A stretch of 64,000 bases of DNA from positions 12,429 to 76,428 of the forward strand of contig CANSPQ010000001.1 in the NCBI GenBank assembly GCA_947648915.1, in the 5' to 3' direction. Source of the stretch: an uncultured Bacillales bacterium. GTDB lineage: Bacteria; Bacillota_I; Bacilli_A; RF39; UBA660. Both the position numbers and the translations under genes were made by a program. Numbering within the stretch: position 1 is the stretch's first letter; each line of letters opens with the position of its first letter. The notes beneath the pieces are model-generated. The model was not told the origin of the DNA. It worked only from the letters and a program-made list of their open reading frames with translations, and searched no databases. Positions 1 through 64,000 of this stretch are shown here, piece after piece.

Positions 1-1316
1 CCTCCAGTACCTATTCCTAACACAGTACCTATAGCTCTAACAGTTCCTCTTCTGCCACTGCTTTCACCCATAAAAGCTTTTTTCCAACCATCTTTTTTTG
101 CATTCGATAGTAGTGCTGCAGTATTAGCGGCAATTCCCATTCCAGCTCCTGCAGCTAAAGCTACTCCACCTTTCATTGCGCCTGTTACTGCTTTTCCACC
201 TAAAGCTTGATCTCTAATTTTTTTCATTGGATTTAATGTTAATCCACCATTTATCTTAATTCCTAATATATTTTCAAGTAGTTTTGGAAGTTGTTTTGCA
301 AATATCAGTACACCGATAATAAGAAGTAAATCTATCCAAAACTTATATTTTACTTCTTCCCCTACTATTGTATATAGACTTTCTTTCGTAACAACTAGTT
401 TAATTACATAAACAGCAAAGAATAGAGCAAATAACCGAACGAATAAGTCTGCCCATGTTTTTCCAACTTCTTTCAGCCACTTTTTAAACATTCCGTCCTT
501 TCCTGATTTTGGATCTACATAAGAAATAATAGGTACTGGTGCAATAATTTGTAAAAATCCAAGTTTTATAGATCTTACTGCGATATCAAAACAGAATGAA
601 ACTAAAATTAAAAGAACAACAATTCCAACAAGTGTAGAAATAAAAAATTTATAATCTATGATATATGTTCCATTCCAAAAAGCTGGAGCCCTATTATAAA
701 TATTTGCTTTTAAATAGCGGGAAGGTGTGCCCCAATACCCTCCTAAATTTCCAATTAAACAATAGTTTTGTAATTCATTTAAATCAGGATCCCCTTCTGA
801 AATTTCGGGTTGATAAAAAGGACGAAATAATAAAAGGGAAATATAGTCTCCATCCGTTTCCGCATAAGAAACACTGGAACAGTAACTCGACATTTTATAG
901 GAACGGTTAGTAGCAATATCGCCCTCTGTTCCTAACAAAAACTTTGGAATCAGATTTTCTGTTAATATGGCATCTTGTACTTCGTATAATTTATTAAAGG
1001 CCGTCGGTGTAATAATAATCATTGCTAATACAAGTAGTATATTTAATATTATTTTATGTGCACCTTTTGATTTATCCGTTACTTGATCTGGACTTACTAA
1101 GTAAGTTATAAAGGAAAACGACACTTTAAACAACATGAATATACCTAATAATGAATAAATTTTAGTTGCAAATGCATTAATTTCTGTTTCCCCAAAAATC
1201 TCTACTTTAGAAAGTTGTAATATAATCTCATAAACTGTAGAAATTAGTGAAAAAACTGTACGGTCGATTGCTGCAAACAATCCACGAAAAAGATCAGCAC
1301 CCCATGATTCTGTCAT
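1..1316 (-). CDS. Polytopic membrane protein, 3'-truncated by window edge (N-terminal ~438 aa present); Gly/Ala-rich C-proximal tail; possibly VirB6/TrbL-like
   Basis: ATG at 1314-1316 (rc) preceded by AAAGGAGGTG RBS. The frame stays open to position 1 (checked at both ends: MTESWGADLFRGLFAAIDRTVFSLISTVYEIILQLSKVE... ...SGRRGTVRAIGTVLGIGTGG). Multiple hydrophobic segments. Not in the ORF track because it runs off the edge. Confidence 0.5.
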   Translation of the reverse strand, partial: MTESWGADLFRGLFAAIDRTVFSLISTVYEIILQLSKVEIFGETEINAFATKIYSLLGIFMLFKVSFSFITYLVSPDQVTDKSKGAHKIILNILLVLAMIIITPTAFNKLYEVQDAILTENLIPKFLLGTEGDIATNRSYKMSSYCSSVSYAETDGDYISLLLFRPFYQPEISEGDPDLNELQNYCLIGNLGGYWGTPSRYLKANIYNRAPAFWNGTYIIDYKFFISTLVGIVVLLILVSFCFDIAVRSIKLGFLQIIAPVPIISYVDPKSGKDGMFKKWLKEVGKTWADLFVRLFALFFAVYVIKLVVTKESLYTIVGEEVKYKFWIDLLLIIGVLIFAKQLPKLLENILGIKINGGLTLNPMKKIRDQALGGKAVTGAMKGGVALAAGAGMGIAANTAALLSNAKKDGWKKAFMGESSGRRGTVRAIGTVLGIGTG

Positions 1317-1333
1317 ATCTATCTACACCTCCT

Positions 1334-2347
1334 TTAAAATAATGAGCAAAATAATTGATTTCTCTCTATTCCATATGGAGCAAGGGCTCCACTCATATCA
1401 ATAATAAATGCTAATAGCATTGGTAAGAATATAATTGCAGCACCTATTATAAGTCTCTTGATTAATTTTGACCATGCTGTTTTGAAGTTCTTTTCTTCCC
1501 CAGATAATACAATACCAATAAAATCAATAATAGTTAAAATAACGATTATAATTGGAACAGCAAGTTGAATCAGATCAATTATTTGTTTTAATATATCTGT
1601 TATTCTATCTCCAAATACATTACACCCTGCCGATTTTTCTTGAATATCATCATCTTTAATTTCAACACAATCATTTCCTACGCATCCTATTGTATGTGTA
1701 AAGTTAGCACAATTTGAATATCCTTCCTTTTGTTCAAAGGAGATATTAAGTTTAATTTCTCCGTAAATAGAATCGCAATTTTCACATAAACAATATAATT
1801 TATCACGGCAACCACTTAATGTTGAATCGCCAGAACAATTGCTTCCATCAAAATGTAGGCTTATCTTCCTATTATCACGTTGACTCACAAGAAAATAAGT
1901 ATTTAAAGCTGTCCCTGTACTATTGTAATTAAAATTTACACTAGGGGTTGTACCTGGAATTTCATATCGGCAACTCAAAGTTTCAGAAGGCATCCTTTTG
2001 GTTAATGTCATTTTTACATCATTTGATGCATCATATCCATCTACTTCAGAGCAACTTCTAGAAAAAAGGTGTTTTTCAAAGGCATCATGAGTCACATAAC
2101 AAACTGTGTTAGGAGCTGTATTAAAATTTCTATAATCATTTTCACTGACACCATGAAATTCTATTCCTACTTCATTATCAAATTGACAATAAGAGTTTAT
2201 ACCAACATCTTCGCTATAACATGTCACCCATGAAATTCCATTAGAATCCACATATTCAACAGATATTGGAGCAGCATCTACTTTCCCCACATTACAAATA
2301 AATAATACAATTGATAAAAGAAATATATTTCTTAATGTTTTTTGCAT
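1334..2347 (-). CDS. Cys-rich secreted protein with N-terminal signal peptide and two C-terminal TM helices (Tad-locus accessory protein)
   Basis: ORF track 337 aa. The signal-like N-terminus is MQKTLRNIFLLSIVLFICNVGKVDAAP. There are about 20 Cys. The C-terminal hydrophobic pair contains a KLIKR motif shared with the next gene. Stop is 15 nt upstream of the next gene's RBS. Confidence 0.6.
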   Translation of the reverse strand: MQKTLRNIFLLSIVLFICNVGKVDAAPISVEYVDSNGISWVTCYSEDVGINSYCQFDNEVGIEFHGVSENDYRNFNTAPNTVCYVTHDAFEKHLFSRSCSEVDGYDASNDVKMTLTKRMPSETLSCRYEIPGTTPSVNFNYNSTGTALNTYFLVSQRDNRKISLHFDGSNCSGDSTLSGCRDKLYCLCENCDSIYGEIKLNISFEQKEGYSNCANFTHTIGCVGNDCVEIKDDDIQEKSAGCNVFGDRITDILKQIIDLIQLAVPIIIVILTIIDFIGIVLSGEEKNFKTAWSKLIKRLIIGAAIIFLPMLLAFIIDMSGALAPYGIERNQLFCSLF

Positions 2348-2450
2348 ATAATCACCTAAACTTAAATTTTCACAAATATATTATAACATAAAAAAAAATA
2401 ATAAGAAATATAAATCCTATTACTTTTTTTAAATCTTGCCTATTTAAACT

Positions 2451-2810
2451 TTAGGGCTTAGGCTTAGAACAATCTCCGTTAAGGAAGCAATTAAAGCAAC
2501 TTTTTTCTTTTTCAGTACCCTTTACTGAATCAGCATCTATTGCACCAAAAATCCATTGTACCAATGCTATAACAAAGAATACTAACACTGCATATAATAC
2601 TCTTTTAATTAACTTTGTTTGAGCGCCTTTCATTTCTTTTTCATCATTAGACATTACTGCTTTTCCTAAATCAATCATACCAAAGATAACTAATATAATT
2701 GGGATAACAATTTTAATAATATTTACTACAAGATGAACTGTATCTGGAATAACATCATCAATATTTCCACCTAATCCATTACATGTAACCATATCTAACA
2801 CTTCTAACAT
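2451..2810 (-). CDS. Small membrane protein (two TM) with KLIKR C-terminal module paralogous to the 1334..2347 C-terminus
   Basis: ORF 2451..2843. The start is more likely the internal ATG at 2808-2810 (MLEVLDM...), which is preceded by TAGGAGG. Contains KGAQTKLIKRVLYAVLVFFVIALVQWIF, compared with KTAWSKLIKRLIIGAAIIFLPMLLAFII in the neighbouring gene. Confidence 0.55.
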   Translation of the reverse strand: MLEVLDMVTCNGLGGNIDDVIPDTVHLVVNIIKIVIPIILVIFGMIDLGKAVMSNDEKEMKGAQTKLIKRVLYAVLVFFVIALVQWIFGAIDADSVKGTEKEKSCFNCFLNGDCSKPKP

Positions 2811-2898
2811 TTTAAAACCTCCTATAATTCTTATTTGAAACAAGGAAACTTGTCTCTTTCTTATTCACTATACCCTTTTTTCCTTTTTTTGTCAATGT

Positions 2899-3906
2899 TT
2901 ACTTACTAAATAATCCTAAAATACTATTTTTCTTCTCTTGCTCATCGGTTTTTTGACGTGTAAAACCTAATCTTACCAACAACAAATTGAGTGCATGTAT
3001 ACTTTTTTCTCTTTCATCTAATGGTGGCATATTATAATAGATTTTAGATCCTGACTCATATTCAAAATCAAGCACATCTTTGGCATTTAATAAACTTTGA
3101 TTTAAAATAATCTTCTTATTCTTCAATTCTTTAAATGCACTGCTATTGATTAGCATTAACCTATTCAACTTAATAATGGATGGTTCTACTAAGTAAAGAA
3201 CCTCATCACAAAAGCTTTCTGCTTCTTTGCTATCGTTGATATCAATTAATATGGCATTGTAATCTCTATATTTTGCGATTGCATTTCCAATATCTGTATT
3301 TGGAATAGAGATTAACTTCTTATCATTGAAATAGCGAAAATCGCTTTTGTTTACTTCTAATGCAATGACAGAATAATTTTTTTCTAACTGTTTTACCATC
3401 ATATAAATTAATGTAGTTGCCCCTGATTGTTTGGTGACATTTTTCACCCCAATAATTTTATGTGTCACAACAGGTTCAGTTACCTCTACATATTTTTCTA
3501 CTACAACATCTTGCACTTTATTTGCGTCCAATTGATGAATGTGAGCAACATCACGGTAAGTATTAGGATTATTGTATAGATACATAATTCCTTCTATGTT
3601 TTTCGTAAAATTATAAATTCCCATAGAAATCAATTTTGATAAGTAATCATTTGATCCACTTTCTTCGGAGTCATCTAGCAATAGTATTACCTTATCCATA
3701 TCTAGGGAGATAGATAACCTTTGTAATGTTTTAATATCTTTATAATTTTTAAGAGCTGTAATATCCAAAATCATTCTCTGAAAAAAGAAATTTTGAAACT
3801 GTGTAATGATATCATCGACGGAAAATTCGCCTTCTAAAGTTTTAATTACATCAATTTCTAATCCTTGTAACATTGCTTTTTGTTTATTTGCTATAATTAC
3901 GTTCAT
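2899..3906 (-). CDS. TadZ/CpaE-like pilus-assembly protein (pseudo-receiver N-domain + degenerate ParA/MinD-type ATPase domain)
   Basis: 335 aa. The N-terminal part looks like a receiver fold. The central IIGVKNVTKQSGATTLIYMMV segment sits where a ParA/MinD deviant Walker A (KGGxGKTT) would be, but is degenerate. GGGAGGA RBS. Lies within the flp-tadE cluster. Confidence 0.5.
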   Translation of the reverse strand: MNVIIANKQKAMLQGLEIDVIKTLEGEFSVDDIITQFQNFFFQRMILDITALKNYKDIKTLQRLSISLDMDKVILLLDDSEESGSNDYLSKLISMGIYNFTKNIEGIMYLYNNPNTYRDVAHIHQLDANKVQDVVVEKYVEVTEPVVTHKIIGVKNVTKQSGATTLIYMMVKQLEKNYSVIALEVNKSDFRYFNDKKLISIPNTDIGNAIAKYRDYNAILIDINDSKEAESFCDEVLYLVEPSIIKLNRLMLINSSAFKELKNKKIILNQSLLNAKDVLDFEYESGSKIYYNMPPLDEREKSIHALNLLLVRLGFTRQKTDEQEKKNSILGLFSK

Positions 3907-3924
3907 TAGATTTATTCCTCCCTT

Positions 3925-4347
3925 TTATCCTATTATCCCCATTATTTTGGTTTCCCCATACACAGGAAATTCTAAATGATTTCCTATAATTGGAAAATCA
4001 AAATACATATAAGCCGCTACACCATAGTATTTTCCTTTATTTGTATCATACTCATAAACACAATAACGGTAGCCGTTATTTGTAGTGACAATTGACTCTT
4101 GTCCATTACGTGTTGGGCACCCTTTGTTCGTTGTATCTACACGATATCCCATTTCACTTAATGTTGAAGCAATCTCACTTTTTGCTGCATCATTATATGC
4201 TTCGTATTTTTCAATAATATCTACTATTCTATTCTTTACCTTAAACGCCTTTGAATAGGTCAAAGAACCAGCAAAAAAGAATATAAATATAACTACAAAA
4301 ACAATAACAATTTGAAGTATATATGCATTTGCAATTGATTCTTTCAT
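3925..4347 (-). CDS. TadE/TadF-like pseudopilin (paralog 2)
   Basis: 140 aa with a single N-terminal TM (ILQIVIVFVVIFIFFFAGSLTYSKAFKV). Shares with 4359..4808 the blocks SLTYxKxFKV...EKxExYN...EIxxxLxxxGYR...CPT...YxYCVYEY, including a conserved Cys pair. Confidence 0.55.
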   Translation of the reverse strand: MKESIANAYILQIVIVFVVIFIFFFAGSLTYSKAFKVKNRIVDIIEKYEAYNDAAKSEIASTLSEMGYRVDTTNKGCPTRNGQESIVTTNNGYRYCVYEYDTNKGKYYGVAAYMYFDFPIIGNHLEFPVYGETKIMGIIG

Positions 4348-4358
4348 CTTATCACCAA

Positions 4359-4808
4359 CTATCTTTGACTAAATTCATAAATACGTTCTGTTTCGGAATA
4401 AATAGGTAAGGAAAATGTTCCACCAACGATAGGGATATCCATATAAACATAAGTTAATATTCCATAAATAAAATATCGACTATTTTTTTCCGGATATTCA
4501 TAAACACAGTATTTATAGTTTGTCCCTATCCTTGTAATAGGTTGATATTCTATTCCATTATGTCTATGAGTTGGACAATTTAAATTACCATTGCTACTTG
4601 AGCGATACCCTAAGTTGGCTAAAGATGTTTCAATTTCTGCTGCTGATAATTCATTATACCCTTCAAATTTTTCTAATGAATTAGCAATTTTCCCATTCAC
4701 TTTAAAGGATTTCATATAACTTAAGGTTGCCGCCAAGAAACCGAAAGTAATCACAATAAACACAATCATAATATTATATAGAAATGTACTTCCGATTGCT
4801 TGTCTCAT
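4359..4808 (-). CDS. TadE/TadF-like pseudopilin (paralog 1)
   Basis: 149 aa. N-terminal TM (FLYNIMIVFIVITFGFLAATLSYMKSFKV). Paralogous to 3925..4347. Lies directly downstream of the flp pilin gene. Confidence 0.55.
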   Translation of the reverse strand: MRQAIGSTFLYNIMIVFIVITFGFLAATLSYMKSFKVNGKIANSLEKFEGYNELSAAEIETSLANLGYRSSSNGNLNCPTHRHNGIEYQPITRIGTNYKYCVYEYPEKNSRYFIYGILTYVYMDIPIVGGTFSLPIYSETERIYEFSQR

Positions 4809-4828
4809 ATCTTACACCACCCTAAAAA

Positions 4829-5011
4829 TTATGCACCTGTCGCTCCAGAGCAAGTACCATTTGTCCATACTCCACCGTTATTATGACATTCACTTCTCGC
4901 GCTTGTATTATTCATCATATTTGTAATGATTGGTGTAGCGATTGCGACAATAACACCAATTAATATGATTGTTACAACTGTCATATTTGCTTCTCCAGTT
5001 ACTTCTTTCAT
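4829..5011 (-). CDS. flp: Flp/Fap-family type IVb prepilin (60 aa)
   Basis: MKEVTGEANMTVVTIILIGVIVAIATPIITN... has a short leader, a G then E(+1) processing-site-like motif, a hydrophobic helix and a short Ser/Thr/Asn/Cys-rich tail. RBS AAGGTGGTGA. Sits in Tad locus context. Confidence 0.7.
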   Translation of the reverse strand: MKEVTGEANMTVVTIILIGVIVAIATPIITNMMNNTSARSECHNNGGVWTNGTCSGATGA

Positions 5012-5039
5012 TCTATCACCACCTTACACTTTCTATGTT

Positions 5040-5075
5040 TATAGTATAACACGTTTTACTTGAATTATCAAACAA
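5040..5075 (-). promoter_or_regulatory. Sigma-A-type promoter for flp operon: -35 TTGATA, 17-nt spacer, extended -10 TGtTATACT
   Basis: Read on the minus strand: ttTTGATAattcaagtaaaacgTGtTATACTat, with the -35 at 5066-5071 and the -10 at 5043-5048. It lies about 30 nt upstream of the flp RBS, in the 76-nt gap after the yfhO-like stop. Confidence 0.5.
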
Positions 5076-5087
5076 TTCCATAATACT

Positions 5088-7502
5088 TTACTTTTTTTTA
5101 CATATGATAAAATATAAACTAGATAAAAATATACTGCATATAGAAATAATGAGTCCTATAGGTAATCCTACTGGAATGTAATTTAAAACGATTTGATGTT
5201 TTCCTTTTTCCAATTCTATTCCTAAAAAGGTATCTACAACTTTAGTAGATAAGGTAGGAATTCCATCCACTTTTATATGCCATCCTTTATCATAAGGAAT
5301 AGAAAGAAATAGTATAGAATTATTTTCTAATGTAATTTCTCCATACAATTCATTTTGGTTTATTTGAATATTTTGCAATGTATTTTTTTGTAACACTTTT
5401 ATTTGTTGCTGAAATAATTCTTCATTCAATTGGTAAATCGAAATTCCTTCTACCTGAGTTTTTCCTTTTGGATGAATGGTTAATTCTATTAAATCTTCTA
5501 CCTGAGTTGCTTGAAAGACGCCATGTGCCTCCCACTCTTTCAATTCTTTTCCATTTAAAGTAACTTGTGCAATATCTTGTTGTAAGGTATTGCCTTCTTT
5601 ATAGTGAATCTGTATGTAATAATCTCCAGATGAAACAGGCACTCTATATTCTGTTTCAGTATCTTTGCTCTCATAAATCATTTTGAATACATCTTCATTA
5701 CTACCAGTGAATGCTTTTAATAGATCATTTTGAAAGGTAAAAGCATTCGATTCATTTAAGTTTATTCTATTATGATGTATGAAATAACCAATTGGTAGGC
5801 TATATGGATTTTGATATAAAATGTTATCTTCTGTAATCCAATCAATCGGTTCTAAAATATCATATCCAGTACTTTTTTCTCTCGACGTTATATAAGTTTG
5901 AATTCCAAGTAAAGAATCTATTACGATGGTATTTGTATTCACATCAATGTTTGATACTCCAGTTGTTGGATAACCTGCCTTCTTCATAAAGTGATAAATT
6001 TCTTTGGAATTGGTTGATAAAAAACTTGTGAGTTCTTTTGTATTACAAATCATAGAATCTAATCCGCTATAAGAATCGGCATGCCCTGTTCTATAAATAG
6101 GATCAGAGTTTTGGCAATTAGAAATCATACTTTCTAGTTTGATGTTGTCACTTGCGCCTTGAAAGGTAAGCTCAAAATTCAGTAATATTTCACCAAATGC
6201 AATGATAAAAAATAAAATTGAAAAAATATTTTTTTGATTTCTCCCCCTCTGATATAATAAAATGCTATATAAAAGTAAAAATATACCTGTTATAACAATT
6301 TCCTCAAAACCTAAATATTCATAATTTGAATAAATGAGAATGATACTCATTAATATATATATAATTATAAGTGAAATTATTTGTTTGATAGAAACCTTTA
6401 TCTTAGAATAAGTAGAAGTTGCAACAGCAATAAGAAAAAAGGTAAATAAATAAGAGTTTCGATTCATGAAATAATTAGGCATCGAAAATCCATGCCATAA
6501 ATAAATGAAAAATGGAACAATACAACTTAGTAATATTAGAACAAGAAGAAAAAATGTTCTTTTTTTATTTTTGATATCACTACTTACAAAATAAAAGTAA
6601 ACTAACACAATAGAAAATACACCACAATATAGATTGGTTCCATGCGCATTGAGTACGTTCTTACAATTATGGGCACCTATATAGAGTTTTGCAAGCAATT
6701 CTTTCAAATTGTTAATAATAGAATGAATATCCCACATGTTATTTACCGAATAGCGAAATACACTCTTTAGTTCAATTATGGTAGGAAGTAATAGACACAT
6801 CGTAACCCCTACACCCAAAATGGAACATAAAATAAAATGAAAAGTTGTTTTTGATATTATTTTTTGACCTTTTATATACATTTGAATCAAAAAATAGAAG
6901 AATACAAAAATACAAGTCATATAGCCTGTATAAAAATTACTGAAAATTGTTAACAATAAGAAGCTAAAATACATTCCTTTTTTGCTATATGCAATCAATC
7001 GATCAATTCCCAGTAAAACAAGTGGTAATAGATATACAGCATCTAGCCACATCACATGAAAATAATATTGTACTGTATACCCCATAAGTGCATAGGCTGT
7101 TGAAAATAGATAATTCATCTTGTGATTTTGTGGATAATGTTTTTGTAAATATAAATGCATGGTTCCACCAGATAATCCAATTTTGAAAACAATTAAAATA
7201 AATAAGGCAATTGGAATACTCGTTTTTGAAAAGAAAATTAGAATTATATTGAGTGGGCTTGCTAAGTAATAGGCAAATGTCGCTATCATACTTCCGCCCA
7301 TACCCTTAGAAAAAGAATATAGTATGCTTTCTTTTCCCATAAATACATCTCGTAAATAGGAAAACAAAGAAACATATTGTGCCTTCATATCCGATATCAT
7401 AAAATTTTCGCTTTTTATTGTATATCCTAGTAAGTAATATCCTATTATAAATATAATAATTGGGATACCAAAGGCAATTACAAATTTTTTCATCTCTTTC
7501 AT
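5088..7502 (-). CDS. YfhO-family polytopic membrane glycosyltransferase (GT-C fold) with large C-terminal extracytoplasmic domain
   Basis: 804 aa. About 14 N-terminal TM helices followed by a roughly 330-aa soluble domain. Overall architecture and N-terminal sequence (YLLGYTIKSENFMISDMKAQYVSLFSYLRDVFMGKESILYSFSKGMGG...) are typical of bacterial YfhO proteins. Confidence 0.6.
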   Translation of the reverse strand: MKEMKKFVIAFGIPIIIFIIGYYLLGYTIKSENFMISDMKAQYVSLFSYLRDVFMGKESILYSFSKGMGGSMIATFAYYLASPLNIILIFFSKTSIPIALFILIVFKIGLSGGTMHLYLQKHYPQNHKMNYLFSTAYALMGYTVQYYFHVMWLDAVYLLPLVLLGIDRLIAYSKKGMYFSFLLLTIFSNFYTGYMTCIFVFFYFLIQMYIKGQKIISKTTFHFILCSILGVGVTMCLLLPTIIELKSVFRYSVNNMWDIHSIINNLKELLAKLYIGAHNCKNVLNAHGTNLYCGVFSIVLVYFYFVSSDIKNKKRTFFLLVLILLSCIVPFFIYLWHGFSMPNYFMNRNSYLFTFFLIAVATSTYSKIKVSIKQIISLIIIYILMSIILIYSNYEYLGFEEIVITGIFLLLYSILLYQRGRNQKNIFSILFFIIAFGEILLNFELTFQGASDNIKLESMISNCQNSDPIYRTGHADSYSGLDSMICNTKELTSFLSTNSKEIYHFMKKAGYPTTGVSNIDVNTNTIVIDSLLGIQTYITSREKSTGYDILEPIDWITEDNILYQNPYSLPIGYFIHHNRINLNESNAFTFQNDLLKAFTGSNEDVFKMIYESKDTETEYRVPVSSGDYYIQIHYKEGNTLQQDIAQVTLNGKELKEWEAHGVFQATQVEDLIELTIHPKGKTQVEGISIYQLNEELFQQQIKVLQKNTLQNIQINQNELYGEITLENNSILFLSIPYDKGWHIKVDGIPTLSTKVVDTFLGIELEKGKHQIVLNYIPVGLPIGLIISICSIFLSSLYFIICKKK

Positions 7503-7642
7503 AGCATCACCATATGATTTTATTATAAAGCAAATATATATATTTTAAAACATCTTTTAGTCAATTATTTTAAATCATTTAAATAAAAAATAAGTTTTAA
7601 ACCAAAATAAAAAACAACCTATACTAGCGCTGAATTTAAATA

Positions 7643-8017
7643 CTATACTTCTACTTTTTCTTCTGAAATCTCACAAAGATATTTTTTAAAACTTTCAATA
7701 TATGTTTCAATTTCTTCTGGATCTACGGTTCCAACTTTCATCATTATATGACTATTTGGCAATTGGTATAATACATCAGTTTTCACAATACTATCCTTGT
7801 TTAACCCGTTCTTTTTATTTTTTGGAATAAGAATATTATATTTATATTTTTGCTTTTGAATCTGTGATGAAATCAACATACCAAAATAATCTATTGATAT
7901 TGCTAAATTATTACCTGTTTTTTCGTAATCAATTATTACAAATAAATGATTATTCCCCTTGCTCCCATCAGCATAGTCATATTCGCTTGCAAATACGATA
8001 TCTCCAACGTTATACAT
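7643..8017 (-). CDS. MazF/PemK-family toxin-like protein
   Basis: 124 aa. The blocks VGDIVFASEYDYADGSKGNNHLFVIID, ISSQIQKQKYKYNILIP and NKDSIVKTDVLYQLP align by eye with B. subtilis NdoA/MazF ([61 protein letters not shown]). Confidence 0.5.
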   Translation of the reverse strand: MYNVGDIVFASEYDYADGSKGNNHLFVIIDYEKTGNNLAISIDYFGMLISSQIQKQKYKYNILIPKNKKNGLNKDSIVKTDVLYQLPNSHIMMKVGTVDPEEIETYIESFKKYLCEISEEKVEV

Positions 8018-8037
8018 TTATCATTTTTCATTCCTTT

Positions 8038-8208
8038 CTACTTAGTCTGATATGCTTGTAGTTTTCCTTTGTGTTGCTCATTTTCAACGGGGTATTTTAC
8101 AAAAGCCTCTTTATAAGAACGAACTAAATTTTTACTTTTAGCAAGAGCAATAATTTTCTTAATATCTTGCTTTAAATCACTTTTTAAAGCGTTCTCCTTT
8201 GCTTTCAT
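8038..8208 (-). CDS. Small ORF (56 aa) upstream of MazF-like gene; putative cognate antitoxin
   Basis: Not in the ORF track because it is under 60 aa. ATG at rc(8206-8208) is preceded by GGGAGGAGAA. It encodes MKAKENALKSDLKQDIKKIIALAKSKNLVRSYKEAFVKYPVENEQHKGKLQAYQTK, and its stop lies 21 nt before the toxin start. Confidence 0.4.
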   Translation of the reverse strand: MKAKENALKSDLKQDIKKIIALAKSKNLVRSYKEAFVKYPVENEQHKGKLQAYQTK

Positions 8209-8432
8209 TTTTTTCTCCTCCCTCGTAATTAAAATATATCATAATTTACAGAATTTGTAAATTACTTATGTGTATTCTATACATATTTTAACACATTGTC
8301 AAGATGTTTTAGAATTATGTTATTCTACTAATAATATACTATTATTTTTTACTCATTCCTTTTTTCTAAACAATTTTTTATGATAATTTTTTTGAATTTA
8401 TTATATAGTAAAAAGAAATCTTTCGATTTCTC

Positions 8433-9218
8433 TTAAAAATTCATCATCTGCATCATTGCAAATAATAACAATAACAAGATCCCACCACCAGTTGTAACTA
8501 ACATTGTCATTGTCTTATTTTCCATTGTGTCCAAACGATTTTTATATTTCTGTTCACGTACCTTATTTTGTAATGTAGATACAGTTCTTGCAAATAAAAC
8601 GAGTTGTTCCTGTTTGTTTTCTTGTGATCCTAGTCCAAGACGATATAACAAACGCATCATACGCATGGAGTCTCTAACAGGATATTCTTTTGCAAAATCC
8701 ATATAAGGATTTACGCTAGAATCTCCTGCCTCAATTTTTGTAATCATTTTTTCAAGTCCTGGTTTAAAAATCTCAGGTGCGGTATCAATAGATTTACGAA
8801 TTGCGACTGGTACTGTATAGTGTTGCACTAAGATTTCCAAGCTTTTTAGATAATATGGTAACATTTGATTAATTTTGTTTAAATTTGCCTTATAATACTT
8901 TTGTAAACTTGTATATGGCAACTTAAATACTACAAATCCTAAAATGAATGCAAATAATATATTTACAAAGGAAGGATTAGAAAGCATGAAAATGAATATG
9001 ATAAATACAATTACAACTAAACCATTACGCAAACGTTTTGAAAATTCACGGTTGACATCTACTTCATTTCCATGACGTACCGTTAGTAAAAATTTATAGT
9101 CATCTTCCATTAGGAATCTGAAATATGGTTCTGCATCTGTTAAAAACTTTTGTGTATCAATTTTCTTGTTATACTCTAATACAAATAAAATGATTAGTGC
9201 GATTAAAATAAATTCCAT
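8433..9218 (-). CDS. TadC-like (T2SS-F domain) inner-membrane pilus platform protein
   Basis: 261 aa. An N-terminal TM, an internal TM pair and a C-terminal TM with a cytoplasmic helical domain, which is T2SSF/TadBC topology. Start overlaps the upstream TadB stop (ATGA). Confidence 0.5.
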   Translation of the reverse strand: MEFILIALIILFVLEYNKKIDTQKFLTDAEPYFRFLMEDDYKFLLTVRHGNEVDVNREFSKRLRNGLVVIVFIIFIFMLSNPSFVNILFAFILGFVVFKLPYTSLQKYYKANLNKINQMLPYYLKSLEILVQHYTVPVAIRKSIDTAPEIFKPGLEKMITKIEAGDSSVNPYMDFAKEYPVRDSMRMMRLLYRLGLGSQENKQEQLVLFARTVSTLQNKVREQKYKNRLDTMENKTMTMLVTTGGGILLLLLFAMMQMMNF

Positions 9219-10120
9219 TACTCAGCCCCCACATTCTCATTGTAATATTTCTCACCTGATAATAAGAAATAAGTATTGATAATAATAATTGCGTGCAATA
9301 ATAGTTGAACCAAACCATTGTCTAATAATTTAATATAAGATTCTACCCCTAATAAAAACTGAACTAACATAACCATTAAATATAAAATAACACCAAATTG
9401 TAAAAACTTTTTATGGAATTGTGCTCTGTCCAAACGGTCTCTATAAACATTTTCCACCAACATATCAATATCTAGTGACATGTTTTCTAATGCATCACTT
9501 GAGTTTTTTGAACCCTCATTTGTAATTTGTAAGAATAATTGATGCATATTTTTTACGATAAAATAATCATATTTTTGATTCATAAATTGAATAGATTGTT
9601 CAATCGTACCATTTTCATAAGCAAGATCAATCATTGTTTTGACATCTGATCTTACAGGATCTTCTAATACACCTGATTCATAAACACCTTCTAGTGCTTT
9701 GATAAAGGATTGTGTTGTTGCAAATTCCATAATGGTATTGGTAGTATATACTTGAACTTGTTCAAAGATAAATTCACTGTAAATTCTTTTACATCTTAGA
9801 TAAGTAAGGTAAGGAATCGTAATAACAGCAACTACCGCATACACAACTGATAATAATAAATTATAGAAATATAAATATGAAATTACAGCTGCCGCAACGG
9901 CAAATATGATCACTTGTAATGTATATTGTTTTTTGGTATATTCCTGTCCGAGCTCTTTTACTTTTTCTCTTACTTCTTTAAAAGAATAAGGAGCATACTT
10001 ATCATAAACATTTCCTACTTGTTTTGATACATATTTATAGACATTTGTTCCTGCACTATTTCGGTAAGCAAGAATAAATATAATTACAAAAGCAATTAGG
10101 ATAAATACGAATATTTCCAT
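9218..10120 (-). CDS. TadB-like (T2SS-F domain) inner-membrane pilus platform protein
   Basis: 300 aa. N-terminal TM, a roughly 110-aa cytoplasmic domain and C-terminal TMs. Lies directly downstream of the CpaF/TadA ATPase. Confidence 0.5.
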   Translation of the reverse strand: MEIFVFILIAFVIIFILAYRNSAGTNVYKYVSKQVGNVYDKYAPYSFKEVREKVKELGQEYTKKQYTLQVIIFAVAAAVISYLYFYNLLLSVVYAVVAVITIPYLTYLRCKRIYSEFIFEQVQVYTTNTIMEFATTQSFIKALEGVYESGVLEDPVRSDVKTMIDLAYENGTIEQSIQFMNQKYDYFIVKNMHQLFLQITNEGSKNSSDALENMSLDIDMLVENVYRDRLDRAQFHKKFLQFGVILYLMVMLVQFLLGVESYIKLLDNGLVQLLLHAIIIINTYFLLSGEKYYNENVGAE

Positions 10121-10133
10121 TTAAATACCTCCT

Positions 10134-11252
10134 TTATTCATATGAAATATTTTGATTTGTGGTTACTTGTTGTTGATTGTTCACATTATTTTGTGAAGTT
10201 GCTTGTATTACATTAGGTGATAAAATAACACCTTGTGAATCTAGGTAATCAAGTAAATATTTAGAAGGTTGATTTCTAATAACTTTACCTGATGTTGATT
10301 TTTGATAAATTGTATTATATTTCGCTTCATTGTTCTCTGTTACATAGAATTCTGTTACTTCGGCAATTTCACGGACAAAACGTTTGGTTTCTTTATCTTG
10401 ATATCCACGAATATACACGCCTATTTGGATATAACGGTAAATTGTTTTTAAGAATTGGTCAATATCCTGACTTGTCTCTAACAAGCTGTACATACGATGT
10501 GGAATAGAAGAGGCTTTATCCGCATGGATTGTAGATAAAATGTAGTGTCCTGACGAAATAGAGTTACGAACTGCCATTACTGCTTCTGCACTACGTACTT
10601 CGGATAATAATATCCACTTTGGATTTTGTCTCATACAAGTTACCAATACATCTGTATATGAAGCTATATTATTGGTTTTCATCGCAACGATATCACGATG
10701 TGGAAAAATTCGGTCTAAATGAAGTTCTAGTGTATCTTCCACTGTAATGATCTTCTCATTTTCTCTCGTATGAGAAGCTAAGTATTTAATAAATTCGGTC
10801 TTACCTGAACCAGTTTCCCCACATACAATAATATTGCAATGTCCTAAAACACACTGTACTAGAAAATCATGGATATCTAAATCAACGTATTTGTCTTGTA
10901 ACAATTTGTCTTTCTCAAGTCTTATTTTGGCTGGAGTTTTACGAATTACACAAGCAATTCCATTACGAGCAATGGACTCATGAATGAAATTGAGACGTAA
11001 TTCGGCACCCTCTGCATCCAAGAAGGGATGTGCCATATTGAATGACTTTCCCATTACATTGGAACATTGAAATGCTAATTTTTCCATTAATGCATCATTA
11101 ATATCTGGATTTTCAACACGAAAATTTCCTTTGGATAATGTTTTTAAATGAATTTGTCCACCATTACTGTAGGAAATATCAGTAATGTCATCATCCTCTA
11201 AATAAGGTTTGATAGGCCCAAAATCAATTTGGGAGAACATATTATCATTCAT
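10134..11252 (-). CDS. CpaF/TadA-family secretion ATPase (GspE/VirB11 superfamily)
   Basis: 372 aa. Walker A is VCGETGSGKTEF. The Asp/Glu box plus His box, ILLSEVRSAEA...GHYILSTIHA, matches the (V/I)GE(V/I)RgaEA...GHxGxxxTxHA signature of T2/T4 secretion ATPases. Confidence 0.7.
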   Translation of the reverse strand: MNDNMFSQIDFGPIKPYLEDDDITDISYSNGGQIHLKTLSKGNFRVENPDINDALMEKLAFQCSNVMGKSFNMAHPFLDAEGAELRLNFIHESIARNGIACVIRKTPAKIRLEKDKLLQDKYVDLDIHDFLVQCVLGHCNIIVCGETGSGKTEFIKYLASHTRENEKIITVEDTLELHLDRIFPHRDIVAMKTNNIASYTDVLVTCMRQNPKWILLSEVRSAEAVMAVRNSISSGHYILSTIHADKASSIPHRMYSLLETSQDIDQFLKTIYRYIQIGVYIRGYQDKETKRFVREIAEVTEFYVTENNEAKYNTIYQKSTSGKVIRNQPSKYLLDYLDSQGVILSPNVIQATSQNNVNNQQQVTTNQNISYE

Positions 11253-11255
11253 ATA

Positions 11256-12065
11256 TTAACCTTCTACTTGCCCCATTGCTGCAGTTAATTCATCATTTGG
11301 AACAGTATTAGCATTGATAAAGTCTCTTAAAGTTTGTGAACTTACCATAGTGCTTCCCTCTGGTACTACCGCAGTTCCACCATGTGGTACTGGGAATAAT
11401 TCAGCTGAGAAAGCAGTCATGTATTTTCCTTTTAATAACAATACGTTAATTTCTGGTTGTACTCCAAAGATTAAACTACTTGGTGTACGAGCTTCATCGC
11501 TATTTTCAAATACATTTCTTCCTGCAGAATCTTTTACAGCTAATACTTTTACGTTTTCTACTAATTTACCAACCATAAGCTGTCCATTTTCATTTACAGC
11601 TTTCATGTAAATATCAATGTAATTTCCAGGAAAAATTGAATTTCCATAAGTTTTATCCATTGTAACAGCCATATTGTAAGGAACTTCTCCATCGGCTACT
11701 TCAACAAATGCGGAATCTGGTAAATCAGCTTCATTTACTACAACTCCACTATAGAACATACTTCCTTTTGGAATTACAGTATTGTAGTTGCTATATTTAC
11801 CAATCACAAATGCGGATGAACGAATTACGTTACTCTGCAATACAACTGGTGCTACATCGACATATTCAATCATGTCAGATGTAATTCTTGTTCTTGGTTG
11901 AATGGTCTGTGCTGCTACTGGTATTCTTTTAACTGGGTTTACCATTCTGTTAATTTGGATACGATATCCAAAGAATAAGACTAAGATAATCGCGATTACT
12001 CCAATAATCGTAACTGTGTTTTTGTTTCTAAAAAATCTTTTTAATGCAATCATAAAATTATTCAT
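11256..12065 (-). CDS. CpaB/RcpC-like Flp pilus assembly protein (N-terminal TM + SAF-like domain)
   Basis: 269 aa. TM is VTIIGVIAIILVLFFGY. This is followed by IPVAAQTIQPRTRITSDMIEYVDVAPVV, typical of the SAF/CpaB fold. Immediately upstream of tadA. Confidence 0.5.
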   Translation of the reverse strand: MNNFMIALKRFFRNKNTVTIIGVIAIILVLFFGYRIQINRMVNPVKRIPVAAQTIQPRTRITSDMIEYVDVAPVVLQSNVIRSSAFVIGKYSNYNTVIPKGSMFYSGVVVNEADLPDSAFVEVADGEVPYNMAVTMDKTYGNSIFPGNYIDIYMKAVNENGQLMVGKLVENVKVLAVKDSAGRNVFENSDEARTPSSLIFGVQPEINVLLLKGKYMTAFSAELFPVPHGGTAVVPEGSTMVSSQTLRDFINANTVPNDELTAAMGQVEG

Positions 12066-12081
12066 ATTTTTCTTCCTTTCT

Positions 12082-12483
12082 TTAATATGGTGTTTCTAAA
12101 ATCGCATCCAACCGATTGGAAATATCAAAATCGATAATTTCTTCTGTTACATTGGACTGTAATTTAGTGGAAACCCTCAAACTTACTTTTGGAGGTGTTT
12201 CGTTCACATCATATATTTCAACTTTATAAGTATTTCCTATGGTTACACTTTCTGCGAACCTCCTTATAAAGTTTTCAACAAATTTTTCACGATCGATACG
12301 AACAGTACCGGTTCTACGATAAGAGGCTAAGTCAACAGCGTCGTACATAGCCGCTTCTGTAATTTCTTTTAATAGGATATAGTTTTGTTCATCTGTATTG
12401 GTGACATTCTGGAAAAAGAAGATAAAAGCAACTGATGTGACACCGAGTAAGATAACAAATATACCCCAAAACGATTCTTTCAC
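12082..12483 (-). CDS. Small N-terminally anchored protein, pseudopilin/TadG-like candidate
   Basis: 133 aa. Begins MKESFWGIFVILLGVTSVAFIFFF, and the same MKES start is used by the 3925..4347 pseudopilin. Has a single TM and then a soluble domain. Confidence 0.4.
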   Translation of the reverse strand: MKESFWGIFVILLGVTSVAFIFFFQNVTNTDEQNYILLKEITEAAMYDAVDLASYRRTGTVRIDREKFVENFIRRFAESVTIGNTYKVEIYDVNETPPKVSLRVSTKLQSNVTEEIIDFDISNRLDAILETPY

Positions 12484-12495
12484 TTCTTTTCACCT

Positions 12496-15400
12496 CTATC
12501 TTTCTGAACATGCATAGAAATCACTATGTGATGAACTACTGCATACACTTTTATCCGTTTGAAGACCATATAATGGTTCTCTTATAAAATTACTTAAGCA
12601 AGCTACACCATCTTTACAAACTAATGTAAAATCTGCATAGCCATCATCACGAGAATCATTATACCTACGTATTTCTTTAATGGTATTGGTATCTAATATA
12701 AAGGTATAAAGTGGATCTTTCTGATAAACGGCGTTACCCTCTACACCACGGTTTTTTAATATTTGGGTTTCTACTAATTTTACACTATTCCAGTTTGATC
12801 CTGGATATCTTCCTATATGTGGATCTAGACTAAACTTATTGGTAGTATTACTTACCCCTGAGCCAGCTGTTTTCCCTGGGAATGGATTTCTAAGTGAAAT
12901 AGTTCTATAAATGATGTTAATTCCACCATAAGGACAAACAGTATCCTGACAAATTTTAACTGCCTCATCTTTCGAATATCCTGAACTCATATAACTAAAT
13001 ACACAAGGTTTAATATTCATTCCATCATTATATGTTCCATGTGGACAATGGAAATCCTCATTTATATTACATAAAGTACTCACACAATAATCGTAGGTTT
13101 TTCCGTTATTCAAGCAAGAGGTAATTTTAATCGTTCTATCATTTGGACAAAACTTATCATCTTCACATACTTCGTCAAAGGTCTCGTCACTATCACAATA
13201 TAGAATTTGAGCATCAGCACACGTAATCGTTGTAGAACTACTATTAGATCCATATATCTTACAATATAAATCTTTTCCAGCATGTTTTGTTCCCTCTGGG
13301 CAAACACACTCATCAGTAGGTGCATTTGTTACAGAATAATTACATACATATGGGTTTTGATTCGCAAGTTCTGTAAATTTTCCATCTTGGCCTAAACTAT
13401 CTACAATAATATTTAAATCATATGGTTCTTTTACATTTGCCGTAGAAGATATTGGTAAATTACTATATCCAATTTTAATATAGTCAACAGTTGGGATACT
13501 CATTGATGGTTTATTTGTTCTTTTCTCTACATAATGATATAAATTGTCTGGTAAAGAATAGGTTGCGGTTGCTGTAATTGTAATTGGTCTTTCATCAATT
13601 AATCGTACTATTTCTAGATATTTATCCATTAAACCTCCACGCAACGGCAGATCAGAAATTGTATAAGTTTTTAAAACATCTGAATGTTGACGTACATACT
13701 CTGTTGCGTCACATCCCTCACATCCAAAACTCTGACCTGACAACTTTAGTTGATGGGTTGTTCCATATTCTGGATCATTATATGACATAGATGTATCACT
13801 TTCAAAAGAATATAAGTCAGATGGATCCCATTTTGTTTTTCCTGCATATACAATATTGTTTAAAAATTCGGTTGCCCCATTATATGCATTAATATAGTTT
13901 TTACAAACATTAATTTTAGCATTAATAGCATTTAATTCGTTCTGCTTTTTATTCACCAATGCTTCACGTTGACTTTTTTCATTATTAGTACACGTAGATG
14001 TTATTGTTGTGACATTATTAGGTGGATTGTTTCTATCACAATCATTTAGACAGCTGTTGTACTCATCACCTCCATTATGAGGAGTATCAGCACACTCTCT
14101 TTTACAACTGTTTCTTTTATCATAGTTTTGATCTACTGTATTGGTTACTGTTGTACATTTATCTAACTCAGCTCTTGCTTCTTCTAATTCTCTCTGGCTT
14201 TTTAATTGTTGATCTCCATATGCACGATCTCCAATAAATGCGCAAGCATCTTCGGTTGCAAGTCCTTTGCTATCTATTTTTCCTCTTGCTGCAACCGTTC
14301 TTCTTATATTTTCAAGTTCTCCAACATAATTAATACCATTAACTGTTTGGTTTATGTTATTTATATGTGCTTGAAATGTTGTGTTCATATCTTCTTGAGA
14401 CATTGTATTTGGTGAAAATTTAATTTTACAAGTTTTAATTCCCTCATAACTTAAAGAATATAAATTTCCCCAAATAGTATTTAATGTTGCAGTAGATGTT
14501 GGCCATACAATGTGTGTTCCAACAGGTACTGGGTTAGCAATGCCCCCAGGATAATATTGATATGCTTCCTCTTTGCAGTATAACCATGCAACACTTCCGT
14601 CTCCAATCATTCTTGTGGGTTCTCCGTCCTCACTCGCGTTGCCACACTCGCTTCCATCTAATTCTTGCCAATAATGTCCAACGTGTGTTTGATTATCATT
14701 TGCACAAACTGCAGGTGTTCCTATAGTTTTTAATACACCACCTCTACAAACAGGAGCTGGTGGCTCAGAGCAAAAATGTTCTTTACATGCTTCTTCATCC
14801 ATATTGCCACAATCTGATAAGTAGTGCGCATTTCCATTATTATCTGTACAAACATAATCATTAGAATCATCAGGACAATACTGAGCTGCACACTCAACAC
14901 GACATTCCGTCATTTTACTTGGGTTTCCATTCATACAACTAGTGACACAACTTGTAATATCGACATTCTGCATGGTTGGATCTGTGCATGTTATATTTTG
15001 CGGACAATACAAACTTTTACAATAATTTTCTTCCTTGCCACTATTCACACAAGAAGTAATATCATGCGATACATTATTTACATCTGTACAAGTCTTTTTT
15101 TCTGTACAAGGATCACCAGTAATAATTGTTAAAAAGCGTTGATAGTATCCTCCATTTTTATGATGATAAAAATAAAGATTTCCCATATACATTGTTCCTA
15201 TATTTAATATTTCTTCAAAGTCATCTATAGCTTCTTTTGTTAAATTTTGACTTTTATCATTACTATAATGTCTAACTCCAACATAATAACTCATCAATGC
15301 ATTTGACGCATTTCCTTCAAATAAAGTTTTATCAAAACCTGACATTCCATCTGCTCTTAGCCAAAAATATACTTGAGTGACTAGATATTTTACCTGTCCT

Positions 15401-15723
15401 ATTTCACTACCTAAATTCGCATTTAATATATATTGAACGGCTCTTCTATCTCTATTATTTATTATTATTAACGGTAATTGATTATTATTTCTATAATATG
15501 CATTTTCCGTTGGGTCGACACTATATCCTGGGTTTAAACATAATGCTACAGCAGAACTCTTACTATCTGATATTTTTTCAATGTACAGAGTTTTTTTACT
15601 ATTTTTATAACTAAACTCTATTTGCGTCTTTCTAGGCTCTAGTGTCGCACAAAAATCTTCTGCCCCTACATTCACTGTAAACACTGCTAAAAAGATAGTA
15701 AATGCTATTAATATTTTTTTCAT
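12496..15723 (-). CDS. Giant (1075 aa) Cys-rich secreted protein; candidate pilus-associated adhesin
   Basis: Signal peptide MKKILIAFTIFLAVFTVNVGAEDF. Extremely Cys-dense central region (residues ~200-380: ...CPQNITCTDPTMQNVDITSCVTSCMNG...CRVECAAQYCPDD...). A coiled-coil-like segment follows. No LPXTG motif and no C-terminal TM. Uninterrupted 3.2-kb ORF. Confidence 0.55.
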   Translation of the reverse strand: MKKILIAFTIFLAVFTVNVGAEDFCATLEPRKTQIEFSYKNSKKTLYIEKISDSKSSAVALCLNPGYSVDPTENAYYRNNNQLPLIIINNRDRRAVQYILNANLGSEIGQVKYLVTQVYFWLRADGMSGFDKTLFEGNASNALMSYYVGVRHYSNDKSQNLTKEAIDDFEEILNIGTMYMGNLYFYHHKNGGYYQRFLTIITGDPCTEKKTCTDVNNVSHDITSCVNSGKEENYCKSLYCPQNITCTDPTMQNVDITSCVTSCMNGNPSKMTECRVECAAQYCPDDSNDYVCTDNNGNAHYLSDCGNMDEEACKEHFCSEPPAPVCRGGVLKTIGTPAVCANDNQTHVGHYWQELDGSECGNASEDGEPTRMIGDGSVAWLYCKEEAYQYYPGGIANPVPVGTHIVWPTSTATLNTIWGNLYSLSYEGIKTCKIKFSPNTMSQEDMNTTFQAHINNINQTVNGINYVGELENIRRTVAARGKIDSKGLATEDACAFIGDRAYGDQQLKSQRELEEARAELDKCTTVTNTVDQNYDKRNSCKRECADTPHNGGDEYNSCLNDCDRNNPPNNVTTITSTCTNNEKSQREALVNKKQNELNAINAKINVCKNYINAYNGATEFLNNIVYAGKTKWDPSDLYSFESDTSMSYNDPEYGTTHQLKLSGQSFGCEGCDATEYVRQHSDVLKTYTISDLPLRGGLMDKYLEIVRLIDERPITITATATYSLPDNLYHYVEKRTNKPSMSIPTVDYIKIGYSNLPISSTANVKEPYDLNIIVDSLGQDGKFTELANQNPYVCNYSVTNAPTDECVCPEGTKHAGKDLYCKIYGSNSSSTTITCADAQILYCDSDETFDEVCEDDKFCPNDRTIKITSCLNNGKTYDYCVSTLCNINEDFHCPHGTYNDGMNIKPCVFSYMSSGYSKDEAVKICQDTVCPYGGINIIYRTISLRNPFPGKTAGSGVSNTTNKFSLDPHIGRYPGSNWNSVKLVETQILKNRGVEGNAVYQKDPLYTFILDTNTIKEIRRYNDSRDDGYADFTLVCKDGVACLSNFIREPLYGLQTDKSVCSSSSHSDFYACSER

Positions 15724-15734
15724 TTGTACACCCC

Positions 15735-16379
15735 CTAAAATAGGCTACTTTTTTTATTATATCTATAAATTATAATAATTCCACCTACAATAAATATTGG
15801 TAAAACAATATAATAATAATCCAAATAGAATTCCAATATATAATCATATATTCCTTTAATATTCTCTTCTTCTTTTTTTTCAATTGGCTTTTCTTCTACT
15901 ACTTTTAAACTATTTACTTTTTCTTTAAATTCATTATAGGAAAGTGTCATATTTGTAAATTTCTGACACAATTCATTTTCTTCCATCCCGATACATACCT
16001 CATCTTGATAAAATGGATTGTATGGTGGAGTTGTTACATAATGAGAATATAATAACTGATTACTACAATAAATATCATTTGTATAAACATCAAATCGATA
16101 ACTTGTATTTGATCTTAAATTATAAATTGTAATCTCATTACCTTGATAATTATAGGTTTTATTATTCTTAATATCTTTTATGATAAAACCCTCTGGAATA
16201 TTGGATAGCGTAATTTGAAATGAAATGCGTCCATTTTCTTCGGTATAAGTATAACTAGATGTAATATTACTCGCTAATGTTTGATATTTTACTTTATCCT
16301 CATTGGAGCAAATAATTGCCTTTGTTTGAAACGGCAATAGTAAAATAAATAACCCTAAAAGAATTGGCAGTCGTTTCAT
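15735..16379 (-). CDS. Secreted protein with signal peptide and C-terminal TM anchor (214 aa)
   Basis: MKRLPILLGLFILLLPFQTKA signal. C-terminal YIVLPIFIVGGIIIIYRYNKK anchor. Several N-x-S/T sites. Confidence 0.5.
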   Translation of the reverse strand: MKRLPILLGLFILLLPFQTKAIICSNEDKVKYQTLASNITSSYTYTEENGRISFQITLSNIPEGFIIKDIKNNKTYNYQGNEITIYNLRSNTSYRFDVYTNDIYCSNQLLYSHYVTTPPYNPFYQDEVCIGMEENELCQKFTNMTLSYNEFKEKVNSLKVVEEKPIEKKEEENIKGIYDYILEFYLDYYYIVLPIFIVGGIIIIYRYNKKSSLF

Positions 16380-16451
16380 CCTATCTATCCTCTCTTTCTT
16401 ATTATAACATGAATTCCTTAATCTACAAGTGATTATTCAATATTTTTGACA

Positions 16452-18035
16452 TTATTTTACAACAATTTGGTAAATATACTCACGAAATGTGAAAGAAATT
16501 GTAATATGTTCTGCATATTCTAGTTCTTTTGGAACTTCAATGTAATAGACATTTTCCTCGGTCTGTCTATTTGGTTTTACCTGTTTCAAATTATGTATCG
16601 TTTTTTCTTCCCCATTTATTTCATACGTAATCATTCCAAAATCTTTGATTACACTATATAAATCAGATAATTTATGAATATAAGAATTTTCATCTAATGT
16701 AAAATTTCCAACTATTTTCATTAATGTTTTATCATAATTATCACTCATACTTGGTTTAATGTACTCTACTCCTGTTAAACAATTATTAGCTGTAATACAA
16801 TAAATGTAATTATTGATAAAAGTATCCCCTATTTCATAAGAAGCTATCTTGACTTTACTCTTTTTTAAAATACTTTGTGTAAGTGATATCTCTCTACCTA
16901 ATAAATAAGAAGTAGTGGTTTTTGTTGAATCATCAATTGGTGTAATCAATGTTTCAATTACTTTATCATTTTTATCTTGATATTTTAAAATTATTTTTTC
17001 TGTATTCAATTCTTTTGGTAATTCATAGACTAGTATATATGGTTCAAATGTAGTTGTCATATATTCATTATGATAAATATTTCCAAGATCATACATTACT
17101 TCTTTGTAATTATCACTTGCATGAAAAGAAGTATTTCCAATCATTAAAGTAAAACGAGATGGATTAAATACTTTTTTATTTACCTGATAATTCGAACGAA
17201 TTTGATATTGAATCACCAAAAACTTTTTATCCTTTTTAATCTCTTCATTATGATAACTTTTGCTTGTAAGATAACTATTTTCTATATTTATCATAAACTC
17301 GGTTGTCGTAAATGCTTCATTCTGTTTATATATTTTATGATATACTCCTACATTTAAATAAATAACTGCACAAATAACAGCAATAACAAGTAAGGCAATC
17401 ATATGGATCATAAACTTATTTTCTATATATACATATTTCGCATGTCTTAATTTTTTACGTAAATTTCTTTTTAACTGATCCGTATCTAATTCTACGTCTA
17501 TTTCAAATTCTTCATTATCTTCAGATGCGATTTTCAAATCTTCTAAATCTTGGTCAAAATCAAATTTCTTAATATTAAATCCTGTTGCACGCATCGCAAC
17601 TACAATTAAACTTAATGATTGTACGATTAATGCGAATAGGCAAAGATCTTGCATTATTTTTAGAGTTCTTATACTTAGTAATCCTGATTCTAATGTTTTG
17701 ATATTGGTATAACAAAATATAAATACAAATGCCATAAAACTATAAACGAATATATTGAATACATAAAAGCGAATTGGCTTTTTTTTGAAACTCATTAGTC
17801 CCAAAATAATAAATGTTAAAATAAGTACACCAATAATAACAATTATCATAATAGGTGAAAATAAATTAGATGTAATGTTGGTTCCAATGGTAGATAAATT
17901 TGAACTCATATATTCGCTAATGAATCTGAAAATCGTATTGGTTTTGAGCAATAAATATACAATCATAATTGTTAAGGTAAAATGAATTACTTTGAAATAC
18001 TTAATTAAAAATGCAAATGGTTTTCTAAATAACAT
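16452..18035 (-). CDS. Membrane protein: ~6 N-terminal TM helices + large extracytoplasmic C-terminal domain (first gene of right Tad sub-operon)
   Basis: ORF track 16452..18170. The more likely start is the ATG at rc(18033-18035) (MLFRKPFAFLIKYF...), which is preceded by AGGAAGGTGGA. 528 aa. Confidence 0.5.
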   Translation of the reverse strand: MLFRKPFAFLIKYFKVIHFTLTIMIVYLLLKTNTIFRFISEYMSSNLSTIGTNITSNLFSPIMIIVIIGVLILTFIILGLMSFKKKPIRFYVFNIFVYSFMAFVFIFCYTNIKTLESGLLSIRTLKIMQDLCLFALIVQSLSLIVVAMRATGFNIKKFDFDQDLEDLKIASEDNEEFEIDVELDTDQLKRNLRKKLRHAKYVYIENKFMIHMIALLVIAVICAVIYLNVGVYHKIYKQNEAFTTTEFMINIENSYLTSKSYHNEEIKKDKKFLVIQYQIRSNYQVNKKVFNPSRFTLMIGNTSFHASDNYKEVMYDLGNIYHNEYMTTTFEPYILVYELPKELNTEKIILKYQDKNDKVIETLITPIDDSTKTTTSYLLGREISLTQSILKKSKVKIASYEIGDTFINNYIYCITANNCLTGVEYIKPSMSDNYDKTLMKIVGNFTLDENSYIHKLSDLYSVIKDFGMITYEINGEEKTIHNLKQVKPNRQTEENVYYIEVPKELEYAEHITISFTFREYIYQIVVK

Positions 18036-18467
18036 AATCCACCTTCCTATTCTAATATATAGTATATCGTAAAACAGATTAAAAAAAAAGTATTTTTTAA
18101 AAGTACAATTTATTTTATTATAGACAATCATAAACATTTTTCTTACCCATTTTATGTAAATAAATGCCAATTTTTGAATTAAGGGATGAAAATATTAATG
18201 CTTTTATACTTTCAATGAACAAAAATGCCGAAAAACATAATTTTGTTTAGTACATAAAACAAAATTGCTAGCAAATGAAAAAATAGCATAGATTATTCTG
18301 ATAGTATGTGAAGGATATTTATCTAAAATTAGATTATTCTATGATTGAGACATAATGAGAGTTATAAGGATTAGAAAAATATACAATAAATCTGATTGTA
18401 GGCATAGTACATAATATGTTATACTTAATATGTAAAAGTATACATTTAGAAAAAGGTGGCATAAAAT

Positions 18468-19445
18468 ATGGAATTTAATTTGCAAGAGGCAAAGGAAAAG
18501 ACAATTGAATTTTTAAATCAAAAATCATATTCTTTGGTACGTCCTGATTTTTCTAAATATTCCCAAGTTTATTTATTTACAACTGAAAATTTATCATATA
18601 TAGATAAATTAGATATCCAAAATAAAGATATTTTAACTGTTACAGGTAGTTTTGATCAATGTTTAAATCTTGCTTACAAAGGTTGTAAATCTGTATGCAA
18701 TTTTGATGTAAATGTTTTAACAGTTGCATTTGCAGCATTTAAGTACGCAGCGCTTAAAGCATTTACATATAAAGAATATTTAGAATTTTTATCTGGCAAT
18801 AATCGTTTAGATTACCATATGTATTTGAGAATAAAACCTTATATGAATTTTATATTTCAAGAATACTGGGATTTTATATATCAAACATTTGATTATTCTG
18901 GAACCTCTATTTTTGCCTCCAGATTGTTTGATACTCCTAAAACAATAGAACAAATAATTTCCTTGAATCCCTATTTAAGAAATGAAAATAATTATAATAC
19001 TACTAAACAGAGGATAGATTCTGTTGCAATTAAATTTGAAGAAAAAAATGTATTGGAAATTGGGCAATCAGATGAATTGTATGATATAATGCTATTTTCT
19101 AATCTTGAAACTTATTTGTTAGATGAACTTTCAGGTGGAATGACCCCCGAAGAATACATAAATTTTCTTCATAATAACGCTAGTAATCAATTAAAAGAAA
19201 ATGGTATAATTCAAATTGCATATCAATATCAATATAGAACAAAGGTAAACTTGACAGGAAATTTTTTAAAAAATTTATTTCATAAAAAATATAAGGTTAA
19301 AGGAATTGATTATTTAGAGAAAAAATATCGAAAGATAATTATTACAGGAAGTCCCTTATGGAGTAACACAGAAATAACAAGTGACGTTCAAGATTGTATT
19401 TATTTATATAAAAATGAACTAGAGAAACGAAGAAATGTTTTATAA
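18468..19445 (+). CDS. DUF3419/BtaA-like putative SAM-dependent transferase
   Basis: 325 aa. DILTVTGSFDQCLNLAYKGCKSVCNFDVNVLTVAFAAFKYAALKAFTYKEYLEFL resembles the DUF3419 core (d.vLsItSaGcNaL..l...p..v.avDlN..Q.all.LK.aa...l.yeeF). Recognised by memory only. Confidence 0.4.
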   Translation: MEFNLQEAKEKTIEFLNQKSYSLVRPDFSKYSQVYLFTTENLSYIDKLDIQNKDILTVTGSFDQCLNLAYKGCKSVCNFDVNVLTVAFAAFKYAALKAFTYKEYLEFLSGNNRLDYHMYLRIKPYMNFIFQEYWDFIYQTFDYSGTSIFASRLFDTPKTIEQIISLNPYLRNENNYNTTKQRIDSVAIKFEEKNVLEIGQSDELYDIMLFSNLETYLLDELSGGMTPEEYINFLHNNASNQLKENGIIQIAYQYQYRTKVNLTGNFLKNLFHKKYKVKGIDYLEKKYRKIIITGSPLWSNTEITSDVQDCIYLYKNELEKRRNVL

Positions 19446-19572
19446 AATGGAAAATCTTTTTAGACAAATATTTTTATACGGAATTATGGAACAAAACACT
19501 TTGTAATTTGTGATTAAGTATATTTTTAATTTTCTGAAAAATTGATAACTATATTAGATGGGAGTGAATCAA

Positions 19573-20325
19573 ATGAAAAATATTAGTCATTATGTTTTTG
19601 GAATTATAGGAGGTTTAATTGGTGGAATAATTGCTTCAATTCCATGGATATTACTCTATATCTATGGAAATATGATGTTTTCTTTACTTGCTGTTTTTAT
19701 TGCGATGGGTGCACTCATTGGATATAGATTATTTAAAGGAAAAGTAGATAAAAAGTTACCACTGATTATTACAATATTATCTCTTATTTCCGTTTCAATT
19801 GTTACACTTGTTATTATTCCGTTATTACTTCTTTCTAAAAATGATTTAGTTGTAAGTTTCGAAAATCTAGAGTGGTTATACCAAAATTCTGAATTTGCAA
19901 GTGCGATAATGCGGGATTATATCATATCCTTAGTTTTTACACTTCTTGGAATTAGCGGTGTTACTTCACAACTGAAAAGAGGAGAAGATCCAAAGCTTTT
20001 TCCTCAAAATAATGCATTACGACAAGAAGCTTCAGAACAGACTTCTAATATAAAAGAATCCTTCCAACAATTAGATGCAATGTCAAAAGAAAATGCAGTA
20101 CCAAAAGAGAGTATTCTAAATGCATTATCAGGAGAAGAAAATTCATCTGCTACATTTCGTACTCTATGTACACAAAAAATAATCCGTAAATATAAAAAGA
20201 ACTACTACTTTGACGAAAAATCAGAGCGTAGTGTCCTTCGCAGATTTTTACTCATTTATTTTGGTATTATGAAATGGATTATCCTTATATTTATTATTCT
20301 ACTAATTCCGATTCTATTTTTATAG
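19573..20325 (+). CDS. Integral membrane protein (4 TM) with acidic/polar C-terminal half
   Basis: ORF 19558..20325. The likely start, MKNISHYVFGIIGG at 19573, follows GGGAG. Overlaps the 3' end of the convergent rluA-family gene by 6 nt. Confidence 0.5.
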   Translation: MKNISHYVFGIIGGLIGGIIASIPWILLYIYGNMMFSLLAVFIAMGALIGYRLFKGKVDKKLPLIITILSLISVSIVTLVIIPLLLLSKNDLVVSFENLEWLYQNSEFASAIMRDYIISLVFTLLGISGVTSQLKRGEDPKLFPQNNALRQEASEQTSNIKESFQQLDAMSKENAVPKESILNALSGEENSSATFRTLCTQKIIRKYKKNYYFDEKSERSVLRRFLLIYFGIMKWIILIFIILLIPILFL

Positions 20326-21150
20326 GTATGAAAGAAAGCATTCAGGCATCTCTGAGACAATAGAGATGTTTTTCTTTGTAATTGGATGAACAAATTCTAA
20401 ATGATAAGCATGTAATGCAAGTCTTGAAAATGTCTTTTTATTTCCGTATTTTATATCTCCCAAAATTGGATGTCCAAGTTCCTTCATATGCACACGAATT
20501 TGATTTTTTCTTCCCGTATCTAGATGTATATTTAAAAAAGTTACATCCTTTTTTTCAGATAATACTTGATAATGCGTAATAGCCTCTTTTCCGATTCTAC
20601 TTTTACTCGAATAAACAATATGTGTTTTCGTTTCTTGTAACCATGTATGGATTGTTCCTTTTTTCGGTAATCCAGTTCCCTCTACCAATGCATAATAACC
20701 CCTTACTCTTACAATAGAATTCCAATTATTTTGCAATAAGTTTTTGATTCTCTCATTTTTTGCAAACATTAAAACACCTGAAGTTTCTTGATCTAGGCGA
20801 TGTATAATAAATACTTTTTTGTGTTCTTTTTGATTTACATACTGACTTACCATATAATAAGCCGTCAATTCTTTTTCTTTGTTGGTTGCAATTGTAAGTA
20901 AACCTGCTGGTTTTTCTATCGCAATCAGTTCTTGGTCTTCATATAATATTGAAATTTCATAATTCTGATATACAATTGGTTTTGGTTTGATTGTAACCAA
21001 ATCTTTCATTGAAACAGGATAGTTTGCTTTTGTAATTGTTTTCCCATCTACTAAAATAGATCCATTCTGTATCATTGTTTTTATCACATTTTTGGATTTA
21101 TTTTGTGTTTTTATTAAGTATTCTAATAAGGTTTTTGATTCATTCCGCAT
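20320..21150 (-). CDS. RluA-family 23S rRNA/tRNA pseudouridine synthase with N-terminal S4 domain (RluC/RluD-like)
   Basis: 276 aa. S4-like N-terminus (SILVDGKTITKANYPV). Catalytic motif HRLDQETSGVLMFAKN (HRLD..TSG). Confidence 0.65.
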   Translation of the reverse strand: MRNESKTLLEYLIKTQNKSKNVIKTMIQNGSILVDGKTITKANYPVSMKDLVTIKPKPIVYQNYEISILYEDQELIAIEKPAGLLTIATNKEKELTAYYMVSQYVNQKEHKKVFIIHRLDQETSGVLMFAKNERIKNLLQNNWNSIVRVRGYYALVEGTGLPKKGTIHTWLQETKTHIVYSSKSRIGKEAITHYQVLSEKKDVTFLNIHLDTGRKNQIRVHMKELGHPILGDIKYGNKKTFSRLALHAYHLEFVHPITKKNISIVSEMPECFLSYL

Positions 21151-21323
21151 ATATTTATAACTCCTTAAATATTATAATTGAAGTCTATTATCACTCATAT
21201 TCTCATTATAACTAACTGAATTTATATGTTCATTTATAACTGACTATGTCATAATGTACAAACAAAATAAGTACAACGTTTATTATGAATATTTCATTTT
21301 ATCCATTATTTCCTCATCATACT

Positions 21324-22175
21324 TTAAACTATAACTGGTGTAACAATTTCACCAATTACTTTAATTGCTTTTATTGTATCTTCAAATGATATTTCTTTTG
21401 CGTATTCGTAGTTGCTCTGATAATTATTCCATAATATTTTTAATCTTGAATCATTATTAATCAGTTCTATATATTCACTATAATTATCTATATAATCCAT
21501 CGTTTCACGATTCTTAGCAGTATTTAAAATTGCATTTTTTAAAATATGTTTGTTAATGTCACTCCATTTAAAATTAACAAACATATATAAGTCATAATAA
21601 TCTTTCATTCTAGTATTATCAATATTTCTACTAATTATTGCCTCAAACTTTTCTGCAATAATTGTTTCGTAGTTATAAGTCATAATATTAATGTTTTCAT
21701 TATCAAATAATGTACTATATTTAAATTCTACTTCTTTATAAGTGATAACGTCCCCAGTAGTTATATCAATCATTAAGTTCGTTTTCAAACCATCAAATTC
21801 AGCTTTTAAATTAGCATTAAAACCAGAATATAATTCTTCTTCTCTAATATCTTTAATATTTTCTATTTCAAGTTTGATATTATCTTCTATATCTATATTA
21901 ATAATCTCATTAAGAACTTCAGTAATAGTTTCTCTAGAGAGTGATAAGCCTTTTATAGTAGTATCTAAATCCATAGTACTTCTTAAATTTACTCCAAAGA
22001 TAGACGATAATAAAAGTCCACCTTTAATTATAAATTTATCCTTATATTTAGACTTCGAAATTCTTTTTAATAATGATTCAAACATAAAGTTTTGAATCAA
22101 ATATTTATTGGGTATATTAGTTTTATTAGATAAGTTAGATATTTTTGCTTTTAAACTGTCTCTGTTCTTAATCAT
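21324..22175 (-). CDS. AbiEii/AbiGii-family nucleotidyltransferase toxin (type IV TA / abortive infection)
   Basis: 283 aa. N-terminus ...NKYLIQNFMFESLLKRISKSKYKDKFIIKGGLLLSSIFGVNLRSTMDLD is the characteristic DUF1814/AbiEii start (..ErfLyRls.s.y.d.fvLKGG..L). 4-nt overlap with the upstream AbiEi gene. Confidence 0.6.
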   Translation of the reverse strand: MIKNRDSLKAKISNLSNKTNIPNKYLIQNFMFESLLKRISKSKYKDKFIIKGGLLLSSIFGVNLRSTMDLDTTIKGLSLSRETITEVLNEIINIDIEDNIKLEIENIKDIREEELYSGFNANLKAEFDGLKTNLMIDITTGDVITYKEVEFKYSTLFDNENINIMTYNYETIIAEKFEAIISRNIDNTRMKDYYDLYMFVNFKWSDINKHILKNAILNTAKNRETMDYIDNYSEYIELINNDSRLKILWNNYQSNYEYAKEISFEDTIKAIKVIGEIVTPVIV

Positions 22176-22759
22176 TTAAGCACCTCAAAAGTGTCTCTTA
22201 CTTTATTGTAAATGTTCATCTTTTTAGCATATTCATATAATTTTAATGTGTTTTTCTTTTTACTATAAAAATATTCTCTAATGGCTTTATTAAAAATTTC
22301 GAGGTCTATTTTCTTTTTATTTTTAATAATATCGCAAATAGTTTTATCTAAATCATATATTTTTATAATATTACCAGAATCTAATTTATAGTTAATTACT
22401 CCTAAATTTAACAATTCATTCTTTGTATAAAACAGATTAACATTTTCTTCTTTTTGAAGCGAACCTTTATATCCACTTTTAATGGAAATATCATATTTGA
22501 TAGGAATTCTATTAGAAAATCCGTGTAAGTAAAGGGCTGTTGTATTAGAATAGATTGCATATTTACTTTTACTTTGTAGAATCACAAATTCATCAATCAA
22601 AACATTCTTTTTAATATAAACTCCACGACATACTCTTTCTATTTTATTCTTCTTAATAAGTTTAGTAAGGTAAGTTCTAGGAATATTATGTTCAGTAACA
22701 TCTTTAGTAATCAAATAACCATTTTTAAATAAATTTAAGATTTTATTTTCATATTTCAT
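22172..22759 (-). CDS. AbiEi-like antitoxin / transcriptional regulator
   Basis: 195 aa, immediately upstream of and overlapping the AbiEii-like gene. Size and position fit the AbiEi partner. Its sequence similarity is weaker than its context. Confidence 0.45.
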   Translation of the reverse strand: MKYENKILNLFKNGYLITKDVTEHNIPRTYLTKLIKKNKIERVCRGVYIKKNVLIDEFVILQSKSKYAIYSNTTALYLHGFSNRIPIKYDISIKSGYKGSLQKEENVNLFYTKNELLNLGVINYKLDSGNIIKIYDLDKTICDIIKNKKKIDLEIFNKAIREYFYSKKKNTLKLYEYAKKMNIYNKVRDTFEVLK

Positions 22760-23139
22760 ATTTATTTTCCTTTCACACTTAAATCATAACATATTTAAGT
22801 GTATTTGAAAACATAATTTATAAATTTAAATATATTTTAATAATTAATCATTAATAAGAGCAACATTCCCTTTTTCTCTTATTAACTTATTTTTAAATTC
22901 TACTAATCCACTTATTATTCCAAATTCTGCTTGGTCTAATTTCAGTTTTATTTTCTTGCATTTACCTGCTCCTTACTGTCAAATTCAACCAGTGGGCATT
23001 TACCAGTTAGGTTGGTATAATGAAACATATACTACACAAACAACCTCTATAAGATTTTTTCAAAAACAGTAAAAATATCAATAATTTAATCGTTTTTTAC
23101 CATTTTTGACTACTGCTGAATAGTGTATTCTTTCTTTAT

Positions 23140-24366
23140 TTATAAAGGTTGCCGCCTATTTAACACGCACACACATTCAACATGATAAGTTTGCGGAAAC
23201 ATATCAACTGGTGTTAATTCATCTATATGATATATTTCTTTTAACTCTTTTAAATCACGTGCTAGTGTAACTGGATCACATGATACATATACAATTCGTT
23301 TTGCATTACAGTTTTTCAAATAGAAAAGCGTTTTATTGTCTAAACCATTACGTGGTGGATCTACAATAATAACACTATAATCCTCTTTTATTTTATCTAC
23401 TATGGTTGCCACATCACTGCAAATAAATTCTGCATTATCAATATGATTTCGTTTCTGATTTTCCCTTGCATCTATAATCGCTTGCCTGTTGATTTCAACC
23501 CCTAGTACTTTATGACAATAAGGACTCATATAAAGTCCAATTGTTCCTGTACCACAATATAAATCTAAAATGGAATCTTCTTTGGTTACAGAAGCATAGT
23601 TTAATACAATGTCATATAATTTTTTTGCTTGATTGGTATTTACTTGAAAAAACGAATCTGGAGAAATTCTAAATAGAAAATCGCCTATTTCTTCTTCAAT
23701 ATATGATTCTCCATAGATACATTTTAATTTCTTTCCTTTGATATAAATGGAGTTTACATATGAGCTTAAATTTTCTATCATTTTAGTTTGGTTGAAGCGA
23801 TTGTTTATTTGAAAAATAACCATTGTTTGATTTTTACTTGCTCTTACAATAACCTGTGAGCAATCATTGAGATCCAACTTTGTCATGACAGAGAGTAAGC
23901 TTTGTATTTTTTTATCTACTAAATCACAAGTTTCAATTGGAACAATTAAATTACTTTTATATTTAAAATAACCTATTTCCTTTCTTACTTGAAAAGTAGC
24001 TTTATTACGGTAATTCCATTCTTCAGATGCAACTATTTCTTGTATCGGAACATTAGAACTTACAAATTTCCTCATAATCTCTTTTACTTTTTCTATCTTC
24101 CATTCTAGTTGTTTCTTGTATGGTAGGTGCATTACATGACATCCACCACATTCTTTATAATAAGGACACCGTGGAGTAATACGATTACAACTCTGCTTAT
24201 AATAGTTCAAAACTTTTGCTTCTTTTAAATTTTTTTTCTCTTTTACAACTTGAACCTCAACTTGTTCATTTGGCAAGGCATTTTCGACAAAAATAACAAT
24301 TCCATCTTTTCTTATAATTCCTCTTCCTTGATGATCTAATTTTTCAATTGTATAAATTTGCTCCAT
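23140..24366 (-). CDS. rlmD: 23S rRNA (uracil-C5)-methyltransferase RlmD/RumA family (TRAM + Fe-S Cys cluster + SAM MTase)
   Basis: 408 aa. TRAM-like N-terminus. Cys cluster CPYYKECGGCHVMH. SAM motif LDLYCGTGTIGL. VDPPRNG motif. Confidence 0.7.
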   Translation of the reverse strand: MEQIYTIEKLDHQGRGIIRKDGIVIFVENALPNEQVEVQVVKEKKNLKEAKVLNYYKQSCNRITPRCPYYKECGGCHVMHLPYKKQLEWKIEKVKEIMRKFVSSNVPIQEIVASEEWNYRNKATFQVRKEIGYFKYKSNLIVPIETCDLVDKKIQSLLSVMTKLDLNDCSQVIVRASKNQTMVIFQINNRFNQTKMIENLSSYVNSIYIKGKKLKCIYGESYIEEEIGDFLFRISPDSFFQVNTNQAKKLYDIVLNYASVTKEDSILDLYCGTGTIGLYMSPYCHKVLGVEINRQAIIDARENQKRNHIDNAEFICSDVATIVDKIKEDYSVIIVDPPRNGLDNKTLFYLKNCNAKRIVYVSCDPVTLARDLKELKEIYHIDELTPVDMFPQTYHVECVCVLNRRQPL

Positions 24367-24479
24367 TATAAATCACCTAGAAATATTATATCATAGAATT
24401 TTTTTCATTTTGAATGAAAAACATTTGTTGATACTTTTTTTAAAATTGTACATACTATCATTAGAAATATGGTGATCGT

Positions 24480-25931
24480 ATGTTAGAAAATATAGAACAG
24501 ATTGTAAATCGTCTTAAGAATGAGACCAATGATTTAACCGATATTATTTATCGAAAAAAAACAATTCAAAAGAAAAATATTTATATTATTTATAATGAAC
24601 CACTTACCTCTAGTGATAAAATTAGCGATTTTATTGTTCGAAGTTTAAATCATATTGAACAGGAAAAAATAAAAGCAACCAATATACTTGAACGAATCGA
24701 AAACGATATTAGTAACTTCAAAGTCAAAAGAATACAGAATTATAACCAAATTTGTTTTTACTTACATCGTGGTTTTACCATTATACTAATTGAAGATGAA
24801 AAAGAAGCACTCGCTTTAGAAACCAAAGCCAATATTGCTAGAGGAATCAGTCAACCGCAAACAGAAAACACTGTAAGAGGTGCGAAAGATGCATTTGTGG
24901 AAGACTATCAAGTTAATCTAGGATTAATCAAAAAAAGAATTAAAACCAACGATTTATGGATTGAGGGATTAACAATTGGTAAATATACAGCAACTCAGGT
25001 AGGTGTTTTGTCTATTCATGGTATTGTTAAGGAAGATTTAGTAAATCAAGTAATGACACAATTAAAACAAATTGATATTGATGGTATTATTGATAGTGGG
25101 ATGATTAAAAATCTTATCGAAAAGGAAACAAAATCAATTTTCCCAACCATTATTACAACGGAACGACCAGACATCGTTTCCAAAGCTTTATTAAATGGAA
25201 AGGTTGCGATTGTAGTAGATAACAGTCCCTATATTTTAATTGTACCTAGTTTATTAAATGACTACTTTAAAACAATGGAAGATGTTTATGGTAAAGGCAT
25301 GAACATTACCTTTACTAGAATCATCAAATTTCTAGCTTTTATTATTGCTTTATTTACGCCTGCAGTTTATATTGCTCTCATCACCTACAATCAAGAAATG
25401 ATTCCCACAGATTTGTTGGCTGATTTTGCAACACAAAGAGATGGCGTTCCTTTTCCTGCTTTCTTTGAAGGTGTCATTATGATTATCTCGTTTGAAATCC
25501 TAAGAGAAAGCGATCTACGTGTTCCTAGTTTTAGTGGAAGTGCTTTGTCCATTGTTGGAGCTTTAATTTTAGGAGATGCTGCAGTAAGCGCGGGAATTGT
25601 CTCCCCTATTATGATTATTGTAATTGCGATTACGGCTATTAGTTCTTTACCGTTTACTGAATATGAGCTTGAAAATGCTCTCAGATGGTATCGATTATTA
25701 TTTATGCTTGGTGGTGCTTTTTTAGGTATTGTAGGTGTTCTTGCGATGACTATTTTCTTTATTATTCGTTTAAGTCACCTAGAATCATTTGGAAAACCAT
25801 ATTTGATGCCATTTACTCCCACAGATATTGATTCCTTAAAAAATAGTATCGTTAAATTTCCACTCAAATCCCTCAATAAACGTCCAAATTATTTATCCAA
25901 TAATCGAACAATGCAAAGGAGGAAAAAATGA
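24480..25931 (+). CDS. Spore germination protein, GerA (A-subunit) family
   Basis: 483 aa. Soluble N-domain plus about 5 C-terminal TMs. KALLNGKVAIVVDNSPYILIVPS is typical of GerAA/GerKA. Confidence 0.7.
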   Translation: MLENIEQIVNRLKNETNDLTDIIYRKKTIQKKNIYIIYNEPLTSSDKISDFIVRSLNHIEQEKIKATNILERIENDISNFKVKRIQNYNQICFYLHRGFTIILIEDEKEALALETKANIARGISQPQTENTVRGAKDAFVEDYQVNLGLIKKRIKTNDLWIEGLTIGKYTATQVGVLSIHGIVKEDLVNQVMTQLKQIDIDGIIDSGMIKNLIEKETKSIFPTIITTERPDIVSKALLNGKVAIVVDNSPYILIVPSLLNDYFKTMEDVYGKGMNITFTRIIKFLAFIIALFTPAVYIALITYNQEMIPTDLLADFATQRDGVPFPAFFEGVIMIISFEILRESDLRVPSFSGSALSIVGALILGDAAVSAGIVSPIMIIVIAITAISSLPFTEYELENALRWYRLLFMLGGAFLGIVGVLAMTIFFIIRLSHLESFGKPYLMPFTPTDIDSLKNSIVKFPLKSLNKRPNYLSNNRTMQRRKK

Positions 25932-27118
25932 TGAAAAAAGTCAAATGGGTATTACCATGTTTATTCCTACTTTTATGTACAGGATGTTATAACTATAGAG
26001 AACTTAATCAAATTGCCTTAACAAGTGCGATTGGAATTGATAAAGCAGACGATGGTGAAGGATACACTGTAACAGTTCAAGTTTTGAATACACAGAAACA
26101 AGGTAGTGACTCGAATTATAGCGGAAGTCAACCTAAGTTTATTCTATACGAACAAACAGGTCCAACACTTCAACATGCTTTGCGTACGATTATTTTAGAA
26201 TCACCACGTCGACTCTATGTCAACCATATCAATCTTTTAGTAATTAGTGAAACAGTTGCAAAAGAGGGCATCAAAGAGATCTTAGATTTCTTTGCCCGAA
26301 ATACCGAGTTTCGAAAGGATTTCCTTGTAGTAATAAGTAGAGAAGCTTCTACGGAGAATGTTATGCAGGTACTTACTCCTTTAGAAACACTAAATTCTAA
26401 AAATATTCATGATAGTATTACAACAGATGTAAAATTTTATGGAATGGCAACTAAAGTAACCTTTGAAGATTTATTAAATACTTATTTGAATCAGCGTACT
26501 AACATTGTTCTTCCATCAGTAGAAGTAGTTGGAAATACAAAAAAAGGCGAAGGGGAAGATAACATCAAACAATCGGTTCCAGATGCAACAGTGAAATTAA
26601 CACCACTTGCAATTTTCAGTGGAGAGAAAATGATGGGCTATCTGACAGAAGAAGAAAGTCGTATTTACAATTATGTTCAAAATAATATGCAAAACACGAT
26701 TGTTACAGCATACTGTTCAGAAAATGGTAAATTTACAGCTGAATTAATCTCTACGAAAACGAAATTGAAGCCCGATATTGAAAACAAAAAAATTAGTATT
26801 CAAGTAAAAGCTACTGCAAGTATCAAGGAAATTAATTGTAATATGAATTTGTTAAGTCCAGATTCCATTCAACTATTAGAGAATAAAATTAATACAGAAA
26901 TAGAAGAAACAATTGAAAAAGATATCCTAAAAATAATTCAAACTTATAAAACAGATATTTTTGGTTTTGAAGAATTACTTTATAAAAGCAATCCAAATAC
27001 TTATAAACAATTAAAGGAAAAGTACGGTGAAGAACTGATTGAAAATTTTAAATTTGAAGTTTCTTCAAAAGTGAAATTACAAACCAAAGGAAATATTGTA
27101 AAGGAGATTACAAGATGA
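25928..27118 (+). CDS. Spore germination lipoprotein, Ger(x)C family
   Basis: 396 aa. Lipoprotein signal with LLLCTGC lipobox. 4-nt start overlap with the GerA-like gene. Confidence 0.65.
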   Translation: MMKKVKWVLPCLFLLLCTGCYNYRELNQIALTSAIGIDKADDGEGYTVTVQVLNTQKQGSDSNYSGSQPKFILYEQTGPTLQHALRTIILESPRRLYVNHINLLVISETVAKEGIKEILDFFARNTEFRKDFLVVISREASTENVMQVLTPLETLNSKNIHDSITTDVKFYGMATKVTFEDLLNTYLNQRTNIVLPSVEVVGNTKKGEGEDNIKQSVPDATVKLTPLAIFSGEKMMGYLTEEESRIYNYVQNNMQNTIVTAYCSENGKFTAELISTKTKLKPDIENKKISIQVKATASIKEINCNMNLLSPDSIQLLENKINTEIEETIEKDILKIIQTYKTDIFGFEELLYKSNPNTYKQLKEKYGEELIENFKFEVSSKVKLQTKGNIVKEITR

Positions 27119-28203
27119 AAAACAAAATCAATTGCCTACAATATAATACAATGCTAATTTTAATTATAGTGTCTGCTTTTATGGGAATTGGTGTATATTC
27201 TCTTGTACAAGCAGCTGGAATTGACGCTTATATCACTGTATTATTAGGTATTATTGTAGGAATTCCTATTTTACTTTTATTTCTCTATATTGCAAACTAT
27301 GAGCCTGACTTAGCATTTCCAAAGAAATTAGAGAAATTATATGGTAAGAAGATTGGAAAAGTAGTCACGATTCTATGTGCCATTTTTATCTTTATTTTTG
27401 CCAATAATTATATGTTCAATTTGATTAATTTTATTGTGTCTCAATTTTTGCCAGAAACACCTCTTATGGTAATTGGAATTGTATTTTCTATTCTTACGAT
27501 TTATGCCAATACAAAGGGTATTGAAACCGTATCTCGAGTGAGTTTATTACTACTGGTTATCAATATAATTCTATTTGCGATTGGTTTCATTGGTTTAATT
27601 CCTAGTATGGACACATCTAATTTAAAACCTGTTTTGGAATTTGGGGTTACAAGACCATTGCAAGCAACATTCTACTTTGTCACATTGATGATTATGCCTA
27701 TATTTGCATTACTGATTGTACCTAAAAATAAGGTAGTAAATCCGAAAAAATTCAATCAATCAGTTGTGATTTCTTATTTTATTGCTTTACTATTTATTTT
27801 TGGTTTTTGCATTATTACTTTAGGAATTTTAGGAATTCATTTGGCAAGTATTTACCAATATCCTGAATATATTATATTAAAGCATGTTAATCTTTTTGGA
27901 TTTTTAGATCGCATTGAGAATATTATTACAGCACAATGGATTTTTGGTTTATTTTTCTGTGTTACTTTTGCAGTTTATTATATTAGTAATAGTATTAAAC
28001 TAGAGCATAATAGTAAGCTACTTCCTACAAGTATTGTAACGCTTATGTTACTTGCGAGTTTGTACTTAATACCGGATAATACTTTCTTTAATTGGTATAT
28101 CTATTATATCGCTCCGCTTTTAAGACTTGCTTCTCTAGGTGTTTTTATTGTCATTGCAATTTCTATATTTATTCAAAAAAGAAAAAAGAATTCTTCCGAC
28201 TGA
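27115..28203 (+). CDS. Spore germination permease, GerAB family (APC superfamily, ~10 TM)
   Basis: 362 aa polytopic. 4-nt overlap with the preceding gene. Third gene of a gerA-type operon, arranged A-C-B. Confidence 0.65.
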   Translation: MKNKINCLQYNTMLILIIVSAFMGIGVYSLVQAAGIDAYITVLLGIIVGIPILLLFLYIANYEPDLAFPKKLEKLYGKKIGKVVTILCAIFIFIFANNYMFNLINFIVSQFLPETPLMVIGIVFSILTIYANTKGIETVSRVSLLLLVINIILFAIGFIGLIPSMDTSNLKPVLEFGVTRPLQATFYFVTLMIMPIFALLIVPKNKVVNPKKFNQSVVISYFIALLFIFGFCIITLGILGIHLASIYQYPEYIILKHVNLFGFLDRIENIITAQWIFGLFFCVTFAVYYISNSIKLEHNSKLLPTSIVTLMLLASLYLIPDNTFFNWYIYYIAPLLRLASLGVFIVIAISIFIQKRKKNSSD

Positions 28204-28209
28204 ATTCTT

Positions 28210-28986
28210 TTACTTTAATAAACTATAAATAAGGAAAATAATTCCAGCAATTACAATTCCAATAATAATGGATAAGCCTGTTTTTACTACATTTGGTTTC
28301 AATTTTAATTTCGTTGTTTCTTTCAATTGTTCAAAATCATCATCGCCAAAATTTAAACTAGAGGTATAAAATGATTTATCCATTTCCCCTCTCTCTTCAT
28401 TTTTAGCTAATTCTTCCTGTTTTGCCTCCTCTAATAAGGTCCTAATAGAATCTTTATTTTCAACTAAAGTATTATCTTCTGATTTTAAATCATCAAACAT
28501 ATCAAGGCTTAATTCTCTTGTAGCTAGTTGATTTAACTCACTATTATTTGTAATGGTATCAATCAATTCCCTTAGTTCATTTTGTTCATAATCTTTTGTT
28601 TTGCTTTTTTCTTTTAGGTTCTTTAATATATTGTATCCAGTATTATCTAACCGATGGTATTTTTCTTCCACTTTTTTACTGTTTTTTGCTTTATCTAAGA
28701 TATCACGGATATCGTAATTTTTTTCTGCCTCTAGAGTAGGAATATCTTCTGGTTGTGTTACTATAGGTTCTTTTATCATTTGTCTAAATTGTCTTTGTTT
28801 TTGATATTGCTCTCTATTTTTTAACATATTTTTTATTTTGGTGATGTCTACTTCATTGGATTTTTCGATGGTAGCAATTCCTTCAATATTACTATATTCT
28901 CCATCCTCATAAATTTCGCGATATAAATCTTGATTACGTTCGCTTCTTTTTGAGGTACGATTAGTAGGTTTATAATAACGTTCCAT
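28210..28986 (-). CDS. Tail-anchored, highly charged hypothetical protein (single C-terminal TM)
   Basis: ORF 28210..29022. Likely start MERYYKP. Lys/Glu-rich, with GLSIIIGIVIAGIIFLIYSLLK at the C-terminus. Confidence 0.4.
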   Translation of the reverse strand: MERYYKPTNRTSKRSERNQDLYREIYEDGEYSNIEGIATIEKSNEVDITKIKNMLKNREQYQKQRQFRQMIKEPIVTQPEDIPTLEAEKNYDIRDILDKAKNSKKVEEKYHRLDNTGYNILKNLKEKSKTKDYEQNELRELIDTITNNSELNQLATRELSLDMFDDLKSEDNTLVENKDSIRTLLEEAKQEELAKNEERGEMDKSFYTSSLNFGDDDFEQLKETTKLKLKPNVVKTGLSIIIGIVIAGIIFLIYSLLK

Positions 28987-29098
28987 TCTACTTGTCAAGC
29001 ATATCACCTCTAGTATTATCATAACATAAATTTTCCGTTTTTAAAACATTTACTTGCATATCTACTTGTTTTTCTTATATAATGAATATGGTGATGTT

Positions 29099-29323
29099 AT
29101 GAAAAAGGTGAAAGTAAATCAAGATTTATGTATTGGTTGTGGCGCATGTCAGGCAATTGTAGATTCTGTATTTCAGTTAAATGATGAAGGATTTGCAGAA
29201 ACAAAAGAAGAAACTAATACTGTAGATACTATGGATGAAGTATTAAAAAATGATGTAATGGATGCTTTGGAGGGTTGTCCAACAGCTGCAATTTTTATAG
29301 AAGAAGAAAAAGAAGCTGCGTAA
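29099..29323 (+). CDS. Small ferredoxin (single [4Fe-4S]/[3Fe-4S] cluster type)
   Basis: MKKVKVNQDLCIGCGACQAI...EGCPTAAI shows the CxxCxxC...CP pattern. GGTGATG RBS. The first ATG of the ORF-track ORF (29054) lacks an RBS. Confidence 0.6.
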   Translation: MKKVKVNQDLCIGCGACQAIVDSVFQLNDEGFAETKEETNTVDTMDEVLKNDVMDALEGCPTAAIFIEEEKEAA

Positions 29324-29335
29324 ACAGTTTCTTTT

Positions 29336-29680
29336 TTAATGACGATAATGCTTAATATCATCCATCTGTCTATGGAATTCAAAACCAGCACCTAAAGCCG
29401 TATTGATACTCCATATATTATTTTTTTGAATTGCTAAATCGATTGCTTTTACACTTTCCATATTTTCAATCAGAAATTTTCTCGTTTCTTTTAGTATTCT
29501 AATTCCTAACTTATTTCCCCTATAATCCTCGTGCACGGCATAATCTAGTGACAGCACTCCATTGAAATCACACTTTCCTAAATATATGTATCCAATTATG
29601 TTAGAAGCTTGTGCTGCAGGAGAGGATGGAAATACACCAACAATTGCCAATGTGTCCATGTTCCATTGCATAGGCACCAC
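29336..29680 (-). CDS. GNAT-family N-acetyltransferase, short (possibly N-terminally truncated)
   Basis: 114 aa. Motif-A-like HEDYRGNKLGIRIL. Shorter than typical GNATs (over 140 aa). Confidence 0.4.
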   Translation of the reverse strand: MVPMQWNMDTLAIVGVFPSSPAAQASNIIGYIYLGKCDFNGVLSLDYAVHEDYRGNKLGIRILKETRKFLIENMESVKAIDLAIQKNNIWSINTALGAGFEFHRQMDDIKHYRH

Positions 29681-29753
29681 CTCTTGGATTTATACTATAT
29701 CATATTTTTTATAATTTGCAAATTAACCATCCTTTATAGAAATCAAAAAACTT

Positions 29754-30728
29754 TTAGTTTTTATATAATTTTTGAATTTCCATCTCGGTTAGCCCTGTTA
29801 TTTTGGAAATTTCGGTTATATCATATTTCCCGAGTAAATTTCTAGCAATTTCTCTATTTCTCTCTGCAGCACCCTGCTCGATACCCTGTTCAATTCCTTG
29901 TTGTATTCCTTGTTGTATTCCTTGTTGTATTCCTTCTTTTTTCCCTTGCTTTAACCCTTCTTCTATTCCTCGTTTTAATCCTTCCTCTTTCGCATCTTCC
30001 ATAAATGTATTATATTCTAACTCTTGTCTTGTATATGCCAAATATAATGCCACTACTTCTTCATCTGTGCTATACTTATCTACCTCTTCTATTAACTTCT
30101 TTCTTGCCTTTTCTTCCATCTCTATCTCCCCTACCACTTTTTGAAATGCTTCCTTTTTCTGGGTTGTAAATGCAAAACACCATTTTGTTAAGTTGCTTTC
30201 ACTATCAGTATAACATAATTTGCTTCCAATTACCATATCTACAAAGTCAATTCTAAATTTTTCACTTAATATTTTTCCTTCTTCATTTCTGAAATAGTAG
30301 GTTTCTTTTAGTTTGTTACTAGTTCGACAATTGTTTAAATTAATTTGAATGGTTCTTCCTATCTTATTATAACTGTTATCTCCATACTTTAGGTTTCCAG
30401 AATGTATATTACATGCATATATAATATTTCGGTCAATCGTTCCTTGATTTACTTTATTGGATAATTCGATATTGATTTTTTCATCTTCCAATTCTAGGAT
30501 TAAATCTACTTGTTTATTCGCTTCTTGTTTTCCTTCTAGTTGTAAATCTCTTGAACACAGTTTTACTTTCCCTTTTATTTTTTCAAGTGGTATTTCTAGG
30601 TAACAAGATAGAAAATTTTCTACAATATCTATATTTTCGGGGTTATTGAATATTGCTGTAAATACATAATCATATGTTAAGGGGATAATTTTTCCTTCTT
30701 CTAGTTTTTCTTTGCGTACATCTTTCAT
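29754..30728 (-). CDS. Rpn/YhgA-like PD-(D/E)XK nuclease-family 'putative transposase' with C-terminal (GIQQ/GIEQ)n repeat
   Basis: 324 aa. N-terminus PLTYDYVFTAIFNNPENIDIVENFLSCYLEIP...VDLILELEDEKINIELS is the hallmark of the Firmicutes 'putative transposase' (Rpn) family. The C-terminus reads GIQQGIQQGIQQGIEQGIEQG. Confidence 0.6.
   Translation of the reverse strand: MKDVRKEKLEEGKIIPLTYDYVFTAIFNNPENIDIVENFLSCYLEIPLEKIKGKVKLCSRDLQLEGKQEANKQVDLILELEDEKINIELSNKVNQGTIDRNIIYACNIHSGNLKYGDNSYNKIGRTIQINLNNCRTSNKLKETYYFRNEEGKILSEKFRIDFVDMVIGSKLCYTDSESNLTKWCFAFTTQKKEAFQKVVGEIEMEEKARKKLIEEVDKYSTDEEVVALYLAYTRQELEYNTFMEDAKEEGLKRGIEEGLKQGKKEGIQQGIQQGIQQGIEQGIEQGAAERNREIARNLLGKYDITEISKITGLTEMEIQKLYKN
29872..29936. 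repeat. 12-bp in-frame tandem repeat (ccttgttgtatt x3 perfect + 2 degenerate copies) encoding the GIQQ repeats
   Basis: Perfect copies at 29896-29907, 29908-29919 and 29920-29931. Degenerate copies at 29872-29895. Confidence 0.8.
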
Positions 30729-30914
30729 GAGTATTCCTCCAGTTCTTTTAGGAGAATACCATACTTGTTTTTTTCTTACAAATGATACTTTTTCTATTTT
30801 TGATTTCTACTTTTATCATAATTTCATTTTTCTATTATAACAATTTTTTCATTCTAACAAAAAAAACATACAAATGTCTAAATTTGTACATTTTTTAAAA
30901 TTATTTACCTAGCT

Positions 30915-31631
30915 TTATTTTATTTCAAAATATAGCTTTTTAATTTCTTTCGGAGATAACATACGATATTCCCCTGATTTTAACCCTGTTAAATCTAAAA
31001 ACGATATTTTTTCTCTTTTTAATTTTACAACAGAATATCCAATTGCCTCAAACATTTTTTTTACTTGATGATTTTTTCCTTCATGAATTGTCAATTCTAC
31101 AATAGAAGTATCCGTGTTTTTATCATATTTTTTAATACGCGCTTTGGCTTTACTTGTTTTTTGGCCATCTATAATAACACCATTTTGTAGCTGATTGATT
31201 TGTTCTTTCCCAACTAATCCCTTTATTTTTGCAATATACACTTTATCAATATTATTCTTAGGATGCATAAGTGCATTTGCTAGTACACCATCATTTGTAA
31301 GTAATAAAATACCAGTTGTATCATAGTCTAATCTTCCTACTGGATAAATACGCATTTGTGTATCAATTAAATCCACTACTGTTTTTCTATTTTTATCATC
31401 ATTGGTAGTCGTTACAACACCACGGGGTTTATACAATAAAAAGTAAACTTTTTGTTCCTCTTTTTGTAAGATATTCCCATCGATTTCAATTAGATCTGTA
31501 GTATTTACTTTTGTGCCAAGCTCATATATTGTAACTCCATTCACTTTCACTTTTCCATTTTGAATCAATTCTTCTGCTTTTCTTCTTGAAGTATAACCAC
31601 TATTCGCTATTATCTTTTGCAATCTCTCCAT
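30915..31631 (-). CDS. RsuA/RluB-family rRNA pseudouridine synthase (S4 domain + catalytic domain)
   Basis: 238 aa. S4 N-terminus (IANSGYTSRRKAEELIQNGKVKVNG). Motif RLDYDTTGILLLTNDG. Confidence 0.65.
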   Translation of the reverse strand: MERLQKIIANSGYTSRRKAEELIQNGKVKVNGVTIYELGTKVNTTDLIEIDGNILQKEEQKVYFLLYKPRGVVTTTNDDKNRKTVVDLIDTQMRIYPVGRLDYDTTGILLLTNDGVLANALMHPKNNIDKVYIAKIKGLVGKEQINQLQNGVIIDGQKTSKAKARIKKYDKNTDTSIVELTIHEGKNHQVKKMFEAIGYSVVKLKREKISFLDLTGLKSGEYRMLSPKEIKKLYFEIK

Positions 31632-31753
31632 ATCGTTTCACCTATGGCTTATTATACCTAAGTTTATCTTGAATTGCAATGTAGCAAAATTCTATTTTGG
31701 TTTTCTTTACAGAAAAGTATATTTTTGCAAGAAAAAAGATGGTTGCATCCATC

Positions 31754-32245
31754 TTATGATAACTTTTTTGCATTATCAAATTCTAGTTTTCTATTTTTTA
31801 CAAAGACGTTTCCGATAACAACTCCATAATCAACTTGATAAATGCCTTGTGAAGTCATCTGTACTCCTATTTTATCCCAACAAGAGTGATTAGCAGTCTC
31901 ATCTTTTGACATTATACTCTTCATAAAGAAGCGCATTCCTTCTTCTTGATCATAACGACAAATTGGTTTTAGATAACCTCTACTTGGAAGGAATCCAATA
32001 TAGTTTATATTAGAAGATATATCATCTGGATAACCCGTCATCGTAGTTTGAACCTCTACCAGTTTTCCAGTTTCAATCATGCAATCTTCCTGTACAACAA
32101 TCTGATAGCAATCTGGAATAGATGTCATTAATACTTGAGCAAAATTTCTTATTTCTTCTATTTTACATTTTAAAGTAAGTAAGTCCTGATATCTATGGTT
32201 TTTATTTCGCATATTTTCATACAAATACATTAGTTCATCCAACAT
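31754..32245 (-). CDS. Hypothetical protein (163 aa)
   Basis: Uninterrupted ORF with no recognisable motif. Confidence 0.35.
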   Translation of the reverse strand: MLDELMYLYENMRNKNHRYQDLLTLKCKIEEIRNFAQVLMTSIPDCYQIVVQEDCMIETGKLVEVQTTMTGYPDDISSNINYIGFLPSRGYLKPICRYDQEEGMRFFMKSIMSKDETANHSCWDKIGVQMTSQGIYQVDYGVVIGNVFVKNRKLEFDNAKKLS

Positions 32246-32337
32246 ATTAATATAAGAAGTTTTTCTTTCTTTGACACAAAAATCACCCTTTTGCGTTCAC
32301 TATTGTATAGCAATTTCAATAAGAAGTCAATTTGATT

Positions 32338-32781
32338 TTATTCACAAGTATAACCACTTGTCTCTAATTCTTTCTTGGCATCTTTTAGTGATTGTCTCAC
32401 ACTACCAATACTCAGCTCTTTTTTTGCATCTTTATCCATCTTTTTCAAGTTCGCATTAATTATGACAGATAAAACATGGTCCGTACTTGTTGTATGATAC
32501 TCGATTCCTTTTTTTCCTTCTAAATTAGCATATTGTTCTCTCCATGTTTTGGAAAATTCATCTATATAATTTGTATAACTACCCGATATCTCTATTTCAG
32601 AATAAATAGACATATATGTCACCTCATTACCTTTGAATGTAATATTTAAAGATTCCATTAATTCTAAGTTTTCAGATGAAGTTTCAGTTTTAGTACAATG
32701 TAGTTTTTGTGTTTTACTACATCCTGTGAGTAAAACTATCATAACAAATACTAAACTGTATAATACGGCTTTTTTCATCAT
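32338..32781 (-). CDS. Lipoprotein (~147 aa)
   Basis: MMKKAVLYSLVFVMIVLLTGCSK lipobox. GGAGG RBS upstream of a tandem ATG-ATG. The ORF-track start (32799) lies further upstream and lacks an RBS. Confidence 0.5.
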   Translation of the reverse strand: MMKKAVLYSLVFVMIVLLTGCSKTQKLHCTKTETSSENLELMESLNITFKGNEVTYMSIYSEIEISGSYTNYIDEFSKTWREQYANLEGKKGIEYHTTSTDHVLSVIINANLKKMDKDAKKELSIGSVRQSLKDAKKELETSGYTCE

Positions 32782-32829
32782 AATTCCTCCGTAGCTCAAT
32801 TATAACGCAAATTATACTTGCAGTCAATT

Positions 32830-33354
32830 TCATCCAAAAAAGCAATTTACTATTATAATAGCGGAGACAATTCCGATCACATCGGCAGCAAGCCCAGCCC
32901 ATAAGGAATATCTTATTTTTTTAATTCCAATACTTCCAAAATAAAGTGTGAGGATGTAAAAGGTCGTATCAGTAGATCCCTGTATGACTGATCCCAGTCT
33001 TCCAATCAAACTATCAGGTCCATAAGTAGCAAAAAGGTTATTTAAAATTGCCAAAGAAGAACTACCTGAAATGGGTCTTAATAACATCATCGGAAATATC
33101 TCTGTTGGAATATTTAATTGAGAAAAAGCCGGTTTGAGCAGTGCAAATACATAATTTAAAATGTCGCTTTTTAGAAATAGATTAATTCCAAAAATCATTC
33201 CCAACAAACAAGGAAACATTGTAAATACCATGTCAAAACTTTCAGTCGCACCTTCTACAAATACATCATACACATTTACTTTTTTGAAAATTCCATAAAG
33301 TACAACAATAAGTACTAATAATGGAATCACATAACTTGAAATTTGTTCTATCAT
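32830..33354 (-). CDS. spmB: Spore maturation protein B (nucleoside-recognition/Gate domain)
   Basis: 174 aa polytopic. Adjacent to the spmA-like and dacB genes, in the same order as B. subtilis dacB-spmA-spmB. Confidence 0.6.
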   Translation of the reverse strand: MIEQISSYVIPLLVLIVVLYGIFKKVNVYDVFVEGATESFDMVFTMFPCLLGMIFGINLFLKSDILNYVFALLKPAFSQLNIPTEIFPMMLLRPISGSSSLAILNNLFATYGPDSLIGRLGSVIQGSTDTTFYILTLYFGSIGIKKIRYSLWAGLAADVIGIVSAIIIVNCFFG

Positions 33355-33357
33355 AAG

Positions 33358-33933
33358 CTACCTTCTTTTTGCAAGTATACGATCAATAATAAGACCTCCT
33401 ATCGTAGAAATTAAAGTTGCTAGAATGCATGCGAATACAACTTCCGTTGGATTTTGACTGCCATACATCATACGTAGGGAAATGATTGTAGTTGGAATAA
33501 TCGTCACACCACTTGTATTGAGTACTAAAAATGTAATCATACTCCTTGATGCAGTATCTTTCTTGTCATTTAAAGTTTGTAATGACTTCATGGCTTTTAA
33601 GCCAAATGGTGTAGCCGCATTACCGAGTCCAAACATATTGGCTGTGATATTGGATGCAATTAAACTTAAGGATTCGTGCCCTTTTGGAATCTCTGGAAAT
33701 AATTTCTGCAATAGTGGAGAAAGGGCATGTGATAATTTACTGAGTAATCCCGAAGCTGTTGCGATGTTCATAATTCCTAACCAAAGTGCCATTACTGGAA
33801 ATATTTTAATGATCATATCTAAACTACTCTTGGTACTCTCTAGTATTTCGTTATTTAAGACATCCACTTTACCTGTTACAAGACATACTACTACACCTAT
33901 TATAATGAGAAAACCCCATATTTTATTTACCAT
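33358..33933 (-). CDS. spmA: Spore maturation protein A
   Basis: 191 aa polytopic (MVNKIWGFLIIIGVVVCLVTGKVDVLN...). Overlaps the dacB stop by 7 nt. Confidence 0.6.
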   Translation of the reverse strand: MVNKIWGFLIIIGVVVCLVTGKVDVLNNEILESTKSSLDMIIKIFPVMALWLGIMNIATASGLLSKLSHALSPLLQKLFPEIPKGHESLSLIASNITANMFGLGNAATPFGLKAMKSLQTLNDKKDTASRSMITFLVLNTSGVTIIPTTIISLRMMYGSQNPTEVVFACILATLISTIGGLIIDRILAKRR

Positions 33934-35018
33934 AAGTTTTTAAACCATTCCTTTAGTTTTGTAAAGAAGCCTTTTTTTGGTTTTTCAGGTTGAGATGCAT
34001 AAATAGGCTCTGTTCTCACCTCTTTATCACCTAAGTATAAATGGATGGTTCCAATTTCCGTTTCTTCTTTTATATTTTTATTTTTAATAAATTGGTACTC
34101 TATGTTTAATGTATCTTTCTCACATTCTTGAAGTGGATAAGAAATATTGTTTTTAATGTATACTTTATAGTTTTTATAGTATTCATCTTCTATTTCTAAC
34201 GTTCCTTTTTTTAATACTTGATAATTTTTATAATTAGAAAAACCATATTCAAATAAATTTTTGTGATCTAGAAAATCATTCCCATCATTTAATGTAACAA
34301 CAACTAAATTAAGATTATCTTTAGAGGCACTCGTAATAAGAGTACGTCTTGCCTTTTTTGTAAACCCAGTTTTTCCTCCTGTTGTATATTTATATTGACT
34401 GATTAGCTTATTTTTATTATACCAAATGTAGGTATTCATATTTGTTTTTAGTTTATATTTATTGGTTCCTGTAATTTTTGCAAATTCGGGATTCTGCATT
34501 GCATAACTCATTAAAATCGCCATATCATGAGCAGTGGAATAGTTACCTTCTTCCTCATCATCAAGACCATTGGGATTATAGAAAGTCGTATCTTTCATTC
34601 CAAGTTCTACTGCTTTTTGATTCATTTGATTTACAAATTCGTCGACACTACCTGCTACATGGTGCGCAATGGCTAAAGAAGCATCATTCCCACTCCGTAA
34701 CATAAGGCCATATACCAAATCTTCTAATGTAAGAACTTCTCCTTTTTTGATGTAAATCCCAGAACCGTGGGCATCGCTGATTTCATCACCAATCGTTATT
34801 TTATTCTTTAGTTTTCCACTTTCTACTGCCAGTATTGCTGTCATCACTTTTGATATACTTGCTACGCTCCTTACCTCATGAATATTTTCTGCATATAAAA
34901 TTCGACCACTATCTTGATCCATTAAAATAGCCGAAGTGGCACTTGTTCCAATCGCTTTTGCAGAAAGTGGAAGACATAAAAGAAACAATAGGACCATTAC
35001 TTTTTTCATACGATTCAC
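33927..35018 (-). CDS. dacB: D-alanyl-D-alanine carboxypeptidase (PBP5* / DacB-type, S11 family)
   Basis: 363 aa. Signal peptide. SxxK (ASISKVMTA), SGN (RSGNDA) and KTG (GGKTGFT) motifs. Confidence 0.7.
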   Translation of the reverse strand: MNRMKKVMVLLFLLCLPLSAKAIGTSATSAILMDQDSGRILYAENIHEVRSVASISKVMTAILAVESGKLKNKITIGDEISDAHGSGIYIKKGEVLTLEDLVYGLMLRSGNDASLAIAHHVAGSVDEFVNQMNQKAVELGMKDTTFYNPNGLDDEEEGNYSTAHDMAILMSYAMQNPEFAKITGTNKYKLKTNMNTYIWYNKNKLISQYKYTTGGKTGFTKKARRTLITSASKDNLNLVVVTLNDGNDFLDHKNLFEYGFSNYKNYQVLKKGTLEIEDEYYKNYKVYIKNNISYPLQECEKDTLNIEYQFIKNKNIKEETEIGTIHLYLGDKEVRTEPIYASQPEKPKKGFFTKLKEWFKNLW

Positions 35019-35101
35019 CTAAAAAAGTATATGAAGAAATGGACAAATTATGCTGAAAAAGATGTTTAAGCATTAAAAAATTCATGTTATTTAGCATGAA
35101 T

Positions 35102-35650
35102 TTAATATACATACATTCCATGAATTTTGCGTTCATCTACATCACTAATTTTATCTAATTTCCACTCATCATCTACCTTTGATAAAGTTAAATCTAGAGT
35201 GTACTTTACTTTGTCTTTTACATCTTTTAATTGTTTTAAGCGATACGTGATAAATTGTGATTTGTCATATTCGCCATTCTCACTTTTGAACTCATCTGGA
35301 TGTTCTTCTAAATATTTATCTGCATCATTCATTGCTTTCGAATAATCTGTTACTTCAATTTCCACTGTCACAGTTGCAGTATCGCCATCTATTTTTTCAT
35401 CTTTCACATCATATTTCAATTCCTTATAATGTTTCTTCATTAATTCTTTATAAGATGCTCGATGTTCCGTATTGAAATTTTCTTCCTCAGCAACAATCTT
35501 ATCTAATTGTGAAATTACTTCATCATCTAATGATTGGTAATTTTCAAAAAACATTTCTACCTTTTTAGTTGGTGTATCCATTAGTTTTTTATTACACCCA
35601 CAACCAGTGAACAATGTAAGTGCAGATAAAATTACAATTAATTTCTTCAT
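35102..35650 (-). CDS. Lipoprotein (182 aa)
   Basis: MKKLIVILSALTLFTGCGC lipobox. Charged soluble domain. Confidence 0.5.
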   Translation of the reverse strand: MKKLIVILSALTLFTGCGCNKKLMDTPTKKVEMFFENYQSLDDEVISQLDKIVAEEENFNTEHRASYKELMKKHYKELKYDVKDEKIDGDTATVTVEIEVTDYSKAMNDADKYLEEHPDEFKSENGEYDKSQFITYRLKQLKDVKDKVKYTLDLTLSKVDDEWKLDKISDVDERKIHGMYVY

Positions 35651-35703
35651 ATATTTCCTCCTTATTACTATTCTGTTAATTATTTTTTAAAATATACAAC
35701 ATA

Positions 35704-36342
35704 TTATTTTGATGTATGAATTAATTGAAAAAATTGATTTAGTTTAGTGGCAATAAAATCAAAGTTTTTCTCTAGACCATTCTCTAAACGAAATAAAATT
35801 TTGTCTTTATTTTCTTCTTTTTCATTGAAGCATTCATAATATAAATATCGCAATTGTTGTAATTCATTTTCTTCTTTTAATTTTTTTAGGTTATGTCGAA
35901 TTGATTTTTCTAGTTCCGCTTCTTTTCTGGTCTTAAATCCAGTATTTTTAGATCTTTTTAATATGTTGTAATTAATCGTTTCTTCTTTCAATCGTGTAAC
36001 CACTTCTAAAACTTCCAATTCTTCATCTACCAATAAATGACTTTTCTCTACATGATTATTTTTAATTAAAACTGCAAGTGTCTCCGAACCATCACTTAAT
36101 AAACAACAGTATTCAATATATTTAATATCTTTCCCTGAAAATAATTCTGTTCGATTCTGAAAGCTTTTTAAAAATTCAGAATCAAAACGAATACTGTTTT
36201 CTTTGATTTCTTTTAATTGATTACTTGTGATTTTAAATAATGGTATTTTTCTTACATTAATAATGTTATCATTGGGATTCCAATCGTAAAAGTCATAAAG
36301 TATTTCGTGAAAATTTAATAAAATATCATATATGTAATTCAT
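35704..36342 (-). CDS. Hypothetical protein (212 aa)
   Basis: ORF with no recognisable motif. Overlaps the upstream small membrane ORF by 17 nt. Confidence 0.35.
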   Translation of the reverse strand: MNYIYDILLNFHEILYDFYDWNPNDNIINVRKIPLFKITSNQLKEIKENSIRFDSEFLKSFQNRTELFSGKDIKYIEYCCLLSDGSETLAVLIKNNHVEKSHLLVDEELEVLEVVTRLKEETINYNILKRSKNTGFKTRKEAELEKSIRHNLKKLKEENELQQLRYLYYECFNEKEENKDKILFRLENGLEKNFDFIATKLNQFFQLIHTSK

Positions 36343-36550
36343 ATTTATGTCCTCCTGGTATAAAGATAGATAAACTAATGAAAAGAATACCTACTAACGC
36401 GATTAAACATTCTATCCTTCTAATTATAAAATTCACATATTCTAGGAAATTATACCCAATTGTGAGCAAATTTAAATAACTTATCATATATACACCACCA
36501 ACTACTGTTAATCCAAATCCGATGAGAAAGAAAAAAATTCGCGCTATCAC
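36326..36550 (-). CDS. Small membrane protein (74 aa, 2 TM)
   Basis: Hydrophobic (FFLIGFGLTVVGGVYMISYLNLLTIGY...). Lies directly downstream of the ligA terminator. Confidence 0.35.
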   Translation of the reverse strand: MIARIFFFLIGFGLTVVGGVYMISYLNLLTIGYNFLEYVNFIIRRIECLIALVGILFISLSIFIPGGHKYELHI

Positions 36551-36619
36551 AGTATCACCTATTTCATTGTATTAAATTTGTTTTAACTTTATTTATAAAA
36601 TAATTTTTAATCACTTAAT

Positions 36620-36641
36620 AAAAAAGGAGATTATTCTCTCC
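36620..36641 (-). terminator. Rho-independent terminator after ligA (GGAGA-loop-TCTCC + U-run on minus strand)
   Basis: Plus strand reads aaaaaaGGAGAttattcTCTCC. On the minus strand the hairpin is followed by a T-run. Lies 85 nt past the ligA stop. Confidence 0.5.
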
Positions 36642-36726
36642 TATTGCAATAAATCTTTCAGATATGGGGCTTTATTTTAACAATTTCGTTATAGCAAACC
36701 ATTTTTATGCAGTCAATCTTTATTTA

Positions 36727-38787
<2,061 letters not shown>

Positions 38788-38842
38788 TTATAGATTAACA
38801 AAATAAAAAATATATGTTATGATAGTTACAGGATGTGATTTT

Positions 38843-39433
38843 ATGGAAGTATTAGATAAAATTCAACCAGACGAGATTAAACCAATAGAGGATATATTGA
38901 CGCAAACATTTGATTCTATTTTACGACAATACAATTCCTTACTATATGCGATTAAGGATAATGCAGGATTAAATGCAATTGGAATTGCAGAAGATGAATT
39001 GTCTAGAAAACATATTGATATTTCTGAATTTCCAAATCGGGATAAATTACAATTTTATATTACACAGTACATACAAAATATACCTATTATTGCTAGATTA
39101 CAGGAACATATTAACAATAATATCTATCCAAGAAACAATAAAAATCATGAGCAAATGAAAAAAGAACTTATGGAGATTCAATTAAATCTTAATGTCAGAA
39201 GAGAACTTTTGCATGCTTCAGAAAATGGAATACAAAAAATACTAATGGAATGGGCAATGATACAATTTATAATTGAAAATCCAACTCGCATTTCCATTTC
39301 TACTATAGAACAATTAATTCAGACTGGATATAACGGTTTGTGTGGAACTCCATTAATGAAAGAAATGTATCAGTTGATTCACCAAAATAATCAACTTAAG
39401 AAAGAACTTAATTTAATCAATAAAGCTAAATAA
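38843..39433 (+). CDS. Hypothetical protein (~196 aa)
   Basis: ORF 38819..39433. The internal start MEVLDKI at 38843 has an AGGATGTGA RBS. It is the only plus-strand gene in this minus-strand block. Confidence 0.4.
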   Translation: MEVLDKIQPDEIKPIEDILTQTFDSILRQYNSLLYAIKDNAGLNAIGIAEDELSRKHIDISEFPNRDKLQFYITQYIQNIPIIARLQEHINNNIYPRNNKNHEQMKKELMEIQLNLNVRRELLHASENGIQKILMEWAMIQFIIENPTRISISTIEQLIQTGYNGLCGTPLMKEMYQLIHQNNQLKKELNLINKAK

Positions 39434-39499
39434 AAGGACCATTAGATCCTTTTATTTATTTATTTATGTAGATTATAAACTACATATTATTACTCTTGT

Positions 39500-40972
39500 T
39501 TATTGAATTTTAAGAAGGCGGGCACTAATAAACTCCCATGATGCAGACGAGTCAACACTACAACTCAAAATATATAAACCAGCATTAGTGCCATTATCAT
39601 AGCCACCACTACCAACAACTATCATATTTCCTTTTTTTGGCCAATAAATGTCACCCACATGAGTGTTCTCATTTTCTAATGTTTCAATTGGTAATGCAAC
39701 TAAAGGATTGTCAGAATCATATCCTATTTTTGATATGTATCCCTCTGTAGCTGCATTCGCATATCCAATAGGTTGATAACATTCATTAAATTTATCTGAT
39801 TCATATTGATTTTTATTATAACAAATATATGTTTGATGGTCCTTGATATTGATTCCATCTATGAATTGAAATACATTTCCAAATATATTCTCTACTCCTC
39901 TATAAATAATTGAACTATTATCTGACCCATCTGCACTTCCAGAATGCATTCCTAAGATATCACATCCTCCACTTGCGATTGGTCCTGTATGTGATGCATT
40001 CGTATATCCTGCTCCTAGTTTTAATTGACTATTATAATCTGCATATTCTACTAAATATAATAATTGTAAGATGAAATAATGATAATCTAGTTGTCCAAAT
40101 TCATTTCCTAAATTAGTGGCATATGTTCTAAATTCAGTAATGGTATGATTTGTGAATGGCTTTACTCCACTCCTACTATGTACTCTAGTTGTATCTCCTG
40201 ACATTGTATATCTTCCTACACTAAATGCTTCACTCTTACTGTATCCTTCTTGGTAGTCTTTGGTAATTGCTATATATTCATATCCATTCTTTTGTACTCT
40301 TTTATAATAAAACTCTGGTATATAAGTTAATACTTCTCCGTTACTTCCATCAAATTTGAAGTTATCTTCTCCATACCATGCAGTTATTGTTTTCGTATCT
40401 GTATTGTAATTATAGGATTTGATATCACCCCATGGATAAATACGATCAAAATCGTTTTGTACAGAAGTTGTTCCCACTTGTGCATTTGCCACTAATCCTA
40501 CTGCATCATCAGTTCGTTCCCATGCACTTGATTCTGTTTCTATTGCTCTTTTGATTCCATATACTTTTGGTGATTCTATTACTACATCTTCTAATGTACA
40601 CGGTTCTTTATCTACTACTTTTGGACTTTCATCATCATAACCTTTTTCAACACAGTATTTTCCATATTTGGCGATAATACGCATCTTTCCATTCTCGCCT
40701 ATTACAAGTGTTCCACTACTTGGTTTTGCTCCTTTATAAGTTAAGATATCACTTGTTAAATCAATTGTTCTTTCGATTTCTTCTCCTTCTAACATCGATT
40801 CTAGTTGATAGTTCTCTGCTGCTTCTAAGATCCCATTTACTGATTCTATCGCTGCTCCTCTTCTTGACTTTTCAATCACATCCATTATCATTGGCGTTGC
40901 GATTAGTGCGATTACTGCTAGTATTACGATTACCGCTAATAATTCTACTAATGTAAATCCTTTTTTCTTCAT
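39500..40972 (-). CDS. Large (490 aa) protein with class-III (type IV pilin) prepilin N-terminus
   Basis: MKKKGFTLVELLAVIVILAVIALIATP has the canonical G|FTLxE prepilin peptidase site and methylation motif. A roughly 450-aa soluble C-terminal domain follows. GAAAGGAAG RBS. Confidence 0.6.
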   Translation of the reverse strand: MKKKGFTLVELLAVIVILAVIALIATPMIMDVIEKSRRGAAIESVNGILEAAENYQLESMLEGEEIERTIDLTSDILTYKGAKPSSGTLVIGENGKMRIIAKYGKYCVEKGYDDESPKVVDKEPCTLEDVVIESPKVYGIKRAIETESSAWERTDDAVGLVANAQVGTTSVQNDFDRIYPWGDIKSYNYNTDTKTITAWYGEDNFKFDGSNGEVLTYIPEFYYKRVQKNGYEYIAITKDYQEGYSKSEAFSVGRYTMSGDTTRVHSRSGVKPFTNHTITEFRTYATNLGNEFGQLDYHYFILQLLYLVEYADYNSQLKLGAGYTNASHTGPIASGGCDILGMHSGSADGSDNSSIIYRGVENIFGNVFQFIDGINIKDHQTYICYNKNQYESDKFNECYQPIGYANAATEGYISKIGYDSDNPLVALPIETLENENTHVGDIYWPKKGNMIVVGSGGYDNGTNAGLYILSCSVDSSASWEFISARLLKIQ

Positions 40973-40993
40973 TCAAATCTTCCTTTCTTTCTT

Positions 40994-41019
40994 AAATAAA
41001 CCATAAAAAAAAGGGGTAT
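40994..41019 (-). terminator. Hairpin GGGG(G5)-TATA-CCCC followed by U9 on the minus strand (terminator of pcrA unit); contains a C9/G9 homopolymer
   Basis: Plus strand a9-GGGGTATACCCCccccc at 40994-41019. The palindrome is GGGGTATACCCC. It lies 22-48 nt upstream of the pilin-like start. Confidence 0.5.
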
Positions 41020-41137
41020 ACCCCCCCCCGTTTACAAATAGCTAACATAATCATTCCCTACTCGCAAACTATTTTACGATTTATTTTGACATTTTTAGTA
41101 TAGCATATCGATTTATCTATTTCAATATTTATTCTGT

Positions 41138-41293
41138 TTAATCTTTATGTAATGCGTTGTATGTAATATAAAATATAAGTAAGCCTGCAAAAAATAATCC
41201 AATCCATAAAAGAGGATTACTTCCATTTGCAACAATCCATCCTTGAAAATCTTTTGCAATCTTATTAATACTATCTACAATATTTAATAACAT
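41138..41293 (-). CDS. Small membrane ORF (51 aa) between pcrA and the terminator
   Basis: Not in the ORF track. ATG at rc(41291-41293) is preceded by GGTGA and starts 1 nt after the pcrA stop. Encodes MLLNIVDSINKIAKDFQGWIVANGSNPLLWIGLFFAGLLIFYITYNALHKD. Confidence 0.3.
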   Translation of the reverse strand: MLLNIVDSINKIAKDFQGWIVANGSNPLLWIGLFFAGLLIFYITYNALHKD

Positions 41294-41294
41294 A

Positions 41295-43388
41295 TTATTC
41301 ACCTGATACCTTTCTATATGTTTTATGACCTTTTACTAATTTCTTGATGCCATGAGGATATGGAAATGCAACTGTCAGAATACTTGTTTCAATTCCTACA
41401 ATCATTCCAACACCAAATTTTTCGTGCTCTACTTTCTCTCCGATATGATATTGAATTGATGTATCAATATTATCCTCTTTATACGTTTGCGTTTTTGCCT
41501 GTACTTTTTGTTCTTCATCTATTTCTAGATAGTTTTCATCAATTTCATCAATGAAACGGCTTGGCATGTTATAGCTCAAATCTCCAAAGATTGTTCTTCT
41601 CCTTGCATTCACTAAATGGAGTGTCTTCTTTGCTCTTGTAACTGCAACATAACAAAGCCTTCGTTCTTCTTCGATCTGTTCCATATCCATTAAGGAATTA
41701 CTATGTGGAAAAATTCCTTCTTCCATACCAATTAGGAAAACATGTTCAAATTCGAGTCCTTTGGCAGAATGTACTGTCATAAGCGTTACAACATCTGTAT
41801 TATTCTTATGTTCTTCAATATCGGATACAAGACTAATTTCATTCAAAAAGTCTTCTAATGATATAATACCATTTTTTTCCTCAAATGTCTTGGTAATTGT
41901 CTTAAATTCTTCCAAATTTTCTAAACGAATATCTGCTTCTAATGTTTTTTCATGCTCTAATTCTTCTTTTATCCCTGTTTTTTCTAGGATAAGATCAACC
42001 AATTCTGTTAAAGAACAATCCGTTTTTTGAATTTCTTCTATCATGTGTTTAAATGATAATAATTTTCCATCTGTAATTGTACCAAACAAACTCGTGTTCT
42101 CATTCATTGCTTTTATACTTAAAGACTCTAATGATTTTTCACCAATTCCTCTTTTTGGAACATTCACAACTCGATTAAAAGAAATATCATCATTTGTATT
42201 GTATATTAATTTCAGATAACAAATCAAATCTTTAATTTCTTTTCGATTATAGAAATAAAAACTGCCGACCACCTTATAGGGAATATTCTCTTTTAATAAC
42301 ATCTCTTCCATATTTCTAGATTGCGCATTGGTACGGTATAAAACTGCGATTTCTTTTTCTTTAACACCATTTTTTAGAAGAGTTTGAATCTCAGTTGTCA
42401 CATAAAATGCTTCATCTTTTTCATTATCAGCTTTATGATACTTAATTTTAACGCCTTCTTCATTTGATGTCCAAAGATTTTTTTCTTTTTTTTGTTTATT
42501 GTTTTTAATAATATTATTTGCTACATTTAAGATATTTTGCGTAGAACGATAGTTTTCCTCTAATAATATTACTTTCGTATCTTTAAAATTTTTTTCAAAA
42601 TTTAGTATATTTTTATAATTCGCGCCACGCCATGCATAAATTGCTTGAGAATCATCCCCTACAACACAAACATTTTTGTATTTTGCACTTAGCATTTTCG
42701 TTAACATATATTGTGCCTCATTGGTATCCTGATATTCATCAATTAAAATATATTCGAAGCGTTCCTGATATTTTTTTAAGACCTCTGGGTGACTCTGAAA
42801 AAGTTCAATCGGTTTCATAAGCAAATCATCAAAATCAAAGGAATTATTTGCTTTTAGTTTCTTTTCATAACGTTCATACACTTTTACAACAACTTCTTCA
42901 TAGGTGGTAGCTGCATATTTCTCATATTCTTTCGCATTCATTAGTTCATTCTTCGCACCGCTTATTTTATTACGAATGGCTTTTGGGTTATACTCCTTTG
43001 GATCATAACCTAATTCCTTGATAATTTTTTTAATAATGGTTAAGGTATCATCACTATCCATAATTGTAAAATTGGGTTTATAACCTAAAGCTTCGTAATT
43101 TTCTTTCATTAGCTGTAAACCGAATGAGTGGAATGTGGAAATGGGGATTGTATAAGCAATAGAACCTAACATCCCAATTACACGGTCTCTCATTTCTTTG
43201 GCAGCTTTATTGGTAAATGTAATTGCTAGAATATGACTAGGATTGATTTTCTTTTCTTGTACCAAATAAGCAACTTTTGTCGTGAGTACTCTTGTTTTTC
43301 CACTTCCAGCTCCAGCAATTACCAAAATAGGTCCCTCCGTTGTAACAACAGCTTCTTTTTGTTTTTCATTTAAGAAATCTAAATTCAT
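41295..43388 (-). CDS. pcrA: ATP-dependent DNA helicase PcrA/UvrD family
   Basis: 697 aa. Motif I is AGAGSGKTRVLT. UvrD-type motifs run throughout (ITFTNKAAKEM, VDEYQDTN, VTRAK). Confidence 0.85.
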   Translation of the reverse strand: MNLDFLNEKQKEAVVTTEGPILVIAGAGSGKTRVLTTKVAYLVQEKKINPSHILAITFTNKAAKEMRDRVIGMLGSIAYTIPISTFHSFGLQLMKENYEALGYKPNFTIMDSDDTLTIIKKIIKELGYDPKEYNPKAIRNKISGAKNELMNAKEYEKYAATTYEEVVVKVYERYEKKLKANNSFDFDDLLMKPIELFQSHPEVLKKYQERFEYILIDEYQDTNEAQYMLTKMLSAKYKNVCVVGDDSQAIYAWRGANYKNILNFEKNFKDTKVILLEENYRSTQNILNVANNIIKNNKQKKEKNLWTSNEEGVKIKYHKADNEKDEAFYVTTEIQTLLKNGVKEKEIAVLYRTNAQSRNMEEMLLKENIPYKVVGSFYFYNRKEIKDLICYLKLIYNTNDDISFNRVVNVPKRGIGEKSLESLSIKAMNENTSLFGTITDGKLLSFKHMIEEIQKTDCSLTELVDLILEKTGIKEELEHEKTLEADIRLENLEEFKTITKTFEEKNGIISLEDFLNEISLVSDIEEHKNNTDVVTLMTVHSAKGLEFEHVFLIGMEEGIFPHSNSLMDMEQIEEERRLCYVAVTRAKKTLHLVNARRRTIFGDLSYNMPSRFIDEIDENYLEIDEEQKVQAKTQTYKEDNIDTSIQYHIGEKVEHEKFGVGMIVGIETSILTVAFPYPHGIKKLVKGHKTYRKVSGE

Positions 43389-43400
43389 GAAATCACTTCC

Positions 43401-45119
43401 TCATGTCTCTTGCGTGTACAAATCACGATAAATCTTAGAAGATTCTAATAACGTTTCATGTGTACCTTGCGCTACTATTTTTCCTTTATCTAATACAAAT
43501 ATTTTATCACAATCTATAATTGTACTTAAACGATGCGCAATTACAATAATCGTTTTATTCTTACCTATGTTTTTTAATGTATTTTGAATTTTCATTTGTG
43601 TCGTATTATCTAACGCACTTGTGGCCTCATCTAATAAAATAATAGGTGTATTTTTGACGAGAGCACGTGCTATCGCAAGTCGTTGTTTTTCTCCACCACT
43701 AAAGTTTACTCCGCCTTCTCCAACAATGGTATCATACTGATTGGGAAGACTTTCTATCAGTTCATCTAAACAAACTAGTTTACAGATTTCCTTCATTTCC
43801 TTTATTTTCAATTTGGGATTTGCCAACATTAAGTTTTCCTTAATGGTTAAATGGAAGAGATAAGGATTTTGTCCAATAACTGCGATATTATTACGAATGC
43901 TTTCTTCCGTGAGTTCTTCAATGGAATAATCATCTATATAGATATTTCCTTTTTCTGCATCATATAACTTTGATAACAAATTAAATATGGTCGTCTTTCC
44001 ACTCCCACTCTTTCCTACGAATGCTACTGTTTGTTTTTCTTCTATTTTAAAATTAATTTTCTTTAAAACATTAGATTCTTGATATCCAAAGGAAACTTGT
44101 TCAAATTGGATATTACCTGCTAATTCCTTTGGTTTTTTTGTTCCATATTTTTCTTGCTCATAAGCTTCACTATCCATCAGTTCTATAATTCTTTCAGAGT
44201 ACAAATTAAATGTACTTAACTTTTCAGCTAAGTTAGATGCGTTAATCACAAAGGAATAAATATTACTACGATACATCCATAAAATTAGTAAATTGGTTGC
44301 AGATAAATTCCCTTGGACGACGAAATACCCACCTAACATTAAAATTAAAAAAGACAACGTTTCTCTTGTAGAGTAGTATAGCGCCCAAAACATATAAGTT
44401 TGTTTATTCGTCTCTAATCTTTTTGCAAAGTTTTTTTGAAAGGTATCTTCCACATAACCCAAATACGTGGATTTTAAATCCAATAATTTAATATCTTTTG
44501 TTCCTTGTATGAGATTATTCAATACCGTGGTATTTTGTTCGTTGATTTTTTTGTTTTCCTTTTTTCTTCTGACTAAAACAGAAATACGATATTTTTGAAT
44601 CACAAATAAAATTAAAATAGCAATTGTATAAAATAAGCCTACTATGGGATGAATCAAATATACATAAAAGATAATACCTAAATTTGTAATAATTCCAATC
44701 ACATAGTCTTGAATATCGGTAAATAACTCTGTAATATCACTTGGATCATTTTTAATTCTCTCTAAAAATACACCCGATTCATTTTGATCTAACACTTTAC
44801 TTTTGATTCTAACATAAGCATTGCAAACTTTCATACGAATATTTAAAATAGAACGAAATTTTACACTGGAAAATAATACATTGGATAAATAATAAAGTAG
44901 CTGCATAATCAGCCTTAATAATAAAAGAATAAGGGCTAAAAAAATTGCTTTTTCAAGATTTAGTTGTGTAATATTTGTTACTATATTCGCATCTATTATT
45001 GGCTCAATAAAACTCATGGAACTTGTAATCAATCCCAAAATACCAATTACTAGAAATTGTTTCCCAAATCCATGAAAAAAGATCTTACATTTTTTAATAA
45101 AATTATATTTTTTCTCCAT
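43401..45119 (-). CDS. ABC exporter, fused permease + ATPase (half-transporter)
   Basis: 572 aa. 6 TM. Walker A GKSGSGKTT. Signature LSGGEKQRLAIARAL. Walker B ILLDEATSALD. 12-nt gap to pcrA. Confidence 0.7.
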   Translation of the reverse strand: MEKKYNFIKKCKIFFHGFGKQFLVIGILGLITSSMSFIEPIIDANIVTNITQLNLEKAIFLALILLLLRLIMQLLYYLSNVLFSSVKFRSILNIRMKVCNAYVRIKSKVLDQNESGVFLERIKNDPSDITELFTDIQDYVIGIITNLGIIFYVYLIHPIVGLFYTIAILILFVIQKYRISVLVRRKKENKKINEQNTTVLNNLIQGTKDIKLLDLKSTYLGYVEDTFQKNFAKRLETNKQTYMFWALYYSTRETLSFLILMLGGYFVVQGNLSATNLLILWMYRSNIYSFVINASNLAEKLSTFNLYSERIIELMDSEAYEQEKYGTKKPKELAGNIQFEQVSFGYQESNVLKKINFKIEEKQTVAFVGKSGSGKTTIFNLLSKLYDAEKGNIYIDDYSIEELTEESIRNNIAVIGQNPYLFHLTIKENLMLANPKLKIKEMKEICKLVCLDELIESLPNQYDTIVGEGGVNFSGGEKQRLAIARALVKNTPIILLDEATSALDNTTQMKIQNTLKNIGKNKTIIVIAHRLSTIIDCDKIFVLDKGKIVAQGTHETLLESSKIYRDLYTQET

Positions 45120-45135
45120 CTTAATAACCTTTTAT

Positions 45136-45618
45136 TTATTTTTTCTTTCCTTTTTGATATTTTTCTAAATGATTCTTTACTATGTTGGTACTATCTCCTA
45201 TTGAACAATGGCATTTTGTTTCACCATTTACTTTGACAAAGTCGTACCAAATTGTATATTCATCAGCATTTTCAAATAATTCCATCAAACTTTCCATTGT
45301 TTCTATTTGAAATTCTGTTAATTCTTCTGGAAACATAAACAAAAGTGATTTTCCATATTTTTTAATAGCATTCTCTCGGTAAGTAGTTGTATCGAGTATT
45401 ACAATATCACCACGAGACACCAAAGCCAAACTGATTGTATTTGGATTTGTTCTAACATCCATTTGCTGTAGTTCTTCATCATCCCGATAATGAGTTTCAA
45501 AATATTTGGTAAACAATAATGCATGATTATAGCCAATATCTGTATGAGGAAGTAGATCATAATTATTTTGCTCATTTCCGTGTACTATTAAAATTTTAAA
45601 TGGTAATTTATCAGTCAT
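45136..45618 (-). CDS. Hypothetical cytoplasmic protein (160 aa)
   Basis: Uninterrupted ORF that abuts the ABC exporter with a 16-nt gap. Confidence 0.35.
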   Translation of the reverse strand: MTDKLPFKILIVHGNEQNNYDLLPHTDIGYNHALLFTKYFETHYRDDEELQQMDVRTNPNTISLALVSRGDIVILDTTTYRENAIKKYGKSLLFMFPEELTEFQIETMESLMELFENADEYTIWYDFVKVNGETKCHCSIGDSTNIVKNHLEKYQKGKKK

Positions 45619-45694
45619 AACATACTCTCCATTTCTTTTAAACTATAAATACTATAACTATTTTACCATATTATGTATAATACTGAAACAATAA

Positions 45695-46540
45695 CTATTT
45701 TATTAACCTATCTTTTTTATATTGATATTTTAATTTATTTTTTGGACTTATAACTGATGTACCCAAATTTCTTTCAATATCTTCTTTCGCTACTTTTGCA
45801 GCATGACCACCTAGTTCTGCGATTTTCTTATTTTCTTCTAATCCATATGGTCTATGAACACTCGCAAGTTCTCTCGTTGCAATTTCTCCTAAATCAGTTA
45901 ATACAACTTCTATATCTGTCATATTATCCCTTAATGATTCTTTACGAATCCCTTTGAATGCTTTATATTCAGCTGCTTTCATTCCAGACCATGATTGGTA
46001 GATTTCATTGGTTAATATCGCATATTCATAGTTCTCTGTAATTCCATTTTCCTTCCATATATCTGTCAATTTATTACGATTTAAAATTCCTTTTAATCTT
46101 GATTCTATCCATTCGTCTGAATAGCCACGATTCCGATAATACTGCACAGCCCTTTGAATTGCAAGTTCAGGATTAAATACTTCATCAATTCGGTCACTTC
46201 CTGTTTGTGCCAACCACATTTTAAATGGTTCTGCCTTTGGACTTGGAATAGATTCTATCAATCTTAATATTCCTTTTGTATCTAATGTATCAGTAATTCT
46301 TACTTTCCCATCTGCTGCTTTCATTTTCAACCGTACGATATTTTCGTACAGTTGACTTCCCTCTTCCTCTAATTTACCTTTCAAATCTGACCAATATCTT
46401 TTAGGAATGCTACTATCTGTAAGTACCCCAATTACATCAACAACACTAAAATAATAATCTTCTTTTTCAGCATTCCATATGCTTCGAATCTCACTTCCCT
46501 CAAGTAACTTTGTAATTGTTTCTAATTTATTTTGTTTCAT
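45695..46540 (-). CDS. DinD-like / Bro-N-domain DNA-damage-inducible protein
   Basis: 281 aa. Bro-N-like N-terminus (IRSIWNAEKEDYYFSVVDVIGVL). The C-terminal blocks AILTNEIYQSWSGMKAAEYKAFKGIRK and ELGGHAAKVAKEDIERNLGTSVISPKN match by eye E. coli DinD (AIFQNRGYQGLYGGLDQKAIHQRKGLKK and ELGGTMPEELPTPQVSIKQLEN). Confidence 0.5.
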   Translation of the reverse strand: MKQNKLETITKLLEGSEIRSIWNAEKEDYYFSVVDVIGVLTDSSIPKRYWSDLKGKLEEEGSQLYENIVRLKMKAADGKVRITDTLDTKGILRLIESIPSPKAEPFKMWLAQTGSDRIDEVFNPELAIQRAVQYYRNRGYSDEWIESRLKGILNRNKLTDIWKENGITENYEYAILTNEIYQSWSGMKAAEYKAFKGIRKESLRDNMTDIEVVLTDLGEIATRELASVHRPYGLEENKKIAELGGHAAKVAKEDIERNLGTSVISPKNKLKYQYKKDRLIK

Positions 46541-46640
46541 TTACATCTTCCTTTCTTACTCCTTACTTATATATACAACATATCTTCTTCAATTCCTTTT
46601 CATTATTTGAAATTAATTCAACCCACGTTACCAAATAGTC

Positions 46641-46670
46641 AAAAAGAAAACTAGACTTGTATCTAGTTTT
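46641..46670 (-). terminator. Rho-independent terminator at end of glycopolymer locus (9-bp stem AAAACTAGA/TCTAGTTTT + U-run on minus strand)
   Basis: Plus strand reads aaaaagAAAACTAGActtgtaTCTAGTTTT. Lies 32 nt downstream (on the minus strand) of the csbB-like stop. Confidence 0.5.
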
Positions 46671-46701
46671 CATATTTTAATCACAATATAATTTACAATT
46701 T

Positions 46702-47640
46702 TTACTTATCTTCTGTCTCTTTTACAATATAAATTGGTCTATTCTTGGTTTCTAAATATGTCTTAGATAAATATTGCCCCATAATACCAGTACAAAATAG
46801 TTGAATACCGCCTACAAAGAAAACAATACAAACCATAGAAGGCCAACCGCCTGTTGGATCACCAAATATGAGTGTTTTTACAATGATGATAATGATTGCT
46901 ATAAAAGAAACAATACAGAATAATAAACCAATCACACCTGATAACATCAAAGGCACTGTAGAAAATGCTGTAATACCATCTAAGGCATAAATAAATAATT
47001 TCCAAAAAGACCATTTGGTTTCCCCAGCTACTCTTTTCACATTTTCATATTCTAGCCATTTGGTCTCAAATCCAACAAAACTGAATAACCCTTTTGAATA
47101 ACGATTGTATTCTTTTAACGATAAAATGGCATCCACCACTTGCCTTGTCATTAAACGATAGTCTCTTGCACCATCTACCATTTCTACTTTGGACATACGA
47201 TTGATTAATTTATAAAAACATCTTGCAAAAAAACTACGAATTGGTGGCTCCCCTTTTCTTGTAACCCGTCTTGTTCCTACTGAATCATATCCTTCCTTTT
47301 GAATGGCATCATACATCTCTATTAATAATTCTGGTGGGTCCTGTAAATCAGCATCCATTAACGTGATATAATCTCCTTTGGCATGCTCTAAGCCAGCATA
47401 CATAGCTGCCTCTTTCCCAAAATTACGTGAGAATGATACATACCTTACTCGCTTATCTTTTTGATGAAGATTTTTGATTACTTCTAAAGTATTATCTTTA
47501 GAACCATCATTGACAAATAAAAATTCAAAATTCAAGTAATCCATTTGTTTCGCTATTTTGATAATTTCATCATAAAAATAAGGAATTGCATCTTGCTCAT
47601 TATAACAAGAGACAATAACACTCAATAACTGTTTTTTCAT
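46702..47640 (-). CDS. GT2 undecaprenyl-phosphate sugar transferase, CsbB/GtrB/YkcC-like (C-terminal 2 TM)
   Basis: 312 aa. LSVIVSCYNEQDAI...DGSKDNTLEVI, then a DAD-containing core, then a C-terminal TM pair. Confidence 0.6.
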   Translation of the reverse strand: MKKQLLSVIVSCYNEQDAIPYFYDEIIKIAKQMDYLNFEFLFVNDGSKDNTLEVIKNLHQKDKRVRYVSFSRNFGKEAAMYAGLEHAKGDYITLMDADLQDPPELLIEMYDAIQKEGYDSVGTRRVTRKGEPPIRSFFARCFYKLINRMSKVEMVDGARDYRLMTRQVVDAILSLKEYNRYSKGLFSFVGFETKWLEYENVKRVAGETKWSFWKLFIYALDGITAFSTVPLMLSGVIGLLFCIVSFIAIIIIIVKTLIFGDPTGGWPSMVCIVFFVGGIQLFCTGIMGQYLSKTYLETKNRPIYIVKETEDK

Positions 47641-47641
47641 A

Positions 47642-48454
47642 CTAACTTCTCCTTTTGTATAATAAGTTATGACTGATACAAGTAATCATGTTGGCAATAA
47701 AAGTAATCCCTAACATTACCATTACACTTCCATTGCATAAATTAAACCATAGTATAAGTGCAAATGCAAGGAAAATAAACCAGATAAATTCAAAGAAATA
47801 CTGGTGTTTTTGGTATCTATACATAATAAATAGAATATAGGAAACGATCCAACCAATTGAGATGGCATCTATCGTATTCAATTTCCTTGCTAATAAGAAA
47901 TATAATAGCGTTTGAACAATTAAAGCACATGTTATATAAAAAATGTCCAACATTATATTCTTCTTTTTATCACAATTAGTTGTTTCTATATAATTCGTAA
48001 TTAAATTTAACATCTGTTCATTGCCAAGATGACATGTTTTTGGTTCAAATTGGTTTATTTTTTGAATCGCTTCTTTTAAATCCTCTACACCATTGCAACC
48101 AATTAAATACCCTGCATTTGAAAATTTTTGAATGATTTGTATCTGATGATCATTTTCATGTTCTCCATACTTTTTCAGTCTTGGAACTGCTATTATTTTT
48201 TTATCACGCTTCATTGCATCCAATATCGTTCCAACTCCACCATGGGTAATGATATAGTCACTATCATCGACATAATTTAAAAATTTTTTCATGGGAATCA
48301 TCTTATGAATTTCCATATATTTTGATTTATAATTGGTAGAGCCTGCTTGTACAATTACTTTTTCTCGGATAATTCCATCCATTATAAGTCGCTCTATCTC
48401 TTTTAATAATCGTTCAAATTTTTTATCTTGTGTTCCTAACACTACAAATATCAT
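47642..48454 (-). CDS. Alg13-like (GT28 C-terminal domain; Cps14G/EpsF-type) fused to a C-terminal 3-4 TM domain
   Basis: 270 aa. The N-terminal 160 aa (MIFVVLGTQDKKFERLL...ITHGGVGTILDAMK...) resembles the Alg13/Cps14G fold. The C-terminal 100 aa are hydrophobic. Confidence 0.5.
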   Translation of the reverse strand: MIFVVLGTQDKKFERLLKEIERLIMDGIIREKVIVQAGSTNYKSKYMEIHKMIPMKKFLNYVDDSDYIITHGGVGTILDAMKRDKKIIAVPRLKKYGEHENDHQIQIIQKFSNAGYLIGCNGVEDLKEAIQKINQFEPKTCHLGNEQMLNLITNYIETTNCDKKKNIMLDIFYITCALIVQTLLYFLLARKLNTIDAISIGWIVSYILFIMYRYQKHQYFFEFIWFIFLAFALILWFNLCNGSVMVMLGITFIANMITCISHNLLYKRRS

Positions 48455-48924
48455 TTAAAAATCCACCCCCCAAACTTGGATTTTGGATATACTTTTAACA
48501 TGCTTTCCCACTGTACAATAAATAAATCTGCAAATAAATAAATGAGCTTGCCTGCTGCAGTTTTATTTTCACTATTGGCAAACGTTTCAATATAAATCAC
48601 TTTACTTCCCATAATTTTGGCAATTGAACACATCGGCCCTGCCGTATGGGAACCTGTTGTTACAATATAATCTGGTCTAAAACGTAAATAATGATATAAA
48701 CTAATAAAACAATTGGCAAGTAAAATAAATGGATAAATCAACATATTATGTTTTGTACCATAAAGTAAATAAGACGTTTTTTTGGGATATTTTTCTTTTA
48801 AAAATTGAGTTGCTTTGGTTTTTTCTGTTATAAAATAGGAATCATATTTTGAAAATAAGGACTCTAGTTGTAATAATTCATTGAGATGTCCTCCTTGGCT
48901 AGAAATCCATAATACTTTTTTCAT
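48451..48924 (-). CDS. Alg14-like (Cps14F/EpsE-type) glycosyltransferase partner subunit
   Basis: 157 aa. ISSQGGHLNELLQL is an Alg14-like motif. 4-nt overlaps with both neighbours. Confidence 0.5.
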   Translation of the reverse strand: MKKVLWISSQGGHLNELLQLESLFSKYDSYFITEKTKATQFLKEKYPKKTSYLLYGTKHNMLIYPFILLANCFISLYHYLRFRPDYIVTTGSHTAGPMCSIAKIMGSKVIYIETFANSENKTAAGKLIYLFADLFIVQWESMLKVYPKSKFGGWIFK

Positions 48925-50063
48925 AACAAATCATTCTCTAATAAAGAAAGCCATTCTTTTTTTATTTCTTTCATTTGATATTTTTCTGCTTTTTTATATC
49001 CATTATCTCCCATAATAATTCTCCTATTTTGATTTTGAATTAACTCACAAATTCGTTTTGCCATTTGATGCTCATCTCGATTTGGAATTAAATAACCATC
49101 CCAATTATTACTGATTAGCAAATTTGCCCCTTCTGCACTATCAAATGCAATACATGGAAGTCCATAAGAAAATGCTTCTAATAATACAATTCCAAATGAT
49201 TCTGTCAAAGATGCCATTACATAGATAGAGGAATTTAGTAGACACTCATTGATATAATCCTTATCCTGAAATCCATGTAATGTCACCGCATTGTCTAAAT
49301 GCAAGCGGATGATTTTTTGTTCGATTAAATTTCGCTCTACCCCATCTCCAATGATATCCAAATGCCAATCTGGATTCATTTGATGTACGATATCAAAAAC
49401 ATCAATCAAATCTGTATACCCTTTTTCATGAGATAGTCTACCAACAGAAATCATTCTTTTTTCTGTTCGATTGGATATTTTTTTTGGAATATCTTCAATC
49501 GCATTTGGAATATAGAAACAAGGACATTTAATCTTAGATTCATAAAATTCTTTTAAGTCTGGTGATACAACAACAAATGCATCTAGATTTTGTACCGATT
49601 TTATGATTTTCTTCGCATACTTTTGATTGCCATGCGGATGGTTGTGTTCCCAGCCAATCTTGATAGTTTCTTTTTTTCCATATTTTCCTAACCATTTGTT
49701 ATGGATATCACGTGTAGAAATGATAATATCACTATCACAATTCTGAATCGCTTCTATCATCTTGTTCTTTCTTAATTTTAAAATCTTTCTTGCTTTTTTA
49801 TATTCTTGATAAGCTTTGATAAGGTGAATGTGCTTTATGGCATTTATAAATTCTTGTTTATTGGGCTTCATTTTTGGTAATAAATAGTGCACTTTTATAT
49901 CAGAATTAAGAGAGAATGCCGGTTCTTCATATAGTTTATAGGTAGAAATAATTTCAATTTCGTATTGATCCGATAGGTTATTTGCAAGCATACTGATACA
50001 TTTTTCAATTCCTCCATATCCTAGATGGAGTGCTAAAATGGTTACCTTTTTCATGAACCTCAC
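48921..50063 (-). CDS. GT4-family glycosyltransferase (retaining, EX7E motif)
   Basis: 380 aa. The ESFGIVLLEAFSYGLPCIAFD motif is present. Confidence 0.6.
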   Translation of the reverse strand: MRFMKKVTILALHLGYGGIEKCISMLANNLSDQYEIEIISTYKLYEEPAFSLNSDIKVHYLLPKMKPNKQEFINAIKHIHLIKAYQEYKKARKILKLRKNKMIEAIQNCDSDIIISTRDIHNKWLGKYGKKETIKIGWEHNHPHGNQKYAKKIIKSVQNLDAFVVVSPDLKEFYESKIKCPCFYIPNAIEDIPKKISNRTEKRMISVGRLSHEKGYTDLIDVFDIVHQMNPDWHLDIIGDGVERNLIEQKIIRLHLDNAVTLHGFQDKDYINECLLNSSIYVMASLTESFGIVLLEAFSYGLPCIAFDSAEGANLLISNNWDGYLIPNRDEHQMAKRICELIQNQNRRIIMGDNGYKKAEKYQMKEIKKEWLSLLENDLL

Positions 50064-50142
50064 CTAATGGTATTATACGATAATTCGCTTGTTTAGTAAA
50101 GAAAAGTACAATAGGAAAGTAACACTTTACAGAAAAAAGAAT

Positions 50143-50994
50143 CTATTTCAATTCTTCAATTTGTTCCTTGGATAAACCAGTTACTTTTGAAATAAAGGGA
50201 ACTTTAGCATTTTCACGTAACATATTTCTAGCAATTTCAATATTGCGTTGCTCAATTCCTTCGTCGTAGCCTTCCTCATGTCCCAGTTGTTTCGCATAAT
50301 CGAGTCGATTATTCATTTCTTTTTTTGCCACTTTTTCAGCATTATAGAGTCCTATGATTCTATCATCTTGACATATTCTTTTGATCTCATTAATTGCTTC
50401 ATCCATATAATCCTCACTCCTTAAATTATCCAATTCCTCTATGTTGGTTGTTTTAAATATTTTAAGTATATTCACAAGTTCTTTTCTGTCATCATTAGTA
50501 TAACATAAGTTCTTTATTTTGGATAGATTGATATGATATAATGCATAATTTTTATCTTCAATAAGGTGATATTTTACTTCCATAAGCCTAATCTCATATA
50601 TCAGTTCATCTAAACCATAGACATCAAAATCATCTAAATTTATTTGACATACAAAACGATTGTCATATTTTTCACCTTTTTCAAAGGCTTGACTTGCGAT
50701 GATATGCGCATATTCACTATTTTTGATTTTATATTCCGGATAATAACTTGTATTCATCTCAATATTTAAAAGATGTTTATCTACTTTTACAATGACATCA
50801 CTCTTATATATTTTATCTTGGTCATGTTTTGCTGGTAATTCTATGCTTTGATATTCTGCTTTTAATAGTAATTCCTCATCGATTCCTGTTATCAAGTGAA
50901 TCATTCTTGCCTTTAATCGATTGGTATGTTTACTCACCATAAATGCTTTAAACAAAGTGTCACTCGTTAACTCAAGTATCTGTTCTTGGACCAT
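50143..50994 (-). CDS. Rpn/YhgA-like PD-(D/E)XK nuclease-family 'putative transposase' (second copy)
   Basis: 283 aa. C-terminus EEGYDEGIEQRNIEIARNMLRE...ISKVTGLSKEQIEELK parallels the C-terminus of 29754..30728 (ERNREIARNLLGKYDITEISKITGLTEMEIQKLYKN). Confidence 0.5.
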   Translation of the reverse strand: MVQEQILELTSDTLFKAFMVSKHTNRLKARMIHLITGIDEELLLKAEYQSIELPAKHDQDKIYKSDVIVKVDKHLLNIEMNTSYYPEYKIKNSEYAHIIASQAFEKGEKYDNRFVCQINLDDFDVYGLDELIYEIRLMEVKYHLIEDKNYALYHINLSKIKNLCYTNDDRKELVNILKIFKTTNIEELDNLRSEDYMDEAINEIKRICQDDRIIGLYNAEKVAKKEMNNRLDYAKQLGHEEGYDEGIEQRNIEIARNMLRENAKVPFISKVTGLSKEQIEELK

Positions 50995-51102
50995 GTTTTC
51001 TCCTTTCCTTGATTCACCTTTTTACTCTTCTACTAATAACATAGTCCATAACTTTTATAAATCCTTTTTCAATTCAAAAAACTGTAGATTTTTTTCCACA
51101 GT

Positions 51103-51483
51103 TTATTTTTCAATAAATATTTTTCTTGTTATAAAATTCCATACCATCACAATTGCAGTCGCAACCAATTTACTTAACATATAATATATTTTTCCAATAT
51201 CTGTCATAAGGTACATGACAAGTTGATTGATTCCAAGACCAATCACACTAAGAATTGTAAATACAATAATCTCTTTATAGGTTTGTTTTTTCTTGACATC
51301 AAATACCCAATAAATACTTGCGATATAATTAAAAACTAAAGAGACTGTAAATGAGATAATGGATGAGACCATATAATGAATATGAAAAAACTCGGTAAGT
51401 AGGTAAAGTAAACTATAGTCAATGAAAAAAGCAATAACTCCTACAACCCCAAATTTTAAAATTTGTTTTATTAAATTTTTCAT
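51103..51483 (-). CDS. GtrA-family small membrane protein (polysaccharide synthesis/flippase-associated)
   Basis: 126 aa, 4 TM. KFGVVGVIAFFIDYSLLYLL...NYIASIYWVF matches the GtrA signature. Confidence 0.6.
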   Translation of the reverse strand: MKNLIKQILKFGVVGVIAFFIDYSLLYLLTEFFHIHYMVSSIISFTVSLVFNYIASIYWVFDVKKKQTYKEIIVFTILSVIGLGINQLVMYLMTDIGKIYYMLSKLVATAIVMVWNFITRKIFIEK

Positions 51484-51514
51484 ACTACCTCCATGGCTTT
51501 AATGACATATATTT

Positions 51515-53431
51515 CTATTTTAGATTCCAGTTTTTTCTTAAAAATTTGTTTCTTTTTTCTATTTGATTTTTTTGTTGTTTGTTTAAACCATAAGTTTTTT
51601 CATAATAATCATGAATCCTTTTAATTTCCTGCATATGTGCTTCTTTTTTGGTTGTACTCGTTACATTGTCTCCATGAACCCTATAGTAGTTAAGAGTTTT
51701 ACTGGAGTAAGCGATTTTTCCCTTTTGCATAACATTTGCATAAAATACCCAATCTCCGGCCTGTTTGTATTGACTTGATATTTTAAATTCTTTAGAATAA
51801 TCATCTTTTTTGATTAAGGCAGAAGAAACGTTCGCAATTGTGCAGTTTAAGTAAGTATAGTTTGCAAACTCATTTTGTCCTTCATTGATATAATCTTTAT
51901 CCCAGTGACCTGTTTTTTGAACATCAATTTCTGGTACAATAGAAGTAGTAATCTTATTCCCCACCGCATCTATAAATGCAGTATCCGAATAACTTATTAC
52001 AATGTTATCATCCAATAAAATAGGTCGAATCAAATTTTTAAGTAAATTATTGGAACAATAATCATCCGCTTCAGCTATCCAAACATATTTAGATGTAGCT
52101 AAATTAAAACCTTTTTCCCATTGTTTAAATGCAGAACCACTATTTATTTCATTGTAAACTTTTTTAATCGGAATTATATTTTTTAACGTATCTACAATTT
52201 CATCAATTAATTCTCTACTTCCATCTTTAGAACAATCATCTAGAATGATAATTTCGCTAATCTTTTCTTTCTGATATAGAATGCTATAAAGTCTTTGATA
52301 TAAAAACCTCTTATAATTATAATTGGGAATTACTACAGATATAGACACTTTTCCTCTTCTCTTAGACTGTTTTATAGCCATTTTTTTTAAATCGTTCATA
52401 TCTGCATCCAATTTAATTCCCCTTGGTTTCAGTAGCTTTCTTGCTACATCATATACCAACATAAAGAAATCAGTTAATAGGTATAAATGACTACAGTTCA
52501 ATTTAAAAATGATTTTATAGTATAAAGCATGTTTTTTCCCCTGCTGTTCTAAAAACTGCCAAAAATATATATTCTGTCTGATTTCATATTTTTGTGATAA
52601 TCTATCAAATTTTCTTAATATTTGATACCTTCTTATAAGATTCTTTTCTTTTGGAATTACATAAATCAATAATACAATAAGTTGTTCATAAATAATTGCT
52701 TGTGATATTTTATCATAATTTTTGCATTTTTTTATTCTCTCGAGTGTCAATTCAACACCATAAAAAATATCAAATCTTTTGTCAGAAAAACCAGAGTTTT
52801 GTATAGAGCCCCCTCTTTGAACATAATAGTAATAGTTATCAGGTACATATACTATTTTATTCGCTTCTACAATTGAGGGGATAATAACGGCTAAATCTTC
52901 ATTTAGTTTTCCTTCTGCAAATCGATATTTTGAAATAATTTCTTTTTTAAACACTTTGTTACAAGCAGAGGCTGCTAACCCATTTTTAATAAAGTTTAAC
53001 TTAGTAAGTTCCCCATCGCAACCCTTCGTAATATGGTCAGGGTAACTGGAATCTTCATATACAATTTTCATATCAGTGATTGCCATATCAGCATTTTCAC
53101 TGACAATTTTTTCCATTATATTTTCATAATAAGTAGAATCTATGTAATCATCAGAATCTATATATCCAATATAATCACCCGTTGCATGATCAAGTCCAGT
53201 ATTTCTAGAATAGGATAGCCCACGATTCTTTTCGTTTTCAACTAAAACTATGTTGCTATATTTTTTTGCATATTGTTTTAATATTCTTAGACTATTATCG
53301 GTGGAACAATCATTTATTACTATTAATTCAATATTTTTATATGTCTGATTTAATAAGCTTTCCAAACATTTTTCAAGATATTTTTCCGTATTATATACAG
53401 CTACGATAACAGATAATTTTTTATTTTTCAC
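51515..53431 (-). CDS. Bifunctional glycosyltransferase with two GT2 domains
   Basis: 638 aa. N-terminal GT2 (LSVIVAVYNTEKYL...INDCSTDNS...DSDD). Second GT2 (ISVVIPNYNYKRFL...LDDCSKDGS...EADD). Confidence 0.6.
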   Translation of the reverse strand: MKNKKLSVIVAVYNTEKYLEKCLESLLNQTYKNIELIVINDCSTDNSLRILKQYAKKYSNIVLVENEKNRGLSYSRNTGLDHATGDYIGYIDSDDYIDSTYYENIMEKIVSENADMAITDMKIVYEDSSYPDHITKGCDGELTKLNFIKNGLAASACNKVFKKEIISKYRFAEGKLNEDLAVIIPSIVEANKIVYVPDNYYYYVQRGGSIQNSGFSDKRFDIFYGVELTLERIKKCKNYDKISQAIIYEQLIVLLIYVIPKEKNLIRRYQILRKFDRLSQKYEIRQNIYFWQFLEQQGKKHALYYKIIFKLNCSHLYLLTDFFMLVYDVARKLLKPRGIKLDADMNDLKKMAIKQSKRRGKVSISVVIPNYNYKRFLYQRLYSILYQKEKISEIIILDDCSKDGSRELIDEIVDTLKNIIPIKKVYNEINSGSAFKQWEKGFNLATSKYVWIAEADDYCSNNLLKNLIRPILLDDNIVISYSDTAFIDAVGNKITTSIVPEIDVQKTGHWDKDYINEGQNEFANYTYLNCTIANVSSALIKKDDYSKEFKISSQYKQAGDWVFYANVMQKGKIAYSSKTLNYYRVHGDNVTSTTKKEAHMQEIKRIHDYYEKTYGLNKQQKNQIEKRNKFLRKNWNLK

Positions 53432-54294
53432 TTGGTATTCCTACTTTCATATTGATTCATTTCTTTTTCTAATAATATTAATGATTTCAAAATTTCTTTA
53501 TTTTTAAAGATTAGTTTTGAATATTGTTTCTTTTGATATTGATAATCTAATGATGCCCCTTCTTTATGAAACACTTCAATACTTGGTTCATAAACAGAAA
53601 TTAAATGATCATTTAAAATTCTTTGATATAAAAATTCTTCTTCATGATACAAAAATGTTTCATTATAAAATACATCTTCATATTGCTCATAATAATGTTT
53701 TGAAAATATAATAAAACATCCATGTAAAGCAGCCTGATATTCTGTTTTACTTCCATTGGTTACAAAATGTTCTATTTTTAATATAGACTTTATTTTCAAA
53801 TAATATTTGAGTAAATTTCGTAATAACAAATTTTCATATATTTTAATTAGTTTTTTGGTCTTTTGAATTTGGTTTCTTACTTCCTCTTTGGTTTTATATA
53901 CCGGAAATGGATTTACTGATTGCCCACCATTGGTATTTATTTTAGGCCCTAGCAAATCAAAATGAGTATTTGATTCCGCTTCATATATTTTCGTAACGAA
54001 ATCAGGATCTTCTATCACAATATCATTATTACTTACTACTATAAAATCCGGCGCAAATTTTTCAATCGCGTATTTACAACCAATATTGTTTGCTTTTGCA
54101 AAACCAAGATTATTATCTAATAAGATGAGATGAATCCCATAATTTTCTAGTTTCTTTGCATCCTGCTCATTCAATGTATGATTATCTACTACTATAATTT
54201 GGATTTTTTTATCGGTCTTTAATCTTGTAATTGATTCTATACATTCGATTGTATCTTTTAGATTGTTATAATGTAATATAATAAACGCTATCAT
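53428..54294 (-). CDS. GT2-family glycosyltransferase
   Basis: 288 aa. IAFIILHYNNLKDT...VVDNHT...SNNDI motif. Confidence 0.55.
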   Translation of the reverse strand: MIAFIILHYNNLKDTIECIESITRLKTDKKIQIIVVDNHTLNEQDAKKLENYGIHLILLDNNLGFAKANNIGCKYAIEKFAPDFIVVSNNDIVIEDPDFVTKIYEAESNTHFDLLGPKINTNGGQSVNPFPVYKTKEEVRNQIQKTKKLIKIYENLLLRNLLKYYLKIKSILKIEHFVTNGSKTEYQAALHGCFIIFSKHYYEQYEDVFYNETFLYHEEEFLYQRILNDHLISVYEPSIEVFHKEGASLDYQYQKKQYSKLIFKNKEILKSLILLEKEMNQYESRNTK

Positions 54295-55079
54295 TAAACT
54301 TCCTCTGCAAAACCACGTTCTAGTTTTCTAAATATTTGAATACCTAGTAATAAAACAATAAATCCTATGGCTAATACTAAAAATAACATTTTCAAATCAG
54401 GCATAACTTGATGAAATAAAATATCTCTGTACCCATTGATAATCGTTGCAAGAGGATTACACTTAATTAATAATTCAAATTTTGTTCCTGCAAAAACATC
54501 TGGTGAATATAAAATAGGAGTAGCATAAAATAACATGTTAACAATAAAGTTAATAATATATTCTGCATCCCTAATATATACATTAATCGCGCTGGTAATA
54601 AATACGATACCTAAGGTAATTATGTATTGTACTAGAATCACGAGTGGCAAATAGATGAGATATCCACTAAAGCCAATACCACTAAAAATTAGAAACGCAA
54701 AAATAATCAGACAGGAAATTAAAAAATTGATTAATCCACTTGTCACAACAGATATCGGTAATATTTCTCTTGGAAAATAAACCTTTTTGATAATTCCCGA
54801 ATTTCCTATAATCGTGAAGGTTCCTTGACCTAAAGAGGTTGTAAACCATGTCCATGGTAAAATTCCGATAATTAAAAAGACAACATAATTTGGTTCTGGA
54901 CTTTTTAAAATCAGTGGAAATACAATTGCATATACAAGTACTTGTAATAACGGATTGACAAATGACCATAAAATTCCTAAAAAAGAACCCTTGTACTTTC
55001 CCCTGATTTCTTTTTTGACATTGCTCTTTAATAATTCTCGATATTGATATAAATTTTTAAACATAGATATCACCCACAA
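54294..55079 (-). CDS. ABC-2 type polysaccharide/teichoic-acid export permease (Wzm/TagG-like)
   Basis: 261 aa, 6 TM. The N-terminus (YRELLKSNVKKEIRGKYKGSFLGILWSFVNPL) is typical of TagG/Wzm. Confidence 0.65.
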   Translation of the reverse strand: MWVISMFKNLYQYRELLKSNVKKEIRGKYKGSFLGILWSFVNPLLQVLVYAIVFPLILKSPEPNYVVFLIIGILPWTWFTTSLGQGTFTIIGNSGIIKKVYFPREILPISVVTSGLINFLISCLIIFAFLIFSGIGFSGYLIYLPLVILVQYIITLGIVFITSAINVYIRDAEYIINFIVNMLFYATPILYSPDVFAGTKFELLIKCNPLATIINGYRDILFHQVMPDLKMLFLVLAIGFIVLLLGIQIFRKLERGFAEEV

Positions 55080-55807
55080 ACCTTAATATATTCTTCCACA
55101 ACTTCATCTACATTTCCATCCATGTTTACTTTACCGTCATAAATCCAAATCGCACGGTTACACAATTGTTTGATAGATTCTAAAGCATGACTCACAATGA
55201 CAATTGTTTTATCACTGTCTTTTAATTCTTGTAATTTTGCAAAACATTTATCTTGAAAATGTTGATCTCCCACTGCTAATATCTCATCAATTAATAGAAT
55301 CTCCGCATCTACATTGATGGCAACAGAAAAGGCAAGCCGCATGTACATACCTGAAGAATAAGTACGAACTGGACTATCAATAAATTCTTCCAATTCTGAA
55401 AAGGCAATAATATCATCAATTCTTCTGTCAATTTCTTTTCTCGTTAATCCAAATATAGATGCATTAAAATAGATATTTTCTCTTCCTGTAAAATCAGGAT
55501 GGAACCCTGCTCCTAACTCAAGCAAAGAGGTTAATTTCCCATGGGTCGTAATTTTTCCCTTAGTTGGATAAATAATTTTTGTCATTAATTTTAACAAAGT
55601 ACTTTTACCACTACCATTGGTTCCAATTAAAGCAACTGTTTCTCCTTTTTTGATTTTAAGATTGATACTATCTAATACTTTTCTACTTTCACTTTTCTTT
55701 TTATTCCAAAAAACAAGTCTTTCTTTTAGCGTACTTGGTTTATCATAAAATACTTTAAATGCTTTGGTCATATTTTCTACATCAATTGCGATATCCTGTT
55801 TTGCCAT
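55070..55807 (-). CDS. ABC transporter ATP-binding protein for polysaccharide export (Wzt/TagH-like, no C-terminal CBM)
   Basis: Walker A GTNGSGKST. Signature SSGMYMRLAFS. Walker B LLIDEILAVGD. Start MAKQ follows GGAGG. The ORF-track ATG lies inside the RBS. Confidence 0.65.
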   Translation of the reverse strand: MAKQDIAIDVENMTKAFKVFYDKPSTLKERLVFWNKKKSESRKVLDSINLKIKKGETVALIGTNGSGKSTLLKLMTKIIYPTKGKITTHGKLTSLLELGAGFHPDFTGRENIYFNASIFGLTRKEIDRRIDDIIAFSELEEFIDSPVRTYSSGMYMRLAFSVAINVDAEILLIDEILAVGDQHFQDKCFAKLQELKDSDKTIVIVSHALESIKQLCNRAIWIYDGKVNMDGNVDEVVEEYIKVCG

Positions 55808-55874
55808 AACTACCTCCATAACATACTCATTATTATTATAACATAAAAAGCCATAATATATATGACTTTTTGTC

Positions 55875-56714
55875 TTAATGCTTTCTTATTTTTAAGAAAC
55901 ATGTAAATAGAAAAAACAAAATCTTCATTGTGATACGATTGAAAATACCTGCACGATTATATTTGGCTTGAAAATAATACTGACTTCTTTTTAAATTTTT
56001 GTATTTTTGGACACTGGTATGAACCTTATCAATGGTAATAGAATGATTATGAAAAACTTCTACATTTCCATTTATCACTACTTTTTTATGTATTTGTTGT
56101 AGTTTTTTCGATAACACATTCTCTTCATAATATAAAAATAAGTTTTCATCAAAATAATCAACTGCTTTTAAATCAGCACCTCTTACCAAAAAGAAACTAC
56201 CTGATACCACTTCTACTTCTACAATATTATTTTTGACCTGTTCTAACGTATAATGCATTTTTCTTTGATATTTTTTATAAATGACCGGTAAACTGAGTAA
56301 AATATCTTGCCAAGGAGAAGGTATTTTCCATCCACAATTATACCCCGTATGTTCCCTCATAATGGGAGCAACTACTGCAGTATCTGTATCAAATGTATCC
56401 ATTAAAATTTGAATGTCCTGCTCGCAATCAATTACAATATCGGTATTGCTCATAATAATGATACAATCTTCGTATAGTGTATTCAAATACCTTGCACCGA
56501 TATTTAATCCAGCTCCATAACCACCATTATGGGCACTCTCTAACACAACTATTTTTTCATTCGCAAGTTCTTTTATTTTTGATAAAGAGTCATCCGTTGA
56601 ATGATTGTCCACAATGACAATTCGATCTAATAAAGAATAGGACTGTACTTGATCTACCATTTTTTTGATATTCTCATAGTCATTATAATTGACCATTACA
56701 AATCCTGTTTTCAT
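55875..56714 (-). CDS. GT2-family glycosyltransferase
   Basis: 279 aa. FVMVNYNDYEN...VDNHSTDDS motif. Confidence 0.55.
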   Translation of the reverse strand: MKTGFVMVNYNDYENIKKMVDQVQSYSLLDRIVIVDNHSTDDSLSKIKELANEKIVVLESAHNGGYGAGLNIGARYLNTLYEDCIIIMSNTDIVIDCEQDIQILMDTFDTDTAVVAPIMREHTGYNCGWKIPSPWQDILLSLPVIYKKYQRKMHYTLEQVKNNIVEVEVVSGSFFLVRGADLKAVDYFDENLFLYYEENVLSKKLQQIHKKVVINGNVEVFHNHSITIDKVHTSVQKYKNLKRSQYYFQAKYNRAGIFNRITMKILFFLFTCFLKIRKH

Positions 56715-57993
56715 TCAAATTGCCCCCTTCCAAATATCCAACCAAGATGTAAGCCGCCAATATACTAACAGATGGTGCTGTAATAATGTGCCCTGAGAAT
56801 AAAGCAAGTAATAAAATGAGTAGAATACTAACAATGTAATCTAGTTTAAAGTCATATTTTATTCTCTTTACAATTAAAATCAAAATCCATAGAAAAGGGA
56901 TAAAATAGATCACACCACCGATAATGCCATGTCTTAGCATAATATCATAATAATCCATTTCAATTAATTTTACATTCACATCATCTGTCCCATAGTTTTC
57001 AATATACCCAATTCCGAATAGTTTTTGACTCCAAGGCGCTTTTTTATAATTGTCAAATGACTGACTGAAAAAGCGAACCCGTTCACTAAATACAAAATGG
57101 TCTATTTTTTGAATTGTAAACAGATCGGATACAGAATGAATTTCCAAAAACTCTAAATGAATTTTTATATTCTTATAAAAAGATGTCTTTGGTACCATTA
57201 AAATCAAAGAAGTAAGCCCCACTACCAGTAGAATACCAAGATAAGATAATTGTTTCCATTTATGGCTTTGTATCATTTGTATCAGATAAGAGATTCCAAA
57301 AATAACGATGGTAATGAGTACACTTAAAATAGGTACTTTTGTTCCAATCGCAAAATAAACTACCATTAGAATAACCATTCCAACAAATAAAATCCACTTT
57401 TTCTGTTTCAAAAAATAATAAAATAAAAATGGAAATAGAATTGAAAGAATTCCACCAATTTCATTTGTAGAATAAAACCATCCAATCGTACCTGTCTTAC
57501 TATAGGCATAACTATCAAAACCAGTATGGGTCAAAAGAGGAAGCAATATCAAACCAAGATAAAATAGTAAGATAGCACATAGATACTTTGAATGAACCTG
57601 CAATCTTTTTTCCAAATGTAAATTGTAAAGTGCCAATAGCGTAAGTGGAAAGAAGAAACTCCTTACCATAGATTGACATTCATAAAAGAATACATCTAAT
57701 CCTTTTAGCAATATTGTCTGTACGACAAAGATAACCATATAAGTGATAATCGCACATGTTACTACTATAATCGGTTTTTTATACCGACATTTACTGATAA
57801 AAAACAGATCATATAACAATAAACCCAAAAATAAAATTTTAATCACAATAATACCTGTAAACTGAATGTGTAATAAATGAAGAGAAAGTGCAGTCGCACA
57901 ATCAAAAATTGGTCCCAACAATAGAAACCATACAATGATTGTTTCAATATGATTACAAATCCATTCATTTACTCTTTTCATAATATCATCCAC
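56683..57993 (-). CDS. Polytopic membrane protein, O-antigen ligase/polymerase (Wzy/WaaL)-like
   Basis: 436 aa. About 10-12 TM with one larger loop. Lies in a glycan locus. Assigned mainly on topology and context. Confidence 0.4.
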   Translation of the reverse strand: MDDIMKRVNEWICNHIETIIVWFLLLGPIFDCATALSLHLLHIQFTGIIVIKILFLGLLLYDLFFISKCRYKKPIIVVTCAIITYMVIFVVQTILLKGLDVFFYECQSMVRSFFFPLTLLALYNLHLEKRLQVHSKYLCAILLFYLGLILLPLLTHTGFDSYAYSKTGTIGWFYSTNEIGGILSILFPFLFYYFLKQKKWILFVGMVILMVVYFAIGTKVPILSVLITIVIFGISYLIQMIQSHKWKQLSYLGILLVVGLTSLILMVPKTSFYKNIKIHLEFLEIHSVSDLFTIQKIDHFVFSERVRFFSQSFDNYKKAPWSQKLFGIGYIENYGTDDVNVKLIEMDYYDIMLRHGIIGGVIYFIPFLWILILIVKRIKYDFKLDYIVSILLILLLALFSGHIITAPSVSILAAYILVGYLEGGNLNENRICNGQL

Positions 57994-58059
57994 TCTATTT
58001 ATCTTTCATTCATTATATCAAAATTAAAATACGAGAAAAAGTATCTTTCGATACTTTCC

Positions 58060-59727
58060 TTACCTTTTTTTCTTTTTCGAGATAGATTCAATGGTTCCAC
58101 GTTCTATTTTGATTACTTGTGAAACAAGATTGATACATTCTTCACTCGCTGAAAAAATGAGAATTGTCCTTTTTCCATATAGTTTATCAAGCGCATGTTT
58201 AATACTATCTTTCTCAGTTTTTGATAATGCGATAGGAAATTCGTACAAAATGATAATCTCACTATTCGTTAACAATGTTCGGGCAAGACCAACCAAATAT
58301 TTTTTTCCCTCTGGTAAATTGGTGATATCCGTACGATATTTTTTGGGTAAGGTAAGTATATAATCATCTAGCTCTAACATTTTACATACTTCTTTTATCT
58401 TTTGTTTATCACGACATACCATTTCTAAATTCTTCATAATACTTCCATGGAAGAAATAAGGCCTTGTTGTTAAATAATTCACATTGGTTTTATGCACTTT
58501 TTCTGTATAATCCCAGATATTAATACCATCTACATAAATATCTCCCCGATCCTGTTTCATCTCTCTTCTGAGTAAATTGAAAATCGTACGTTTTCCACAA
58601 TTTCTTTGTCCTAAAAATAAGACCGTTTCATTTTCAGGAATATGGAAGGAGATATCTTTAATACGACTATTATGCTCTTCCTGACTGGTACTATTATAAC
58701 TTACATTCTTAAAGTCAATATTACCTAAAATATCATCGGTTTTATTGTTTCCAAACTCCAGTAATTCTTTCTCTGTAAAATTTAAAATAATCGATACACG
58801 ATTGGTAGAAATATTTGCTTTTTTAATTTCTGTTAAAATGGTCATGAAGTCATTGGCTACTTCAATTCCTGAACTTAAATAAGGAACAATTAAGAAATAT
58901 AACGTTAAAGATACTTGCCCTTTTGATACCATATAAACAATAAAGATGGTCATCGCATAGATTACAAATTGATAAAAGACATGAAAATATTGATCTAAGA
59001 AACAATAGTCTATATTCCACTGATTTTTCTCTTTGATATATCCGTTACAACTATTTAAAAATTTTCGTTTGACTTGTCCTGTTACATTTAAATCCTTCAT
59101 AATATCTTTGGAATCCATTACTTCAGAAAAACTTTCATATTGTACATCGTGAGCTTCGGAAATTCGCTTATTCGATTTGGCAATCCGATTATTAATCCAA
59201 TTGAGGATAAAAAAATTCAAAATGTCCACTAGAATAATGACACAAGCAACTGGAATATTAATTAAGAAAATAGCGCCGATTGTTAAGATAAGTCGCAATA
59301 ATCTTGCAGTTCGGGTTGCAAGTAAATCCGCAAAATTTGCCACATTATATACATCATTATGAATAATATTAATCAATTTTTCTTTCGAATTTTTTTCAAA
59401 GTTCACATTCTTGGCATTGGCGATTTTATCAAAGATTTTCTCTTCCAAATTCATATAAGTATGTCTGAGTAACTTATAATAAATACGATAATTGATATCC
59501 CAAAACCCTTTACGTAACACAATAAATAAAAAACCAATTGTTAAAAATAAATATACCAAATTATATTTTCCGAGGTTAATATTGGTAATCACATTGGCCG
59601 CAAAAATAGGTTCAATAATACTACAAATAGATGCCCCTAAAACTGTGATAAAGGCAATAAAAAAATATTTCTTGCTGGGTTTGGCAACACGATACCAATT
59701 TAAAAACATGCGAATATTTTCTCTCAT
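58060..59727 (-). CDS. ABC exporter-like half-transporter with degenerate nucleotide-binding motifs
   Basis: 555 aa. TMD then NBD. Walker A is altered (GQRNCGKRT). No LSGGQ signature is present (NLPEGKKYLVGLARTLL). The Walker B Asp is lost (IIILYEF). Paralogous to 43401..45119. Confidence 0.5.
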   Translation of the reverse strand: MRENIRMFLNWYRVAKPSKKYFFIAFITVLGASICSIIEPIFAANVITNINLGKYNLVYLFLTIGFLFIVLRKGFWDINYRIYYKLLRHTYMNLEEKIFDKIANAKNVNFEKNSKEKLINIIHNDVYNVANFADLLATRTARLLRLILTIGAIFLINIPVACVIILVDILNFFILNWINNRIAKSNKRISEAHDVQYESFSEVMDSKDIMKDLNVTGQVKRKFLNSCNGYIKEKNQWNIDYCFLDQYFHVFYQFVIYAMTIFIVYMVSKGQVSLTLYFLIVPYLSSGIEVANDFMTILTEIKKANISTNRVSIILNFTEKELLEFGNNKTDDILGNIDFKNVSYNSTSQEEHNSRIKDISFHIPENETVLFLGQRNCGKRTIFNLLRREMKQDRGDIYVDGINIWDYTEKVHKTNVNYLTTRPYFFHGSIMKNLEMVCRDKQKIKEVCKMLELDDYILTLPKKYRTDITNLPEGKKYLVGLARTLLTNSEIIILYEFPIALSKTEKDSIKHALDKLYGKRTILIFSASEECINLVSQVIKIERGTIESISKKKKR

Positions 59728-59828
59728 TAAACCACTCCTATAATCAGTATAGCATAACTTGATTCTATTTTTTGGATAGAAATTCTAAACTTGACACTTG
59801 TATACAAAAAATACGGAAATCATCCGTA

Positions 59829-61307
59829 TCATGCTTTTCTTTCATATAAGAAATAGGTCATCATTCGTGTTTGATACCTTTGGGTATAAGAATCAATCAG
59901 TTTATAATCTTTAGAGAAAGTTGGTAACCCTACTGGATTTTCCTTTTGAATCACGACAAAATGAGGTTTCTTCTTTCGAATATACGATTTTTGTTCATCC
60001 ATCATTTCTGGATATCTTTCATAATCAATGTTATTTTTCATGAAATAGTAATATTCTGGAATAATACCAGTTGTTGTATAGAAACCACCATCCAAAAAGC
60101 CATAATTGAGTAATGTTTTATCCTCACTTTTTTCTATGATTTCTGCAAATCGATATTGTGCATAGTCCTCTTTCTTCCATTTCACCATTCTCGTATTTCC
60201 ACATATGGTATAAAGTGCCAGAAAACTAAAGAAAATACACCAAGCATTAGATATGTTCCATTCCTGTTTTGATGTATAAGATAATAGTTCCAAAAATCCG
60301 ATTAATATAAAAGGTGTCAAAACAAATGGATAGTAATGAAAACTAGTCCCACCAATATATATAAAGATTCCAGTTGTTAACATACAGGTAAATAAAGTTA
60401 AATTAGCGCCCTTTTTACCCCACATATCCCCTTTTTGAAATAATAGGAAAAATCCAATTACAATTCCAAAAAAGGTTGGTAAACTTCCAAATAAATTGTG
60501 AAATAATAATGAGAATGTTTCCACAATTTTATCTATAAAAGTCCCTGCACTAGAATAAGCATTCATATTGACTACAAAGTAAACATTCCATAAGTCACCT
60601 AAAGCATTATGGATTCCAAAATAAATCATCCAAGGAATTGTTGCGAGTAACATACCAAATAGATAAATAAAACAATTTTGAAATGCTACTTTGTATTGTT
60701 TGTTATAACATTGCAGTATAAATACGCACATCATCCAACCAAACCAGAATCCTAATAAGGTATACTTCATCCATAAGATACAACCTGCGAGTATACCTGT
60801 TAATAAAACTGTCTTTCTAGAAATCATAACATCTTTATCTTTTAAATAAGCAATCAAATGATAAAAAGAAATCATAAAAAGAGATAAACTAAATTCTTCT
60901 ACACTACCACCATGACTAAAAGAGCCTAGGGTTACAATACACAATGTAAAAATCGGTATTACAAAATATGCCTTTTTTGCTTCAAAAAATAAAGTAATAA
61001 TTTTATAAGTGTAGTAAAGGAATATAGAAAAGGAGATTACTTCTAGTAGAAATACACCTATAAAACTTTTGTAACTAATAAGGGAGCCAATTCCATAGAT
61101 AAGATATAAAAGAGGGCCTTTTTGTTCAAATAATGACTGATAAGGAACAACCCCTCTTACCATTCCCTTTCCTACTGTAAAAAAGGCATTGGCGTCTACC
61201 CAGTCATTGATACGATATAAGAATGAATTTTTACTACAAACCATTAGAAATAAAAAGGCAATTCCAAGACAATATAAATAAGGTTTTATCCATTTTTTAT
61301 TTTTCAT
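59829..61307 (-). CDS. GT-C-fold membrane glycosyltransferase (ArnT/PMT/YkcB-like)
   Basis: About 492 aa, polytopic. N-terminal loop carries DWVDANAFFTVGKGMVRGVVPY (Asp-containing first loop). Likely start MKNKKW. Confidence 0.45.
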   Translation of the reverse strand: MKNKKWIKPYLYCLGIAFLFLMVCSKNSFLYRINDWVDANAFFTVGKGMVRGVVPYQSLFEQKGPLLYLIYGIGSLISYKSFIGVFLLEVISFSIFLYYTYKIITLFFEAKKAYFVIPIFTLCIVTLGSFSHGGSVEEFSLSLFMISFYHLIAYLKDKDVMISRKTVLLTGILAGCILWMKYTLLGFWFGWMMCVFILQCYNKQYKVAFQNCFIYLFGMLLATIPWMIYFGIHNALGDLWNVYFVVNMNAYSSAGTFIDKIVETFSLLFHNLFGSLPTFFGIVIGFFLLFQKGDMWGKKGANLTLFTCMLTTGIFIYIGGTSFHYYPFVLTPFILIGFLELLSYTSKQEWNISNAWCIFFSFLALYTICGNTRMVKWKKEDYAQYRFAEIIEKSEDKTLLNYGFLDGGFYTTTGIIPEYYYFMKNNIDYERYPEMMDEQKSYIRKKKPHFVVIQKENPVGLPTFSKDYKLIDSYTQRYQTRMMTYFLYERKA

Positions 61308-61444
61308 ACACTTCACCACTTATACTTATTTTACCATGTTTTTGATAAAATAAATGACGAATTTGTAATATATTTATCATATCTGTAAGGCAAATGTATA
61401 CAATTTTAGATGTTTAGTGATTGTATTTTACGATACTTAAATGT

Positions 61445-62116
61445 TCATTTGGTTTTTTTACTATAATAAGCTTTTGTTTTTTCAAATAACTCTGGAGCAA
61501 ATTCATTTAGTAATTGCCAATTATGAATCAAATTTAGAATAAAGCTTCTTTCATAATTTTCCAACATATATTTCCCCATTAAAAAGGCAGTCGCATATTT
61601 ATTTGATGCATTCGGAAAATTTGATTTCAACTCCTCATAAGTACAAGTGATAGAAGTTCCACTATAATCTTGTCCTGACAGATTGGTTGCTAGTGCTTCT
61701 GAAAACCATATATGTCCATGTGAATTATTCTCTCCTAATGATTCATGATGACATATATGTACAAATTCATGCAAAATACTTTTTGCCTGATCCTCTAAAG
61801 TATGATTTTTATGAGATTCCAATTTATGGCATTCTTTAAGTGCTAGTATGTTAATGTTATCATCTAGGGTATCCCCAATCATCCATTCATGGTATGTATT
61901 TCCGTTTTGTTCTAACAAAGGCATCAAATGTTCCTTATAGCCATGGATTGAATCATAGATTTTTACAACTATTTTTCTACTAAGACGTTTTAATTCAAAA
62001 AATTCCATAATATCCTTTGATTTTTGTTCTAATGTAATAATCAAATAGCGTATATTTACATCATTAGAATTATAATAAATAATAAATTGATCATTTTCAT
62101 ATCGCATTTTTATCAC
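61445..62116 (-). CDS. Putative HExxH zinc metallopeptidase (ImmA/IrrE-like?)
   Basis: 223 aa. ILHEFVHICHHE motif. Lies next to the Fic/repeat element. Confidence 0.35.
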   Translation of the reverse strand: MIKMRYENDQFIIYYNSNDVNIRYLIITLEQKSKDIMEFFELKRLSRKIVVKIYDSIHGYKEHLMPLLEQNGNTYHEWMIGDTLDDNINILALKECHKLESHKNHTLEDQAKSILHEFVHICHHESLGENNSHGHIWFSEALATNLSGQDYSGTSITCTYEELKSNFPNASNKYATAFLMGKYMLENYERSFILNLIHNWQLLNEFAPELFEKTKAYYSKKTK

Positions 62117-62321
62117 TTCCTAATACAATTATATAACTACTACTTGTTCCATCATATTATAACAAGATTGATAATTAAAATCATCACTTTTCAATAGTAA
62201 AAATTATATAAGAAAATAGCTCCTGTGTTTAGTAGAACACTTGCCCACGTTAGATTAGCAAGGAGGGAAGCAAGGGGTTGCACTAAATACAAAAAAAGAA
62301 CTTAATACCAAGTCCTTAATT

Positions 62322-62343
62322 TCTAAATGGTCGGGAAAACAGG
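62322..62343. repeat. 22-bp perfect direct repeat, copy 1 (tctaaatggtcgggaaaacagg)
   Basis: Identical to 63336..63357. Followed by a 9-bp inverted repeat (ATTTTAGTA gtt TACTAAAAT) at 62350..62372. Confidence 0.85.
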
Positions 62344-62486
62344 TCTGATTTTAGTAGTTTACTAAAATTTAAAGATACTGTTTTCCTATTGAAAATCAAT
62401 TATAAAGCAATAAATCTGTTTAAAATCGTTTAACCGAATTTAAGAATTTTGGATTTTTTAAGTGGTAAATAAGATGTAATTTATTA

Positions 62487-63167
62487 CTAAGATTTAAAAG
62501 ATTCTATTCGCTCTCTTTCATTTTTGGATAAAATTCTTAGCCAATTTGCCAAGCCTTGTACATCCTTATTTCTTAAGAATTCAAAATATTTTGTTCTTTC
62601 TTCCTTTGGAATAACAATTGGCGGAATATTATTTTTTAACAATTCAAAATTAATTAATAATCTTCCTGTTCTACCATTTCCATCCTCAAAAGGATGAATA
62701 CTTTCAAATTCTAAATGATAACTGGCAACTTTATAGAAAATATCTGTGTTTTCATCATGATTATAATTATAAACAAAATACATCATTAAATTATTAATCT
62801 TCTCTGGACTTGGGGGAATATGTTCACTTCCTCTTATCATTACTCTAACATTTCGATACCCTTTTGTATCTTTAATATCTTGATTTATTACTTCATTCAT
62901 TTGTTTAATAAAATGTTCATCTAACTCTAATTCATTTTTTTGGAGTTTATCAAATAAAATCAACATTGCCTTTTTATGATTAATTGCCTCATAGATTTCT
63001 CTCGGCTCTTTATTGTTAATTTTAAAGTTGTTATCATTGAAAAGAATAGCATAAGTTTCTGCATAGGTCAGTGTACTACCTTCAATTGCATTGGAATGAT
63101 AGGTGCTTCTGGTAATAATGTCTTCTAAGTATTCCTTATTTTCTATAATAAAATCCATTATTTTCAT
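62487..63167 (-). CDS. Fic-family (AMPylase/Doc-type) protein
   Basis: 226 aa. Fic motif HPFEDGNGRTGR. Confidence 0.75.
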   Translation of the reverse strand: MKIMDFIIENKEYLEDIITRSTYHSNAIEGSTLTYAETYAILFNDNNFKINNKEPREIYEAINHKKAMLILFDKLQKNELELDEHFIKQMNEVINQDIKDTKGYRNVRVMIRGSEHIPPSPEKINNLMMYFVYNYNHDENTDIFYKVASYHLEFESIHPFEDGNGRTGRLLINFELLKNNIPPIVIPKEERTKYFEFLRNKDVQGLANWLRILSKNERERIESFKS

Positions 63168-63335
63168 AGTCCACTTCCTTTCTAACTGTTAATAGTATAT
63201 CATATATATGATATAAATTTGAACAAAATATTATCCACCACTTATTTTTTATAAACATTTTTAAATATAACTAAGCGATTATAAATATCCTTAAACCTAT
63301 TGATTCAAAAGAAAAACAGGATTAACCTGTTATAA

Positions 63336-63357
63336 TCTAAATGGTCGGGAAAACAGG
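63336..63357. repeat. 22-bp perfect direct repeat, copy 2
   Basis: Identical to 62322..62343. Lies 1014 bp downstream of copy 1, so the two copies flank the Fic gene. Confidence 0.85.
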
Positions 63358-63387
63358 ACGAACTAGAAAGAAATTGATTACTACATA

Positions 63388-63413
63388 ATCCACAAAAAAC
63401 CGTGGATTTTTTC
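63388..63413 (+). terminator. Rho-independent terminator (ATCCAC-loop-GTGGAT + TTTTTT)
   Basis: Reads cataATCCACaaaaaaccGTGGATtttttccg. Lies immediately after repeat copy 2 and upstream of the RepA_N-like gene. Confidence 0.5.
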
Positions 63414-63499
63414 CGTTTCATTACGGATGATTCCTTTTTGAAACACTTAATTTTAGAAAATTTAAGTGCTGAATAAGTGCTAGAAAAGGAGGAATGTTC

Positions 63500-64000
63500 A
63501 TGTCAGTTTTTAGAATTAACAAAGATAAAAATTATACAGTTATGAGTAACTATCATTTACGTGATAAAAATATATCTTATAAAGCAAAAGGACTACTATC
63601 ATTTATGTTAAGTTTACCTGATGACTGGGATTATTCTATGAATGGATTATGTAAGGTAAGTAAAGAAAACATTAGAGCCATTCGCTCTACTCTTCATGAA
63701 TTAGAAGCATATGGCTATTTGATGAGAGAACGTATCCAAAATGAAAAAGGACAATTTGGTTACAACTATTCTATTTATGAATATCCAACTATCCAAGTAC
63801 CGCATACCCATAATCCGCATACGGATAATGCGAATACCCAAGATGACCTACAAATAAATACAAATGAAATAAATACGAAAAAACAAATAGATAAAGTAGA
63901 TAAACACTTTCATCCCATTACAATGGAATTAATTGTTAAGAAATATTTAAAAGAAGATGATTTAGAACTTTATAAATATGATAACTTCATCAATGAAATG
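63500..64000 (+). CDS. RepA_N-like replication initiator / replisome organiser of a Firmicutes mobile element (3'-truncated by window edge)
   Basis: AAAGGAGGAATGTTC RBS. MSVFRINKDKNYTVMSNYHLRDKNISYKAKGLLSFMLSLPDDWDYSMNGLCKVSKENIRAIRSTLHELEAYGYLMRER resembles the RepA_N (firmicute plasmid/ICE replication initiator) N-domain. The frame stays open to position 64000. Confidence 0.5.
   Translation, partial: MSVFRINKDKNYTVMSNYHLRDKNISYKAKGLLSFMLSLPDDWDYSMNGLCKVSKENIRAIRSTLHELEAYGYLMRERIQNEKGQFGYNYSIYEYPTIQVPHTHNPHTDNANTQDDLQINTNEINTKKQIDKVDKHFHPITMELIVKKYLKEDDLELYKYDNFINEM

Follow-up and report, generated by a model that had tools for sequence, protein, structure and literature searches.

A 64,000-nucleotide stretch of DNA from an uncultured Bacillales bacterium (here called the window) carries a single long G/C homopolymer, which on the transcribed strand forms the 5′ arm of a predicted Rho-independent terminator in the leader of a pilin-like gene. 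Judged from sequence comparison, this poly-G leader module is an undescribed, highly conserved, multi-copy motif of a large surface-protein family. We propose that the module is an attenuator leader in which the length of the G tract tunes read-through into each family gene, and we place the probability of this proposal as a whole at about 0.5. Its two parts carry different weight. The module very probably acts as an attenuator whose gene is expressed by read-through, and slippage of the G-run, as the means by which read-through is tuned or switched, is a tentative addition that falls somewhat short of an even chance.

The poly-G leader and its gene in the window

The tract occupies positions 41021-41029 (C9 on the plus strand, G9 on the minus strand) in the plus-strand context ...CCATAAAAAAAAGGGGTATACCCCCCCCCGTTTAC..., together with the palindrome GGGGTATACCCC (41013-41024) and an A8 run (41005-41012; U8 in the transcript) that follows the terminator hairpin. 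The minus-strand order at the site is G9-UAUA-CCCC-U8. The original prediction had recognised the C-run, the A-run, and the palindrome, with slight errors in coordinates and lengths: the C9 run was put at 41011-41019, the A-run was counted as nine bases (A9/U9) instead of eight, and the span given to the whole feature, 40990-41025, cuts the C-run after five of its nine bases. The tract lies 49 to 57 nt, and not 22 to 48 nt, upstream of the ATG of a 490-amino-acid (aa) gene (40972-40970, minus strand), a start codon that is found approximately 32 to 33 nt past the end of the U-run. The window has a GC content of 29.3%. Apart from the C9/G9 tract, the only G/C run longer than 6, its longest such runs are a single 6-mer and eight 5-mers. 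Dinucleotide shuffling of the window gives an expectation of 0.03 for a G9, which turned up in 2 of 100 shuffles, and of 0.01 for the palindrome, and the repetition of the arrangement in more than 50 related loci places the tract far beyond chance. A simple terminator scan of the region from 38.5 to 43.6 kb returned 8 sites against 1.6 expected, 6 of the 8 being several registers of the G9 site. A G+C-rich stem-loop followed by a U-tract is thus present on the transcribed strand, as in an intrinsic terminator, and the early call of a G-rich terminator-type hairpin with a U-run is supported by the scan, by folding, and by 15 of 15 folded copies.

All elements of the predicted leader lie on the minus strand. 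It begins with a sigma-70-type promoter-like site with an extended −10 element (41097-41125; 10 of 12 matches in the scan, TG present), composed of the −35 hexamer TTGAAA (41125-41120), a 17-nt spacer, and the extended −10 TGcTATACT (TG at 41105-41104, hexamer at 41102-41097), and transcription is predicted to start near 41091-41089. The transcript would then contain a conserved, single-stranded 5′ box, AAAUCGUAAAAUA (41070-41082; family consensus AAAUCAUAGAAUA), followed by a hairpin, P1 (41030-41069), which in the folds has a conserved base (GUUUGC.../...GUAAAC) and a variable tip. The G9 tract abuts P1 directly and is followed by the terminator loop UAUA (41020-41017), the 3′ arm CCCC (41016-41013), and the U-run, at which termination is predicted. 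With a promoter-like site at 41125-41097, the G-tract is not in the promoter; it falls at about +62 (to ~70) of the predicted transcript, in a leader of ~86 nt. The G9 is predicted to form four G-C pairs together with G.U pairs with the U-run, giving predicted hairpin energies of −6.6 kcal/mol for the core of four G-C pairs and −10.0 kcal/mol once the G.U pairs are added. An intramolecular G-quadruplex was dismissed on theoretical grounds, since a single run of 9 to 11 G cannot form three tetrads.

Downstream of the U-run, a Shine-Dalgarno-like AGGAAG (40979-40984, minus strand) stands 6 nt before the ATG and is kept in the four closest copies. The segment AUGGUUUAUUU (40994-41004, minus strand) is complementary to the 5′ region of the leader (AAAUAAAUCGU, ~41086-41076) and is the possible partner strand of a closing helix, P0, which could close the leader in read-through transcripts. 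P0 (z-scores of −3.2 in the window and of −3.7 and −2.4 in the related loci L064 and L039) is confined to the subfamily of the window and a few other copies (L006 and L052), and it is absent from most of the remaining ones.

The gene downstream of the leader (39500-40972, minus strand) encodes a 490-aa modular protein that joins a prepilin N-terminus to a C-terminal domain resembling DGR variable proteins, in keeping with the original description of the gene as one for a pilin-like surface protein. The N-terminus has a class III signal with the N-methylation motif MKKKG/FTLVE (MKKKG/FTLVELLAVIVILAVIALIA) and the basic leader, G at −1, F at +1, E at +5, and hydrophobic helix of a type IV pilin; it matches PF07963 (N_methyl) with an E value of 2e-7 and pilin chains in the PDB with E values down to 8e-5. 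In the AlphaFold model (mean pLDDT 79.8), a 54-residue N-terminal helix (residues 8-61) leads into a small beta domain and then a large C-terminal one. Among solved structures, this last domain best matches the DGR variable proteins TaqVP (E value, 3e-9) and Mtd (E value, 2e-3), and in PHROGs it corresponds to the tail protein phrog_5302 (E value, 4e-51). A search for a DGR template repeat, in the form of a duplicate of the gene's 3′ end, was negative for both the window and the fetched flanks. Many abundant relatives of ~371 aa lack the pilin part, and some have Mtd_N or tail-collar domains.

By analogy, the 490-aa protein fits the concept of the "modular pilin" (PMC8179133), represented by PilB and PilC of Streptococcus sanguinis, which are modular type IV pilins of monoderm bacteria (PMC8179133, PMC9934059). 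Like these, it combines a class III signal and an N-terminal pilin helix with a grafted functional module. Unlike these, its module resembles DGR variable and phage tail proteins, and its gene is one of a large set of paralogues that have a leader in common.

Recurrence and conservation of the module

A search with the pilin-like protein identified 3219 relatives (E ≤ 1e-5), with many paralogues per MAG. The 49 loci that a scan of species-representative genomes yielded come from a small number of MAGs of uncultured "Bacilli/Bacillales" that inhabit the guts of mice, rabbits, and other hosts, and at least 15 family copies sit in a single rabbit MAG. The 220 nt upstream of the family genes display the same layout over and over. 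From 5′ to 3′, the promoter is followed by ATGTCAAATAAA-ATCATAGAATAG, the hairpin GTTTGC...variable...GCTATTTGTAAAC, a run of 9 to 11 G, TAACCCTC (or TATACCCC or TATTTTAAATACCTC), and T5-8, and then either by the RBS and ATG or by another ~90 nt. Scanning metagenomes for TATTTGTAAACGGGGGGGG brought in 16 more loci. A covariance model, R1, built from 27 leader copies, gave 51 matches at E ≤ 0.01 in 604 kb, distributed over at least 6 MAGs and 3 metagenomes, and 1 extra copy was found later; exactly one of its matches lies in the window (41006-41082, minus strand, 86 bits). Among the 49 loci that were fetched through the family protein, every module match is on the strand of the family gene. Nearly all the genes downstream of the module are members of the one family of modular pilin-like surface proteins, most of them N_methyl pilin-like, and a few module copies precede unrelated genes (L043, L051, L058, and L061). 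A phage origin of the element was considered and rejected, as the two pattern matches in viral contigs fail the covariance model.

From genome to genome the 5′ box and the P1 base hardly change (alignments A1 and A2), with the tip of P1 free to vary. Folding of 15 diverse copies produced the same architecture in all of them, each with the 5′ box unpaired and, in most, with the second hairpin abutting P1 (L054 has one unpaired nucleotide between the two). In the terminator hairpin, 4 to 5 G pair with the C arm and the other 4 to 6 G are predicted to wobble-pair with the U-run. The z-scores of the folds against dinucleotide shuffles range from −1.3 to −6.1, with −3.4 for the window. The loop and arm of the terminator differ by lineage (UAUA/CCCC, UAA/CCCUC, and UAUUUUAAAUA/CCUC), and the hairpin is kept throughout; in these comparative predictions, its persistence despite changed loops and distal stems is the best structural evidence. 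For P1, 82 to 86% of cells are paired, compared with 45 to 67% for the whole two-helix structure with partners slid. Covariation of P1 and the terminator was not significant against shuffles, because the paired columns are too conserved and hardly vary.

Approximately 40 of the 51 copies possess a promoter-like TTGnnA-17-TGnTAnAAT site that ends 12 to 15 nt short of the 5′ box, and upstream of the −35 the copies cease to resemble one another. Two types of copy were distinguished by the distance from the U-run to the gene. In the short type, to which the window belongs, the ATG lies 15 to 33 nt past the U-run, which leaves no room for a promoter, and none fits in between. In the long type the ATG lies 87 to 106 nt past the U-run, with a second promoter-like site between the two.

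Long G/C runs in these genomes are nearly specific to the leader. Across 627 kb, all G/C runs of at least 8 are leader tracts, except for a G9 at L004 and a run in one unrelated viral contig. Stand-alone G-type terminators of the same genomes, which have neither P1 nor the leader promoter, contain only G4 to G6, all within the stem, so that the 4 to 5 surplus G are specific to the leader. L004, another member of the family, shows what appears to be a second, classical poly-G arrangement, its G9 lying inside a 19-nt promoter spacer (TTGACA...TGaTACAAT) in which G7 would give the optimal 17 nt.

Rfam covariance models produced nothing better than an E value of ~1-3 in positions 40800-41400 of the window or 4760-5010 of L013, and no gathering-level match over the whole 64-kb window. 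Searches of the literature turned up analogies and no description of a poly-G leader module. Leader-peptide attenuation was also considered and rejected, as the aligned leaders have no conserved start codon or Shine-Dalgarno sequence upstream of or across the G-run: where a leader start codon would lie, the window has TAG, and other copies variously have ATG, TTG, or TTA. A mini-ORF at the predicted start, ATGTCAAATAAATCATAG, was discarded because it is absent from several copies.

Tract length and read-through

The proposal builds on the observed anatomy, conservation, copy number, gene-family association, and length polymorphism of the module. The leader would have five working parts, namely, the extended −10 promoter, the 13-nt single-stranded box, P1, the G-run paired with the C arm and the U-run, and the U-run itself. 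The leader promoter would start a short transcript, which a Rho-independent terminator with the G-run as its 5′ arm would close, and the gene would be transcribed only by polymerases that read through, arriving either from the leader promoter or from pcrA. Because the ATG stands 32 nt past the U-run and no other promoter is present, expression would need read-through, which is what makes the module a probable attenuator. Slipped-strand changes in the length of the G-run would then set the level of read-through, in a graded or an ON/OFF manner, with length acting via the G.U-extended stem and its junction with P1.

G-run lengths vary within a narrow range among the copies. The 44 intact runs comprise 26 of G10, 14 of G9, 2 of G8, and 2 of G11, so that 40 of the 44 are 9 or 10, and approximately 7 further copies have interrupted runs (e.g., GAGGGGG, GATGGTGG, and GGTGGGGGG). 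The U-run varies from 4 to 10 nt across the family, and its length is not correlated with that of the G-run among family copies. G-run length does not follow flank similarity, differing in 3 of 5 pairs at 90 to 95% identity and in 18 of 22 pairs at 85 to 90%; by our own calculation, ~0.55 of pairs would be expected to differ in a random draw of the observed lengths. In the subfamily of the window (the window, L066, L064, and L039), the G-runs are 9, 9, 10, and 9 and the T-runs are 8, 6, 7, and 7, and the only other indels from the promoter to the U-run are single gaps in the 5′ box and the tip of P1. Ortholog look-ups, which for paralogues collapse similar places, yielded two pairs from different assemblies, both 100% identical over 2.2 kb with the tract included (L011/L067, G10; L017/L072, G9). 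Exact-protein look-ups with the protein of the window and its 100% and 77% relatives found no record. The length comparison called for in the original prediction therefore revealed variation from 8 to 11 among related copies and identity in the two ortholog pairs.

The case for slippage tuning draws on the 4 to 5 surplus G, on the leader tracts being the sole type of long G/C run, and on the 9/10 shifts among near-identical copies. A homopolymer of at least 8 nt in the leader of a prepilin-type gene from a large paralogous family is also the configuration of a contingency locus. The folding predictions argue against a sharp ON/OFF switch, as each added G shifts the hairpin energy by only ~0.5 kcal/mol, pairing is possible in any register, and no such mechanism is evident. 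Long-type copies, which seem to have a promoter of their own after the terminator, do not differ from short-type copies in G-run length, which suggests that the run serves the leader RNA and not only gating. The identical tracts of both ortholog pairs count against length switching as well.

These last three observations favor an attenuator or riboregulator of fixed structure, a possible reading though not the one that we prefer. In such a leader, a factor, for example, an antiterminator protein or a NusG-like factor, would read the 5′ box and P1, and the 9/10 differences would be near-neutral noise. The G-run would provide the stem and a G.U equivalent of an A-tract, or else a stable rG:dC hybrid or a pause spacer after P1. 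An invariant 5′ box and P1 base with a free tip looks like a protein-recognition site, and the narrow length range is what stabilising selection predicts. A hypermutable G9-11 would nonetheless be an odd choice for a purely structural role at 29% GC, where A's would pair with the U-run and where stand-alone terminators manage with G4-G6. The differences in length between near-identical copies and the G9 in the promoter spacer of the sister gene L004 also speak against a fixed structure, and no candidate factor was identified.

The unit of promoter, P1, G-run, and terminator could instead be a small RNA gene of its own, ~85-90 nt long and acting in trans or as a decoy, which stands upstream of the family genes by happenstance and uses the G-run as a part of its terminator or as a binding surface. 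Its near-consensus promoter and its terminator would suit such a gene, the unpaired and conserved 5′ end looks like the seed of an sRNA, and the few copies in front of unrelated genes would be explained. In the long type, the second promoter-like site leaves the unit transcriptionally self-contained, and a stand-alone small RNA is conceivable for these copies. For the module at large we regard this reading as improbable. The unit is always co-oriented with, and immediately upstream of, the gene at the loci fetched through the family protein, and in short-type copies, including that of the window, it holds the only promoter of the gene. Pairing of the 5′ box as a seed in trans was rejected, as its comparison with the start regions of the family mRNAs revealed no general complementarity, and the unit has no Rfam match.

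Less likely still is the interpretation with which the work started, in which the hairpin is simply the terminator of pcrA, and the tract overlaps the pilin promoter and sets its −35/−10 spacing by its length. The minus-strand gene order is an ABC transporter gene, pcrA (41295-43388), a 54-aa ORF (41138-41302), the intergenic region with the tract, the 490-aa gene, a hairpin, and ligA (36727-38703). The upstream unit ends with the 54-aa ORF, whose stop codon lies 12 nt before the leader −35, and the terminator-like hairpin after the pilin-like gene (39427-39458, minus strand), shared with a convergent 204-aa ORF on the plus strand, marks the 3′ end of the transcription unit of that gene. Past pcrA and the 54-aa ORF, the G9 hairpin is indeed the terminator-like site encountered first. 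No other terminator after this ORF was found in the scan of the window, and the hairpin therefore probably stops pcrA transcription here, as a secondary role. It is, however, not primarily a pcrA element, since the module travels with pilin-like genes and co-occurs with them in many unrelated contexts, the cassette elsewhere adjoining recA/rny, spo0A, spoIIR, and other genes. Two related genomes, L041 (MGBC129510) and L012 (Lapin-014), have the 54-aa ORF after pcrA (72 to 74% aa identity), and in both pcrA, the 54-aa ORF, and the promoter of ligA follow each other directly, without the cassette and without the hairpin; an ordinary AT-rich terminator is used after the 54-aa ORF. Between the 54-aa ORF and ligA, the window has the leader, the pilin-like gene, and the 204-aa ORF (~38.8-41.13 kb). 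The comparison of gene orders indicates that the G9 hairpin came with the pilin cassette, which splits a conserved pcrA-ligA neighborhood. As for promoter spacing, a G9 in a promoter spacer does exist in L004, but in the window no −35/−10 pair brackets the tract, and the promoter-like site lies 68 to 104 nt upstream of it.

Poly-G artefacts occur on two-colour sequencers and many contigs break beside these elements, but a chance composition outlier or a sequencing or assembly artefact is effectively refuted by recurrence, as the tract is internal to its contig, has conserved flanks, and is repeated with a paired C arm more than 50 times in independent studies, against an expectation of 0.03 in the window.

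Analogous systems and meaning for the family

The nearest functional analogue, by likeness of layout, is the leader of Helicobacter pylori tlpB, in which RepG, through its C/U-rich loop, pairs with a G-repeat whose variable length sets graded levels of expression (PMC8295292). Both systems place a G-run (~6-16) in the 5′ leader of a surface- or envelope-related gene, and in both the run pairs, or in the window is predicted to pair, with a C/U-rich RNA segment. The partner would act in cis in the window (the 3′ arm and the U-run), whereas RepG acts in trans; the run of the window belongs to a multi-copy conserved leader of Bacilli; and length gives graded rather than ON/OFF control in H. pylori, its effect here being a proposal. 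The pil1 locus of Streptococcus gallolyticus offers a parallel in attenuation, its leader repeats acting through a premature terminator to give phase variation (PMC3894217). There, GCAGA repeats make the translated leader peptide longer or shorter, and the ribosome melts the terminator (PMC3894217). The likeness to the present module extends to the Firmicutes, to pilus genes, to a premature stem-loop terminator between promoter and gene, and to a slippage-prone leader repeat proposed to set read-through. In contrast to pil1, the leader of the window has no evident leader peptide, and the repeat itself would be an arm of the terminator.

Homopolymers also switch genes from within promoter spacers, as do the C-stretch of Bordetella fim, the poly-G of Neisseria porA, the poly-A of Mycoplasma hyorhinis vlp, and the poly-G of Treponema pallidum tpr. 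These share with the present family a homopolymer placed ahead of surface-protein genes that form multigene families, in genomes that are small or AT-rich, and L004 alone has their layout, with its G9 in a TTGACA-19-TACAAT spacer. In the window and ~50 other copies, unlike these switches, the tract is predicted to be transcribed, at about +62 and downstream of the −10, so that the spacing of the promoter hexamers would be unaffected. In Clostridioides difficile, cwpV is phase controlled by the formation of an intrinsic terminator in its leader, and the switch is a site-specific DNA inversion through RecV. The resemblance to the control proposed here is that a Firmicute surface protein would be governed by such a terminator, set between promoter and ORF; the variable element here is a homopolymer, and no inverted repeats or recombinase signal were seen.

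For the annotation of the locus itself, the logic is corrected in that the hairpin belongs to an inserted pilin cassette. Even without switching, the module would be a new multi-copy leader motif, with more than 50 copies and no Rfam match, that marks a large surface-protein family, and the covariance model, the predicted start and stop sites, and the natural G9, G10, and G11 variants within one genome provide a handle for annotation and study. If tract length does set read-through, the leader would give uncultured gut Bacilli a compact device for varying how an entire repertoire of pilin-anchored binding modules is expressed, and the homopolymer would act via an RNA terminator arm rather than via promoter spacing or reading frame. 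To our knowledge, a homopolymer acting through an RNA terminator arm has not been described. In the most far-reaching version of the proposal, which is possible and which we advance with some reserve, a poly-G terminator arm before each of 15 to 20 or more paralogous genes per genome would constitute an RNA-level contingency switch, with slippage setting read-through independently at each gene. A population would then show changing combinations of pilus-borne lectin modules resembling DGR variable proteins, and uncultured spore-forming gut Bacilli would possess a surface-variation system in the style of those of Mycoplasma or Bacteroides.

Structural variants and upstream context of the leader

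Structural variants were seen in some copies of the leader module (promoter, 5′ box, hairpin P1, G-run terminator hairpin, and U-run). One leader in the rabbit MAG Lapin-014 (L012, 4825-4953) carries an approximately 50-nt insertion within P1 that brings in a G/C-rich hairpin of its own (GAGAGGGUAACCCCCUC), and the remaining module is intact, including its G10 run. The start of the leader in the window (41076-41086, minus strand; AAAUAAAUCGU) is complementary to AUGGUUUAUUU at 40994-41004 (minus strand), directly 3′ of the U-run. This complementarity is shared with the three closest relatives (loci L039, L064, and L066), and a closing helix of similar kind is predicted in L006 and L052. In transcripts that read through, such a helix would enclose P1 and the terminator hairpin, creating a three-way junction. 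A search of the entire 64-kb window against Rfam returned zero families at the gathering score, with no tRNA, rRNA, riboswitch, or T-box.

In many rabbit-MAG copies (L010, L012, L013, L016, L019, and others), a terminator-like hairpin (AGAATCTTGTCAAAGAGATTCTTTTTT) is located about 60 to 30 nt 5′ of the leader, and its loop contains the leader promoter's −35 hexamer, an arrangement by which each cassette looks to be insulated against transcription from upstream.

A separate arrangement was observed in L004 (MGBC122606, 4940-4970), where the 19-nt spacer of a promoter-like site (TTGACA...TGaTACAAT) preceding a gene of the same pilin-like family contains G9. This matches the classical layout of promoter-spacing phase variation, and a C-rich stretch immediately 5′ of the G9 could serve as its pairing partner.

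The pilin-like protein and its genomic neighborhood

In the pilin-like protein (window 39500-40972, minus strand), the C-terminal domain (residues about 120 to 490) matched phrog_5302, a phage tail protein, with an E value of 4e-51, and in the AlphaFold model this domain matched TaqVP and Mtd, both of them DGR variable proteins. The pilin-like family alignment is most variable in the last ∼40 residues, similar to the variable regions of DGRs; searches of the window and of the fetched flanks for a template repeat were negative.

Comparison of the window with L041 (MGBC129510; 1-520) and L012 (11290-11437) defined an insertion at about 38.8 to 41.13 kb that consists of the pilin-like gene with its leader and, in convergent orientation, a 204-aa ORF of no detectable family membership. 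The insertion separates pcrA and its adjoining small ORF from ligA, which are otherwise adjacent, and ligA retains a promoter of its own, a conserved one of the extended −10 type (about 38716-38750, minus strand). The small ORF (41138-41302, minus strand) encodes a hydrophobic product of 54 aa and shares 8 nt with pcrA at the pcrA stop. Because it is also conserved directly 3′ of pcrA in two other MAGs (72 to 74% amino acid identity), it is probably a real gene for a small membrane protein.

Family size and genes behind the leader

Many metagenomic contigs, including L053, L057, L059, L062 to L066, and L073, have their start or end no more than about 200 nt from a copy of the leader. Short-read assemblies evidently break at this repeated leader and at the conserved N terminus of the pilin, and the family size per genome is therefore probably underestimated. 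A few leader copies (L043, L051, L058, and L061) precede genes that are not pilin-like, encoding a small membrane protein and proteins of 73, 318, and 392 aa, the 73-aa protein having a sequence that by eye resembles a TM2 domain. The leader module may define a wider regulon.

Follow-up and report, generated by a model that had tools for sequence, protein, structure and literature searches.

Organization of the locus

The window analyzed here is a 64,000-nucleotide (64-kb) stretch of a contig from an uncultured Bacillales bacterium. At its right-hand end, a gene for a Fic-domain protein lies between two perfect direct repeats and is followed by the 5′ part of a replication-initiator gene. The features of this region are listed below, with loci from related genomes designated by L numbers.

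62228-62321, minus strand: native trailer of a tRNA operon (trailer A), 96.8% identical to L032 and L059
62296-62317 (hairpin) and 62289-62295 (T run), minus strand: folded tRNA-operon terminator within trailer A
62322-62343, plus strand: repeat copy 1, an orphan att site where the Fic cassette ends on its tRNA-distal side; positions 62328-62343 correspond, as reverse complement, to the final 16 nt of tRNA-Pro(UGG), and 62322-62327 to trailer
62334-62386: compound hairpin in which 9 nt of the core (GGAAAACAG) pair with CTGTTTTCC, with a nested 10-bp hairpin inside
62344-62486: tRNA-distal arm (P′) of the cassette, 88.9% identical to L092 and L097
62487-63167, minus strand: Fic-domain protein, 226 aa (PF02661, E = 9e-20)
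63168-63335, minus strand: tRNA-proximal arm (P) of the cassette, holding the Fic promoter region, 91.7% identical to L092
63315-63331, minus strand: terminator-like hairpin and T run in the P arm, after the core in tRNA orientation
63336-63357, plus strand: repeat copy 2, att site common to the Fic cassette (tRNA-proximal end) and the IME (tRNA-distal end)
63358-63499, plus strand: left (tRNA-distal) IME arm, 96-98% identical in L059, L040, L054, and L097
63387-63408 and 63412-63427: hairpins in the left IME arm
63441-63453 (inverted), 63463-63470, and 63474-63481: TTAAGTG-type repeats in the left IME arm
63500-64000, plus strand: 5′ part (167 codons) of a replication-initiator gene, 229 aa in relatives

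Exact search recovered the 22-mer TCTAAATGGTCGGGAAAACAGG at both repeat positions on the plus strand, confirming the perfect repeat pair reported in a preliminary description of this DNA. No third copy was found in the 64-kb window with up to three mismatches allowed, and none of 100 dinucleotide-preserving shuffles matched the 22-mer (chance expectation, 0). As had also been reported, Fic is the sole credible gene between the copies, the remaining ORFs there being short and overlapping it.

The translated Fic protein has an intact active-site motif, HPFEDGNGRTGR, conforming to the HxFx(D/E)GNGRxxR signature of the Fic/Doc family; near its N terminus lies SNAIEG, an inhibitory-helix-type motif. 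A full-length match to PDC-S04, a PADLOC candidate (E = 4e-59), was accompanied by a partial one to SoFic (E = 1e-32) and by a match to phrog_11900. With the single-gene Fic defence candidates SoFic and PDC-S04 the protein shares the Fic fold, the intact HxFx(D/E)GNGRxxR motif, and an N-terminal (S/T)xxxE(G/N). In contrast, the SoFic model spans 361 positions, of which only 48-220 were matched, and the window protein, known from sequence, is much shorter (226 aa). By these similarities Fic is a candidate anti-phage gene for which a defence or toxin role is plausible, and it may act in defence. Exact look-ups of the window Fic protein and of the ORF at 61445-62107 returned no record, and phage and plasmid BLAST searches returned nothing beyond short matches on the Fic and Rep coding sequences. 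The only exact match of the ABC protein was a 3-kb contig.

The preliminary description had placed an inverted repeat after each copy and a strong plus-strand terminator after copy 2. The one after copy 1 is confirmed, and it is strong: as DNA, the compound hairpin folds at -14.9 kcal/mol (z = -6.1). It is kept in L092-type and L099-type cassettes and absent in L083, where homology to the window ends at 62392. Its candidate roles are a recombination signal and a Fic 3′-end structure. The stretch after copy 2, however, folds no better than shuffled sequence (z = -0.36). A plus-strand hairpin followed by a T run does exist there (63387-63408), but it is modest, with a 7-bp stem that includes three G-C pairs. 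The same arm contains, inverted at 63441-63453, a 13-nt motif (AAATTAAGTGTTT) of the integrase-side arm of L018, followed by the related TAAGTGCT repeats at 63463-63470 and 63474-63481. These left-arm repeats are candidate arm-type integrase sites or iterons.

The repeat corresponds to the 3′ end of tRNA-Pro(UGG)

The reverse complement of the 22-mer equals the 3′-terminal 16 nt of tRNA-Pro(UGG) followed by 6 nt of trailer. On the minus strand it comprises, in order, the 3′ strand of the T stem (CCTGT), the 3′ strand of the acceptor stem (TTTCCCG), the discriminator base (A), CCA, and the six-base trailer TTTAGA. Neither ARAGORN nor Rfam detected a tRNA gene or other known RNA in the window, and a permissive Rfam scan of 62100-63500 gave chance-level matches only. 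Copy 1 together with its hairpin was considered as a degenerate tRNA-Pro pseudogene and rejected, its interior having no similarity to a tRNA body. The tRNA-Pro origin of the repeat had been missed in the preliminary description.

An exact scan for the 22-mer across one genome per species matched 42 stretches, all from uncultured gut Bacilli/"Tenericutes"-type MAGs. The 22-mer formed the end of an intact tRNA-Pro in 35 of the 42 loci, where this tRNA gene usually closes a Val...Phe-Arg-Pro tRNA operon. The other seven copies were orphans, followed by at least five unrelated right-hand sequences. Elsewhere, too, copies number one or two per locus, each at tRNA-Pro or an element junction. The sequence, which ends tRNA-Pro in most loci and is otherwise found as orphans with varied arms, is thus a tRNA-Pro att site of several element families and not a dispersed repeat. 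The same tRNA end is present in the unoccupied alleles L032 and L015, as expected of an att core. The preliminary description had named a dispersed genome-wide repeat, such as a REP-like element, as the competing possibility. It does not apply here, since copies sit at tRNA-Pro or element junctions; the many scattered intergenic copies typical of such a family are not seen in the 64 kb, which hold two.

One locus narrows the site further. The host trailer of L046 differs (...AATCAA before the core), and identity between element and site is confined there to TGGTCGGGAAAACAGG(A), so the crossover must fall within these 16-17 nt. The extra TCTAAA of the 22-mer belongs to the conserved trailer and need not be part of the recombination core. 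Trailer A abuts the core directly in L032 and L059, and its type of hairpin is also found after intact tRNA-Pro in L015 and at many other loci.

Allelic states of the locus

Within one species the locus is empty in L032, occupied by the Rep element alone in L059, and occupied by both the Fic cassette and the Rep element in the window. L032 is 95-97% identical to the chromosomal flank of the window and reads from trailer A through the core into the tRNA-Pro body, which makes it the unoccupied site that the preliminary description had proposed to look for in related genomes. L059, 97.2% identical to window 58843-61370, passes from trailer A and the core into the Rep element, without Fic. The order in the window is trailer A, core, Fic cassette, core, Rep element. 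Because the two alignments between L059 and the window share precisely the 22-mer, the indel is exactly 1,014 bp, i.e., the cassette plus one repeat. In a multiple alignment all sequences agree through ...ACAGG and diverge right after. Among more distant syntenic genomes, L015 is empty and L006 carries the IME only. In L035, the tRNA-adjacent arm resembles the chromosomal trailer A of the window, which a simple insertion model leaves unexplained.

The rightward element is related to MobV-type IMEs

The initiator ORF, which begins at 63500 downstream of AAAGGAGG and is cut off by the window edge, contains an HTH_36 domain (PF13730, E = 7e-9) and also matches phrog_4707 and phrog_428, "replication initiation protein." RepA_N (PF06970) was not matched at E ≤ 0.01 by the window fragment or at E ≤ 1 by a full-length 229-aa homolog. 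The earlier label of a RepA_N-like replication initiator thus holds for the type of protein but not for the family, which is HTH_36 instead.

As the window stops 501 nt into the Rep gene, the far end of the element was read from relatives. Copies of the last 665 bases of the window, 91-97% identical, are present in L028, L040, L054, L055, L059, L046-L053, and L097, and continue from the 229-aa Rep into a 412-aa Mob_Pre/MobV relaxase (PF01076, E = 5e-30). Where the initiator gene is complete, copies 94-97% identical precede this relaxase. In L059 the relaxase gene is followed by a gene whose 668-aa product matches PDC-M49A, a PADLOC candidate (E = 8e-198), small ORFs, and genes for a 70-aa HTH protein, a 490-aa protein without a family match, and a 193-aa XRE-type regulator, after which the contig ends. 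L018 and L030 carry this regulatory module at 94-96% identity; in L018 it leads into a 259-aa HExxH-type gene and a 99-aa gene in the excisionase position. Both loci encode a 368-aa tyrosine integrase composed of an arm-binding (Arm-DNA-bind_4, PF14657), a SAM-like (SAM_3, PF14659), and a catalytic domain (Phage_integrase, PF00589). Its gene is followed in both by a terminator and by TATAATCTAAA plus core, the core here completing an intact tRNA-Pro; in L018 two hairpins precede TATAATCTAAA. The resulting element of ∼9.7 kb, put together from copies 94-97% identical, is a composite of L059 joined to L018/L030, its full length being present on no single contig.

The more distant L056 and L057 show the same gene order, with contigs that break within the integrase C terminus. 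L060 is a complete 5.5-kb derivative that runs from an orphan core to tRNA-Pro/tRNA-Arg, with the cores 5,471 bp apart. Direct att repeats at one specific site delimit the element, as seen in full in L060, and the window, L059, L040, L028, and L097 share an identical distal junction. In L059, L040, and L028, the IME end of copy 2 is joined to other left flanks.

An integrase is thus present in the L018/L030 copies, 94-96% identical to the conspecific L059, and in L056 and L057, and MobV lies directly after Rep. Type IV secretion or coupling-protein families were absent from the genes scanned in L059, L056, and L018, several of which have no family match. The combination of an integrase and a canonical relaxase without a coupling-protein or type IV secretion family fits an IME as defined by Guedon et al. 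2017 (PMC5704250) and by Coluzzi et al. 2017 (PMC5357655). The element of the window itself would presumably end in the same way, in an integrase gene and tRNA-Pro. The preliminary description had taken one repeat as the attL of an ICE, phage, or plasmid-like element extending rightward, and had suggested a search on that side for an integrase, mobility genes, and a further repeat copy. An integrase and a further repeat copy are found at the far end of near-identical elements (L018, L030, and L060), and mobility genes likewise lie to the right in relatives. The boundary of a rightward element stands, while an ICE or phage gives way to a MobV-type IME.

Recurrence and origin of the Fic cassette

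At least four other genome types contain the cassette with unchanged boundaries, at identities of 84-94%. In L092, L094, and L098 it stands alone, directly after an intact tRNA-Pro, with an orphan distal core containing one mismatch; it is 91.2% identical to window 62289-63358 over 1,072 nt, and the P arm of L092 follows the intact tRNA-Pro directly. L099 and L100 likewise carry the cassette alone at tRNA-Pro, 84% identical to window 62326-63358. Homology there stops at both repeats, the distal core has two mismatches, and the outer flank is unrelated. L035 holds a fourth variant (Fic 89%; two mismatches in the distal core). The composite of the window (orphan core, Fic, core, Rep, Mob) is found again in L097, 90% identical over 1,714 nt, in an L092-type genome background. 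L054 contains a decayed version, in which a truncated Fic and a degenerate core with the start of Rep precede a fresh core and an intact IME.

Between the window and L092, identity of the non-coding cassette arms is 89-92%, on a par with the ORF. Chromosomal genes common to the window and the cassette-bearing genomes are 65% identical (75% for L083). The excess of arm identity (89-92%) over that of shared chromosomal genes (65-75%) indicates that the cassette spread horizontally, and recently relative to host divergence. In L103 and L104, a Fic of 75% protein identity lies between proS and mutS without cores, so only the closer Fic clade is cassette-borne. In L083-L090, Fic (96% identical at the amino acid level) follows tRNA-Pro with no distal repeat, and homology stops at 62392, just past the compound hairpin. 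The latter arrangement suggests that the cassette may come from capture of a gene resident beside the tRNA. Decay of a larger element and such a capture are both possible origins of the cassette. No integrase, relaxase, or transfer gene, or remnant of one, was recognizable inside the cassette. A unit flanked by perfect 22-bp repeats, with Fic as its only gene and no integration or transfer genes, has the layout of a CIME.

Tandem accretion and alternative explanations

The arrangement is best explained by tandem accretion of a CIME-type Fic cassette and a mobilizable IME at att sites formed by the 3′ end of tRNA-Pro(UGG), a reading to which a probability of about 0.85 is assigned. Directly established are the identity of the repeat, the exact boundaries of the indel, and the gene content of near-identical elements. 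By this account the tRNA-Pro(UGG) gene, encoded on the minus strand, would be located to the right of the window. The locus would read, from left to right, tRNA-operon trailer, core, the 1,014-bp integrase-less Fic cassette, core, and an IME of ∼9.7 kb carrying the HTH_36 initiator, MobV relaxase, cargo, regulators of the XRE and HExxH types, an Xis-like gene, and a tyrosine integrase that includes an arm-binding domain. A third core at the IME end would complete tRNA-Pro. The integrase is predicted to recombine the attP of the element with TGGTCGGGAAAACAGG(A), a stretch of 16-17 nt at the end of the tRNA, which would regenerate the tRNA and leave an orphan core copy on the distal side. Since each tRNA-adjacent arm brings its own terminator hairpin, the tRNA operon would still terminate; for the cassette, the hairpin at 63315-63331 of the P arm would serve this purpose after insertion. 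The Fic cassette would either have been at the site already or have arrived with the IME as a composite, the IME occupying the tRNA-proximal core. The cassette would have been moved by the IME integrase, in cis as part of a composite or in trans. Indirect signs of mobilization in cis are the recurrence of the Fic-IME composite in another genome type (L097) and a cassette identity far above the genomic background.

The right end of the element is predicted to read TCTAAATGGTCGGGAAAACAGGATTTGAACC..., i.e., an intact tRNA-Pro, followed by tRNA-Arg(ACG). A Fic circle or Fic tandem would contain ...CCTGTTATAATCTAAATGGTCGGGAAAACAGGTCTGATTTT, an IME circle the integrase-side arm ...GGCTTTATAATCTAAATGGTCGGGAAAACAGGACGAACTAG, a composite circle the integrase-side arm plus core plus TCTGATTTT, and a restored empty site trailer A plus core plus ATTTGAACC. 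No circular or excised (attP-type) junction of either unit was found among 108 loci. Two proposals of the preliminary description are borne out by the comparison, namely duplication of an att site by site-specific integration and a separate Fic-delivering event as the source of the other copy. They are supported by the empty L032, the IME-only L059, the cassette standing alone at an intact tRNA-Pro in L092 and L099, and the integrase and further repeat copy at the far end of near-identical elements.

An alternative history is that the cassette is an inert relic of an island that decayed in place, with fossil att sites, and that its presence or absence reflects homologous deletion between the repeats or vertical inheritance. 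This reading is possible though somewhat unlikely. It accommodates the lack of an integrase or transfer gene in the cassette, the one or two mismatches in the degenerate distal cores of L092, L099, and L035, the existence of decayed arrays such as L054, and the missing distal repeat of L083. However, both repeats of the window are perfect, and genomes with 65-75% identity in their shared genes have 84-94% identity in the unit, non-coding arms included. Homology moreover stops exactly at the repeats while the outer flanks differ, and the cassette is polymorphic within one species. At the opposite extreme, the 1-kb Fic unit may be a working single-gene defence cassette, moved in trans at tRNA-Pro by co-resident IME integrases or as a composite, with the conserved core-pairing hairpin acting as a recombination signal. 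Such a unit could be likened to an integron cassette whose att site would be tRNA-derived, but the proposal is tentative and rather doubtful.

For the rightward element, an improbable explanation is a PICI-like phage satellite or small prophage, in which a helper phage would bring about induction and packaging and the phage-type initiator and integrase would support these steps. Rep matches PHROG replication-initiation families, with weak nucleotide matches on phage replication genes, and an integrase, an XRE-type repressor, and a metalloprotease-like gene occur in many prophages and satellites. Against this, all close copies have a full-length MobV relaxase (PF01076) immediately after Rep, and no capsid, terminase, or packaging-related family was found among the genes scanned in L059, L056, and L018. 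The 22-mer had no match in the viral contig collection, and scans of viral contigs for Rep recovered relatives of only 46-47% identity. The element does not fit PICI-like satellites, which have an integrase, a replication module, packaging-interference genes, and no relaxase, in that it has a MobV relaxase and, among the genes scanned, no packaging-type family. A chance duplication or REP-like family unrelated to recombination would account for the bare existence of a short repeat and nothing more. Its probability is negligible, given that no copy is expected by chance, that only two occur in 64 kb, and that the sequence is the 3′ end of tRNA-Pro in 35 genomes.

Relation to known systems

Tandem accretion of CIMEs with IMEs or ICEs at the 3′ end of a target gene is known from ICESt1/ICESt3-CIME of Streptococcus thermophilus and from streptococcal IMEs (Guedon et al. 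2017, PMC5704250). According to the same review, a composite may be inherited or moved as one unit, decayed neighbors are common, and acquisition of the composite as a whole is an allowed alternative. Coluzzi et al. 2017 (PMC5357655) describe tandem accretions of IMEs and decayed elements as frequent in streptococci. By analogy, the layout of the window matches this published model of CIME-IME accretion at a target-gene end (PMC5704250 and PMC5357655), in that an att-flanked unit without integrase or transfer genes lies beside an integrase-bearing element. Unlike the published cases, the unit in the window is only ∼1 kb, holds one gene, and is kept in this form by several species; its host belongs to an uncultured lineage of gut Bacilli, and the system is known here from sequence. 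The CIME label for the Fic cassette rests on layout, no ICE or IME remnant having been found in it.

Streptococcal IMEs that combine a MobV relaxase with a tyrosine integrase, and Tyr_8 integrases that target tRNA genes, are described in the same paper (Coluzzi et al. 2017, PMC5357655). The features given there include a size of ∼10 kb, a tyrosine integrase, a canonical MobV (PF01076) without a coupling protein, a maintenance or replication gene, integration at tRNA 3′ ends, and short direct repeats, all of which are shared with the element studied here. In contrast, the initiators in that text are Rep_trans or short RepA_N, whereas the initiator here is of the phage-type HTH_36 family, and tRNA-Pro is not among the tRNA targets named in its excerpted text (PMC5357655).

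The pairing of Rep with Mob has a further parallel, the element sharing an adjacent Rep-Mob(V) gene pair as its backbone with a group of plasmids. Mobilizable plasmids of the pMV158 type in Firmicutes have an adjacent Rep-MobM/MobV backbone. Unlike them, the window-type element carries a tyrosine integrase for its own integration, and its initiator belongs to another family. The pMV158-type analogy for such IMEs is also drawn in PMC5357655.

The locus is an ordinary, well-understood arrangement that leaves unchanged the known way in which such elements work. Its value is as a clean example of tandem accretion at a tRNA gene in uncultured, reduced-genome gut Bacilli, a lineage with little described mobile-element biology. 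In that lineage, tRNA-Pro serves at least five element families as a hotspot of insertion, and candidate anti-phage genes (Fic/PDC-S04 and PDC-M49A) travel on these small elements. The finding is of use for annotation and as a starting point on the active movement of very small att-flanked cassettes; the residual novelty lies in the 1-kb single-gene unit, which is possibly an actively moved cassette.

Variability at and beside the tRNA-Pro site

Left of the repeat-bounded segment, and outside it, lies a further gene:

Window 61445-62116 (within 61371-62227), minus strand: ORF of 223 aa; HExxH-like motif; weak match to Peptidase_M78

The slot at 61371-62227 is variable as well, because the conspecific loci L032 (empty site) and L059 (integrative mobilizable element [IME] only) hold a different gene there, an MvaI/BcnI-type restriction endonuclease (PF15515, E = 1e-38). 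A gene within the IME of the more distant relative L056 is 69% identical to the window ORF (E = 2e-114), and an element remnant adjoining tRNA-Pro in L036 matches the ORF region at ~74% nucleotide identity. The slot may be what is left of an older element that has lost its att site to decay.

Between the slot and the first repeat, the native trailer of the tRNA operon contains a GC-richer motif (...GCAAGGAGGGAAGCAAGGGGTTGCAC...; within 62240-62290) just past the operon terminator. The motif is kept in L032, L059 and the distant syntenic empty site L015, is partial in the Fic cassette variant L035 and weak in L057, a distant IME relative, and matched no Rfam family.

Other elements at the tRNA-Pro end

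Three regions were identified left of the orphan core (a repeat copy lacking the tRNA body) of the Rep IME:

L028, 3087-3613
L040, 2215-2340
L054, 1440-1598

In these regions lie a truncated C-terminus of a tyrosine integrase, the integrase-side arm hairpins belonging to another copy of the IME, or both, accompanied by small collagen-repeat ORFs. The tRNA-Pro site thus also hosts tandem arrays of IMEs, as well as the products of their decay. In L091, L093 and L095, homology to the Fic cassette ends inside the tRNA-proximal core, directly after TCTAAATGGTC (~9821 in L091, equivalent to window 63346), and is followed by three Resolvase-domain genes, one encoding a 541-aa large serine recombinase, so another class of element uses the tRNA-Pro end in these loci. 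In L060 (1-6022), an orphan core at one end and tRNA-Pro at the other delimit a complete 5.5-kb relative. Its genes include an ABC transporter pair, one that is acetyltransferase-like and a truncated integrase, but no relaxase; its assembly coverage is 248x, and either its copy number or its abundance may be high.

In L092, L094 and L096 (~5436-10700 in L092), tRNA-Ala(UGC) lies ~210 nt past the solo Fic cassette; next come a tyrosine integrase of 308 aa and an inovirus-like set of genes that includes Zot. On this gene order, tRNA-Ala(UGC) looks like a second insertion hotspot adjoining that of tRNA-Pro. Fic homologs (75% identity) are also found directly 3' of the prolyl-tRNA synthetase gene in L103-L108, and an orphan tRNA-Pro core plus IME lies two genes 3' of a ProRS gene in L057 (2299-3741); this proximity may be coincidence.

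IME cargo

Cargo differs between the near-identical IME backbones of L059 and L046:

L059, 5677-7683: candidate defence ATPase PDC-M49A, 668 aa
L046, 2684-4594: ATPase, 636 aa, with weak LmuB/PtuA-like matches

This difference suggests a swappable defence-cargo slot 3' of the IME relaxase gene.
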